DNA of 61,648 nt, the filler included, from Stramenopiles sp. TOSAG23-3 (lineage: Eukaryota): assembly GCA_900128585.1 (NCBI GenBank). It is 10 parts of 10 records of this genome, joined end to end, with 100 filler letters (N's around TTAATTAATTAA, not from the genome) between each part and the next. Parts side by side here need not be neighbours in the genome. Positions count along the whole stretch, not along the records: positions 49,483 to 55,516 come from LT643390.1; positions 55,617 to 61,648 come from LT643391.1; 8 more parts are not named here. One strand, given 5' to 3'. How positions within the stretch are numbered: the stretch's first letter is position 1; every line of letters starts with the position of its first letter. Under the pieces are notes generated by a model, which did not search any database, was not told the DNA's origin, and was given only the letters and a program-made list of their open reading frames with translations. Below are positions 1 to 61,648 of this stretch, in pieces. Both the position numbers and the translations under genes were made by a program.

Positions 1-10570: not shown

Positions 10571-11440
10571 CGGTGTTCCTTCGCCGCCACCACCACTGCC
10601 TATTCCTCCAGCTTCTTCCTCTTCATTAACGAGTTTTGATACCGCATTTCCAGCAACATTACAACCAGCAACTACTCCTTCTTCTTCTTCAGGAGCTGCG
10701 ACAACATCCCCCCCGTCTGTAGCCACAACAGCCGCCCCAACAGCAAGTGTTCCACCTGCGTCACAAAGACCTTTAGTTATAGTACCTGCAGCTTGCAACA
10801 CAGCACCACCAACAGCTACAGCATTATCTTTTACAAAGCCACCAACATCTGCAGCACCATCTTCAACGTCATCCCAGACACCGCTCCAGGTCCACTCTTC
10901 TTCAATGAGTGACATTTGATTATTTCGTTTTAAACGCTTTCTTCCGAGCTTTTTGAGCTTCGATACAAGTTTGCGCCATTTTTTCCCAATTTTTTTCACT
11001 ATTTTTTTCATAAAATGAAATAGTCTAGACAATGGCTTCTTTTTCTCGAAAAGCCGAAGGCAATCTTTGGACTTACGGCACTCACGGCCAAGCAAGGTTT
11101 GCACTTTCTTTAGCTTTTTCTTTGCAGATGCATCAAGTTTCTTCCAAGCAGTCCTAATGTTCTTCTCCAATGCTCCTTTCTCTGCTTTAGATGCCTTGTC
11201 ATAAAACTTCTTCATATTAAGTCGCCCTTTCTTGAGAATCTCTGAATGTGCAACAATACTTTCTACCCATTCTTTCGGATCGGCGTCATGAAAGTCCATC
11301 ATCATCTCCGTCAACATTGGTACCGCTCTTTTATCATTTGTGAATGCTACATGAACGGTTCTTTTTTTCTCACTAACTAAAGTTTCAGCTGACGCAATTG
11401 CGCAGAATATTGCAAAAAAAGACAGAATTAAGAATCGCAT
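9962..11440 (-). CDS. Secreted orphan protein with Lys-rich amphipathic region, Gly/Ala-rich hydrophobic segment, (PE)n linker and Cys-containing C-terminal domain
   Basis: 492-aa ORF; signal peptide MRFLILSFFAIFCAIASA; PEPEPEPEPEPE repeat; codon usage visibly more AT-rich than neighbouring genes. Confidence 0.75.
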
Positions 11441-11900
11441 ATTGTTTTGAATGGCTTCGTTGTAAATTGCGTTTTGTATTTTGAAATTGCTTTCTATTTA
11501 TTAATTCGAAATAAGTTTACTTAGATTATATCTTACCAGTTGCTTAACTTACAACTTGCTTCTCATTTTTCGCAACTCGCAACTTCAAATCTTTTAACAA
11601 GTATAATATCTCTCCTTCTTTTTTTTCCTCCCCGCCCTCTTTTTTCTTTTTCTTCAATTTTTTCCTCCTCTCTCTCTCCTCCTTTCTTGTTATTAAATGT
11701 TAAATGATGAGAAGGCACAGATCTCAAAATTTAAACCGTAGCGTTGGTGATTTAGTATGGGAATAGCAGGTGTTATAATTTTATGCTGTGTATATATTAT
11801 TGCGACATACTTAAATTATTAACATTAACAATTTCTGCCAGTTTTTTGTTTTTAAGTTTAATATTTATGAAAAACAAATTATATATTTATTATGCTATGA

Positions 11901-11966
11901 ATGAGAGTCTTAAAAAAAAATGAGAGTCTTAAAAAAAAATGAGAGTCTTAAAACATACTATATCAT
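11901..11966 (+). repeat. Three tandem copies of a 19-bp unit (ATGAGAGTCTTAAAAAAAA); core also dispersed at 22911-22937 and 39991-40001
   Basis: Units start at 11901, 11920 and 11939; TGAGAGTCTTAAAACATACTATATCAT is identical at 11940-11966 and 22911-22937. Confidence 0.8.
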
Positions 11967-12046
11967 ATATATTTTTTTATATTTATGCTATGATATCATA
12001 TTATATTTCAAAATTATTTGTGTACATAACTCTTTTTACACTTCTT

Positions 12047-12146
12047 AAACAAGAAAATCGGCTGTTATTTATGTAATTAAAATTAATGTACTGCGAAGTG
12101 AGCTCTACTGGTGTGATTTTAGTAATCAATATACCCTTTATCACTT
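12047..12146 (+). repeat. Copy of a roughly 100-120 bp dispersed intergenic repeat family
   Basis: AAACAAGAAAAT(C/T)GGCTGTTATTTA.GTAATTAAAATTAATGTACTGCGAA.TGA...ATATACCCTT...TCACTT; matches 25043-25129 plus 25248-25271 (+) and 39783-39903 (-). Confidence 0.75.
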
Positions 12147-12611
12147 CTTATATTAATTATCATACATTTTTTTAATCGATTTCTTTTAGTTTTCAGAGAA
12201 TATTTTCTCCTTTCTCGGTTAATTGTCTCTAAAACCCCGATTTTGTGACGTTTATGGCAACCTGTAACTCGGCGGCGATTTTAAACGTTCCAAAAGGGCA
12301 CGCATTTCTACTTGNNNNNNNNNNNNNNNNNNNNNNNNNNNNNNNNNNNNNNNNNNNNTTAATTAATTAANNNNNNNNNNNNNNNNNNNNNNNNNNNNNN
12401 NNNNNNNNNNNNNNTATACGATTTAATAATAGACCGACTGACTGTATGTGAACAAGAGAGTCTAGTCATCTATATAGTATTAATTCTTCATTTGAATTCA
12501 TAATTGATTGCGCTACGAAAAGAAAGAAAAGGGAAGAGAAGGATATTTTCTACAGGATTAATAGTTTCCTATCATACTGTATCTTTTGGTTTTTTATCTT
12601 TAACCCATACG

Positions 12612-13082
12612 ATGAAAATTCAGTTCATAGCGCTTGCCACTCTAGTGGCACTGTCCTGTGTCCCAACCGCCGAGGCAAAGTGGAGGTGCACGTTCAATTG
12701 GAAAAAATCCGACCCAAATTGCAATCGAATGGATGCTGAAGACGTTCGACTGACGACCCCGTTTGCGCAGTGCTTCCCGGGTGCCCATGCGGACTTTACA
12801 GGCTATGGCTTGTTCCACTTCCCGGCGAACGAAACCCTCACCGCGGGCGATTGGCAGTACAGGATTTACGAGGACGGCGTGAAGAACAAGGTGGCAAGCG
12901 ACGCCGGGGACATAATGAAAGTCATCCACACGGACGGGAACAGATGGAAGTTGAACATTCCTTTCGTAATGCCAAAAAAGCAGTCAACTGGCCACTTTAC
13001 CGTGGACTTTTTGACCAAAGATCAGGACAAGGTCCAAGATCTGTGCCTTTCCATGGCCTTCAACTACACATGGGCAGCGTGA
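12612..13082 (+). CDS. Small secreted beta-rich protein, possibly ML (MD-2/NPC2-like lipid recognition) domain
   Basis: ATG at 12612 gives signal peptide MKIQFIALATLVALSCVPTAEA; 156 aa, spaced Cys, ending in a TVDFLTKDQ...LCLSMAF strand typical of ML domains. The family call is tentative. Confidence 0.6.
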   Translation: MKIQFIALATLVALSCVPTAEAKWRCTFNWKKSDPNCNRMDAEDVRLTTPFAQCFPGAHADFTGYGLFHFPANETLTAGDWQYRIYEDGVKNKVASDAGDIMKVIHTDGNRWKLNIPFVMPKKQSTGHFTVDFLTKDQDKVQDLCLSMAFNYTWAA

Positions 13083-13298
13083 CCGGTTCGGTCGTACCTT
13101 GGTCGGTCCCCAATCACAGAGATTTTTATTTTTAAATTTGAAAATATACTTCGTAATTCTCAACTTATACTACTTTTATATGTGTAATTGACCAACTTAA
13201 CGCATTGGGTACTTTGCCTTAAAATCATAAGCGTGCGCACACTAAAACTGCTGTTGGGCGTTTTTTCCCCCACAAATTCTCTCAGCTCTCCGCCCCTC

Positions 13299-14414
13299 CT
13301 ACTCTTCTTTCCCGGTAACCCGTCCTAACTTTTTGTCGATTGCGTCGACCACCGATTGGTTCTTTCCTCCGTTCACTGCGAACTGTTTCAGTTCTGGGGA
13401 AAATACCGTCTCCTCGCTGGAAAATATTTCCAAAAGAGACTCCATCCCTTTAGCGTTGATCGAGGTTTGGGTTAGGTCCAAACATTTGAACGTCTGGTTC
13501 CCCGTGCACATGCCGGTTTCTTCGTCCAGCGCGTCCAGTGAGAAGGCGCCCCCGCCCCCTCCTCCCTTGCCCTTCTTCCCACCTCCTCCTTTGCCGGCGT
13601 TTTCGGCGTGGAGCTGCTCCACTACTGTCCGCTCCTCCTTCTCGGCGCTGGTCAACGGGCCATACGTGCTGAGGCCGGAGGCAAACAAGGCTGCAGTCTT
13701 GTTCCCAGTGCTGTTTCGGCCAAGCCACAGGCACTGCAACACGTGGTTGTACCGAAGCGCCTTGGCAAGGTGCGCCCCGCCCGTCTCCGATATTCTGTTG
13801 TTGTACAGATTCAAATGGGTGATGCTGCTATTGATCCACAGGGCCTGGGAGATTGCACCTGCGCCGGCATCGTCGACGTTGCACCCACGCAACGACAGCC
13901 GCGCCAGCGTCGTCCCGGACGATGCTGGCAGTATCAGTTGTGCAAAGTCGGCGGAGCGGGGAACCGCGGTGTTGAAATCGACGCACAAACTCGTCAGGCT
14001 CGACATGGCGGGCAACTCGGAGGCGAGGATACGGAACGATTCCGAGGTCAGGTCAATGTCAACCAGCTTCAACGAAGAGATCGAACTCCCTGCGGATATG
14101 GCCTTGCACAAGCAGTGCAAAGTGGCCCGGTCTACTGCCGTTCCCCGTATCGAAATTTCACCCTCCACCGGACTCGTGTCGAAGAGACTCGCCGGGGAAC
14201 TTTTGTCCTCTTCCGTAAAATCACTTATGCTCTTGGTCCGTGGAACAACTCCTGGGTGCACGGCAACCCCCAACGTGCTGGCGTACGCCATAAAATCTTC
14301 CCTAAAATTCTTCCCTCCCACAGAAACCGAAGACAAAGTTTCATCAATGTTTTCTACATTTGACAGCAACGCCTCGTTCTCCTCAAATCGCCAGACTCGA
14401 TAAATTTCCTCCAT
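13299..14414 (-). CDS. RI-like leucine-rich repeat protein, LRRC71-like
   Basis: LSLRGCNVDDAGAGAISQAL, LNLYNNRISETGGAHLAKAL, LWLGRNSTGNKTA, then LTSAEKEER and a basic KGGGGKKGK insert as in LRRC71. Start at the first ATG, 14414. Confidence 0.8.
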   Translation of the reverse strand: MEEIYRVWRFEENEALLSNVENIDETLSSVSVGGKNFREDFMAYASTLGVAVHPGVVPRTKSISDFTEEDKSSPASLFDTSPVEGEISIRGTAVDRATLHCLCKAISAGSSISSLKLVDIDLTSESFRILASELPAMSSLTSLCVDFNTAVPRSADFAQLILPASSGTTLARLSLRGCNVDDAGAGAISQALWINSSITHLNLYNNRISETGGAHLAKALRYNHVLQCLWLGRNSTGNKTAALFASGLSTYGPLTSAEKEERTVVEQLHAENAGKGGGGKKGKGGGGGGAFSLDALDEETGMCTGNQTFKCLDLTQTSINAKGMESLLEIFSSEETVFSPELKQFAVNGGKNQSVVDAIDKKLGRVTGKEE

Positions 14415-15560
14415 CTTTTTTTGCAAAACTTCTCCGTCACACACACACACGCCAAGAAAGCAAAAGGAAGGGGATTAGACAATGAATTCAAAGGGTAAAC
14501 AAATGATTTTCAAATTTAATCCTTCTCTTTAACGATTAAAATGTTTTTCGACGTGACTTCTCTTTCTTTAAACTATAGATGCCCAATTCCATTTTAATAG
14601 AAAAAATTTAACCCAAAATGAAAGCATCTCATTTTCTTAAAACTTGTGTTGCACATATCTCTTATTAAAAATAAAAAAATAGTAGATAGAGCGGCGCATC
14701 CTCTCCATATTTTGATGGTAGATTTTGATGATGATGATGAATAGACTAATAATAATTTCAATCTTCTTCCTACCCTACGAGGACGTATTCCACCTAATAT
14801 GATAATACCGGTAAAGCTAATAATAAAGATAGAAGACGACTAATTTAAATTTATTTTTTACTGCCTAATCATAGTACCTTGGTATAAAAAATAATAATAC
14901 TTAAAAAAAAATCTCATTTCTTCGTTCAGCTCTCCTCCTCCTCTCCGAGATCATTTTTCATTGATTGTACTTAATGTATTAAAATGAATTTTATTTGAGC
15001 GTTGATTATAAGACGACGACTGAATGAGTGAAACGCAAATTTTAATAGGGAAATTTGTTTTTAATAAGTATATATAAAATGTATTGTTTATAAATTTTAA
15101 ACTCCTCGTTGAGATTCCTTTGTATTGTGCATCATCCATCATTAATACGTATAATAGTACAATACAAGGACAACGAGTATTATTTTATTGTTCCGTTAAA
15201 CCCTTTGCTTAGTTATAAGACGACTACGCGTAGCGGATTAATTTAATGGAACAGGTTTTCTATATTGTGTACCTGTTAAATAAAATTAATCTGTTTCTTA
15301 ATGTTATTATTACTGACAAGTTTCTCTGCTCGGAGCGGTCGGCTACCAGTGCTGTAGCACTGTAAAATGGTAAATCAGCTGCAGGGATTATTTATTAATT
15401 ATTAAAATATAATTTTAACTAGTCGTCTACCTGTGTGTTGTCGCTTCTTCAGTTTCATATTATTATCACCGCCAACACAATACTACACAACAAACAGCAA
15501 TGACCCCATCGGACGACTGAGATCGACCGACCCACCCGCTTCGTCAGAGGAAGGCACGAG

Positions 15561-16550
15561 ATGATGGAGTCAAAGAAGCGGAAAAGTTGCTCGATGTGGA
15601 GAGAATATATACACGAAAACAGATTGTTCGTCTACCGTACTTCTCCATTCCAACAAGAATCTCCAAAGCGCAGCCCCATACCCTTTAACAAGTCGCACGC
15701 ACGCACCGAGAACGTAGACCACGAAATGTCGCAAGTAGGACCCCGTATTGCTAAAAATAGTTCAGAACCCGTGCGCTCCAAGGCGCGTAGGTCGAAAAGC
15801 CGGAAACCAGACGCTGAGAAGAAACCTGCGACGAAATGGGCGCCAAAGGCGAAGAAGCCGGCGATGCTCATGACGCTGTCGTCCAGCTTATCGCGACCAG
15901 ACGGCCCAGTAAAGTCGCACTTTAACTTTGGCGGGGGCAAAAACGGTCCCCCGAAAACCAACGCTCGGAGGGCCCGCAAGCCCACCACGTCCCAGTTCAA
16001 AAAATTCTACGTTCGTGGCGATCTACCAGTGACGGTGTCGCATGGGGCAAAGCGAAAGGTTCAGTGGAAAATTGATACGGCGCAGCTGGACTACCACCAC
16101 TACCTGCCCCTCTTCCTCGACGGGATCCGTGAGCTGGAAGAGCCGTACAAGTTCATCTCTTTCGAGGGAACTATGACTCTGTTGAACCGCGGCGGAAACA
16201 AGATATTGCCGTGCGTTCCCCAATGCATTATGCCGCTGAAGACTGCATTGGCCACACGCGACCCGCGCATTCTCTGCCTGGTGATGCAAGTCATACAGAC
16301 GCTGGTCCAATCCGCTGACCTGGTAGGAGAAGCCCTTGTTCCATACTATCGCCAGCTGCTCCCAGTGTTTAACTTGTTCATATCAAACCGCGTCAATCTT
16401 GGGGACCAGATTGATTACGGCCAAAGGAAGAAGGAGAACCTTAGCGATTTGATCATGGAAACGTTGGAGCTTTTGGAAAAGTACGGAGGGGACGATGCGT
16501 TTATCAACATAAAGTACATGATCCCGACGTATGAATCCTCTGCGATGTAA
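15561..16550 (+). CDS. PACRG: Parkin co-regulated gene protein (axonemal inner junction)
   Basis: FKKFYVRGDLP, LDYHHYLPLFLDG, EALVPYYRQLLP, AFINIKYMIPTYES. The true start may be the downstream ATG at 15726. Confidence 0.93.
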   Translation: MMESKKRKSCSMWREYIHENRLFVYRTSPFQQESPKRSPIPFNKSHARTENVDHEMSQVGPRIAKNSSEPVRSKARRSKSRKPDAEKKPATKWAPKAKKPAMLMTLSSSLSRPDGPVKSHFNFGGGKNGPPKTNARRARKPTTSQFKKFYVRGDLPVTVSHGAKRKVQWKIDTAQLDYHHYLPLFLDGIRELEEPYKFISFEGTMTLLNRGGNKILPCVPQCIMPLKTALATRDPRILCLVMQVIQTLVQSADLVGEALVPYYRQLLPVFNLFISNRVNLGDQIDYGQRKKENLSDLIMETLELLEKYGGDDAFINIKYMIPTYESSAM

Positions 16551-16870
16551 AAAAAGAAGGAACGTGGCCCACATCTTTCCTCCTGCCCTACTCTCGGAGT
16601 GTTAATCATGCTCGCTCGGGGGGGGGGGGGGGGGGGGGGCGGGCCCCCCAAAATTTTAAAAAAACAGCAGATTAGCACTGTCGGTGTCTCCTATTAATAT
16701 TCAATCATAAAAATACGACGTATTCCTTTTTTGATTTATGTTTCTCATGTAATATTATCGCGCCCGTGCGTTTGCCCGTGTTGACTCTTTCGCCCGGCCT
16801 AGCCCAACCCTAAAAACCCGCGTAACGCTGGGAATAAGGTAACGAGGGTGCGCGGATGCTGGGCCAAATC

Positions 16871-18136
16871 CTATACGTTCACCCCAGCAGGGACGTCTTT
16901 CATCCCTTCTAGCATAAGAGGGACTTTCTTGTAGTCCACGAACATTTCCATTCCTGGCTTTTTTTTGTGGAGGTTTATCCACATGTATTGGAGGATCTGA
17001 GAGTTGCTAAAGTTGCCACCCGTCTTCAGCGATTTGTACATGACCAGGTCGGCGGCGTACTCGTACCCGAGGCCTTTTCTGTTCCCTGCCGCTTCGATTC
17101 GAATTTCTGCCGCGTCCTTTTCAGCATTTATCAGCGCGATTTTCGCTTTTGATTCTTCCATAAGATGCTCTTTTTGAAATTCGACCAGCTTCTGTTGTTG
17201 GAAACTCTCCGCCTCGACCAGTTGTTTGGCTCGATTCTTTTTCATGGTCTGGAGCTCAACGTCTAGGACAATCGTTTGCAATAGTCGGCTACGATTCTTC
17301 TCCGCCATTTCAACGCGCCCTTCTGTGTCCGCCGATATCAAGGCCCCATCCTGCTGCAACTTGGCCGAAGCAACGTCTTTCGCTGCGTCTATCAATATGG
17401 TTTCTTTGTTCGAATCAAGATCGATCGTTGCCTTCTTTAGCGCGTTGGTCTCTCCTGCGATTTCCAATGTTCGCACTTCGATGGCTTGCTCTTGCAGCAG
17501 TTTGATGTTTTGAATCGCTTGGATCCATCCCTGAAATTTCGAGGATACCGTCACATGGAACAGGTGCAGATCCTTGGCGTCAACGAACAAGGGAGACAAG
17601 GATTTCTTTAGCTCTTCAAGCATGGCGTCCCGAATGGTGACCCTGTCCGGAGACAAAAATTGCAGCGCCGTGTACTTTGAACTGGACCTGTGCAGCGCAC
17701 TCAGCGCTGCGACGTGGATCTCTTTCGTTGTGTTGCTACCTAACAGATCGTATACTTTTCGGATGCTGTCCTTTCGAAACGAGTACTCGAAGTCTACGTC
17801 CAGCTTCACACGCAGTCCCTCTTTGGACCTGATGCTGAGGGTTGGTCCGTGTTGGTCCGCCTGTTTGCCTTCGCCCGCCAGCCGCATGCGAACGAAAGTG
17901 CGCGGGTAGCACGTGAAAGCATAAGATACGATTTCGAAATAAGTCCCAGGTTCCCCGTCCATATAGAGGTTTTCGTCCATTTCTTGGGTGACGGTGTTGT
18001 ACCTAATGCAGTACTGAAGCTCCGAAATGTATTTAAACGAGGCAGCAAACAGCGATATGCTTGTAATTGTGAGGATCATGCATCCTAGCAAGACGCCGCG
18101 CCGGAGGCGCTTATCCTCTTTGAACCTTTGACGCAT
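16871..18136 (-). CDS. SPFH/Band 7 domain membrane protein with long coiled-coil C-terminus
   Basis: N-terminal TM helix, then YCIRYNTVT, FTCYPRT and SIRSKEGLRVKLDVDFEY (SPFH pattern), followed by an A/E/K/Q-rich coiled coil. Confidence 0.8.
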   Translation of the reverse strand: MRQRFKEDKRLRRGVLLGCMILTITSISLFAASFKYISELQYCIRYNTVTQEMDENLYMDGEPGTYFEIVSYAFTCYPRTFVRMRLAGEGKQADQHGPTLSIRSKEGLRVKLDVDFEYSFRKDSIRKVYDLLGSNTTKEIHVAALSALHRSSSKYTALQFLSPDRVTIRDAMLEELKKSLSPLFVDAKDLHLFHVTVSSKFQGWIQAIQNIKLLQEQAIEVRTLEIAGETNALKKATIDLDSNKETILIDAAKDVASAKLQQDGALISADTEGRVEMAEKNRSRLLQTIVLDVELQTMKKNRAKQLVEAESFQQQKLVEFQKEHLMEESKAKIALINAEKDAAEIRIEAAGNRKGLGYEYAADLVMYKSLKTGGNFSNSQILQYMWINLHKKKPGMEMFVDYKKVPLMLEGMKDVPAGVNV

Positions 18137-18617
18137 CGTAAGAGATCTGGACTAGCGGGGGATTCAGTGGTGGCGTCGTATTCCACAGTTCTTTGATGCA
18201 AAATTTTACACTTGGTAGCCTACAGATGAAATGTTGGGAATCCAAAACTACCAAATTGTTGTTGTTCCGAACATCTATAAAAAAAAGGGCAGGCGTACAA
18301 TCAATTGTAGTGTGGATAATATGCTTTTTACTTCAAATATAATAACAAAATAAAATCTTTCCTCCTTCCCGCCGCCGCCAGCCATGTATAATACCATCGT
18401 CGTGTGCACTGCTACAGTGGCCATACACAGTCACCTTTCGAATACTCCTCCTCTAAAATTATCTCAACTCAAAGTGTGTAATTAGTTAACATAACAATAA
18501 CATCCAAAAATAAAAACNNNNNNNNNNNNNNNNNNNNNNNNNNNNNNNNNNNNNNNNNNNNTTAATTAATTAANNNNNNNNNNNNNNNNNNNNNNNNNNN
18601 NNNNNNNNNNNNNNNNN

Positions 18618-19289
18618 CAAATCCAACTGAACGAGATCGAGCATACGTTAATTACTGCCCAGCTGGAGACAGATAAGATTCTGAAGACGACCGCACAGAA
18701 AATCACAACACTTACGGCGAAGCGGGACGCAACGCTGTTGAACCTCAGCCAAACTGTTTACAACGATATAGAGAGTATCAACAAAAAGTTGAAGCGAGAA
18801 GAGGAGCTAACCGCAACGTTCGTTCAATACGAGCGTTCGAAAATGGATGCTTCGCTGAGAACCTACATGATGGATACATCCGCGCACATTGAAGCAATCA
18901 AAGGTCAGGAGCAAGTAGAGCTTGCCACAACAGACCTGCAGGTTGCAGCGGTCACAACAGAGATAAACCTATTACACGCCAGCCGTGACCACAACGCAAC
19001 CATAATCAGTACAACGGCAGATCGAGACGCCTCGAAGAACCAGACTGCTGGAAACGCGTTGGTCATCAAAGAAAAATCCAATGCTACCAAAGCCGGTATG
19101 ATGAAATTCAAATCGGATGCAGGGTTCGATGGCGAAGACGTAGTAGCTTATGAGTTTTCTAGGATGGTGGGCAACCACCCGACAAAGAACTTAAAAATGG
19201 ACATGCAGAAACCATCTAGCCTGTTCTTGCCCGGGCAAAAGACGGCACAGACGAAAAACCTTAAGGACCAGCACGTTGGGTTGGTATGA
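18618..19289 (+). CDS. 5'-truncated coiled-coil protein, probably the C-terminus of another SPFH-family paralog
   Basis: Frame is open from the contig start (QIQLNEIEH...). The C-terminal pattern KFKSDAGFDGEDVVAYEF..M......LKMDMQKP parallels LKTGGNFSNSQILQYMW..L......MFVDYKKVP of the 16871-18136 protein. Confidence 0.6.
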   Translation, partial: QIQLNEIEHTLITAQLETDKILKTTAQKITTLTAKRDATLLNLSQTVYNDIESINKKLKREEELTATFVQYERSKMDASLRTYMMDTSAHIEAIKGQEQVELATTDLQVAAVTTEINLLHASRDHNATIISTTADRDASKNQTAGNALVIKEKSNATKAGMMKFKSDAGFDGEDVVAYEFSRMVGNHPTKNLKMDMQKPSSLFLPGQKTAQTKNLKDQHVGLV

Positions 19290-19567
19290 GGGCCTTGCCT
19301 CTACTGCGCTCCTGCTTTTATTAAAAACATTTTCAGCTCCGCGTGGGCGGGGAAGTACAAAGGCGAAAATCGCTTTTATAAAAATGTTTACAAAAATAAT
19401 AAGATAAATTGTGTAGCAGTGTAGTACGAAGTAGAAACGGTTTTAAACCTCGTAAAAACAGTCAACGCCTGTGCCGAAGTAACGAACACTGCCTTAACCC
19501 AAGGGCGCGCTTACATTAAGACTGTAACATACCAAACCAAACGACGCCAAGCCTGGGCGGTGGCCCC

Positions 19568-20098
19568 TTACAGTTCCAAATGCTCCGTCTCTTTACACTT
19601 TCGAACAAACTCCGACTTTTCCGTGCACCCGGTGCAGGTGACCCCGCGGTCTGCAAGGATCTGCCGCAAGTGCTTGACACGCATTTTTTTGTAGTTGGTC
19701 GCACCCTTCTTGGTCTTGATCTTAAATTTTACGCCGCAAATTTCGCCGCTCTTCCTCTCCAATTTTTTGCACACACGCTCCACTGGGGCTCCCATGGCAA
19801 CCGGCGTGGACACTTCCCGCTTGATTGGGTCGATGTAATAGCAAACCTTCTTCTCTTTGACACCCAACTTCTTGTTCTTGTCGGCACAGTGTTTCGCAAC
19901 GATGGCCTCAATTTTGTCTTTAGATTTTCGCTGTTTCTTTGGAAGCTCCTTCACTTTCGCGATGATGTCCCCAATTACTTTTTTACAAACTTCGCAGTGC
20001 TTTGGGTCAGCACTTTTCTTCTTCGCGTCGACGTTGCCGGCAAGAAGTGCCGCGGCAATCGCGAAGGCAATGGCAATGGTTAACAATACGTTTTTCAT
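19568..20098 (-). CDS. MANF: MANF/CDNF (ARMET) family ER protein
   Basis: Signal peptide; saposin-like CEVC...C...KEKKVCYYI...VCKKL....GEIC; SAP-like KMRVKHLRQIL...CTGCTEKSEFV; C-terminal HLEL (KDEL-like). Confidence 0.88.
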   Translation of the reverse strand: MKNVLLTIAIAFAIAAALLAGNVDAKKKSADPKHCEVCKKVIGDIIAKVKELPKKQRKSKDKIEAIVAKHCADKNKKLGVKEKKVCYYIDPIKREVSTPVAMGAPVERVCKKLERKSGEICGVKFKIKTKKGATNYKKMRVKHLRQILADRGVTCTGCTEKSEFVRKCKETEHLEL

Positions 20099-21237
20099 TC
20101 TTGATATAAAAACAAAGCGTCGAATTCCTCAATTCAGTTCTTAAATTCTTGCGCTAACTCGCTTAATTTGTTCACTTTTCCTCAATACAATAATTGAATC
20201 AAAAGCATTGCAAAAGCGGTCCCGTCCGTACACATAAGAAACCAAAACCTGAATCTGAATCTTAATTAATAATGTGGTAGAGAAGAAGAAGAAGAAAGAA
20301 GAAGAAGAAAGAGCTAATAATGCAACGCGCGGTGGTCGAGCGACGAACGTGTCGTAGTTGAGTTGAAAGCCACGTGGTTCGTTGATTGGAGGAGAAACAT
20401 ATCTTATTAAACATAGGGTTTGTTATATTATTAGTATATGTATTTGTAGTCTAATTGTGAATGTATTCTAATACGATTTGTAGTCTACGTTAATAATGTA
20501 GTATTGCATTGTACTGTATCCTATATAATGGACCTTTTCGCTTGATCCTGGGAATGCCAATGCTCTGATGCTGTTGCTCCTGATCGATGAGTTCTCTTTT
20601 TCATCGAGTCCATCTCTGTATTAAATAGGTATTTAAACTCTTGTATTAAGTACAGATTAATGTATTCTTTTTGATAATTATGAATTGAGATGAGGACTCT
20701 TCAAAAACTGAGATTTCGTGATAAAAAAAAGGGGGGCGTTAATTAAGAGCCTATCATGCAGTATAAATTATACATAAGAATCGAAGACTTTAATTTATTT
20801 TAAGAAAGTATGGTTAAAAATCAAGGATTTCTACTATGCTATATATATGTAAACGTAAAAATAATTACATTTGATAAAAATCAGGAACCACCCTTTTCGT
20901 GTTTCTCAATATTTATTGTTTTGGAGAAAAGGCAACAAGTATAACTAATTAGCGTTAGGTCTGAATGGGAGGTCAATCCCTTTGCTATGATGCTATTAAC
21001 GGCGTTCTTTATCCTACAACACCCATCATTTAAATTGGAATTTTCTTACTGTAGACGAGAAAATACAAAATCGTTCACGTGGTCGTATAGTTCCTTCGTA
21101 TGAAAGTGTGAAATTGTGTCGCTACGCTGAGAAACTCCGACGATTCACACAAGTTAGAAAGTAAGAGAGAGAGAGAGAGAGAGGAAATATTGTATTCAGC
21201 TTTGTTTGAAACCATCTACTGCAACCAGCAAGATATA

Positions 21238-22635
21238 ATGAAGACCTCTGTGATAGCGCTCGCTGTAATACTCGTCGGGGCTACCAATGCCCAGAGCACT
21301 GGTCCTACGGCGGAGTTACGGAAACTTCAAGCCTGGTGCCCATTGGACCACCGCCTGACTGGTCTCAATTTGGGCTACTGCAACGAAGACAAGAACGAAA
21401 CCGAAGCCGGGGATTTGTTGGAAGCAAGTGAGCACCACGCGGCTAAGCTCTTGTTTGGCGGGCCGGCGAAAGATGCAAAGTGTGGCTTGTGCTCGTTTCT
21501 AAACCATGAGAACAAGTGCGGCTTGACGTCCAAGGGGCTCCCACTCCCATTCGAAATGGCGATGAAGAAGGACGAGTTCGCCTCTATGCGCCGCTGGTGC
21601 CTTCTTGGAAAGGCCAATATGGATGTATGCGTAAACTTTGGATCGGAAGGTGCTGGGAAAGCCGCCCGCTCGCAAATGTGCAAAGACTTGAAAGAGAACA
21701 AGTTCAAACTTGACGGCCTCCGTGCGCTGGAATTTACCGCCGGGGAGGGCGAGTCCATCGCGGATATTGTTAGTGCTCTTGGGCAACAGAAAACGTACTC
21801 ATTTCTTGGCCTTGGGGGCTGCCTCCGCCTTCTTGAGAAAAACACCGTACTCCGACACGTGTTTAAAAAATTGCGGCCAGACGCTTGCGCTGTGATCTGT
21901 GTCCGAGCGCTCGACTCCCCCGACACGCCGGTCATGGAAATTGCCGCCGAAGTATACAAAGGATTTGTATCTGCCGGGAAAAAAGTCTTGGCTCACCACC
22001 GGAGTGAGTACAACAAGACCAATATCGGCCAAGTCCTGAACAACGAGAAAATTCTGTTGAACGCGTTGATGGGCCGCCAAAAGGTCTATGCTTCCAACCT
22101 GACGTCCGCACGCCGGTCGGAAATGGCCAAAGCCGCCCGTGTCTCCGAACTTGCTGCCAACGAAACGGCGTTGCGCGCGGGCATGGAGAAATACATACGC
22201 AAAGCGGAGGAGTACCACAAGCGCCGCGCAGAATTCGTAATAGTACACGGGGGAAAGGTAAAGCTACCCGCACGAGGAGACAAAGACCTGGCGCACATGG
22301 AAATCGTCAAAATGGAGAACGGCACGGGCATCGAAGAATTGGCGAAGAAAGTAGAACACAAAGTAATGAACGCTACCGAAGCACTCAAAGCTTTAGTTCA
22401 CGAGGAACCCAAAGTAGTTAACCAAACGGAGCTTGCGCTGGCACGCCTACGCGCGGAAATGAATAGAAAATTCTCAGAAGAAAAGGCAAAACTTCGGGAG
22501 AAATTGACGAAAGAGAAGGACACCGCCGTCCTTGACGCAAACGTCAAATTAGCAAAATATGAAGACTCGTACAGCGCGGAAATTGACAAAGCGAAGGATT
22601 GGTCCCCAAGCACTACCATGTTGAAAAGCCAGTAA
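21238..22635 (+). CDS. Secreted orphan protein with Cys-rich N-terminal half and coiled-coil C-terminal half
   Basis: ATG at 21238 gives signal peptide MKTSVIALAVILVGATNA; about 11 Cys in the N-terminal half; E/K/A-rich tail. Confidence 0.75.
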   Translation: MKTSVIALAVILVGATNAQSTGPTAELRKLQAWCPLDHRLTGLNLGYCNEDKNETEAGDLLEASEHHAAKLLFGGPAKDAKCGLCSFLNHENKCGLTSKGLPLPFEMAMKKDEFASMRRWCLLGKANMDVCVNFGSEGAGKAARSQMCKDLKENKFKLDGLRALEFTAGEGESIADIVSALGQQKTYSFLGLGGCLRLLEKNTVLRHVFKKLRPDACAVICVRALDSPDTPVMEIAAEVYKGFVSAGKKVLAHHRSEYNKTNIGQVLNNEKILLNALMGRQKVYASNLTSARRSEMAKAARVSELAANETALRAGMEKYIRKAEEYHKRRAEFVIVHGGKVKLPARGDKDLAHMEIVKMENGTGIEELAKKVEHKVMNATEALKALVHEEPKVVNQTELALARLRAEMNRKFSEEKAKLREKLTKEKDTAVLDANVKLAKYEDSYSAEIDKAKDWSPSTTMLKSQ

Positions 22636-23277
22636 ACATTTTAATAGTTTTTATTTATTAATAATGTATTGATTGTTCTACGTTATGATCGTACACGTGT
22701 TCGTTGAGCGTAAGGCCTCTCTCTCTCTTAAATAAAAACAATTTGTTGGTCTTTCGAATCGTTCGTTTCCTTTCTTCTCAAGTTGACGTCGCATTGATCC
22801 CCCCCCCCGTCGTCATTTTTACCTATTAACACCTATTTAGTTGGGGGACTTTAAGTGATATGAATTTTAGCATTTGCAAAATTAGATCAGTTCTACAATT
22901 GGGATAATCTTGAGAGTCTTAAAACATACTATATCATTAGTTTTTTTTTTTACATGCGGACATCCTCCTGTTTTGGTACGTGGAAATAGTAACGTTGCTG
23001 TGGCAATAGTAATCATCCCGAAGAAGTGGTGCAAAGAGCACGAGGGAGAAAAGGCAAGGCGACAGATGGTGTTGGTTCGCTCGTTGGTTGGGAAAACCTA
23101 GAACCACCAAGGGCGGGATCGGGGGAGCATACACTTTCTGCTGTCCTGGATCTTCTTATATCATATATTATATTGTGTTATTTTTTACGTTAAGAATTTT
23201 GTAAAATTTAGAACTCCTCCTCCCTCGCGCTCGTTTCGGGACGGCGTGCCGGTGGCCCTCCTCCCTCCGCGTCAACT

Positions 23278-24381
23278 TCAACGACTCCAAAACTCAACAC
23301 CTGAAACACCCCACGACCCATCGGTGACAGTGTTTTCATCTACAGGAACAGACATGGTGGAGCCAAAGACAAGCTTTATTTCTACTTCGCCTGCTGGACT
23401 AGCTTTATTTCGGCCGGCCAAAGGCACGACGACGTCAATGTTGTTAGAAAATTTAAATTCGCCTACTTTGTCGTTCCCGCAAACGTCTAGAAGCGAGACG
23501 ACGGGGTCATCCGACGGTTTGTTCGGGGCCGTCTCATACTGCTGGGTCCAGACGGGGGACGGGTCGCTCCACTTGGCGGCCTCGCCTTTCCCATCCGGCT
23601 GGCTAACTTTCAGAAACCCGGACTGCCCGAGCCACATGTCGATGAAATGAAAGCGACTAGTGATGCGTACTTCGGAGGCGCCGGCCCCAACGTTGACTTT
23701 AAACGTTTTGGCGGCGTATCCGGCTTGGTTAAAATTGTTGTAACCTCCTAACATGCTCATCCCCCCGCAATTGCTGACGGAAATCAGGATAGCGTTCTTC
23801 CCGACGATGGCGGGAACGGCCTTCCACCCCTCGGCCCCTGGGACGTTTTGCGTCGTCGGGTCGGTGGCGTAATCTTCTTTCTTTACTATTTGCCACTGCG
23901 CTACGTTGTTGACCTGCACCTGTTCGTCCGCTTCTACAGTGACAGCCTCCAAGTTCTTGCTACTCAAGGTAACGTCGCCGTCCGCGGTGACCGTGACAAG
24001 GTCGGCGTTCTTCCCGTCGCTCTTTTGGATGGCAAACCGCGAGGGGGTGCCGGTGATGCCCATTTTATACCCAATCTTCCCCGTCAGCACTTTCAACATG
24101 GCCGACTGGCCAGCTTCGCCTTGGACCACAATACCCCCGCGTTTCATGGAGGCACCCGTCTTCGGCTTGGGCGCCGACTTGACGGCGGGCTCTACGGTTT
24201 CGCCCATTTCCATGAAGCAGAACCCGGAGGAAGCCTTTTCGTCGTACGAAAAATAGCACGACTCGCCAGAGTGCATGTCGCAGTCGCTGTGGGCTTGGCA
24301 TGGCGTTTCCACGGCAAGGCCCGACGAGGCCGTACAAAGGACTGCGGCCGCGGCCATTACGGAATATGCCATAACCTTCAT
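23278..24381 (-). CDS. Secreted protein with small Cys-rich N-terminal module and a CGG..LGG / FHFID.W.G / VCG / SWG.S beta-sandwich-like domain
   Basis: Signal peptide; CQAHSDC....ESC.....GFC; SNCGGMSMLGGY, RFHFIDMWLGQ, DVCGN, GSWGVSGV. Confidence 0.75.
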   Translation of the reverse strand: MKVMAYSVMAAAAVLCTASSGLAVETPCQAHSDCDMHSGESCYFSYDEKASSGFCFMEMGETVEPAVKSAPKPKTGASMKRGGIVVQGEAGQSAMLKVLTGKIGYKMGITGTPSRFAIQKSDGKNADLVTVTADGDVTLSSKNLEAVTVEADEQVQVNNVAQWQIVKKEDYATDPTTQNVPGAEGWKAVPAIVGKNAILISVSNCGGMSMLGGYNNFNQAGYAAKTFKVNVGAGASEVRITSRFHFIDMWLGQSGFLKVSQPDGKGEAAKWSDPSPVWTQQYETAPNKPSDDPVVSLLDVCGNDKVGEFKFSNNIDVVVPLAGRNKASPAGEVEIKLVFGSTMSVPVDENTVTDGSWGVSGVEFWSR

Positions 24382-25042
24382 GGTACTCGAATGTTTTGAA
24401 AGAAACAGCTACAACTATCCAAAACAAATGGTAACGATGGTGGTACGATCGTATTTCGTTTCGCGTGTGCTACTAACGAATTGGGTGACTTAGAGACTAG
24501 AGGAAGTAACGTTTGATCGTCAAAAGCCTATCCTTTCTACTTTCGTTTTCTTCTTTCTTTCTCTCCCCCTTTTTCCTTGAAAAATTTCTTTCATCGTAAA
24601 ATAAAAGGTCAACTTAACTACTACTTCCTTGTATATATACAGGTTGTAAATTACCTATCTAATGGGACGATTCTTTCTAATTTCTTTCAACTAATTAACG
24701 ACTTCATACGATACAGTNNNNNNNNNNNNNNNNNNNNNNNNNNNNNNNNNNNNNNNNNNNNTTAATTAATTAANNNNNNNNNNNNNNNNNNNNNNNNNNN
24801 NNNNNNNNNNNNNNNNNCTCGGGATCGGGGGGCGCCGCCTGTAACAACAACAAGCTTAGTCGACGGTTACCACGTACGAGGTACTGGGTGCAGGCTAACG
24901 ACTCTTTTTTTAAAAAATTTGTGGGCCACGAGAAACGCGTGCACTTCTTCGCAGAACGCCGAGGATCTTTTCACTTTAAAGTTATATTCTTCGGTGGATA
25001 AACTACTCATTCGATATATTATTCCAGAGTAGGGTACACCTA

Positions 25043-25271
25043 ATTGGCTGTTATTTAAGTAATTAAAATTAAGATAATGTACTGCGAACTGAAAACGTTT
25101 TTATTTAAAACAAGAAAATTGGCTGTTATGTAAGCCACGAACACTCTAACAAAACTCTACGATTTGTCTTCCTCATGTAGCCGCGAAAATGACTCTGCTC
25201 CTTTTGTCCATTCTAAATCAAAAAAAAAATTACATCTTGCCGTTCTTATCAATAATATACCTTTGTCACTT
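25043..25271 (+). repeat. Fragmented copy of the dispersed intergenic repeat family
   Basis: ATTGGCTGTTATTTAAGTAATTAAAATTAAGATAATGTACTGCGAACTGAAA (about 25043-25094), AAAACAAGAAAATTGGCTGTTAT (25107-25129), ATATACCTTTGTCACTT (about 25255-25271). Confidence 0.7.
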
Positions 25272-25364
25272 TCGCGAAGTGCGTGCGCGCATGTGTGTGC
25301 ACACTTTAACGCGTTTAAGAGGGAACCCCCAGTCTGCCGTCCTTCGCGCACGCAAAGGCCTTTC

Positions 25365-28300
25365 TTAGGAACGCGCAATTCGGCTCAATGCCCATGCCTT
25401 TTTGCTTGCTGGGGCGGTGGCTGCCACCACGGCACCCTGCTTGGACTGGGGGATCCCTGGGCTCCACTTGATTATATGTACACAATGCAGCGCCCTGTCT
25501 ACGACAAAAAAACGCTCTTCGTCAAACACGACCGTGCTGGCGTCGGACCCCTCGTGCGAACCGTTCGATTTCTTCGTCTTGGTGTCCATGGGGGTGGTCA
25601 TACACGCAATGGCCACCGGTTCCAACATGCAGCATATTCCATGGCCCCTAGTTCCCCACACGCACAAACACTCCAAATGATACGTTGGGATCCGTTGCCG
25701 AAGCTTGCCATCCCTTTGCTTCACGTACTTCCACCGCTCCCAGGCCGGCACGTTTCGCGCATCCTTCAGGGGGTACGGACCATTGTCTACAACACGGGAA
25801 AATATCTTGATGCAGCTATGCCCAGTGTCGGCGACCACGTAATGGTCGTACGCGTCCACGGACACGTCGGATGGGTTTAGCAGCGACATCCCTTTTTCGT
25901 GGCTTTCATGAGGCGGGTACACGATGTCCACCACCCAGTCCCCTTGGCCCAGCATATCGAGCGTTTGCCGAGAATTGTTTTCGCGAACAAAGGCGTCATC
26001 TTTTGGAAGGGGCAAGAACACGAGGCCCTGGACCCGGTTGTTCTTCGAGTCGGCAACAAGTAGCCTGCCGAAAGAATCGAACACCATGCCCTTGGGGCCC
26101 CGATACTTTCCTGCCTCTACCCCACTAGATCCCACAGTATATAAATACGACCCATAGTGCGATTCGTGGAGCTGATCAGACTTCAAGTCGACGTGGTTGT
26201 TGAAAAAGTGCAAGCAGTCTTGCCGGGCGTCGCCGACCACCAACACGTCCGTGGTGTCGTCCTGGAACGTAGCGATGCCCCACGGCTCTTTGAACAACGG
26301 GTGGTACGAGGGAGACACGTCTTTCAGCTTTGACCTTGGCAGCATCCTGGAGTGTTGTTCGCCATCAGAGGTCTGAAACACAAACACGTACATTCCGACC
26401 TCCCTATCTATGCATAGCACGGTCCCTTTCGTCCACGTTGCATCTCCCCGGACCAGCTTGACCTTGCCAAACATCTCTCTCCCAATCAGGGACTCCAGGG
26501 GCACCAAGGACGGCCTGGCGCCAGGCACCGTTCTTGCTGCGTGGGGAAGGAAGAAAAACTGTAAGCTCTCCTTCGGGTTGCTTGCGTTTACTGATTGCGG
26601 GCAATATTGGGAGTCTTTGAAGCGGTTCCCCAAATAGAGCAAGAACTTTACGCCCGCTAAATCCACAAAATTCTGGAAGTTCTCGCTGTCCAAATAGTAG
26701 TCCACCAAACCGTTCAAGGCTTCGTCCGAGGAGTTTTGCAGGTCTGAGCTCTTCAGGGCCTCCACTTTGCCAACGATGTCTTCCATGGCATCGATGTGCA
26801 CGTGGGTATAACACTTTTCGTTCAGGTGAGCCTTGAACTTGCCTTGCTCGCTTTGCAGAATGTTCAAGACACGGAGGCAGACTCGGAGATCCTCAATTTT
26901 CCGAAAACTTCTCAATTCGTTTTTCACCCACGTTGCTCCCCTTTCCATCCCCATGATTACAACCTTGCTCACTTTTAGCACCTCGGCTTTAACCCTGGTG
27001 GCAATGCGGGAGAGTTCGTCCTCCACCCGTTTTCTATGGCTCGCAAGGCTGTGCTTAATCTTCGCTTCGGCCAATACAGAAGCCTTGTAATTGGCGTCAA
27101 AATCTCCCTTGCGACGTTCTTTTTCAACAAGCTTCTTTATTCCGTTTTCGTCCACCCCAGCGGCGAGCGACGTTGCCGCAAGCTTCGCAATTCGCTTCTC
27201 TTCCTTCCGTTCGATCTGGTCTCGAAAGTCCGCGTACTCCTCGAAGGTTGCGAAACGTATTTCTTCTTTTGTTTTTGCGTTTCTCACCACCAGCGTGGGG
27301 GGTTGAAAACTGTTCCATTCCTGCCATAGCTTGTTCAAACGGTCTTCTTCGTTTTTCTGGAAGACCTTCGTGGACCGTAACCTTTTACTCAACGCCTCTT
27401 CGACCTCGAACTTCTCTACAGAACCCCCTGCGGTGTCCCAACTGCACTTAAACACTGCGTACTTGGTTCCGTGAATCATTTCGGTGTAGCAATCGACCAA
27501 CACGTCCATCGCCTGGCCGGGAAGCTGCAGGGATATCTCGGTTTGATCTTGCGTGGAAGGTGGGGTCACCACTACTTCGTCATCGGTTTTGTTCGTCGTC
27601 TCGGCGGCCGGGCCGTTTGCAATCTCGCCAAGTACTGCCCAGCACAATGCCGGGGGAACATCCTTCGCAACATATATAGCTTCGAAGCCCCTGTGTCCCA
27701 TGTCGCTCTGGTCCTTACGAATGCACATGTGCTCCCTCTTCACCAAAGAAAACGAACTAGGGGTGCGCCAAAACGACAACAGCATGTCTCTAGAAAAGTA
27801 GTGCGACAGTGTCATCACTTTCGACTCCAAATTTAAGAAGTATGTCTCGCTTTCATTGTTAAACCGAGAAAAGTCCGTTTCTACGCCTTTGTGCGCATAG
27901 TACTTCAAATTTGTGGTGAGGGATGTTTCCAACTTCAGAGGTCGCGAAAATCTTGGGAACGACCAAGCTATACCTTTTTCGAGGTGTCCATCTTGCATCA
28001 TTGCAGTCATTGAAAAAAAATCCTCCATCGGCACCTTCGGGTTTGTGTTTCCGTCGGAATCCGAGAACAAAAGCGATGAGCCGGTCGGGTTCCGCAGGGG
28101 CATGTTTTCATCGTCGACGAACATGGATACTTGCCCCTCCGCTATTCCCCGCACATTGGTGTTGTTGTCTATGTACTCTGACGGTTCTCGGAACCTTTCC
28201 GAATACGCAAACGCCTGTAAGCGTGGCGACCCGAGGCGACTGTTGTTGTTGTCTGTTACGTACAGGGTCCCGAAACGGTCGAATTCCACGTTCTGCGGGG

Positions 28301-29267
28301 TCGTGAACTGTCCCAGATGGTACCCTTTTGTATCTTCCAACTCGGAGACGCGCTTATCCCAGGCCTTCATAATGTGATAGTGTTTTTCATCCCGCACAGC
28401 CTTGATCAATTTGTCCGGCGCATTAAGGCGTGTTTCTACGCTCAGCTTGCTCTCACTAATGCGGTAGTTACGTATGGCGCATACCTCCTCCGGGACTTTT
28501 GGCCGCGTGGTACCGACGAGTTTGTCGAAAATTATTTTTTCCTGAAAGCCCCCTTTTTCTTCGAGGGTCTGCGGAAAGTAAGGGACGCACTGTACATCCC
28601 ATAGCTGCACCCGGTTGTTGCCAGAGTCGCTGATCGCTAGTTTGCATATATATCCCGGCGGCACGTTGTGTAGATTGGCGTACATGTCGTTGACATTGTA
28701 CACTGCTATTCCGGATGGCCGAAACAACTCTTGTCGGCCTTTTCCCCGTTTGCCAATCCGTTCGAAGGAGAAGCCAGCATTCGGCTGTACGGTTGGGTTG
28801 AAACCAGGTAAGATGTATTTTACGCTCTTGGCCGGTTCTACCCCTAAGTGCTCTTTGCAGTCGCTCAGCCTGTCGGCTGGAAACCCCCACGGGAATTTGG
28901 GAATTTTTGTCTTTGTGCTTACAGCGGCGTACCACAACTCATTTTTCATCTTTTTTTCTTCCTGGGAAAGACTCTTGCACATGTGCGTTTGTTGCACCTT
29001 CCGAAAGGCTGCGTAGTCGGACACTTTCAAAAACTTTTTCACCTCGCCGTATTTCTTTGCCCTAAACTTTAAATCGTTTGTGTCAGAACATGCATTTATG
29101 TACGCATCAAAAAATATGTCTGAAATTACTGTCGTGGGCATAGAAATGCGATATCGAATGGACGTTAAAGACAGAATTGTAGACAAAATATTTTTTCTTC
29201 GCAACGTCGACCAGTCTCCCAGAAACCGGTACCCATTATCCTCAACGGTTTGACTTAAGTCTGTCAT
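25365..29267 (-). CDS. Large NHL-repeat (beta-propeller) protein with long central insertion
   Basis: NHL motifs FRPSGIAV, ISDSGNNRVQ, GQFTTPQNVEFD..G.LYVTD, FKEPWGIA, GKYRGPKGMVFDSFGRLLVADSKNNRVQ, LNPSDVSVD....VVADTGHSCIKIF. First in-frame ATG at 29267. Confidence 0.82.
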   Translation of the reverse strand: MTDLSQTVEDNGYRFLGDWSTLRRKNILSTILSLTSIRYRISMPTTVISDIFFDAYINACSDTNDLKFRAKKYGEVKKFLKVSDYAAFRKVQQTHMCKSLSQEEKKMKNELWYAAVSTKTKIPKFPWGFPADRLSDCKEHLGVEPAKSVKYILPGFNPTVQPNAGFSFERIGKRGKGRQELFRPSGIAVYNVNDMYANLHNVPPGYICKLAISDSGNNRVQLWDVQCVPYFPQTLEEKGGFQEKIIFDKLVGTTRPKVPEEVCAIRNYRISESKLSVETRLNAPDKLIKAVRDEKHYHIMKAWDKRVSELEDTKGYHLGQFTTPQNVEFDRFGTLYVTDNNNSRLGSPRLQAFAYSERFREPSEYIDNNTNVRGIAEGQVSMFVDDENMPLRNPTGSSLLFSDSDGNTNPKVPMEDFFSMTAMMQDGHLEKGIAWSFPRFSRPLKLETSLTTNLKYYAHKGVETDFSRFNNESETYFLNLESKVMTLSHYFSRDMLLSFWRTPSSFSLVKREHMCIRKDQSDMGHRGFEAIYVAKDVPPALCWAVLGEIANGPAAETTNKTDDEVVVTPPSTQDQTEISLQLPGQAMDVLVDCYTEMIHGTKYAVFKCSWDTAGGSVEKFEVEEALSKRLRSTKVFQKNEEDRLNKLWQEWNSFQPPTLVVRNAKTKEEIRFATFEEYADFRDQIERKEEKRIAKLAATSLAAGVDENGIKKLVEKERRKGDFDANYKASVLAEAKIKHSLASHRKRVEDELSRIATRVKAEVLKVSKVVIMGMERGATWVKNELRSFRKIEDLRVCLRVLNILQSEQGKFKAHLNEKCYTHVHIDAMEDIVGKVEALKSSDLQNSSDEALNGLVDYYLDSENFQNFVDLAGVKFLLYLGNRFKDSQYCPQSVNASNPKESLQFFFLPHAARTVPGARPSLVPLESLIGREMFGKVKLVRGDATWTKGTVLCIDREVGMYVFVFQTSDGEQHSRMLPRSKLKDVSPSYHPLFKEPWGIATFQDDTTDVLVVGDARQDCLHFFNNHVDLKSDQLHESHYGSYLYTVGSSGVEAGKYRGPKGMVFDSFGRLLVADSKNNRVQGLVFLPLPKDDAFVRENNSRQTLDMLGQGDWVVDIVYPPHESHEKGMSLLNPSDVSVDAYDHYVVADTGHSCIKIFSRVVDNGPYPLKDARNVPAWERWKYVKQRDGKLRQRIPTYHLECLCVWGTRGHGICCMLEPVAIACMTTPMDTKTKKSNGSHEGSDASTVVFDEERFFVVDRALHCVHIIKWSPGIPQSKQGAVVAATAPASKKAWALSRIARS

Positions 29268-31012
29268 GTCTCTTCTAAACCATGTGACAGCACACGAACC
29301 GGGATACAATCTGCAAAACTTTTCTTATCGCCGTTTTAGTTTTAGTAAACAGTTCGAACCCTCGACAATACCTTCTGAAAATCTATTGCCGCAGAAAGAA
29401 GAAACCGCACAGAATGAATAGAAACAACAATGCCTTTGCAATGGATATTTAATATTATAATTGGCCACCACACACCACTACCGTTAGTTGGTTGCCGCGA
29501 CGATAGATATTATGTCTTTCTTCTTCATCAAAATCTCTTCTCTCTTTCTTTCTTCTTCTTTCGTCGTTCGTTCTCTCTTTCTTTCATTCAGTTTTTTTTA
29601 TTATTATTATCTTTATGGGATATTGTGATGACATTATAATAATACGTAGTACCCGTAGTAGGTCTATAAAATATTACAATATAATATAATAATAATAGGT
29701 TTGATTACATTATAGTTATGCTAGTTGTTGGGTTCGACGTTCGACGATGATGGATGCAAAAGAAAGAAGAGGTAAAATAGATTCCAATTATATAGTTCTT
29801 TTCATAATTTAACATCATTTAATCACCTACCTCTCTCTCTCTCCGGCATTCGCACTCCTTTCCTCTTTCCTCTCTTCCCGTTGCTTGCGTTGGCACTCCG
29901 CGGCGGTGGTTTCAGAATTTACTCATGAGCCAGACTAAGTAAGGCCTTTCGCGTGTTCTACCTGCTTGCTTCAAGGTGAGTAATTGATTATAATAAGGAA
30001 AATATAAAAACTATGATTCCATTTCAGAAATCAATATTTTTAAAACACTCATGATTTGATTGTAATGTTTACACGTTCGAATCCAAAGGTTGTTTTCTAT
30101 CCTTATTTTTCTATTATTGGGTTTCAAAATCAAAATCCATTTTTTTTTCCTATTTTAATTATTATACCATCATACTTCTATTATACAGCTTCACGCAACT
30201 CCGTACGGTATTATACCCCCGTACGGTACGATGGTTCGATAGGCGTCTGGAATAAAAGAAACCAAATTAAAGAAGGAAGGGGGGGTAACGCGGCACTATG
30301 GTGGCTGTTGGATGGTGCAGTTCAAAATGATAAAGGGAATCCGTATTTGATCGGAAATGTGTATTATTAAGGCAATTTACTATATTATTAATTGTTTCAA
30401 AATAGTATACTAATAAAAAACAATAACTATAATTTTGTAGTTTTGTTCTTTCACTTTGTTTTTATTATTTCTTTGTTTGATAGAAACAAATGTCCTCTGA
30501 TTCCTCTTAATACTTAAATTGTTGCATTTCTTTGCTAGTTAGAATAAAAATAATGCGGAATAATGAATGAATGAATGAATAAAATGAAGAAAGAAGAAAG
30601 AAGAAAGAAGAAAAAAGAAGTTCTTCTTTCTGATTAGACTATTATACTGTATTCATCCATCTTCTATCTATCTCTATATCTCTATTATCTGGGTGGACGA
30701 CTGCTGGGGTTGCAGCTTCTTTAATTATTATTTATTATTTAATAATAAAAAAATAATACAAAATAAGATTATATATATTTATTACTTACCAAGTTTTAAT
30801 AAAAATAGCTTGCTGTGAAGGGAGTCGTTTTTTGCTTTGTCGATATTGAAGAGAAAAGAAGGGTTCGTTTTGGGTCCAAATCACGGAAGTGGAAGAAGTA
30901 GAAATATCTTNNNNNNNNNNNNNNNNNNNNNNNNNNNNNNNNNNNNNNNNNNNNTTAATTAATTAANNNNNNNNNNNNNNNNNNNNNNNNNNNNNNNNNN
31001 NNNNNNNNNNGG

Positions 31013-34000
31013 AACATACGATCAGGGGTAAAGGTAAACTACTGCCTGCTGTCAGGGCTGAAAGCTGCAAAGCGGTACGAAGTCATCGTTCGTGCGCGAA
31101 ATAGAGCCGGGCCAAGCTTGAAGAGCAACCCGGCGGTATTCGAAACAAAGTCTTCAACCCCATCAAAGCCAAACCCTCCGTACCCTTTTCGGCAGACAGC
31201 TTCGACGTTGATTATGGCATGGGATCCCCCGTCTGACAACGGCTATGCGTTGGAACGGTTCGAGCTTCAATATCGGTATCGAAAATTAAACGACAAATCT
31301 AATGCAAAGAAGGGGGGCAAGCGCAAGACGAGACGAGGCCGGGGTCAAAACATCGCTTTCGCGAGAAGGGGCAGCGACAAGGCCCTCAGTTCCGTCCTTG
31401 CTGCAAGCTCTCAGACGGAGACGATCCAGGGCTGGACGACGGAATCTCGTGTGACTCCATTCACTCGATACGAGTTCAACGAGCTTCAGCGTCGCACTTG
31501 GTACATGTTTCGGTTTCGTGCAAAAAGTTCTGCGGGTTGGGGCGAATGGTCAAATTTCAGCAATGCAGTAGAGACCTTGGACAGTCCAACTATCTGTGAG
31601 ACCAACGCGAGGTCTTTGTTTACGAAGTGGCGACCGGTCCCCAACGCCCATGCTTACCGCGTCCAGTACCAAATTGTAAACGAAAAAGCGCTGAACATTA
31701 TTTCTGAAAACTGGACCACCATCCATAAGAATTTCGAGTATCCAAACCAAATGGTCGAAATCCCCGACCTTCTGCCGGCAACGTATTACCGAGTAAGGAT
31801 TCAAGACTACAACGAATTGTTTGGTTGGAACCCGAGCGCAAACTGCTCTCCTGTGTGCACTCTACATGATCGACCTGAAGATGCCATAGAACCGTGGGTC
31901 GTGCATACAAGCACGACATCCCTCCGTCTAAAGTGCCATGCGCCTTGTTGCAATGGCTCGAATTTGCACTCCCTGGAGTATTTATGCCGCCCTGTTGAGA
32001 GCAGTGCGGAGGCAGAAGAGTGCACTGAAACTGTCGCGTGCAGCGTGGAATGGAACGGGCGCATGGAAGAATTGGCTGGAAGAAAAGAAATCTTGGAGTT
32101 TACGGTGTCAAAATTAATGACATTTGTTAATTACACGGTCTCCATTCGGTTTCAAAATGAACATGGGTGGGGAAACTGGAGTGAATTTTGTGACCCGTGC
32201 AAGACCGAGGCTTCTGCGCCGGAGCCACCTTTGAACGTGAGGGCTGCAGACGTGACACCGCTCCAAATAGCCTTGGAATGGGATGCCCCTGAAACGGACA
32301 ATGGTTCGCCTGTGCAAAATTACAAGTTAGAAATGAAAACGTTAAGCTCAAGCGGTCCAAACCAGGACGACGGATTAGAATGGGAAGTGGTCAGTAGCGA
32401 ACTTGAGAACAAATTGCTGCAAGTGAAAGGCCTTGATCCAGGCTGCCGTTACCAGTTTAGAGCCTATGCAGCCAACGAGATCGGATGGAGCAAGGCGAGC
32501 GTTTCCTCTGAGGTCTACGAGACGGCACTTTTGCCGCCTGGGGTAACTGATCCGCCTATCTTAATCCATGCAAACGACCGCCATTTGATCATAGGGTGGT
32601 TGCCGCCGACGGAGACTGGTGGTGCTAATGTAGAATCGTTTGAAATACAACAGCGAAACTCGAGGCGTGGAGTCCACCCTTGGGAGAGAAAAGATCCACC
32701 GGAAGCCAAAGATTCGGAAGAGCAAAGGCCGTTATTGGAACACCACCCTAGCAAAATAGACGAAGAATCGTGCGATCTTTCCAACCAGTTATACACGTGG
32801 AAATCCATAGGCTTGGTCAATAATTCTCGAACGAAAGACGTCATGGTACAGTTCACCGCAAGCTCACTGGGCAGTGGAGTACACTACGAATTTCGGGTGC
32901 GGTCTAGAAACAGGAAAGGGTTCGGGCCGTGGGGCAACCGAAGCAAGCCGTTTTTGACTACTGCCAACGTGCCTTCCGTTCCCTCGCGAGCAGTGGTTCG
33001 CAAACAATTCCCTAACCAAATGCTGATCGAATGGTTGCCCCCCGTTTTGATGAACGGGGACGAAGTCAATGCGTACGAAGTCAGCCTTAAGCGCACCCAG
33101 GCCGACCCTGAGGGCCCATCGGACTGGCGAACGCTCTCAAATCCGAAGGACATAATGCCACTGGACGGTATCAAGTGCCAGAGGTACGTAACGAACCTCT
33201 TGGCCGACTCTTCCTACCGCGTGCGCGTTCGGGCTAGAAATGCTCTCGGGTGGAGTGACTGGAGCGAAGAGAGCAAAAACATGGCAACAACAAGCCGCTC
33301 CCCGAATGGACCGCTCCCACCTGTCATCAACAGCTTTGGCAACCGATCTGCGAATCTGAAATGGGTGCCAGCTCGACAAAACGGGGCTGACATCGATATG
33401 TACGAACTGCAACGAATGACCATCGGCAGGACTTGGGAGTCCTTGGGAGAGTGGACGGTTTTGATGCGTGATGATTGCTTGGCGTTTAATTCGGAAGACT
33501 TGCTTCCTGCGACCAACTATTCCTACCGCCTCCGTGCTCATAATGCCTGGGGTTGGGGCTCTCCTGGTGAAAATTCTATATGGTTTCAAACCGAACCAGC
33601 GTGCCCGTCGGTTCCTACAATGCCAGTGGAAATATTCTGGGATGGCTCCACCCTCACGATGGGATGGAAGCACCCCGCAGGGCCTACGGATAGTTCCCAT
33701 GACAACGGGTCAGCAATCACGTTTTACGAAGTGGAAAGGAAGGAAATCTCCGTTGACCAAACGAGGACGGAATGGGAAGTCATTGACAGAGTGAAAGAGA
33801 GATTTGTCGATTTCAAGGAAGCGGAGCCGCTGGCACTTGAACGATGGTTTCGAGTGAGAGCAAAGAATGCTTGTGGTTACAGTGAGTGGAGCGATGCAGG
33901 ACACGTGGTGCTGCGTCGTCTTACAGAAGCCGAGAAGAAGGACACTCGCAGCAAGAAGAAGAGAACCGCGTCAATAAAGGAGGTCATGTCCACTCAAGAG

Positions 34001-34087
34001 CAGAAAAATAAAGTAAAACAGAAGCTGAAGCGGGCAACCATGAAAATCATGTTAGGAAACAAACTGCTTGGAGGGAAAAGGAGGTGA
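31013..34087 (+). CDS. 5'-truncated fibronectin type III repeat protein (about 8-9 FN3 domains, no TM helix in the visible part)
   Basis: Repeated W.PP..NG..I..Y.L and L.P...Y.FRVRA.N..GW..WS motifs; frame open from the contig start (…GLKAAKRYEVIVRARNRAG). Confidence 0.9.
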   Translation, partial: NIRSGVKVNYCLLSGLKAAKRYEVIVRARNRAGPSLKSNPAVFETKSSTPSKPNPPYPFRQTASTLIMAWDPPSDNGYALERFELQYRYRKLNDKSNAKKGGKRKTRRGRGQNIAFARRGSDKALSSVLAASSQTETIQGWTTESRVTPFTRYEFNELQRRTWYMFRFRAKSSAGWGEWSNFSNAVETLDSPTICETNARSLFTKWRPVPNAHAYRVQYQIVNEKALNIISENWTTIHKNFEYPNQMVEIPDLLPATYYRVRIQDYNELFGWNPSANCSPVCTLHDRPEDAIEPWVVHTSTTSLRLKCHAPCCNGSNLHSLEYLCRPVESSAEAEECTETVACSVEWNGRMEELAGRKEILEFTVSKLMTFVNYTVSIRFQNEHGWGNWSEFCDPCKTEASAPEPPLNVRAADVTPLQIALEWDAPETDNGSPVQNYKLEMKTLSSSGPNQDDGLEWEVVSSELENKLLQVKGLDPGCRYQFRAYAANEIGWSKASVSSEVYETALLPPGVTDPPILIHANDRHLIIGWLPPTETGGANVESFEIQQRNSRRGVHPWERKDPPEAKDSEEQRPLLEHHPSKIDEESCDLSNQLYTWKSIGLVNNSRTKDVMVQFTASSLGSGVHYEFRVRSRNRKGFGPWGNRSKPFLTTANVPSVPSRAVVRKQFPNQMLIEWLPPVLMNGDEVNAYEVSLKRTQADPEGPSDWRTLSNPKDIMPLDGIKCQRYVTNLLADSSYRVRVRARNALGWSDWSEESKNMATTSRSPNGPLPPVINSFGNRSANLKWVPARQNGADIDMYELQRMTIGRTWESLGEWTVLMRDDCLAFNSEDLLPATNYSYRLRAHNAWGWGSPGENSIWFQTEPACPSVPTMPVEIFWDGSTLTMGWKHPAGPTDSSHDNGSAITFYEVERKEISVDQTRTEWEVIDRVKERFVDFKEAEPLALERWFRVRAKNACGYSEWSDAGHVVLRRLTEAEKKDTRSKKKRTASIKEVMSTQEQKNKVKQKLKRATMKIMLGNKLLGGKRR

Positions 34088-34529
34088 GGGGCATTTTAAT
34101 GTGCATCGATGCTGTATACATGTATTATGTAGGTGTAAAATGATAGTTTATAAGTATGATAATATGTATTCTCTTTTGAAAGAAGACAAAAAGTAAATTC
34201 GACGAGGAGAGGGGAAGAAGAAATTTTAATAAAGAAGTGGAGGACGAGTTTATTATAAATACTGTCTTCAAATAATGTTATACATTTATAGTACATGTAA
34301 AATCATTTCCTTCATTAATCTATCCATCATTCGTTCGTTCGTTCTTTCAACCGTTTCCTCTTTTGTAATTTTTCTTTCTTCAGTCCGTGAAGTTACTGTT
34401 GGAACTGAGAAACCGTTTCTTGTTCTGTAGTAGAGAGACCGTAGTATTTACTTCAGGTGCCACTCTCCGCGTAGGACACGCTTACAGTGTATAGTATACC
34501 GTGTGCGTGTGCGTGTACAGCCTTGAAAA

Positions 34530-34886
34530 ATGCTAGTGGTCTGCGCCCAGCGTAGATTTTTAGTCGCATGCTTTGCGCTGCTTGCTTTATGTAGTATTTT
34601 CTGTCTGGCAGAGTCTGCTGAGGTGAGGGAATTCAGCGGTCCGTCCAGGGACCGTCTTGTTAGCCATCTGAAGAGTGAAATAATAAATGGGAAACTGAAT
34701 AAACTTCTCGATAAACAGAACTTAGAGGACGTGGGCACTAGAAAACGTATGGAAGGAGACGTGCTCGACACCTACGGGACTTTCTTGATCGAGGAGTACG
34801 AACGCCTGAAAGGTAACCCAAAAGTCCCGACGAAGGGCTGTACGCGTAAACTGAACACGATCGGGCACGATTGCCTTCAACCGTGA
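34530..34886 (+). CDS. Small putatively secreted protein
   Basis: 118-aa ATG ORF with hydrophobic N-terminus FLVACFALLALCSIFCLAES; no family recognised. Confidence 0.55.
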   Translation: MLVVCAQRRFLVACFALLALCSIFCLAESAEVREFSGPSRDRLVSHLKSEIINGKLNKLLDKQNLEDVGTRKRMEGDVLDTYGTFLIEEYERLKGNPKVPTKGCTRKLNTIGHDCLQP

Positions 34887-35124
34887 AAAGGCACCCCTTC
34901 CTTTTCCCCTGTTCTTAGGAGCTGAGGGGGGGCAATCGCTTGCACGAGAGTACATGTACAAGAATTTAAATAAATCAAATGTAAGCGTAGTGTAATAAAA
35001 ATCGTTCATCTAAACTGCAGATACTTCCTAGGGCCTTTAAACGCGCACGCTGACGAAAAAAAATATTTTCGTATACGTAAGTCAGCACTCCCGGGAGCTG
35101 TGGGGTTGGTTGTCCAGTCCCGGT

Positions 35125-36858
35125 TCAAAAATTGCTAGTCAGCCCCGCGTCAATGCCTTCCAACAGATTCATCTTGTACCGTTCTGTAGAAGACAGCAAG
35201 TTTGTGATCTGCGCCCGGTGCTTCTCGAACGGCCCGCGGGTGCACGCTTCCGTGTGTATGAATCGATCGAGCGGCTGTTCAACGAGCTCGTGCAGGCTTT
35301 CGGTGAATTTCTCAAGCATTTCTTGCAAGTTTTGAAACAACGGCCGCTCGCTCTCATTTTCCAGGTAGTAACCAAAAACGTAGGTCCACTCCAAGACCCT
35401 GCGGGAGTCAATGATGCACTTGGCGGCTTCGAGCATGAAGTCCGTCTCTTCGATACGAAATCCTTTTTTGTCGTGCAACTCCGCCCGTTTTCGCTTGATT
35501 TCCTCCAAGGTTTTGTCTGCGTACTTGCGCGCCCGGTTGTGGTTGTTGTAGCGTTCGAAGTAATGCATGTAGCGGTCGAGCTCGTGCTTCGCAGCCTCCC
35601 GCCGGGCCTCCGACGCCGCAAGCTTCTTGTCCTTCTTCTTGACGTTCTCGTACTTGTTGCAGTTGTAGTAGCCGCCCGTGTTGGCCCCGTGCTCTTTCCA
35701 GTCCCCCAAACACAGCCAGCAGAACTCGTGGCCACACCCGCCCGTTTGCTTCCTGCACGACATGTGATTGCACCCTTGGTTTTTTTCTATGTTGACCCCA
35801 CACTTCGGGCACTGCTTCGTGTTCGCCATGATCCACGTAACGTTCTCGCTTTCCGCGCTGTTCTTTTCCTGCCAACGTTTGGCGTCCAAGCATGTCGCCG
35901 GCCGGTGCGATTCCAAGCCACAGCCAAAACAAAATAAGAAAGGTCCGCAAGGACAGCACACATCGATTGCACCGCCTCCAGGGTACTCCACCGCATATTC
36001 ACACCCCGGCCGTGGGCACCAGCGCGCGCTCCGGTTCTGGTCGACGAACGAACGGATCATGAACGAGTTCCACCGCTTGCTAACTTTCTCTGCCCCCAGC
36101 GCTTTGATCATACTCTCGGGGACCCGGGCCGTGCACTGCGCTGCTGGACACGCAAGCTCCGTGCAGGACGGTCCGCCCTGCACGGCAACGTCAATGTGGG
36201 CCTGCCAACATTCTGTACAAAATTTGTGGCCGCAGTCCAGGGCTGCCATCCCCGAATCCGGGTAGTCAGACAGGCATATTAAACAAAAGGTTTTCCCGTT
36301 ACTTTTTTGACCATCCCCCGGCGGTGCGCTCTGCGGGTTGCTGCCACGACTGGTGCGACCCCTCTTGCCGAGCTGAGAACTATTGTTGCTACCGTTCGCC
36401 TTCGTGACCCCCAGCCGTTGCTGATCGGCAGGGAGCGGCAGCCCCGCCACGTCCCGAACTCGCCCTTCGTCGTTGAACCACTCGGTCTCCAAACGCCCAT
36501 GGTCCCAGTTGTAATGCCGGAGCAGGATCTGCGCTTCGTCGTACTGAAGACAAAGCAGTTCGACTACCTGGTTGACGGCGTAATCCTTTCGTTTCGTCAA
36601 CATTTCCGTGCCCAAGATTCGGTACTCCCCACTTTTCTTGCCAGACCCTGGAGTGGAAAACGGGGAGAGTTTTCCACCGCTCGGGGAGCCTGCGTCGTTC
36701 TTTGACCCGGCCCCACCCGCGCTCATCTCGTCGTCGTCATCGTAATCTTCATACGTATACTCAACATCGCTCTCGTTGCTGATGTACTCGTATTCGCTGT
36801 CGTCCCCATCTTGCCGGCACGACATGGTAACGTCATCGTCCTGCTCGTAGTCGGACAT
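35125..36858 (-). CDS. Ariadne-family RBR E3 ubiquitin ligase
   Basis: Acidic N-terminus, UBA-like ILLRHYNWD, RING1 (CLIC...CGHKFCTECW), IBR (WCPRPGC), RING2 (TKQCPKC...IEKNQGCNHMSC...EFCWLC), Ariadne domain (RYMHYFERYNNH, RRVLEWTYVFGYYL). ATG at 36858. Confidence 0.93.
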   Translation of the reverse strand: MSDYEQDDDVTMSCRQDGDDSEYEYISNESDVEYTYEDYDDDDEMSAGGAGSKNDAGSPSGGKLSPFSTPGSGKKSGEYRILGTEMLTKRKDYAVNQVVELLCLQYDEAQILLRHYNWDHGRLETEWFNDEGRVRDVAGLPLPADQQRLGVTKANGSNNSSQLGKRGRTSRGSNPQSAPPGDGQKSNGKTFCLICLSDYPDSGMAALDCGHKFCTECWQAHIDVAVQGGPSCTELACPAAQCTARVPESMIKALGAEKVSKRWNSFMIRSFVDQNRSARWCPRPGCEYAVEYPGGGAIDVCCPCGPFLFCFGCGLESHRPATCLDAKRWQEKNSAESENVTWIMANTKQCPKCGVNIEKNQGCNHMSCRKQTGGCGHEFCWLCLGDWKEHGANTGGYYNCNKYENVKKKDKKLAASEARREAAKHELDRYMHYFERYNNHNRARKYADKTLEEIKRKRAELHDKKGFRIEETDFMLEAAKCIIDSRRVLEWTYVFGYYLENESERPLFQNLQEMLEKFTESLHELVEQPLDRFIHTEACTRGPFEKHRAQITNLLSSTERYKMNLLEGIDAGLTSNF

Positions 36859-37198
36859 TCCTTTTCTTCTGCGGTCTTCGGACAGGCACGCTCGATCAGT
36901 ACCCTGTGATGGTTTCGTCTGGGGGATTGGGTCCTTTAACGATGCCCCCCAAGATTCTGTTCTGTTGGTCTTCCGCTCGCTCTTTCCTGCTAGCAAAAAG
37001 GGGGAAACGGTCAAACTGATTTTAACTCGTCAATAACGTCTATTTCCTCTGATTCGTACAACTTTAAATGTTCTTCAAAAAACTTTTTCCGTGCTTTNNN
37101 NNNNNNNNNNNNNNNNNNNNNNNNNNNNNNNNNNNNNNNNNTTAATTAATTAANNNNNNNNNNNNNNNNNNNNNNNNNNNNNNNNNNNNNNNNNNNNA

Positions 37199-39697
37199 AA
37201 AAGGGGGACTGTTATGAAAGTAAGGGCCGATATTCGGAGCTTTGATATGTGCTTGGCATCTTTGCTCGCCGTGTGTTCATACGTTGTTGGGGATGGAAAC
37301 TTTGCCAACAACCCTGTCGTTCTAGACTTCCTGAGAAAGAAAGCTGTATCTTTGTGCGATTTTGCGATTATCTATTTGGCCGTAAAGGGCTTGGACGAAG
37401 AGTACATTCGTACAGAACTTCAATACCTACATGCCATGAAAAGTAAGAACAAACTTGGCGACGACAGTATCGCTCTAATCCGGTACGCGGAGAAAATAAA
37501 TCTAGTGCTTGCAAACTGCAAACCCCATTTTGAAAAAATAACGCATGCAACGACATTCTTTACCTGGGACCCCGAGCAGCTGGAAAAGAAGATAACCAAG
37601 CGGGAGCGCCATATTGAGATGGTGTTTCGATACGTTGATGTCAATAATTATACGTCAAACGGTGACATTGATGGCCGCGTGTCCCGGAATGAACTAGCCG
37701 ACGCTTTGGACATGATAGGTTTAGACGTGGGGCAGTTTGGAATCGAAGGGGAGATTGTCAACTTTTTTGACGAACTAGAAACCGACGATCTTGGCGTAAG
37801 GGAATTTGCTAAACTTGTGATTAAGTTGTGTTGCAATTACGAGCCAGTGTTAAGTGCACCTGGCAACAAGAGAAGAGAGCCGCTAGTCGAGAAACTGGCG
37901 AACGTGCGGTATAGGTTTTATTTGATGCACACATCAAGCAAGAGCAGCTTAACAAATCATGTCTTTTTTGTTGATCGGTTTATTGCGTCTTTCATCAGGG
38001 CCTTGCTGTTTCCGATTGCAGATGTGTATTCATGGTTTCGTACATGTAACGCCATGTCCAAAACCGGATCGTTTGGCGAAAGGTTTCGTTTACTTTTTAC
38101 ACAGTCCGGACAGTACGTGTGCATGTCGCTCTACTACGTTGTATGCATTTGGACTATTGTGGAGTGTCTGGGCAGGGATTCCGAAGAAAAGAAAGACCCA
38201 ACAACCAATCTCCAGACGCACGGTAGAATGCAATTTTACATGGCAATAATACCGTATATCTATTTCCAACTTTATTTCTCATTTCTGTCCGGGTTTCCAG
38301 AGAAAGATGCCGCTCTGACTTACTTGCATTTCAAAATTCGACGTAAATTGATACAATTAAAGAGAAGCCATTGCGTTGTTACCGAGTTTGCGACTGGGAA
38401 TCGCTCGATAAAAACAGTGTTCCACTTTTTCAAAAAAGTTGGAATATTGTCTGAGCTGCACTCCGAAGTAGCGGGCGAAGAGAGGAGCGGCAGCGAAGAA
38501 AGTAAAACAGTACTCAATAGGCAGTTCGAGAAATTTATGAAGCCGTACCGTATTTTGATGACGTTGCAAGCACCCTTCAAAATTGCTATCGTCGCAGACT
38601 TTATGGTTTGGATTTTAGCAACCCTTTTCGTGCCCTGGGCACTCCGATCGTTACTACACTGTGGCAAGTTTGGGGCCACATTCATTTGCCAGCCAGACTC
38701 TCTATATGGGGGGTGTAAGATACAAGACGACCTCCCCGACAGTCACGAAAGCATGGACACTAAAAATAATACCATTTTTTGTGTGGGCGAGGGCGCACAA
38801 AGAAACTACTCCAGCAGTCAAATATATAAAGAGGCCCCTGAGAATGACACAACAAGGACATTACGTTACGTCGCGCTAGTGGTGTTCATTTGGATTTCGA
38901 TGCAGTGTATTGGTTTGCCAATACTCAACAGCCTGAGAACTGTCCAGAAATCCATTGAAAAACTCGGACATTTAATGAACCCGAAACTTGCAATGCAGTT
39001 TGCAGCGAGGGACGACAGCGACCAGTTTGCGCTACCTGGATATCTTCAGTTTCGTACACCCGGAAATTTGAAATGCTGGTCGGAGATGAGGTACTTTATT
39101 CTTCTGACGTTGCCGGAAGTTCTCAGGGAGGCGTCTATTTTCTTGTCGTACCAGATAATTTCCTCAATTTTGTTGCTCTTCGCGATTATGTATGCAGCCG
39201 TGGTGAACCAGCATATAGTTTTATTGATATCTATGGTTGGTATACTGGTTTATTTCCTGAAAAGCACATTTTCGATCTTGTTTTATTTCTTTCTAATAAA
39301 TAACATGTTCAAGAGTCATGTGGACCAATTGAAGAAAACGAATCTCGAACACGCCCTAGAAAATGTAGATTTGCAGGCCCATGGGGGAAGGACTCAACGG
39401 CGATTTGATGAGCTTGATGAAGTTCTTTCAGACCAAGTAATGGGGGAAATCGACGCTTTGCTGAAAACCATGGAGGCGACCGACCATACCCATTACTTGA
39501 AGGCATTAGGAGTAGTAGAAGTAGATTTTATAGCGCTACGGGCGATATATTTAATTCTAGGTGCAGTGTCTGCTGGGGTGTTGAGCTTGAACTTTAATAG
39601 GCTAAAGATTCTTCTGCCTTATGTGGATTTCAGACGCACTCTTGAAACAATTTATCATGCGTTTAACCCATGGGAGGATGAGTGGGGTCCTAAATAA
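37199..39697 (+). CDS. Multi-pass membrane protein with an EF-hand-like pair; probably 5'-truncated
   Basis: Frame open from the contig start; MVFRYVDVNN.....DIDGRVSRNELADAL and FFDELETDDLGVREF are EF-hand-like; several hydrophobic segments. Confidence 0.72.
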   Translation, partial: KRGTVMKVRADIRSFDMCLASLLAVCSYVVGDGNFANNPVVLDFLRKKAVSLCDFAIIYLAVKGLDEEYIRTELQYLHAMKSKNKLGDDSIALIRYAEKINLVLANCKPHFEKITHATTFFTWDPEQLEKKITKRERHIEMVFRYVDVNNYTSNGDIDGRVSRNELADALDMIGLDVGQFGIEGEIVNFFDELETDDLGVREFAKLVIKLCCNYEPVLSAPGNKRREPLVEKLANVRYRFYLMHTSSKSSLTNHVFFVDRFIASFIRALLFPIADVYSWFRTCNAMSKTGSFGERFRLLFTQSGQYVCMSLYYVVCIWTIVECLGRDSEEKKDPTTNLQTHGRMQFYMAIIPYIYFQLYFSFLSGFPEKDAALTYLHFKIRRKLIQLKRSHCVVTEFATGNRSIKTVFHFFKKVGILSELHSEVAGEERSGSEESKTVLNRQFEKFMKPYRILMTLQAPFKIAIVADFMVWILATLFVPWALRSLLHCGKFGATFICQPDSLYGGCKIQDDLPDSHESMDTKNNTIFCVGEGAQRNYSSSQIYKEAPENDTTRTLRYVALVVFIWISMQCIGLPILNSLRTVQKSIEKLGHLMNPKLAMQFAARDDSDQFALPGYLQFRTPGNLKCWSEMRYFILLTLPEVLREASIFLSYQIISSILLLFAIMYAAVVNQHIVLLISMVGILVYFLKSTFSILFYFFLINNMFKSHVDQLKKTNLEHALENVDLQAHGGRTQRRFDELDEVLSDQVMGEIDALLKTMEATDHTHYLKALGVVEVDFIALRAIYLILGAVSAGVLSLNFNRLKILLPYVDFRRTLETIYHAFNPWEDEWGPK

Positions 39698-39906
39698 CCG
39701 CCAATTTTCTTGTTTTTAATTTACTTACGTAGAAAGTTGAAGAATAACAGCCAATATTTTTGTTTTTATTATAGTCAATACTAAGTGACAAGGGTATATC
39801 GATTAGTAAGACCAAAAGAGCAAAGATAGATTTCAGTTCGCAGTGCATTAATTTTAATTAGTATAATATTATACTTAAATATAATAACAGCCAATTTTCT
39901 TGTTAG
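39695..39906 (-). repeat. Copies of the dispersed intergenic repeat family (reverse orientation), just downstream of a stop codon
   Basis: TAACCGCCAATTTTCTTGTTTT (39695), TAACAGCCAATATTTTTGTTTT (39745) and a longer AAGTGACAAGGGTATAT...TTTCAGTTCGCAGTGCATTAATTTTAATTA...TAACAGCCAATTTTCTTGTT (39783-39904). Confidence 0.75.
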
Positions 39907-40178
39907 TATTTATTGGCCATTATTAGTTTACTTAAAACGAAACGCAAGATAGGATTAGGGTTGGAACTGAAATAGTAATTGATTTAAAAAATGAGAGTCT
40001 TTAAGCATCATAGACTACAATTAAATAATAATTATTATATTTGTTTTTTAATTTAAAGGAGCATAATACTATAATTTGTGTGTTTTTAACTTCAGTTTCA
40101 ACATCTACATACACACACGCACGCATTAAGACACGCGAAAAACGTACGTACAGACATATAGCTTAATATTTTCCTACT

Positions 40179-41045
40179 CTAAATTTCAACACCGTCATAA
40201 GCTCGGAGTCGGGAGAATATCCAGGAAGACACGTCTGGCCTTTTATGTCCCCCAAGTTCGTGAGGCAATTCTTGGGGATCGAAGCATTCTTTGACGGAAT
40301 CCATCTCCACAAATTGGATGCGTGCGAGAACTTTGCTGTTGGAGAAGACAGAGGCAAAGCTAATCAGAGCATTTAAAAAAATTTTTCGCAAGAAACTGGC
40401 CCCGACTATGAAGAGGTTTTGCGGACGCAAGGGCAAGGATTGCCAAGTTTTTTGCAATTTTCTTTCATTGCCAACTTTTTTCAAGACTTTTTGTTTGGAG
40501 GTATCAATGACGAACGTGCAGCCGTCCCGCAGCGTTGTAATATCGGAGTGGACAGCTTGCCAGTACATAATCCCGGAGTGAACAACAGTTTGCTCTTCAC
40601 TGAGCTTGCTCGGTTCACTGGCGGATAGCCACATTGCACTTCGCCCCCCCTTGTCTACTCCTGCTACCAGGTAGTTGGCGGCCCATTTGTCGCCTAACTT
40701 TGCGAGCAGCAACTCTTCGTTTTCGTACAAGGATGACATTGATAATCCGTACTGCTTTAACACGTCCAACAACTGTTTGTATTTGGCGACCGCTTTCTCG
40801 ACGCGCAATTTTGTTATCAACGTTACCATGGCGACTTCTCGGGGCCTCACGTCTTCCTTGGATATACACATCCCCCCTTCTTTCTCACTCTTCAACAAAA
40901 GCCTCGAAACTTCTGCAATAGCAGACTTTTCCTCATTGGAGAACTGGTCGACCAACTTTTCTGGTCCCTTCACGGAGATTTGGGCTTTTTCCAGTTGCCC
41001 AGTAATCTCGGAGACGTCTGCACTATTTTCTGCAAGGGATGTCAT
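40179..41045 (-). CDS. CRAL-TRIO (Sec14-like) lipid-binding domain protein
   Basis: GVDKGGRSAMWL, GCTFVIDTS, SLPLRPQNLFIVGA, RIQFV, ELPHELGG. ATG at 41045. Confidence 0.85.
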   Translation of the reverse strand: MTSLAENSADVSEITGQLEKAQISVKGPEKLVDQFSNEEKSAIAEVSRLLLKSEKEGGMCISKEDVRPREVAMVTLITKLRVEKAVAKYKQLLDVLKQYGLSMSSLYENEELLLAKLGDKWAANYLVAGVDKGGRSAMWLSASEPSKLSEEQTVVHSGIMYWQAVHSDITTLRDGCTFVIDTSKQKVLKKVGNERKLQKTWQSLPLRPQNLFIVGASFLRKIFLNALISFASVFSNSKVLARIQFVEMDSVKECFDPQELPHELGGHKRPDVSSWIFSRLRAYDGVEI

Positions 41046-41610
41046 AATCAAGTTGCAATAAACCAAAATCGTTTGTATATATACAGACGAAGACAAACTT
41101 TAACGGGATAAAATGTTGTAGGAGTGTACACTTTTCATATTTTTTTCATGTTTGATTGTTCGTTTGTTTCGTGATTACCCACCACCGAAGAAGAAGAAAG
41201 AAAAAAATAATCGTCGTCGTCGTGTCCGTCGTCGTTTTTCGGTGTTGTTGTTGTCGTCTTTTTTGTGGTGCTGCTGGCTGCTGCCCTGTTGTAAAAAAGG
41301 ATATTTTTTGAAGAAAAAAATAGTAGAAATTCTGGTGTCTACTGTCTTCTACTATGTTTACTTTTTTTGTTTTGTTTTTTAGTATACTATTTTAATACTG
41401 GTAATTATTATGAATTACCTATGATATATCTTCCAAAAGCAAAAGAACATTCCAAGAACAATTGATTATATAAATAATAATAAATATAATCCTCCTTGGA
41501 AAAAAAAAATGAGACGGGTACACAACAAGATCGAAAGAAGATCGCTATTTTTGTGAAAACGTTTCTTTTGCAAACATAGACGAATGGTGCGGTCCGTATT
41601 AATGCACCAG

Positions 41611-43128
41611 TCAAGCTGTACCAGTTCTTCGTAATTTTCCAATTTGGCACGAAACACGAACGCCACTTTCCAGTGCCGCTTGGGCGGTGGCCCCGGGCAT
41701 GTTAGTAGCTTCTCCCGCGAAGAACAGGCGTTCGTTAAAATACGACCGAGAAAGCAATGGAATAGTGTCAGCGTCAACCCCCGCACGAGTTGTAGCGTAC
41801 CCCCCGGAGATATATACACCGCCATCTTTCGCCCAGTCCCAGACGAACCCGTTGACATACTCTTCCACAGCGCTGGGAAGGTTGCTAGCACCTGCAATTG
41901 CAAGGGAATGGCCATCTGGTAAATGTTCTGGCCGTAGATGTGAAAACATGGCATCGAGCTGTTTCGCCAGTACTTGTAGCGGAATATCCTCTTGCGACAT
42001 GTCGGCCCTTTCGCTCCATAGCTTTTCAGCGTATTCGCTCGTCAAAAATGCAGTTGCAAAGCAGGTTGCGCCGTTGTTGCCTTCTCTCGATTCGACGTGG
42101 TCGTGGAACCAAATTTCAGGAATCGGGGTTCCTGCCATGATCATCCCGTCCAAGTTCTCCGGCCAAGGTCTGCGGCGGAACGATGCAACAACCTTCACCG
42201 CATTGTGAAAGTCCATGTTCGAAAACACATCTTGCAGCTTCGATGGAAGCTCTGGAACAAACTGGATTAGTCGTCGCTTCATGACTTCCGCGGACGCGGT
42301 GACCACGCAACGCTCTGCGTTTATTGTGCCACTAAATGCACTTGGACTCGATGACAAAGCCGTGGAGACAGTTACACTGGTTCCATTATCGTTAAATTGA
42401 ATGCTCGCGGCAACCGTGTTCAGCTGCACTCTTTCGCGTAAATCAGTGCTATGGGGGCCCTTCAGCAGGTGGTCTATGATGAAGGCAAACGAGGATTCGG
42501 GGCGACTGTCCCCTTCCTCTTCCCCATCCCCCCACAAACGCGACCAGCGAATAACCTGACGCAGGGACAGTTTTTCTGTCGTCGAGCATAGCGTATTTGC
42601 AAACCCAGCTTCTGCCATTGAAACCATTTCAGGTTCATCCACACCGCTGGATTTCAGGTAGTCCCCCAATGACATTTTCGCCGCCGCCTCGCTTTCGTCC
42701 ATGTTTGCTAAATTCCAAAGGGCCTCGTTCAGACGTACAAACGGTGGTTCCTCACTATCAAAGGGTATAAAACTTTCTCTAAATGCACTATAGTACATAC
42801 CGAATTGCTTCCCATTCACTAACTTATCATCTGGCCCACCATCGCCATGCGCCCAGCAGAACAAATCCGTTAATTTGACGTTGTTTTCAAGTGCTATTTG
42901 ATGTAGTTCGTGCCCCTTGCCGTGAAGCAGCTCCGCACCGAGGTCAACTTTGACACCTGGTAAAAACGTCGTGTTCTGCTTGATGCGCCCCCCAATGTAG
43001 TCTTGGGCTTCTAACAGTAAAATTTCACTAACCGCGAACCCCTCCACCTCAACCAATTTCCTTGCAACAGAGAGTCCCGCAATACCTGCACCAATAATGA
43101 CAACTTTTACGTCTATATTCGTCGTCAT
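41611..43128 (-). CDS. Flavin-containing amine oxidase (polyamine oxidase/LSD-like amino oxidase family)
   Basis: VVIIGAGIAGLSVA, LLEAQDYIGGRI, DLGAELLHG, CVVTA, RLFFAGEAT, ALESGVR. Confidence 0.9.
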   Translation of the reverse strand: MTTNIDVKVVIIGAGIAGLSVARKLVEVEGFAVSEILLLEAQDYIGGRIKQNTTFLPGVKVDLGAELLHGKGHELHQIALENNVKLTDLFCWAHGDGGPDDKLVNGKQFGMYYSAFRESFIPFDSEEPPFVRLNEALWNLANMDESEAAAKMSLGDYLKSSGVDEPEMVSMAEAGFANTLCSTTEKLSLRQVIRWSRLWGDGEEEGDSRPESSFAFIIDHLLKGPHSTDLRERVQLNTVAASIQFNDNGTSVTVSTALSSSPSAFSGTINAERCVVTASAEVMKRRLIQFVPELPSKLQDVFSNMDFHNAVKVVASFRRRPWPENLDGMIMAGTPIPEIWFHDHVESREGNNGATCFATAFLTSEYAEKLWSERADMSQEDIPLQVLAKQLDAMFSHLRPEHLPDGHSLAIAGASNLPSAVEEYVNGFVWDWAKDGGVYISGGYATTRAGVDADTIPLLSRSYFNERLFFAGEATNMPGATAQAALESGVRVSCQIGKLRRTGTA

Positions 43129-43341
43129 CGTCTCTGTGCCCCGGCCACCGCGCCGCGCCTTCTACCCTCAAGTCAAAAGGGACCACCACACTATATATCT
43201 TTATACGAAAACAAAGCCTACCTTCTCCCTTTTATAAAAATNNNNNNNNNNNNNNNNNNNNNNNNNNNNNNNNNNNNNNNNNNNNTTAATTAATTAANNN
43301 NNNNNNNNNNNNNNNNNNNNNNNNNNNNNNNNNNNNNNNNN

Positions 43342-44699
43342 TTCTTGCAATTTTCACACCTTTCGGTCCCTGGATCGTTCATTCCGAAAAACATTGTTTT
43401 GAAACGCTCCCCGTAGCAATGCCGGCACCGCCAACCCTTTGTAAGGTCCATTTCGCCCTGGTCAAACAGCTGGGGAGGGGGAGCGTCGGCAGGCCTCTCC
43501 TTCCCTTGGACGTCTTTCTCGTCGACGGCAAGGACGCACTCGTACTTCCATTCTCGAAACTGCTTTGGTTTGTCCTTCTTGTCGTTCGGGTCTGCTTGGA
43601 CGATGGAGTCGATTTCCCCTGCCACTGGCTTCACGTAAGGCTCCTCCCTACGTTCTGGCGCCGGCCCCACCACCCCGTTCGGGGCCGAGACCACCAAGGT
43701 GGCCAAACGCGGACCCCCGGGCGGCAGCCCGTTCCACTGCGTAAGCTGAAACTCGGCTTCGTTCTCCTGAGAAGGTGCAGACGACCACGCCGTGGTGAAA
43801 TGGTCTCCGCCGTGCAATATCCATACCGAATCGCTAGGCGACTTCAAGCTATCGGCGATTGGAATGCTCGTTTCAATTTCAGACGTTGACAACAGACCGA
43901 TCTTGTTACACCCGGCAAAGTGGTCTACCTTTGCCCCCGTCTGGGAATACGCCCCCACGTTCCCATTCGCAACACCCCGCATTAGCAAAGACATCAACTC
44001 GGTGGTGCACAGGTTGAAGGGTCCAAAGACAATTGGCATCATGCCCCCGCCCATCGCAACGTCTTGCTGAACTTTTTCCGAACCCCGCGATAGAAACGCA
44101 GAATATACAATCAACGCAAGGGCACCCCGGCCTTTGTACTGGTCTAGGTGGGACATAATAAATGCGTGGACACTGCCCGCCTCACTGCCGACGTCGTGGG
44201 TTTCGACGCCTTCTCCGACTTTGCCACCGGACCAGGTACACAAACGGAAGGGGGCGTTGAAGCTTAGCGTTGCGGCAATCGCGTGAGCGAGTTGCTCGTC
44301 CGTTGGGGCGTAGCTCGGCCCAAAGTTCTCTTTCGAACGAAGCTGAACAACCAGATTTCCCTGAAGAATCGCAAGGACTCCGCACGGCCCGTTCTTTGCC
44401 TGCACTAAGCCCAAGGGCGTTTCCTTTGAAAACTCCAACCCCTGCATCCAGCTGTCCGGGATCTCACTCTTATCGCTGCCCCAAACGCTTCCGAAGAAGG
44501 ACGGCAAATTGTTTTGCGCGCTTTCCACCACAGCACCTGCCCCACCAAAACCACCTCCGCCACCACCACCCTGATCAAAGAACAAAGAAATTGCAACGTC
44601 CAACGAACCACCCGACATTTCCATGTACATATTTGCGGTCCCTTCGTCGACCCCTGTCATCGCAGCAAACTGCTGGGCTTCTCCTGCAAACGAAGACAT
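43342..44699 (-). CDS. MINDY-3/4-type deubiquitinase with N-terminal UBA-like domain and C-terminal Zn finger; 3'-truncated by the contig end
   Basis: QFAAMTGVDEGTANMYMEMSGGSLDVAISLFF (UBA-like); GLVQAKNGPCGVLA (Gln/Cys); LKSPSDSVWILHGGDHF (His); WRCRHC...N......CENC. ATG at 44699. Confidence 0.82.
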
Positions 44700-45242
44700 G
44701 TCCGATTGTGGGCTAAAGGTTCTCTCTATGTATGTATTTGTGTCCTGCTTGTAGAAATTGATAAAACCCAGATGAACAGAGAGAGAGAGATATTGACAAC
44801 AAACACTTCCAGGGTTTACTATTTTGTTTCTTCCATTTTCTTTTGAATTAATCAAATTACTTTTTGATATAATAACATTTTGAACACAAACACACAAAAA
44901 AGAAGAACAACAACAAAAAACAAAATGGATTTATTTGCATAGGGATATATTCACAAAGTATACAATTAATATGTACTGAATTGAATTCAAGAAAAATGTT
45001 ATTTCATCCATTAATAATACAAAATGGCGGCGGCCGGCTGCTTTTTCTCAATCTGTTCTTTCACATGCTGCAAAATTCAAAAACGCAAAAAGATTAAACT
45101 GAAATGAGAAAATGCGTAACCATATAGATACGTTCGATTGTACATTGTTAATTTTTTTCTCTCTTTAGATTCAGTTTTCTCTCAGTTGGCCTGTTCGGTT
45201 TTCTTTCTTCCCTTCTTCGGTAGGAGGACAAGAACATAAACC

Positions 45243-48200
45243 ATGGCGTCGACGGAAGGAGAACCGGGGGCGTCCGTCCAGAGAGACGTTGTTGCGGAGC
45301 TTCATCAAAAGGCCCAGCGATTGATCGATGAGGCAAAGGGAGTTGCGGAGAAAGATGTGTCAGCGGGGTTTTGGGGCGACATGAGGCATACGGTGGGTAT
45401 CTCTGCGTGCATGGTCGTGTGCTCATTTTTTGTGTTTCTGGAGGCGGGGTTGTATTTCTCACACGGTGGAAGCGTTGCCTTGGCAGTGGAAAACGTTTGC
45501 TCTGGGGCATTTATTTTGTTCGTCGCGTTTTTATTGGTCTACGTAACGTACCAGCGCCGCCGGGCGTTGGCATTTGAGCGGATCGTTCGCGCCGAAAAGG
45601 TGGTTGCCCGCATAAAGTACAACCCCCCAGGGTACGTTGACGAGACATCGTCCCGGCTCTCGCAGTTCAGCACGTCGTCCTCGTCAATTTACACCGCGCT
45701 CGTGTTTCGCAACGAGCGCTGGCAGCTCTTTCCCACGAATTTGCTGCTGAAGGGCGAAACCATCGCAGTGGGGGCCGGGGCGCCTTTTCCCGCGCGGGTG
45801 AGGGTATTGGAACCGTTGGAAGAGGAGAAGACTGCGACGTACGAGAGGGGCGAAGTATTTCTACCAAGCATCGTCCGGTCCACGGACCCGGCGCGGGACG
45901 GGAAGCGCAAGGGGGCGAAGGCCAGGGCCCCGCATCAGGGCAAGAAGAGCCCGCCGAGAAAAGTGAAACGAACGTACACAAACGAGGATTTTTTGAAAAG
46001 CAACAACGAGGTAGACTCGAGCTTGTTACTGACGCAGATGGGGCATTTGCGCAGGTACGAACTCCTGGAGACGCCCCTGTTGGAACACCTCCGGACGTTC
46101 CTGTTCGCCCCTGTGGAACCCGACACGCCGTTTGACGTGGAAAAGGGCATGTTGCGCCGGTACTTTCAATACTGTTTCGCAGCCTTGTTCCTTGGAAGTT
46201 TAATAGCTAACGTTCTTCGGTTAGTATCGGTAGATCCGGGAACGGGGAAGCCAGTCTTGGTTTGGCCGGCAGCGGGGCCGAAGACGTCCAGCATATACTC
46301 GCTCTCGAACGTTCAGAGCAGCGAGCACTGGAGCAGTACAATTTTTATTAGACAAGTCCTGGTGCTGGTGCTTGGCCTTGCCCCCATGTTTACAATGTTA
46401 GAGTTCGTGTTGGAAGCCGCGACGATGAACCAGGTCTTGTCGACGCTGAGGGCGTTGGTGGCCGACACGAGCCTAAAGCGCCCCCCACCTCCGAGCAAGT
46501 CGAAGCAGTGCTTGGCATTTTCAAGGATAAAAGCATTCTGGAAAGACAACATTTTTCGCCGTCTTTTTCGTTGTCGCTGCCGGCGAGGGTGGCCACCTTG
46601 CGCGCTTCCCCCCGGTGGGGATGCTGGTGGGGAGGCCCCTGCCGCGCCGTTCGTCTTCCCCGGGGACCACGGCCTGGACGAAGAAGAGAGGGGCGAGGCA
46701 ATGGGGAGAAACGACTTTTATAAGTCTTTCAATGCCATGGACCAGGACGAACGGTTGAGCAACAGTCGGCTTCGTCGAAAACTTGTGAAAGTGGACGCCC
46801 GGCAGCTGGTGAGCGGGTTTTGGGCGTGCTTGCAGCATATCATTTTCGGCGAAACGGGCACTGCAATGACGCCAATGCTAACGCGACTGCCCCTGATATC
46901 GTCCCGGGTAGTCGAGCGCCTGGGCCGGGTGACACGGCTGTGCTGCGTGGACGAAAACGCGGCCACGGCAGGGGAGCCCTGCGTCGAGGAAGTGTTCCTT
47001 CTGAAAGGCGATGACGGGGAGCAGGACCAGTCCGACGCTGTGGCGTTCAGCGAATTCAGCCCAACGAAGCAGGTGGTAAAGCAGGAGCGTTCCATGATAC
47101 TGGACTTGTGCAGGGACATTACCCAGCCGTTCAACATTCGATTCGAACAACCGAACTGGCGGGAAAAATACATGCTCTCCATGAAGCCCATCGGGCTGTG
47201 CGCACTCTTGTGCGGAAACGCGGGCCGTGACAACAGCAATTCGTTGAAGGTCACCGGCGACGCGGCGTCGGCTCGATTGGCCGATGCGGTCAGCGAACGG
47301 TCCTGGTGGGACTCGGACAGAGCCCTTAAAACGTTGGCATACGCGATCGGGTTCCAAGACTGCGATTTGGACGTGTACAAGCGGCGTTGCCGAATCCATT
47401 TGATCGCCCCGTCGATGGAGAGGGAAGAGGAGCAGCGGCTGATTCGCCCCCCCCAATGGGTCGCCTCCCTCCCCCAGTTGCGCACGCACATGTCTACCAT
47501 TGTGCTGGAGCAGCGTGCCAGGTCGGGGAACTTTGTAGGCAGCGAGAACCCGGGGAAAACACGCCAGCTGCACCTCATGTCATGCGGGCACCCTGTCGCC
47601 GTCCTTGGGCGGTGCCGGCAGTTTTGGCAGGGGGACATGGGGTCGATATGGCCCCTGAAGAAAACGGACCGAAAAGCCGTTCTGAGCATGTACGAGCGCT
47701 GGAGCCGGGAAGGGTTTGACTGCCGCACGTGCGCATACACGCCGTGCGTTCCAGGGATGGAGAACATGATTTCTCGGCACAAGCGCGCGGCGGTCGACCG
47801 AAAAATGTCGAGCGACTCGTCGCAATCGGCCACCACCCCGACGGTCCCGTCCATTTACGTAACGATGAAATCAAATGAGGTGCGCGCTGCGTTTTCGTCG
47901 GCCATACACACCCTGCCGCAGACCGCGCCCTGGGAGGACAAGGAGCAGCAGATGCTGCTCTCTCAACAGATATTTCTTGGGATGGTGGCCTCGCGGCCCC
48001 AGCCGAAAGAGGAGATGGTGAGCATCATCGAGGATTTGGACAAGGCCGGCATTCGCTTTGTGTACTTCTCCCCGCACAACCCAAAGCGGGCGAAAATTAT
48101 GGCGTCGCAGATGGGGATAGAGACGGGGTGGAACAGCGCCGTCTCGCTTCTGTCGGAAGACAACACGAGTGGCTGGACGCCGGACGAGTGGGACGCCCGC

Positions 48201-49349
48201 GCCAAGCTGCCGCACGGGGTAAAAGAAGTCCGAGAGCATTTGAAGAACGTCGACAACGTCCCGTTGCTGGTGGCCCTGTTCACGGACAGCAAGCCGAAAG
48301 CTGTGAACGGGATGATTGAAGTGTTTCAGGAGAACGAGGGCGTCGTTTGCGCCTTTGGGAGCGCGCTGAACGCGCTGAATGGACCACTCTTCCAGCAAGC
48401 CGACATTGCCGTTGCTGTCGATGCCGTGTCGGGGGGGGTGGAGCCCGGGATTGACCGGAACGAGTTCAACGCCGATCGAGACAGCAGCGGGTCCAAAATA
48501 ATTCTCCCTGGCGATACGACCCTGGCCCTCGCCGCGGAACTAAATGCTTTGGACTGCGATTTCAGCTTAACAAGCTCACAGAACACGTACACTATCTTAG
48601 AGCTGATTGGCCTCTGCCGTACCTCTCTGGGCAACATGCGGCAGGCCGTGTGGTTCTTTTACGCCGCTCACACTATCCTTGGCGGCGTCGTGGTCATGGC
48701 ATCGTGCTCGGCCCTTCCGCCCCCAATGACCGTCGGTCGCATGCTCTGGTTCTCTTGGTTCGTTGTTCCATGCCTGGCAATAACGTTGCTCTGGTGCCCA
48801 GTCTTCAAACCCATGCAACGAATGGTGGAGAGTGGGAACGAGCAGGTATCGCAGAAGCGCATGAAGCACATACTTTTCTATACCGTTGCCCGGACCGTCC
48901 CGGCAGTGGCCATGTCCCAGTTTATTTATGGCGCCACCGTGGAGCACTACAGCGACCCGTCGTCCGCCGATCGGGGCGCGTCCATCGAACTGTCACGCGC
49001 TTGTTTCGAATTGTTTTTGATATGGACCTTTGCGTTCGTCTGTTTCACGTTTGAGCGACGTTGCGACCCGCTGACTGCCCGCGCTGCGCACCCGGTAAAC
49101 TGGCCGATGGTCTGGGTGTCTCTTGCGTTCTTCGCCTTTCACTTGGTCAAGTGCCTCATCCTGCATCTAGAAAGGGGCGCGGGCGGGGCACTACCGGTGT
49201 ACCTCGTCGTCGCCGCGGTGCTTTGGCCGGCCGTGTTCGTCGGGATTGCGGAGCTGACAAAGCACCACGATCATTTTTACTACACTCGGCACGATCGCCG
49301 TCGGCGCTTGGTGTTCGATACGAAGCTTGGCATGTGGAGCCCAAAGTAA
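45243..49349 (+). CDS. TMEM94: TMEM94 (KIAA0195/ERMA) P-type ATPase-like membrane protein
   Basis: PTNLLLKGETI, QIFLGMV, AGIRFVYFS, MGIETGWNSAVSL, AKLPHG...VREHLKNVDNVPLLVALFTD, C-terminal FDTKLGMWSP. Confidence 0.9.
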   Translation: MASTEGEPGASVQRDVVAELHQKAQRLIDEAKGVAEKDVSAGFWGDMRHTVGISACMVVCSFFVFLEAGLYFSHGGSVALAVENVCSGAFILFVAFLLVYVTYQRRRALAFERIVRAEKVVARIKYNPPGYVDETSSRLSQFSTSSSSIYTALVFRNERWQLFPTNLLLKGETIAVGAGAPFPARVRVLEPLEEEKTATYERGEVFLPSIVRSTDPARDGKRKGAKARAPHQGKKSPPRKVKRTYTNEDFLKSNNEVDSSLLLTQMGHLRRYELLETPLLEHLRTFLFAPVEPDTPFDVEKGMLRRYFQYCFAALFLGSLIANVLRLVSVDPGTGKPVLVWPAAGPKTSSIYSLSNVQSSEHWSSTIFIRQVLVLVLGLAPMFTMLEFVLEAATMNQVLSTLRALVADTSLKRPPPPSKSKQCLAFSRIKAFWKDNIFRRLFRCRCRRGWPPCALPPGGDAGGEAPAAPFVFPGDHGLDEEERGEAMGRNDFYKSFNAMDQDERLSNSRLRRKLVKVDARQLVSGFWACLQHIIFGETGTAMTPMLTRLPLISSRVVERLGRVTRLCCVDENAATAGEPCVEEVFLLKGDDGEQDQSDAVAFSEFSPTKQVVKQERSMILDLCRDITQPFNIRFEQPNWREKYMLSMKPIGLCALLCGNAGRDNSNSLKVTGDAASARLADAVSERSWWDSDRALKTLAYAIGFQDCDLDVYKRRCRIHLIAPSMEREEEQRLIRPPQWVASLPQLRTHMSTIVLEQRARSGNFVGSENPGKTRQLHLMSCGHPVAVLGRCRQFWQGDMGSIWPLKKTDRKAVLSMYERWSREGFDCRTCAYTPCVPGMENMISRHKRAAVDRKMSSDSSQSATTPTVPSIYVTMKSNEVRAAFSSAIHTLPQTAPWEDKEQQMLLSQQIFLGMVASRPQPKEEMVSIIEDLDKAGIRFVYFSPHNPKRAKIMASQMGIETGWNSAVSLLSEDNTSGWTPDEWDARAKLPHGVKEVREHLKNVDNVPLLVALFTDSKPKAVNGMIEVFQENEGVVCAFGSALNALNGPLFQQADIAVAVDAVSGGVEPGIDRNEFNADRDSSGSKIILPGDTTLALAAELNALDCDFSLTSSQNTYTILELIGLCRTSLGNMRQAVWFFYAAHTILGGVVVMASCSALPPPMTVGRMLWFSWFVVPCLAITLLWCPVFKPMQRMVESGNEQVSQKRMKHILFYTVARTVPAVAMSQFIYGATVEHYSDPSSADRGASIELSRACFELFLIWTFAFVCFTFERRCDPLTARAAHPVNWPMVWVSLAFFAFHLVKCLILHLERGAGGALPVYLVVAAVLWPAVFVGIAELTKHHDHFYYTRHDRRRRLVFDTKLGMWSPK

Positions 49350-49482
49350 TTATATATGTGTACTTAAATTGTATTCTATTTTNNNNNNNNNNNNNNNNNN
49401 NNNNNNNNNNNNNNNNNNNNNNNNNNTTAATTAATTAANNNNNNNNNNNNNNNNNNNNNNNNNNNNNNNNNNNNNNNNNNNN

Positions 49483-49483
49483 T

Positions 49484-49527
<44 letters not shown>

Positions 49528-49528
49528 T

Positions 49529-49560
<32 letters not shown>

Positions 49561-49584
49561 TTCTTTCTTTCTTTCTTTCTTTCT
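49483..49584. repeat. (CTTT)n microsatellite at the start of contig 9
   Basis: Directly visible. Confidence 0.95.
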
Positions 49585-50332
49585 AAAAAGAGGATTGAGG
49601 AGATTGAAGGGAAAACTTGTTTATCATAAAAATTAAAAGTGGGGGGGGAAGGAAGGAAGAAATTTAAAGTATATAATATAATAGGATTAAATAGAATTAG
49701 AATACAATTAGAATACTATAAGAATACAATAGAATTAGTTAAAAATGATCGATCGGAAAGGATCGATCTAATCTTTCTTCTTTTGGATTATTTAGATGTA
49801 GGATCATAATGTATATTTCAGTATACAACATTGTATAATTTATATTATTAAGTTAATAGAATAAATTTTTAATTCAATATAATGTAATATAGTTAGATTG
49901 ATATCTCCTTTTTTATAATTTGATCGTTTTTGGAAATTTCTTTACTTCTTTCTTTCATTCAAAAAATTTTAATCTGATTATTCATTCTATTGTTAGAGAA
50001 ACAAATGAACAATTGAGAGAGGGAAGCGGGACGACACCAATGGCAGGCACGCATACTTTTTGTCAAAGGAACGGACGATCGTGTGGACAGTGTGGGCGGA
50101 ACGGAAAATTGGAGACAGAAAGTATCAGTCGTGTGGATTGCAATTTGGATCTTGTGGTTTTGTTCGTTCAGTCTTTGTATTCTTCTTCACGGTGGATTAT
50201 TGACTTGCCACACACAGAGTGTTGAAGCTGCACGAAAACGTTATAATATATTGAAGGGGTACAGAATAGACTCCGTCCGTGCGTACAAGTTTGGTGGTTC
50301 GTTCTTTGTTTTTTTTTTAGTACCGTACCACG

Positions 50333-51622
50333 ATGAATTCTAGAATAGTGTTCGCCTTGGCGGTGGTGTCCGCGTTCGCCCTGTGCTTTGCAGCGGCGGT
50401 CCCGGCGTCCATGGCCCAAGGCGGAGGGCTCCGCCGGCGGGACGCCCCCGTCGGAGTGGCGGCGACGGGGTCCGTGGAGGAGCAGATGAAGAACCCGGTC
50501 GTGAGTGCGCGCGAAAAGGCAGAGGCAGAGCGCCGCGAGAACGACCAGGATGCCGCCAAGAGGAACGCCGAGGGCGCCGTCTCCGCCAACGAAAGGGTCG
50601 CAAAGGCGAAGGCCGCCGCGCACGAGGAGGCCAAGGCGGAGAAGGCGGCGGCGAACGCCGCGGAGGCCCGCCGCCTCGCCGAGGAGGAGCGAAGCAACCG
50701 GGAACTGAAGGACGCCGACAGGAAGCCCGCCCCTGTGCCGTTGAAGAAGACGGCGTCGATGGAATCCATGCAATATAGCGAGAACAGTACCAAGGAGGAG
50801 CTCAAGGCTGCCATGGCCACGCAGAAGCCGGACTCGACCGTCCTCAAAAAGGCGCTCACGGCGCACCAGCAGCGCATCTCCGGCAGGGCGGCGGAGACGC
50901 GGGAGGAGGCGGAGCAAGCGCGCCAGGCAGCGGTGAAGGAACGAACGGAGCGAGACCTTTCTGGGGGGCAAGAACATAGAACCTGGGACCCTAGAACCAC
51001 CAAAGTGGACCACATCAAGGCCAACATCGTCCCCGAACCCGAGACCTGCGGCATTCGGCACTGCAAGGATGCGGACCACCAGCTTCAGTTGAAATTCGGC
51101 CGGGAACCGTTGGAACACTTTTTGGACCGGTGCGTCAAGCACTACAACGATTGGAAACTCACCGTAGGGTACAACCTCGACTGCAAGGACAGCGGGAACC
51201 CCAATAGCACGGAGTTCACGGAGCCATGGAAGGGCTTCAACCAGCTCAAGCACAACTACGAAGAACGGCTGAAGGCAATCCAGGAGCACAAGGCGGAGCG
51301 TATGTCGATCCTTGGGCGGCACGCGGCCGACGACGGGCGGGTCCACTCGAACGTCACCATGGAAGAACGGAAGGAGCTGGAGCGAAAGGAGGACAACGAC
51401 TCGAAGAACGAGGCGATCGGGCACACGAAAATTCGTAGGAAACAGATGACCGATAAGATGAAGTACAACACAGAAGTAGAAGACCGAAAAACGAACAAGT
51501 TAGGGTGGGTGTACGAGGACGGAAGAAAAAACAATGTCTTCAAGCGCAGGCCACCAACGATCGAGGAGGCCCCCAAGGAAGGCTGGGGCCCAGGCTACAC
51601 GGTATCGACCATGAGATTGTAA
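50333..51622 (+). CDS. Secreted orphan protein with Ala/Glu-rich coiled coil and a 4-Cys domain
   Basis: Signal peptide MNSRIVFALAVVSAFALCFAAA; strong GC3 bias in this frame; CGIRHC...C...C. Confidence 0.78.
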   Translation: MNSRIVFALAVVSAFALCFAAAVPASMAQGGGLRRRDAPVGVAATGSVEEQMKNPVVSAREKAEAERRENDQDAAKRNAEGAVSANERVAKAKAAAHEEAKAEKAAANAAEARRLAEEERSNRELKDADRKPAPVPLKKTASMESMQYSENSTKEELKAAMATQKPDSTVLKKALTAHQQRISGRAAETREEAEQARQAAVKERTERDLSGGQEHRTWDPRTTKVDHIKANIVPEPETCGIRHCKDADHQLQLKFGREPLEHFLDRCVKHYNDWKLTVGYNLDCKDSGNPNSTEFTEPWKGFNQLKHNYEERLKAIQEHKAERMSILGRHAADDGRVHSNVTMEERKELERKEDNDSKNEAIGHTKIRRKQMTDKMKYNTEVEDRKTNKLGWVYEDGRKNNVFKRRPPTIEEAPKEGWGPGYTVSTMRL

Positions 51623-51897
51623 ATTTTTGTAGGTGTGTTTGTGACAGGCGTGCGCTGTTTTGGTGGCGCCTTCTAAATATATTTTTAATAATATTCGTAC
51701 TTTAAGTAGTATATAGTGTACAGAATGCAGGTATGCATGGCGTCGGGTAGTTTTAAGTTTTAACCGTAAAACGTGTAGCATGTTGCGCACGAAAACCTTT
51801 CGTCTCACCCGTTTCCCACCGCGCGCCTGGTGGTGACACGGAATAACCAAGCGTACAACCCCTGGTCACGCCGCCCCGACAACGTGGGAACGGCCGT

Positions 51898-52110
51898 TCA
51901 CCGCGCACCGTTTCCTTCCGTCGGCCGAGGGAGGTCGATGTTTATCGCCTCACTCTCTGCAGGGTTGTCGCTTTCCGCTTGCCACCTGTCGTAACGCCTA
52001 CGCACAATCCCCCTCCCCATATCCCCAAACACCACAAAACCGTACGCAGTGACGCCGATAAGGCACGTTGTCGTAACCTTGTGGACGATATTCAACGCAC
52101 CAGACGACAT
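51898..52110 (-). CDS. Small single-TM protein, COX14-like cytochrome c oxidase assembly factor
   Basis: 70 aa from ATG 52110: NIVHKVTTTCLIGVTAYGF then basic RRRY, resembling the COX14 pattern D..H......L.G.T..G. Confidence 0.55.
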   Translation of the reverse strand: MSSGALNIVHKVTTTCLIGVTAYGFVVFGDMGRGIVRRRYDRWQAESDNPAESEAINIDLPRPTEGNGAR

Positions 52111-52592
52111 GAAGACGCGTTTGTGTTTTTCCCCGTCAATCAATCCAGCGAACGAACGAATGAATGAAGTTCAACCAACGATTTAATCGTGCAAACCGTA
52201 GTGTATGTTGAAGAACAATTGTCGATTGTTTACAATCATCTTCCCAAAACAGTACAGTAATCTTATCTAAACATTGTTTTTGTTTTTTTAGACGGAATTG
52301 TAGTTTGTTTACATAATAATATAAGAAGATATAAAGAAGAAGAAGAAGAAGAAGAGAAGAAAAAAGAATGTCGAAAATGTCAGAAAAAAAAAATATAATA
52401 TAGAAATAGAATGATGAAAATAATATTCATGGCCACCCACCCACCGATAACAACCACAACAACCATAATAAAATAATAATACAATCATTTAACATAGAGA
52501 GATGAAGAAAAAGAAGTTAGAATTGATTACATTACAATTTAAATTAATATATTTATAATGATAGGCATGTCAGTCCTCAGTCCTCATTCCTC

Positions 52593-52685
52593 AGAGAGAA
52601 GAAAGAAGAAGAAGAAGAAAAAGAAGAAAAAAAAAAAAAAAAAAAGAAGAAGAGAAAGAAAAAGATTATCATGATCCATTCCCAC

Positions 52686-52719
<34 letters not shown>
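52593..52719. repeat. (GAA)n, poly-A and (AG)n tracts
   Basis: Directly visible. Confidence 0.85.
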
Positions 52720-52722
<3 letters not shown>

Positions 52723-52845
52723 GTATTTGATTCTTGTTGATACGTTAGAGAGATCTTTCTGTTTTACTCCTTTTCGTTTTGTGCTTTGAACAATTGGTTC
52801 GGTTGTTTTCATATTTATAAAATAAACCAAACACGTGGGAAAGAG

Positions 52846-53550
52846 ATGATTTTATCCAAGGTAGTAGCGAGTGCACGGGCAACCGGGAGCACCGGGGTTG
52901 CGAGGCGTTTCTTCGGCGCCAAAGGTAGCCGTGGTTGGGACTGGTATTACAATTACAAGGAGAAGGCGGCCGAGGGCCCTGTGGAAGCGACGCCTTTCCC
53001 GGACAGTGTGGCTGGGGCGGCCCGAAAGAAGGCGTTTTTGGACATAAAAATTGCCGACGAAGACAAAGGCCGTATCGTTATTGAGCTCGCCGATGACCTT
53101 GTGCCACGGGCAAGTCAAAACTTTCTAGACTTGTGCCAGGGGGTCGCCGTGGAGGGCGCGGACGGCGCAAAGGCAGACTTGACGTACAAAGGCACGAAGT
53201 TTCACACCAACCGAAAAGGGTACATAATTCAAGGAGGCGACGTGGATGGCCGAGGCGGTCGTTGCGCCCCGCAGCATGCGACAGATATTAGTGGCTATTT
53301 TTTCCAGGACGAAAACGTCAATATTTCTCACTCCGTTCCTGGGATTGTGAGCATGGCCACCCCAGGCGCACATACGAACGGGTCCCAATTTTTCATCACC
53401 ATGACGGGTGCCACCCATCTCGACACCAAGCACCAAGTTGTCGGGCGTGTCGTGGAGGGGATGGACGTAGTGAAGGTCATGAACGAAGTGTTCTCGGTGC
53501 GGGGGAAACCGTTGTCGGACATTGTGATCGCGGATGCCGGCGAAGTATAG
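52846..53550 (+). CDS. Cyclophilin-type PPIase-fold protein with mitochondrial presequence-like N-terminus
   Basis: GRIVIELADDLVPRASQNFLDLC, YKGTKFH, IQGGD, PGIVSMA...HTNGSQFFIT, HLDTKHQVVGRVVEGMDVV; Arg/Ser/Ala-rich leader ending ARRFF. ATG at 52846. Confidence 0.9.
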   Translation: MILSKVVASARATGSTGVARRFFGAKGSRGWDWYYNYKEKAAEGPVEATPFPDSVAGAARKKAFLDIKIADEDKGRIVIELADDLVPRASQNFLDLCQGVAVEGADGAKADLTYKGTKFHTNRKGYIIQGGDVDGRGGRCAPQHATDISGYFFQDENVNISHSVPGIVSMATPGAHTNGSQFFITMTGATHLDTKHQVVGRVVEGMDVVKVMNEVFSVRGKPLSDIVIADAGEV

Positions 53551-53802
53551 GAGAGCGTTACGCGGGAAGAGGGTGAATTTGATGCCCGGTGTAAAGGTGT
53601 GGGGGGTGGGTTGGTTGTGTGGCCCCCACGCTCGTATAACCCGCATCGTCGCCCCGTTACAAAACATCACAACAACAAATTAAGAATTAATTCATTTGTT
53701 TTTAAAAATGTACAAATTAAGAATGCTTACTTTACTGATTTGTTTTGTGGGGAGATTTGAGAGTTTTATTTTTCTAGAGCCTAAAATATTTACAATTTCA
53801 TA

Positions 53803-53816
53803 TCATAATATTTTTT

Positions 53817-53856
<40 letters not shown>

Positions 53857-54933
53857 GACGAGGACGCATGCAATGACCGTAAACGTAAACATACAAAAAC
53901 AGCAAAGGGCGCATTTAATTTTCGGGTCCGTCATCATTATTTGAACCGCCATTTCGGTGGGGTTCTTGCCCCTCGACTTTGCTAGCGAAATCAATTTCTG
54001 GAGCTCGTCTTTCGACTTTGTTCCGTCCATCATCTCTTCGACAACGGCGCTGCCCTCGCCGCTCGGGTTGACTCGGATGCGCCTCTCGTGCTGGTAAGAG
54101 AGAGAGGAACTTTTCCGTCGGCTGCGACCGCTGCCTTTGTTCGATCGTCGCAGCAACGGAGAGTTTATTCTAGACCGTTTGGACGTGTTTGCCGACTTTT
54201 TCTTTTCAAGGCCTGGGCGCCTTCCCAAGTACCCGCTTCCGCGCTCGTTCGAACTGTCAAACTCCGTGTCGTAATGGTCCGTGGCAGACGTCTCCGTGTC
54301 GTCCACGCACGAGGAGGAGCACGAATCGTAAATGTCACTCTCCCCATCCGTGCTGTTTCGACGCCCCCTCTGCCCCCGCGAAGACCGGCGTCTGCCCAAC
54401 TTCTTTTTTTTGCGTTCTTTCCCCGTAACCACCGCAGCCCTCCCGGCCTCTCTATGCTGGTTCTCGGAGCCCACACTCGGCTGAGAAAAGTGCACGGTTT
54501 TGCTCCGTTGCTTGGCAATTGGGGATTGCACCGGGGAGCTCACGTCCGGTCTCTTTATCTCCCCCGTGCGCTGCAAGCGCTTTACCAAGTGTTTGTAATG
54601 GTCGTCTAATGGGTGCACCCAGGTGGACTCCTGCGTGGGCGCATGGTAAAAATATACATTGCCACTTTCGTCGGTGTGGTCCGTCCACCCCGAAGGCAAG
54701 GGCGCACTGATGGCCTCTTGGGCAATCCAAAGCAAAGACGATTCCCGGTTCGGATCAATTCCCAGGTACTTGGCAAATTCAATGACTTCCGTAACGTTGT
54801 GAAATTTGTCTACCACCGAATCCATGCGATGAAGGTTCCCGCTGCTTTTCGTCCCAATGGCGACTTTCCCATCCTCCCCTGGGGTACTGCTCTCCGGGTC
54901 GTCGGCTATCTCTATCGACAACTCTGAGGACAT
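53803..54933 (-). CDS. WW-domain protein (CEP164-type N-terminal module) with disordered middle and C-terminal hydrophobic segment
   Basis: EVIEFAKYLGIDP...LLWIAQEAISAPLPSGWT.......VYFYH..TQESTWVHPLD. The C-terminus crosses a 36-bp homopolymer (53819-53854), so the exact stop is uncertain. Confidence 0.78.
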
Positions 54934-55617
54934 TGTTTTGGTTTATTCTATTTGGAAGGCGTAGTCTCATGAAACCATCCTTGAATTCATTTGCATACAA
55001 AGATGAAATCCTTGGCATTCCTTTCCTCTTTTCTTTTAACGATGGTCTGTGTATATATGATGTATATATTCATGTTTTTCATTGTTATCTGTATTTTATA
55101 TATATTAAACTCACTCACTCACAAAATATTATAAAAATATAAATATAAATAATAATAATAGGATTGACTGAATAATAATAAAAAATAATAATTAATACAT
55201 CATCTTCTCATCATATTTTAGTCTATCATATGTTACTACACTTTAAATTATAAATAAATTCATCTTCGATCACAACAGATCAGAAGAAAGAAGAAGAAAG
55301 AAGAAGAAGTATACGAATTTAATTAATAATTAAATACTATTTTATACATTCTTTCCTCCTATATAATGTATTATAGTTTATTTAATTAATTATTTTAAAT
55401 TGTATTTTAAATTTTAAATTATTAATAATAATAAAATATGATGGATGATGGATGATGTATTCTATCTTAAATTAAATATTAAATAGACTATAGTACTACT
55501 ATTGAATCTCATTTTGNNNNNNNNNNNNNNNNNNNNNNNNNNNNNNNNNNNNNNNNNNNNTTAATTAATTAANNNNNNNNNNNNNNNNNNNNNNNNNNNN
55601 NNNNNNNNNNNNNNNNG

Positions 55618-55650
55618 AAGAAGAAACGTAAGGTGAGCCCGAGGAAATAA
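55618..55650 (+). CDS. Probable 3' end of an upstream element ORF cut by the contig boundary (…KKKRKVSPRK*)
   Basis: AAG AAG AAA CGT AAG GTG AGC CCG AGG AAA TAA, ending 20 nt before the integrase ATG; only 10 codons are visible. Confidence 0.4.
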   Translation, partial: KKKRKVSPRK

Positions 55651-55670
55651 ATTTCTACTCGTATTATAAA

Positions 55671-57593
55671 ATGGCGAAACCGTACCTGGAGCTTACTAAA
55701 TTACAACGAGAATTAGTATTTGATATGATTAGAAATCAAGGCTATGCTGAAGGAGTCCACACATTATACCAACGTCTCAGGCGCGTATTTGGGAATAGGC
55801 CGCACCCCGCGATGAATAAGAAAGGAGAAATAGCATATAAAGACGATGGGGGAATTTACGAGCTAGAACCTCGGGACGAAGATTCGTATGAATATAACGG
55901 CGACAAATACGAGTACAAAACGAGAGAAGTAACCAGAAAGGGGGTTAAAAAAAGGGAACGCCGCTTATTACTACCGAATAGAAAGAGCATAGAAATATTT
56001 CTACGCAAGGACCCATCTCACCAAGTTGATAGGACAGTAAGACACGCCGTGGCGGGTGGGATTAAAACGCCGCCCAAATATGCGATTAAACCCGTAATTC
56101 CTAAAGCCAACATATTAGATATTATATTTTGCGACTCAATGAGGATGCCTAAAACAATATCGCTCGAAGACAATGCTGAATATTCATGGTGCTTCGTGAT
56201 GGTCGATGCTTTGAGTAAGATGATATTTGTAAAACCGCTGCAACTGCAGACGCAACTATCAACGACAACTAAAAAAAGACAGAGAATCACCGAAGAGGAA
56301 TCTGAAGAACAGTTCGATCCAAAAAGACGCCCGGCTTCTGATCAAACGTACAGGTATTTCCTAGAATTCATAAGGAGAATTAATAAGACGAGAAAGCACC
56401 ACGACCCTAAGCGGCAAGATGTATTTCCTCGCTTGGTGGTGTCGGATCGAGGATCGGAATTTATGGGGCCGTGGGTGGAAGGCCTGAATGAATTGAAGAA
56501 CAAATACAAGAAAACAAAAACCAATGGAGAGGATACGTATCCTTATTTTAATTATACCAAGACTCCGCTTGGACGATCGCAATATAATTCACTGGCTGAG
56601 AGCGCGGTAGGGATATGTAGACGGGCATTCTATCGAATTAATAGAGGCTATCAAGAACAACTTGAAAAAAGAACGGGAACGCGAAAGAGGTGGGTACCAA
56701 AAGACTGGCATACTGATACCCAGTCTGTCGATTTATATGATTGGACGCGCGACTGCGACGAAGTAATGCGGCGTTTGAACAGTCGGTATCATTCTACGAT
56801 TAAAACGACTCCCATAAATGCTCTCCTGGAGATTGGAATAAAGCGTAAGCAAGTAAAACAAAACATTGTGGACGTCGCAAATAAAAGATACAAGGACGTA
56901 AAACACAACTTGAATTTGCCGGGATTTTCTCCTAGTTCGCCCGTTACAGTCGGAGATTACGTACGCGTAAAGATAGCAAAAACGGGGGACATGGGCGTCA
57001 CATTTCACAAGAAAGGCGATACACGCAAACGAGCTACTAAATCGGCCTCAAACAATTGGTCGATCAATATATATAAGGTGGTTGACATGAAAGTATTGAA
57101 AAAGGGACAGCGAACGTATCGTGTAGAAAATATTGATCCGGATAGTAGCAAGCGAGTCCAAGGCTACTTGACGAGGGTGCAGGTTTTAAAAGTCCCACCG
57201 GATACGGTATTAGATTCGGGAAGGACAGTCAAAGACGAAGAAATATATTATAAGACGGAAGATGACGTTGATGAATCTGACGACGAAGAAGAAGAGACGG
57301 CCGAACTAACGGTGCAGCAAAAAGCAAACAAACTACTCCAGTACACGAAACGGGACTGGAACCAGGAGCTACGTGGAAAGACGTTTAAAAGCGACGATAA
57401 AACATTGGAAACAATAACGAATGTAGTATATCGTGGAATGATTTACAAATGGGTGATCGAGTACGAATCTGAGGATAAATCGGAATGGGAAGATTACTTA
57501 CCAGTCGTACTGGGCATGGCAAAGGGAGAAAATTGGTATAAGCCAGAGTATGATTTGATACTGAATAACAAGAAATTTCGACCTCGTAAATAG
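55671..57593 (+). CDS. Retroviral-like (rve, DDE) integrase of Polinton/Maverick/mavirus type
   Basis: IIFCDS (D1), CFVMVDALSKMIFVKPL, LVVSDRGSEF (D2), NSLAES (E), LNSRYHSTIKTTP, VGDYVRV...NNWS..IYKV...TYRV (Polinton integrase C-terminal pattern). Confidence 0.9.
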   Translation: MAKPYLELTKLQRELVFDMIRNQGYAEGVHTLYQRLRRVFGNRPHPAMNKKGEIAYKDDGGIYELEPRDEDSYEYNGDKYEYKTREVTRKGVKKRERRLLLPNRKSIEIFLRKDPSHQVDRTVRHAVAGGIKTPPKYAIKPVIPKANILDIIFCDSMRMPKTISLEDNAEYSWCFVMVDALSKMIFVKPLQLQTQLSTTTKKRQRITEEESEEQFDPKRRPASDQTYRYFLEFIRRINKTRKHHDPKRQDVFPRLVVSDRGSEFMGPWVEGLNELKNKYKKTKTNGEDTYPYFNYTKTPLGRSQYNSLAESAVGICRRAFYRINRGYQEQLEKRTGTRKRWVPKDWHTDTQSVDLYDWTRDCDEVMRRLNSRYHSTIKTTPINALLEIGIKRKQVKQNIVDVANKRYKDVKHNLNLPGFSPSSPVTVGDYVRVKIAKTGDMGVTFHKKGDTRKRATKSASNNWSINIYKVVDMKVLKKGQRTYRVENIDPDSSKRVQGYLTRVQVLKVPPDTVLDSGRTVKDEEIYYKTEDDVDESDDEEEETAELTVQQKANKLLQYTKRDWNQELRGKTFKSDDKTLETITNVVYRGMIYKWVIEYESEDKSEWEDYLPVVLGMAKGENWYKPEYDLILNNKKFRPRK

Positions 57594-57670
57594 ATTTCCG
57601 ATCTGGTACCCGGCTGACAAAAAAAAATCAGACCAAGTCATAAAACAAAAAATAAGTTTGCACTATAAAT

Positions 57671-58120
57671 ATGAAGGGAAAACCCAGGAAGACGTACCGT
57701 AGAAAAAAATTAGACATCGTGAAAACGCTCAAAGCGTATAAAAATAGGATCATGAGCTTGCCTCGTGATGAGTTTGAAGTTCTACGGGATAAATATATTT
57801 CGAGCTATGAAGTATGGGATACGTTTCAAAATGATGAGATACTTGAGGAGTTGCGGATGCGACACGGCACCAAATTTGATAACATTGCTTTTAGACTCTA
57901 TCTGGTGGCACGAGTCAAAGGAATTCCTCTCAAGGGAATTACAAGTCAAAAAAAATTACGGGGGAAGCGAGCGGGTGCTCTGAAAGAAGGTGAAAGTGAG
58001 GAGAGGGACTGCTTCTATGTTGGTCCAGCTTTAAATTTCGAGAACAGGGATAAACTTGAGAGAAGTGTATTTTCTATGAGATATGAAGATCGGAGATTTA
58101 TTCTTCAAGATCATAATTAG
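57671..58120 (+). CDS. Hypothetical basic protein (element ORFan)
   Basis: 149-aa ATG ORF preceded by TATAAAT; fills the space between integrase and helicase; 3' end overlaps the convergent gene. Confidence 0.7.
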   Translation: MKGKPRKTYRRKKLDIVKTLKAYKNRIMSLPRDEFEVLRDKYISSYEVWDTFQNDEILEELRMRHGTKFDNIAFRLYLVARVKGIPLKGITSQKKLRGKRAGALKEGESEERDCFYVGPALNFENRDKLERSVFSMRYEDRRFILQDHN

Positions 58121-60734
58121 AAACATCCAGTTCCTTTACGAGTTGATCCAGCCGAAGGTGATACTTATAGCCCTGTGGAACGCGCTTTTTGATTACACCA
58201 TAATCGCTTTCCATTGCAGTTAATTTTGAGCAAAAGTTTTTCCTTGAATATTCTTGCGCGGCGGCATGCGTAAGCCTTTTTTCCTTGCGAAGATACAGTT
58301 GAAACAAATCAAATATACTGTTGGCGGTCATCGAGAGCACGTACGAACTGTGTTCGCGCCCATCAGGGTACGAGCTGCGCTCGCGCCCGTCAGGGTACGA
58401 GCTGCGTCCATGGTCGTCGGACTGGTTGAGTACGAACGATTCTCTGAGTTTTTCACTCCACCAGTTGTCTTGGTTGTTGACAATACGAGCTACGCTCGCG
58501 TCAGCAAAGCTGGTACGGACTTCGTTCTCGCCAACGTCGTTGGTACCCTGATGGGCGCGAGCGCAGCTGGTACGAGCTACGCTCGCGCCAGCAAAGCTGG
58601 TACGGACTTCTTTTTGAATTGTGAATTCAAGATCAAAATGAGCATGTGACAGATCGGTAGAAGAGTCATCAACTACTTTAAAAAACCAATATTCGAATAC
58701 TTTTAATTTACATTCTTCGCTCTCTTCTCTTAATTTCTTTATCGCTCCTTCCTTATCAGGATCGAACATGGATTGGTCTTCATTGATCTCACTTTCAGCC
58801 CTTGAAAGCTCATCGTCCATTTCCTTGTAAAGTCGTGGCATTTCCTCCTTTGTCCTTAAATAGCCTTCTAGTACATATTGCAAAAACCCCTCATAATGGG
58901 GCTGGTTTTGATCTGACATAGTCCTTTGAAATTTGGAGAAATATTGATCAATCTCGGTGAACGGTTCCTCTGGAACGTCTTTTACGTTCATGAAATATTG
59001 ATAGATACTGTATAAAGCGTTCTTGTTTTTAAGAATATCGCGCACGTACATAGTCCAGAATTGTACGTCATTTTTGTATGTACTCTTACCATACATGGTT
59101 ACATGTCGGCGCTGACCACGGGCGTCTTCTGTTCTCGGTTCCTCGTTATTTGTTAGAATAATAAACCGATGAATGCTTTTCATCACAACTTGCTGACCGT
59201 ATTTTGAATTTGTAAATATTTGGTCGGCCGTAATTAGACTATTTAAGACACCAGTAGACCCTCTCGTATTAGACTTCCCTATTTCTGAAAGATGAACGAG
59301 CATACATTCTAAGAGTTGTCCGTTAAATTCGCCCCAAACCTCTCGTTCGGGTGAGGTGGATTCTAAGCGCTTTCTTGGTCCCATAATCGCCACCAATGCT
59401 TCTAGGAACTTGTCTTTCCCAATACCCATCTGGCCAATCATACAGAGTGCTACTCCAGGTTTAATGTGCGGGTACTGAAAGATTTGAGCTATCCATTTCT
59501 CTGCGAACCGATAAGTATTCTCTTCGTTATTACATAGTGTTTTCAAAAGACCCAAGTAAATATCCACTTTAGCTTGATCGTATTCGTAATTTTCAAGGTC
59601 CCACGTCGTACATTCAAAGGGTTTCCACATATTGTAGATATGGTTAGGACACGTCTCCTTTTCCGTGAACACCCCGAATTCCTCCTTTACTGGCATATCT
59701 CTGTCTTTAAGCCATCTCTTGATGAATTGCTTTTCGATGATCGTGCCGTCGTTGTTTTTCTCTTCATACGTCAGATTTCCAAAGGCGACATACAACTGGT
59801 CTTGTTTGTAAACGTATTGTTGCTCGGTCAATGTAATCACGAAACACGGCGGTTGTAGTATTTTGCTTGCGCCGTAAATTGTCTCGAATTCCTTTTTCTT
59901 GTCAGCATAAGACACTGATATTTCCATCGATTCTTTTGGGACAAAATCCTCCGGGATCTGCACGTCGCTTTTGTTCTCCTTTTCGACCCATGTCATCGGA
60001 CCGGGGAGATTACAAAGTTTTGCGTCTACGTCGTACATGAACCCGTCAAAACATAGAGGTCCTAGTTTGCTACGATCCAAACCCTCTATCACAGCTTGAA
60101 GATAATTATTTTCTAGATCGCACCAATAAGCGTTTATGCAGCTCGACATGGGATTAAAGCCATCTTTATAGTTATACTTTGTTTTGAGTTCTTGGAACAT
60201 TATTTTCTTATTCTTGCACACTTCTCGTGCCAGTTTCTTTACTTTCTCGCTCTCGGGTTTTATTTTGTAATCCGGGCGATCAGTGTTGAACAGAGCGAGC
60301 ATCCACTTTTTCCCGACTCCATGTTCTTGTAAAAACGCATCCCGGTTTGAGCAGTAATTTTGCAGTTCCGGGCAATCTAAGCCCTTTTCCTGGCAGGCGA
60401 GTAACATAATGTTTGGGTGAGCGTTCGACATGTCCCAGTCTCGGTAAATTCCTTCTGTTAAAAACATACGTACTGACCTACGCATATTCTGGATACCACC
60501 TTTGGCGAACAAACGACCATTTGTCGGATTTAATTTGGAGTGCGAATATTCTACTTCTAAATTGCAGCCAGCTGAAAGAGATTTCTTGCAGTAGGAGGCT
60601 ATATTCTTGAAAGTAAAATCTTTTTGATCATTATCGTCGTCGTCGGTTTTAGGGAACAACTTTTCAAATTCGTATTTTTTGAGGCTCAACAAATATTTAC
60701 ACTTTTCCATATTTATTTTTTCAAAAATTTTCAT
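58098..60734 (-). CDS. PolA-like transposon-viral primase-polymerase (TVpol) fused to a superfamily 3 helicase
   Basis: N-terminal GRLFA..GIQNM.RSVR, motif A RDWDMSNAHP, motif B KKWMLALFN, motif C LCFDGFM; C-terminal Walker A GQMGIGKD, Walker B MLVHLSE, motif C RFIILTNN, Arg finger QRRH. Confidence 0.85.
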   Translation of the reverse strand: MKIFEKINMEKCKYLLSLKKYEFEKLFPKTDDDDNDQKDFTFKNIASYCKKSLSAGCNLEVEYSHSKLNPTNGRLFAKGGIQNMRRSVRMFLTEGIYRDWDMSNAHPNIMLLACQEKGLDCPELQNYCSNRDAFLQEHGVGKKWMLALFNTDRPDYKIKPESEKVKKLAREVCKNKKIMFQELKTKYNYKDGFNPMSSCINAYWCDLENNYLQAVIEGLDRSKLGPLCFDGFMYDVDAKLCNLPGPMTWVEKENKSDVQIPEDFVPKESMEISVSYADKKKEFETIYGASKILQPPCFVITLTEQQYVYKQDQLYVAFGNLTYEEKNNDGTIIEKQFIKRWLKDRDMPVKEEFGVFTEKETCPNHIYNMWKPFECTTWDLENYEYDQAKVDIYLGLLKTLCNNEENTYRFAEKWIAQIFQYPHIKPGVALCMIGQMGIGKDKFLEALVAIMGPRKRLESTSPEREVWGEFNGQLLECMLVHLSEIGKSNTRGSTGVLNSLITADQIFTNSKYGQQVVMKSIHRFIILTNNEEPRTEDARGQRRHVTMYGKSTYKNDVQFWTMYVRDILKNKNALYSIYQYFMNVKDVPEEPFTEIDQYFSKFQRTMSDQNQPHYEGFLQYVLEGYLRTKEEMPRLYKEMDDELSRAESEINEDQSMFDPDKEGAIKKLREESEECKLKVFEYWFFKVVDDSSTDLSHAHFDLEFTIQKEVRTSFAGASVARTSCARAHQGTNDVGENEVRTSFADASVARIVNNQDNWWSEKLRESFVLNQSDDHGRSSYPDGRERSSYPDGREHSSYVLSMTANSIFDLFQLYLRKEKRLTHAAAQEYSRKNFCSKLTAMESDYGVIKKRVPQGYKYHLRLDQLVKELDVSNYDLEE
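58341..58610. repeat. Two clusters of 27/30-bp GTAC-bounded double-hairpin modules inserted in frame in the primase-helicase gene
   Basis: Modules start at 58341, 58368, 58395 (degenerate), 58483, 58513, 58543 (inverted), 58570 and 58600 (partial); they translate as the RSSYPDGRE and EVRTSFA.ASVAR repeats. Confidence 0.85.
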
Positions 60735-60819
60735 GCTACTTGTGGTTGGGTTGTCTTAATCTACAAACAGAAAAAAATCGGTGAATTTATTCAGTCTGAA
60801 CGCACCAAAAAAAAACAAT

Positions 60820-61119
60820 TTAAATTCCCTTCAGACGTCTATGGTTATAATTTCTAGGCGTGCGCGTAGACGAGAAGAAATTATACACGTCATCCACGGA
60901 AAAATCGCGACCGGATTCCTGCAAGACAGCGGCGATGCATTTGACGTTAGGTGCCAGAACCGGATCCTGGCGTTCTGGAAGCAATATCTTATATTTTGCT
61001 TTCTTTCTTATTTCATAAATACACATGTCGTCGCCACAATTTCTTAGACCACGAATTACGATTTCGGGGTGACCATTTTCGTCCGAACTGACGCCGGCCG
61101 ACAACACACCAGCTGCCAT
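60820..61119 (-). CDS. Hypothetical protein (element ORFan), first gene inward from the repeat array
   Basis: 99-aa ATG ORF, same strand and directly upstream of the primase-helicase, preceded by an A-rich TATATAACAACAAATAAAAA leader. Confidence 0.65.
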   Translation of the reverse strand: MAAGVLSAGVSSDENGHPEIVIRGLRNCGDDMCIYEIRKKAKYKILLPERQDPVLAPNVKCIAAVLQESGRDFSVDDVYNFFSSTRTPRNYNHRRLKGI

Positions 61120-61173
61120 TTTTTATTTGTTGTTATATAAAATATATTTATTTTTCAACGCGGTCTTTTTTTC

Positions 61174-61648
61174 GTTAATGTAGGGTTGTAGGATGTAGGG
61201 TCTGAAATTGGATATAGCTAAAAAAATAAAAAAAAAACTTGCTTTCTTGCGTCCACAAAAAGCAAGTATTTATTTGTAAATTTCCTATAGATATAGACCC
61301 CCCCTATCCTACATCCCTACACAGGGGAGAACCAACCGTAGAGGGGGGAGACAACCGTAGAGGGGAACGCAAAAAACAAGTTTTTTTTTTACTTTTTTAG
61401 CCACATCCCCAAAACAGACCCTACATCCTACAACCCTACATAACGCAAAAAACAAGTTTTTTTTTTATATTTTTTGCCATATCCCCAAAACAGACCCTAC
61501 ATCCTACATCCCTACATAACGCAAAAAACAAGTTTTTTTTTTACTTTTTTTGCCATATCCCCAAAACAGACCCTACATCCTACATCCCTACATAACGCAA
61601 AAAACAAGTTTTTTTTTTATATTTTTTGCCACATCCCCCAAAAAAACC
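61174..61648. repeat. 76-bp tandem repeat array (about 3.7 copies) with one inverted and one degenerate copy; candidate terminal repeat or replication origin
   Basis: Units start at 61366, 61442, 61518 and 61594 (AACGCAAAAAACAAGT10...GCCA.ATCCCCAAAACAGACCCTACATCCTACA.CCCTACAT); inverted diverged copy at 61174-61252; degenerate copy at about 61256-61322; CAACCGTAGAGGGG twice at 61333-61365. Confidence 0.9.

Follow-up and report, generated by a model that had tools for sequence, protein, structure and literature searches.

What kind of genetic element brings together, on 6,032 bp, a retroviral-type integrase and a replicase of the sort found in virophages: an integrating virus, a capsid-less transposon, a piece of a giant-virus genome, or an artefact of assembly? 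The contig that raises this question occupies positions 55617-61648 of the window, by which we mean the whole stretch of 61,648 nucleotides analysed from the Stramenopiles sp. TOSAG23-3 assembly. The window consists of about ten contigs joined by N linkers, and the left boundary of this separate contig is the linker N44-TTAATTAATTAA-N44.

Gene content of the contig

The contig carries four intact genes (640, 149, 878 and 99 aa), the end of a further gene, and repeats (Table 1). No tRNA and no Rfam family was found within it. Two RNA runs under the same species label (X21 and X22, about 6% of each sampled) gave 0 matching reads, a result that bears neither on expression nor on presence. For comparison we used 18 integrase-bearing sources; the contig's own subfamily is made up of four contigs, EL (6.0 kb), L081 (11.9 of 21.0 kb seen), L082 (10.6 kb) and L092 (3.8 kb).

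Table 1. Features of the contig at 55617-61648, in window coordinates
Feature	Coordinates	Strand	Evidence
Upstream gene remnant, last ten codons (KKKRKVSPRK) and stop, truncated at contig end	55617..55650	+	
rve superfamily (retroviral-type) DDE integrase, 640 aa	55671..57593	+	family profile, hhalign, D/D/E alignment
Conserved small protein, cluster C2, 149 aa, basic N-terminus	57671..58120	+	homologues in related sources
Replicase, TVpol domain fused to D5/DUF5906 superfamily-3 helicase, variable C-terminal tail, 878 aa	58098..60734	-	
GC-rich in-frame tandem repeats, 27-nt and 30-nt units, replicase C-terminal tail	58341..58604	-	
Superfamily-3 helicase core, residues 393-573	59016..59558	-	Pfam, PDB match, invariant columns
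TVpol (family-A-polymerase-like) domain, residues 1-257	59964..60734	-	model, fold searches, invariant columns
Conserved small protein, cluster C5, 99 aa	60820..61119	-	homologues in related sources
One inverted copy of the 76-nt repeat unit, upstream of the leftward genes	61167..61252	.	
76-nt tandem array, 3.6 copies, up to contig end	61366..61648	.	TRF score 491 (61366-61643)

The integrase

Judged by its residues, the 640-aa protein is a divergent, catalytically complete retroviral-type DDE integrase. The single sequence stays below the Pfam cut-off for rve (E 0.0029, 18.3 bits vs 32.6), and rve is found at E<=0.1 in seven of 16 family members. An hhalign comparison of the family profile with an alignment of Pfam-positive rve proteins gave a probability of 99.9% (E 4.8e-33, 319 columns), with the catalytic candidates D155, D259 and E310 falling on D55, D121 and E156, which do not vary within the rve set. 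Across 16 sequences, D155 is nearly invariant and the other two candidates are fully so. A long insertion of low complexity separates the first and second catalytic residues, and an SH3-like region (GDYVR...) follows the catalytic part at the C-terminal side. The family profile retrieved 267 representatives; Pfam rve was present in 18 of 28 distant relatives (best 3e-17), and one distant relative had an rve+Chromo architecture. In the 640-aa protein no chromodomain was detected at E<=1, and PDB sequence searches with the protein and with its profile returned chance-level matches only.

The precomputed Pfam column was blank for 14 of 15 homologues, the remaining one listing an unrelated amidase only. 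In IMG/VR, a scan with the single protein gave six pattern matches and a scan with alignment A3 gave 600, none of them confirmed in either case; tblastn with seven integrase and small-ORF queries against 80 IMG/VR replicase loci gave no match. Since the integrase is missed by Pfam and by both IMG/VR scans, a survey that depends on rve profiles, or on viromes, undercounts such elements.

The replicase

Sequence and predicted structure identify the 878-aa protein as a TVpol-S3H replicase. Residues D99, D101 and D230 of the TVpol domain are invariant in 19 sequences. The model of the domain (pLDDT 85.4) was used for a Foldseek search of the PDB, whose top rows, nearly all of family A, were Klenow, Bst, Taq and apicoplast polymerases (best E 5.8e-3), and VIA-align comparisons of residues 1-257 with Pol theta, Taq, Klenow and T7 gave Z scores of 13.4-11.7, with about 235 residues aligned at an rmsd of 3.3-4.4. 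BFVD contributed the helicase/primase/polymerase of Qinghai Lake virophage (E 5.5e-16) and the Zamilon DNA replication protein (E 1.1e-13), and a Pyramimonas orientalis virus protein was also a fold match (E 4.0e-13). The helicase part matched DUF5906 (E 1.1e-13) and a VapE-like family (E 4.9e-06) over residues 411-564, and residues 393-573 matched PDB entry 6k9c, 'Primase' (E 7.9e-10); it has a Walker A motif (GIGKDK), a Walker B motif (LSE) and conserved N529 and R542/R543. The repeats of the C-terminal tail differ in length between copies and are absent or shorter in P0005 and P0006, and metagenome contigs show skips of 63-97 nt there.

Relatives of the replicase, 23-32% identical to it, are encoded by 152 of 325 candidate stretches in IMG/VR, many of them on contigs of 16-28 kb; others are found on larger contigs (64-353 kb) and in records with GVMAG in the name. 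The clusters nearest to the replicase in a language-model comparison were 90-100% viral, most often Preplasmiviricota.

A preliminary description had named a Polinton-type DDE integrase and a PolA-like primase-polymerase/SF3 helicase on one compact contig with intact ORFs, and had proposed kinship with polinton-like viruses and virophages. Both enzyme assignments were borne out, the former by the rve profile comparison and the register of the triad, the latter by the fold searches together with the DUF5906 match; the proposed kinship was borne out as well, and the ORFs are not only intact, they are also constrained (see below).

Small genes and upstream gene

The two small genes had been regarded as ORFans, which they are not: homologues of C2 are present in 13 (34-93% identity) and homologues of C5 in six (30-95% identity) of the 18 sources compared. 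In related elements the C2 gene is directly after, or near, the integrase gene; here it shares its final 23 nt with the 3' end of the replicase gene. Neither protein has a match in Pfam or PHROG. The distribution of their homologues places C2 and C5 in the same conserved gene set as the integrase and the replicase. The remnant at the left end is homologous to a 323-aa ORF (L082:7241-8212, P0219), for which Pfam and PHROG gave no family match; this upstream sequence is also found as a loose end of a marine metagenome contig.

Selection and exchange of the replicase gene

All tested genes are under purifying selection, with dN/dS values of 0.07-0.11 (integrase 0.09-0.11; C2 0.07 vs L081). Near-identical copies share 85-100% nucleotide identity in the integrase, C2 and C5 genes, whereas identity in the replicase gene is 55-75%: between copies that otherwise hardly differ, recombination has exchanged this one gene. 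The replicases found beside the one integrase family are of three types, namely TVpol-S3H, a long protein resembling TVpol, and an AEP-like primase whose helicase is a separate protein, and the family is paired with TVpol-type replicases in six of the 18 sources. The lineage had been called mosaic, and the exchange of the replicase alone confirms this; the rarity claimed for the pairing of rve and TVpol was overstated, because mosaicism is reported in passages of PMC12220804 and of the preprint 10.64898/2026.10.13.758929.

Termini, integration and the right-hand repeats

In L082, the closest of the longer contigs, the left terminus is about 1.4 kb upstream of the integrase. Between the integrase and a GC-rich flank there are only a 323-aa gene and terminal repeats of about 430 nt; at the GC-rich/AT-rich junction a perfect palindrome of 30 nt and repeats of about 120 nt mark the terminus, the GC content falling near 7 kb from 0.55-0.77 to about 0.42. 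Palindrome and repeat return in inverted orientation in L107 and L108, exactly at the AT-rich/GC-rich borders that are the right ends of remnants, and three contigs have this 30-nt palindrome at their composition border. In L082, L107 and L108 the flanks have 55-81% GC and carry MYND/RING/TPR and PHD-methyltransferase genes. Giant viruses are usually AT-rich, and we therefore read these flanks as cellular DNA. A junction of this kind, with palindrome and repeats, indicates chromosomal integration, which supports the endogenous state suggested in the preliminary description, and an integrated phase is also implied by a DDE integrase kept under selection. Neither the right terminus nor target-site duplications were found, each copy being seen with one terminus only. 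As the left side of L082 consists of one gene and terminal repeats, any morphogenetic genes must be to the right; the earlier expectation of capsid and ATPase genes beyond the left end of the contig was not supported.

The contig had also been described as having a repeat-rich end. The repeats are real: each 76-nt unit contains an A/T run together with three heptamers of the ATGTAGG(G) type, and the inverted copy is 86-89% complementary to the array (inverted repeats I3-I13; 85-86% over 88 nt by blastn). An end of the element they probably are not. Source-run depth climbs from 94 to 436 in the array, one contig exits it into unique sequence at 61479, and the analogous repeats of L081 (ATGTTGG), which have diverged in sequence, are internal, L081 going on for 6.6 kb past them. 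We read the array as an internal assembly break and not as a demonstrated terminus; it may serve as an origin or as a promoter. No counterpart of the 76-nt repeat was found in the rest of the window, and L081 has just a 30-nt echo of it. L081 is AT-rich and punctuated by repeats up to 11.9 kb from the integrase, where no terminus has been reached, and it carries to the right C26 and C6, both common to other, capsid-bearing members of the family. The element runs on to the right past 12 kb.

Capsid and other genes in related elements

As far as the four contigs of the own subfamily are visible, they show no gene for a capsid, penton, ATPase or protease. Beside the same integrase family, C13 was found in four of the 18 sources, and the integrases of these capsid-bearing relatives are 37-45% identical. 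By its modelled fold C13 is a double-jelly-roll capsid: against 48,161 PDB chains the top eight were all capsids of this type, Sputnik and mavirus included (Z 11.0-9.9), and BFVD gave virophage and giant-virus capsid matches. The model is of low confidence (pLDDT 48.7), and for this reason the assignment depends on the consistency of the hit lists. The adjoining C17 is a P-loop protein with Walker A and B motifs; Pox_A32 matched two of its three members (best E 0.0072) and the top PDB match was a DUF87 protein (0.032), which makes it a weak candidate for an A32-like ATPase. C24 is a fibre protein with a Peptidase_S74 domain (4e-12). In L088, the closest other subfamily, integrase-C2 is 1 kb from C17 and C13, and the 23.7-kb IMG/VR contig L110 has a C13-type capsid, C7 and a TVpol-type replicase together. 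C13 has a single relative in IMG/VR, 24% identical.

No penton was identified in the scanned ORFs of related loci, no protease among the scanned ORFs, and no polymerase B family among the Pfam matches of the four window ORFs and 43 ORFs of related loci. Searches with C3 (392 aa, 9/18 sources) gave it no identity. C16 (600 aa) was considered as a capsid and dropped; by eye it has the motifs hFDFD and SLHIII, which we take to be primase-like, and Pfam and PDB gave nothing. The ORF L084:4230-5276 matched two replicase loci by tblastn (1.9e-6), but was not counted as TVpol, since its comparison with the TVpol alignment by hhalign reached a probability of 0.6% (E 0.09).

Discussion

With a probability of roughly 70% the contig is, in our view, a piece of an integrating polinton-like virus (phylum Preplasmiviricota) of a marine protist, namely its left-hand integration and replication module, kept under purifying selection and with a swapped-in replicase. 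Acting on the inverted termini by DDE chemistry of the cut-and-paste type, the integrase would place the linear genome in the chromosome of the host. The TVpol-helicase would prime and unwind at an origin, probably the heptamer-bearing 76-nt array next to the replicase promoter. The remaining genome would be to the right of the array, on other contigs, and may hold, as in relatives, the double-jelly-roll capsid, penton, A32-like ATPase and fibre genes.

The absence of a morphogenetic gene from the four own-subfamily contigs could also mean that the element is a capsid-less, self-replicating transposon or linear plasmid derived from polinton-like viruses, with no more than an integrase, a replicase and a few small genes, moving by itself or packaged in trans by related viruses, as transpovirons are. 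Near-identical proteins in public assemblies are all on contigs of <=5.9 kb, at the sensitivity used the integrase family was not found in IMG/VR, where a frequently packaged virus might be expected, and independent mobilisation of PolA and AEP replicase genes is suggested in passages of the preprint 10.64898/2026.10.13.758929. We nevertheless think this unlikely. The contigs are short because repeats and variant copies break the assembly, as seen from loose ends, depth jumps and mosaicism; L081 keeps an element-like composition with repeated intergenic motifs over at least 11.9 kb from the integrase, shares two genes with capsid-bearing relatives and has not reached a terminus; and L088 has the capsid and the ATPase candidate close to integrase-C2. 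In a more elaborate and somewhat less probable variant, the subfamily would have lost its capsid module and become a compact, host-integrated integrase-replicase satellite with palindromic hairpin-like termini, mobilised or packaged in trans by capsid-bearing relatives and exchanging replicase and heptamer origin repeats as one cassette. If so, it would be a DDE-integrase-equipped counterpart of transpovirons.

The replicase relatives on IMG/VR contigs of 64-353 kb and in GVMAG records, the Pyramimonas orientalis virus match, and an AAA ATPase in the L082 flank that is 43% identical to genes on the IMG/VR loci L025 (330-kb contig) and L051 (12-kb contig) would fit a part of a giant-virus (Nucleocytoviricota) genome, or a free virophage genome not integrated in a cell's chromosome. 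An AAA domain that is 43% similar over 139 residues is no diagnostic feature, however, and the GC-rich, cellular-looking flanks, the palindrome shared by three composition borders and the integrase under selection speak for an integrated phase, so that we hold this origin to be quite improbable. An assembly chimera, or a decayed relic without present function, seems scarcely credible. It is true that the contig ends in repeats and that a second variant in the source run joins at 57282, but a single Logan contig of the same run spans 55617-60777 without any difference, the gene order is found again in L081 and L092 from other assemblies, and four intact ORFs with low dN/dS do not suggest decay.

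Read as a fragment of an integrating polinton-like virus, the contig represents a little-known lineage of a well-known and notoriously mosaic kind. The current picture of polinton-like viruses is unchanged by it, mosaic combinations of integrase and replicase being already documented. What it contributes is a marine lineage of polinton-like elements that integrate and whose integrase is missed by standard profiles. In this family nature offers a clean example of replicases being exchanged while their place in the genome stays the same, and such swapping could help to map which non-coding repeats are the cognate origins; the palindromic termini and sharp composition junctions are ready markers for insertion sites.

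Comparison with known systems

TVpol-S3H replicases are described, in passages of PMC4642659 and 10.1101/2022.07.28.501842, for polinton-like viruses of the PgVV group and for virophages of the Sputnik/Zamilon type. Like these, the replicase studied here has an N-terminal family-A-polymerase-like domain fused to a superfamily-3 helicase and belongs to the same phylum-level neighbourhood; unlike them it has a long C-terminal tail of expanding in-frame repeats. In PgVV, moreover, the replicase is paired with an OLV11-like tyrosine recombinase, whereas here its partner is a DDE integrase.

With Polintons/Mavericks and mavirus-type virophages the element shares a retroviral-type DDE integrase near a terminus, chromosomal integration in protists and, probably, inverted termini. 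Of the marks of Polintons sensu stricto, the rve integrase is present, and as to terminal inverted repeats, a palindrome and repeat were seen at the left end of L082 and, inverted, at the right ends of the remnants L107 and L108; the replicase, in contrast, is TVpol-S3H, and the scanned ORFs include no protein-primed polymerase B. The integrase also differs in its long insertion, in having no detected chromodomain and in its score below the Pfam cut-off.

Transpovirons resemble the contig in the small size of what is seen of it, in a replicase that contains a helicase and in repeats at one end, and differ in that the contig has a DDE integrase and its relatives are integrated in GC-rich, cellular-looking DNA. 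Transpovirons are not known to have a DDE integrase. They are linear plasmids of giant viruses of about 7 kb (PMC3671162), with a superfamily-1 helicase fused to an inactivated polymerase B (PMC5499653).

The rve-INT polinton-like viruses of cryptophytes are, in the passages of PMC12220804 that deal with them, integrated elements with TIRs, phage-type fibre proteins and swappable replicases, TVpol-S3H included, and in the integrated state, the rve integrase and the alternative replicases our element is like them. The same source gives for the TVpol-dominated cluster mostly tyrosine recombinases, with rve-INT in just two of 298 members; in the family described here, rve integrases are found with TVpol-type replicases repeatedly.

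Results

The window is composed of about ten pieces of about 6.1 kb each, connected by N44-TTAATTAATTAA-N44 linkers, and is not one molecule, thus adjacent pieces are not genomic neighbours. A gap of 22 N at 8935-8956 lies within a piece. The studied contig is the last piece (55617-61648; 6,032 bp, GC content 41.3%), and it is filled by four ORFs. Its first 34 bases encode the final ten residues (KKKRKVSPRK) and the stop codon of another gene, truncated by the contig end, whose complete form is the 323-aa ORF at 7241-8212 of the related locus L082. No tRNA gene or Rfam family was found in the contig. None of the element's genes occurs on the other pieces, where eukaryote-type domains (MINDY deubiquitinase, WW, fibronectin-III, NHL) were recognized.

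Open reading frames of the studied contig (window coordinates)
ORF	Description	Position	Strand	Length
P0001	Integrase	55671-57593	+	640 aa
P0003	149-aa ORF (cluster C2)	57671-58120	+	149 aa
P0002	Replicase	58098-60734	-	878 aa
P0004	99-aa ORF (cluster C5)	60820-61119	-	99 aa

As a single sequence, P0001 had a sub-threshold similarity to the Pfam family rve (E 0.0029, 18.3 bits; cut-off 32.6), a PDB sequence search gave no match, and a chromodomain was not detected in it. A set of 5.8 billion proteins contained 15 homologues, none of which had a precomputed integrase-family assignment. In the alignment of the resulting 16 sequences, seven of which reached rve at E<=0.1, D259 and E310 are invariant and D155 is nearly so. 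The family profile, searched against 1.84 billion proteins, found 267 representatives at E<=0.001. Among 28 distant full-length relatives, chosen from 150 listed, Pfam rve was present in 18 (best E 3e-17), rve_3 in six, and rve together with a chromodomain in one. In a profile-profile comparison with 12 of these relatives the family matched with a probability of 99.9% (E 4.8e-33, 319 columns); D155, D259 and E310 aligned with the D, D and E that are invariant in the rve set, and the alignment extended through the SH3-like C-terminal region. Because of this match, the catalytic residues in register and the rve domains of the distant relatives, P0001 is, judged from sequence, a retroviral-type DDE integrase, as the preliminary description had proposed, with a long low-complexity insertion separating the first two catalytic residues. 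The source name of one member of a cluster of related integrases (that of P0023) points to a 0.1-0.22 micrometre size fraction, which hints, as a lead only, that some relatives are in virus-sized particles or free DNA.

The helicase part of P0002 was recognized by DUF5906 (residues 411-564, 1.1e-13) and a VapE-like family (4.9e-06), and residues 393-573 match the solved chain 6k9c ('Primase', E 7.9e-10). No Pfam family matches the first 390 residues, which are nevertheless conserved, with D99, D101 and D230 invariant in 19 sequences. The structure model made from the alignment of these sequences has a mean pLDDT of 85.4, and its Foldseek matches in the PDB, weak in E-value (best 5.8e-3), are nearly all family-A DNA polymerases (Klenow, Bst, Taq, apicoplast, DpoZ). 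Re-alignment of model residues 1-257 to Pol theta, Taq, Klenow and T7 polymerase gave Z scores of 13.4-11.7 over about 235 residues (rmsd 3.3-4.4). Among predicted viral structures, the best named matches were a Qinghai Lake virophage 'helicase/primase/polymerase' (5.5e-16) and a Zamilon 'DNA replication protein' (1.1e-13), and the clusters that a language model placed nearest are viral, Preplasmiviricota being the most frequent. P0002 is thus of the previously claimed TVpol-S3H architecture, i.e. a family-A-polymerase-like domain with a superfamily-3 helicase. Its C-terminal tail is encoded by in-frame tandem repeats of 27- and 30-nt units, whose copy number varies among copies.

In IMG/VR 325 stretches fit the search patterns for the replicase and 152 of them encode a relative; the best 80 of the 152 are 23-32% identical to P0002. 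Contigs carrying these relatives are often 16-28 kb long and in a few cases 64-353 kb. Neither the integrase nor either of the two small proteins is encoded at any of the best 80 loci, and two more IMG/VR scans for the integrase gave no match. In two IMG/VR contigs (L011/L012 and L077/L078; 41.7 and 28.8 kb) two inverted matches to the TVpol-S3H gene lie towards both ends of each, and the replicase may there be inside long terminal inverted repeats.

A metagenome scan with a nine-sequence integrase alignment gave 267 pattern matches, 29 of which encode a relative. Gene content was compared in 18 sources, the studied contig and the 17 longest of these loci (omitted: L085, L087 and L100-L109, 12 loci, all <=3.9 kb), by BLASTP clustering of ORFs of at least 80 aa (E<1e-6). 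The two small ORFs, previously described as ORFans, are conserved partners of the integrase: C2 recurs in 13 and C5 in six of the 18 sources. The replicase varies. In six sources it is either of the TVpol-S3H type or a protein of 1,255 aa whose N-terminus resembles TVpol (35% identity); in four there is a DUF5906 helicase (C11), accompanied by the 600-aa protein C16 (3/18 sources). C16 (L098:6723-8525, L091:4354-6174) had no family match; with its hFDFD and SLHIII motifs, C-terminal Cys/His cluster and adjoining separate DUF5906 helicase gene it looks, by eye, like an archaeo-eukaryotic primase.

Some other genes of these relatives deserve mention. The family's most widespread unexplained gene is C3 (L098:1915-3093 and eight more loci; 9/18 sources), which encodes about 392 aa with 45 invariant residues, nearly always adjoins C2, and had no match in Pfam, PHROGs or the PDB. 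C19 (L098:116-1399, L094:6423-7694) has an Agenet domain of the chromatin-reader type (E 2e-06 to 3e-07), an unusual cargo for a small virus-like element. In L099 the integrase is split in two, the pieces lying some 5 kb from each other on opposite strands (5088-6542 and 11353-11742), with other family genes between and beyond them, which looks like an inversion or two abutting elements.

The closest relatives of P0001 are the integrases of L081 and L082 (96-97% identity) and of L092 (89%). For L081 11.9 kb of a 21.0-kb contig (JACLAA010005678.1, 21,033 bases) was seen, for L082 10.6 kb. Nucleotide identity between the studied contig and L081 is 85-100% in the integrase and C2, 55-75% in the replicase gene and 91-97% in C5, beyond which it declines again in the repeats. 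Because of this drop between well-conserved neighbours, the replicase gene alone appears to have been exchanged between the two copies. The dN/dS ratio was 0.09-0.11 for the integrase (three pairwise comparisons) and 0.07 for C2.

Over roughly its first 7 kb L082 has a GC content of 0.55-0.77, which then drops to about 0.42. Genes for an AAA ATPase, a MYND/RING/TPR protein and a PHD-FkbM methyltransferase lie in the GC-rich part, which has no ORF in common with any other integrase locus. This part is separated from the 323-aa gene by a perfect palindrome of 30 nt (L082:6814-6843) together with a roughly 120-nt unit that is present twice. L107 and L108 have both the palindrome and the unit in inverted orientation, immediately following an integrase fragment and precisely at the switch from AT-rich to 68-89% GC sequence. 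From these sequence features we read them as the probable inverted ends of elements that had inserted into GC-rich cellular DNA, and L107 and L108 as probable deleted remnants of such elements. The left terminus would then lie only about 1.4 kb upstream of the integrase, which speaks against the earlier placement of the capsid and ATPase genes beyond the left end of the contig.

At its right end the contig has an array of 3.6 copies of a 76-nt unit, each containing three ATGTAGG(G)-type heptamers; one inverted copy lies 114 nt upstream. Read depth in the probable source run climbs from 94 to 436 within the array, and one contig exits it into unique sequence at 61479; a single contig spans 55617-60777 with zero differences. 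L081 has analogous, diverged repeats (ATGTTGG) at the equivalent place and continues for 6.6 kb beyond them. Since L081 runs on, and since a contig leaves the array into unique sequence, the array is an internal assembly break. From its position and its divergence together with the replicase, we infer a putative origin or promoter region cognate to the replicase. The 6.6-kb continuation is AT-rich, has repeated intergenic motifs and no palindrome, and encodes a 2OG-Fe(II) oxygenase as well as C26 and C6, both common to other family members. The oxygenase gene (AlkB-like; L081:7049-8985) lies between direct repeats of about 500 nt bearing TTTTCTAGAAATTTTCTAGA-type motifs, which may be repeated promoters or a duplicated cassette site.

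The studied contig is at least partly present in 20 of 24 listed runs, four of which may be the source. Nine marine or seawater metagenome runs (five studies) contain 23-44% of its sampled words; in one of these (X5), compared directly, the integrase is 93% identical and preceded by the same gene, but the sequence downstream differs. Poly-A RNA runs bearing the same species label yielded no matching read, a result that says nothing on expression or presence. A 26-nt insertion relative to the window occurs at 60826 both in contigs from the probable source run and in contigs from a marine metagenome; it precedes the stop codon of the 99-aa ORF by two codons, and the C-terminus of this ORF in the window may be an assembly variant. 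A second contig of the probable source run enters the integrase gene at 57282 from unrelated upstream sequence (255-nt loose end), which suggests a second, rearranged or variant copy in that sample.

A morphogenetic gene set was found in more distant subfamilies of the integrase-bearing sources. C13 (about 400 aa, 4/18 sources) gave a poor model (pLDDT 48.7), and in an unbiased comparison of this model with 48,161 solved chains the top eight were all double-jelly-roll capsid or scaffold proteins (Faustovirus, ASFV p72, Sputnik, Orf virus scaffold, mavirus, two PBCV-1 chains, EhV-201; Z 11.0-9.9), followed by PRD1 and adenovirus hexon and then by a drop to unrelated proteins (Z about 6). Its BFVD matches include virophage, mavirus and giant-virus capsids and a Tetraselmis viridis virus S1 protein. 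The adjoining C17 is a P-loop protein of 220-238 aa, two of whose three members match Pox_A32 (best E 0.0072), C24 (802 aa) has a Peptidase_S74 fibre chaperone domain (4e-12), and in L099 a collagen-repeat ORF flanks the capsid gene. The gene order in L088 is integrase-C2-C9-C10-C17-C13, all in 4.7 kb. The sole IMG/VR relative of C13 is on a 23.7-kb contig with a C7 homologue and a TVpol-type replicase.

Discussion

The observation of an integrase and a replicase on one compact contig was confirmed and sharpened by this analysis. We consider it probable (roughly 0.7) that the studied contig is a fragment of an integrating polinton-like virus (PLV) with a terminus-proximal integrase and a swapped-in TVpol-S3H replicase, whose capsid genes would be expected to the right. 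The main rival is a capsid-less derivative: no morphogenetic gene was seen in any of the four contigs of the studied contig's own subfamily, the capsid genes described here coming from its more distant relatives, and we regard this explanation as rather unlikely.

It is instructive to compare the element with known systems. A 2015 study reported that PLVs, one excepted, lacked the rve integrase, and described TVpol-S3H from PgVV, PLV-YSL1, PLV-RED1 and Sputnik (PMC4642659); P0002 shares this architecture with PgVV, some PLVs and Sputnik-type virophages. Later work blurred the line: 28 viruses with Polinton-type gene sets were spread over capsid groups, the helicase-primase being typically accompanied by a tyrosine recombinase (PMC7805220), and among 1,193 complete cryptophyte and chrysophyte elements rve-INT was reported as dominant in some clusters (PMC12220804). 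In the same study, the cluster dominated by TVpol-S3H has mostly tyrosine recombinase, with rve-INT in only two of 298 members (PMC12220804), and a 2026 preprint describes replicases as widely exchanged modules (10.64898/2026.10.13.758929). Given this count and the reported replicase exchange, the pairing of an rve integrase with TVpol-S3H is, as far as these sources go, the less common one, yet it falls inside the documented mosaicism.
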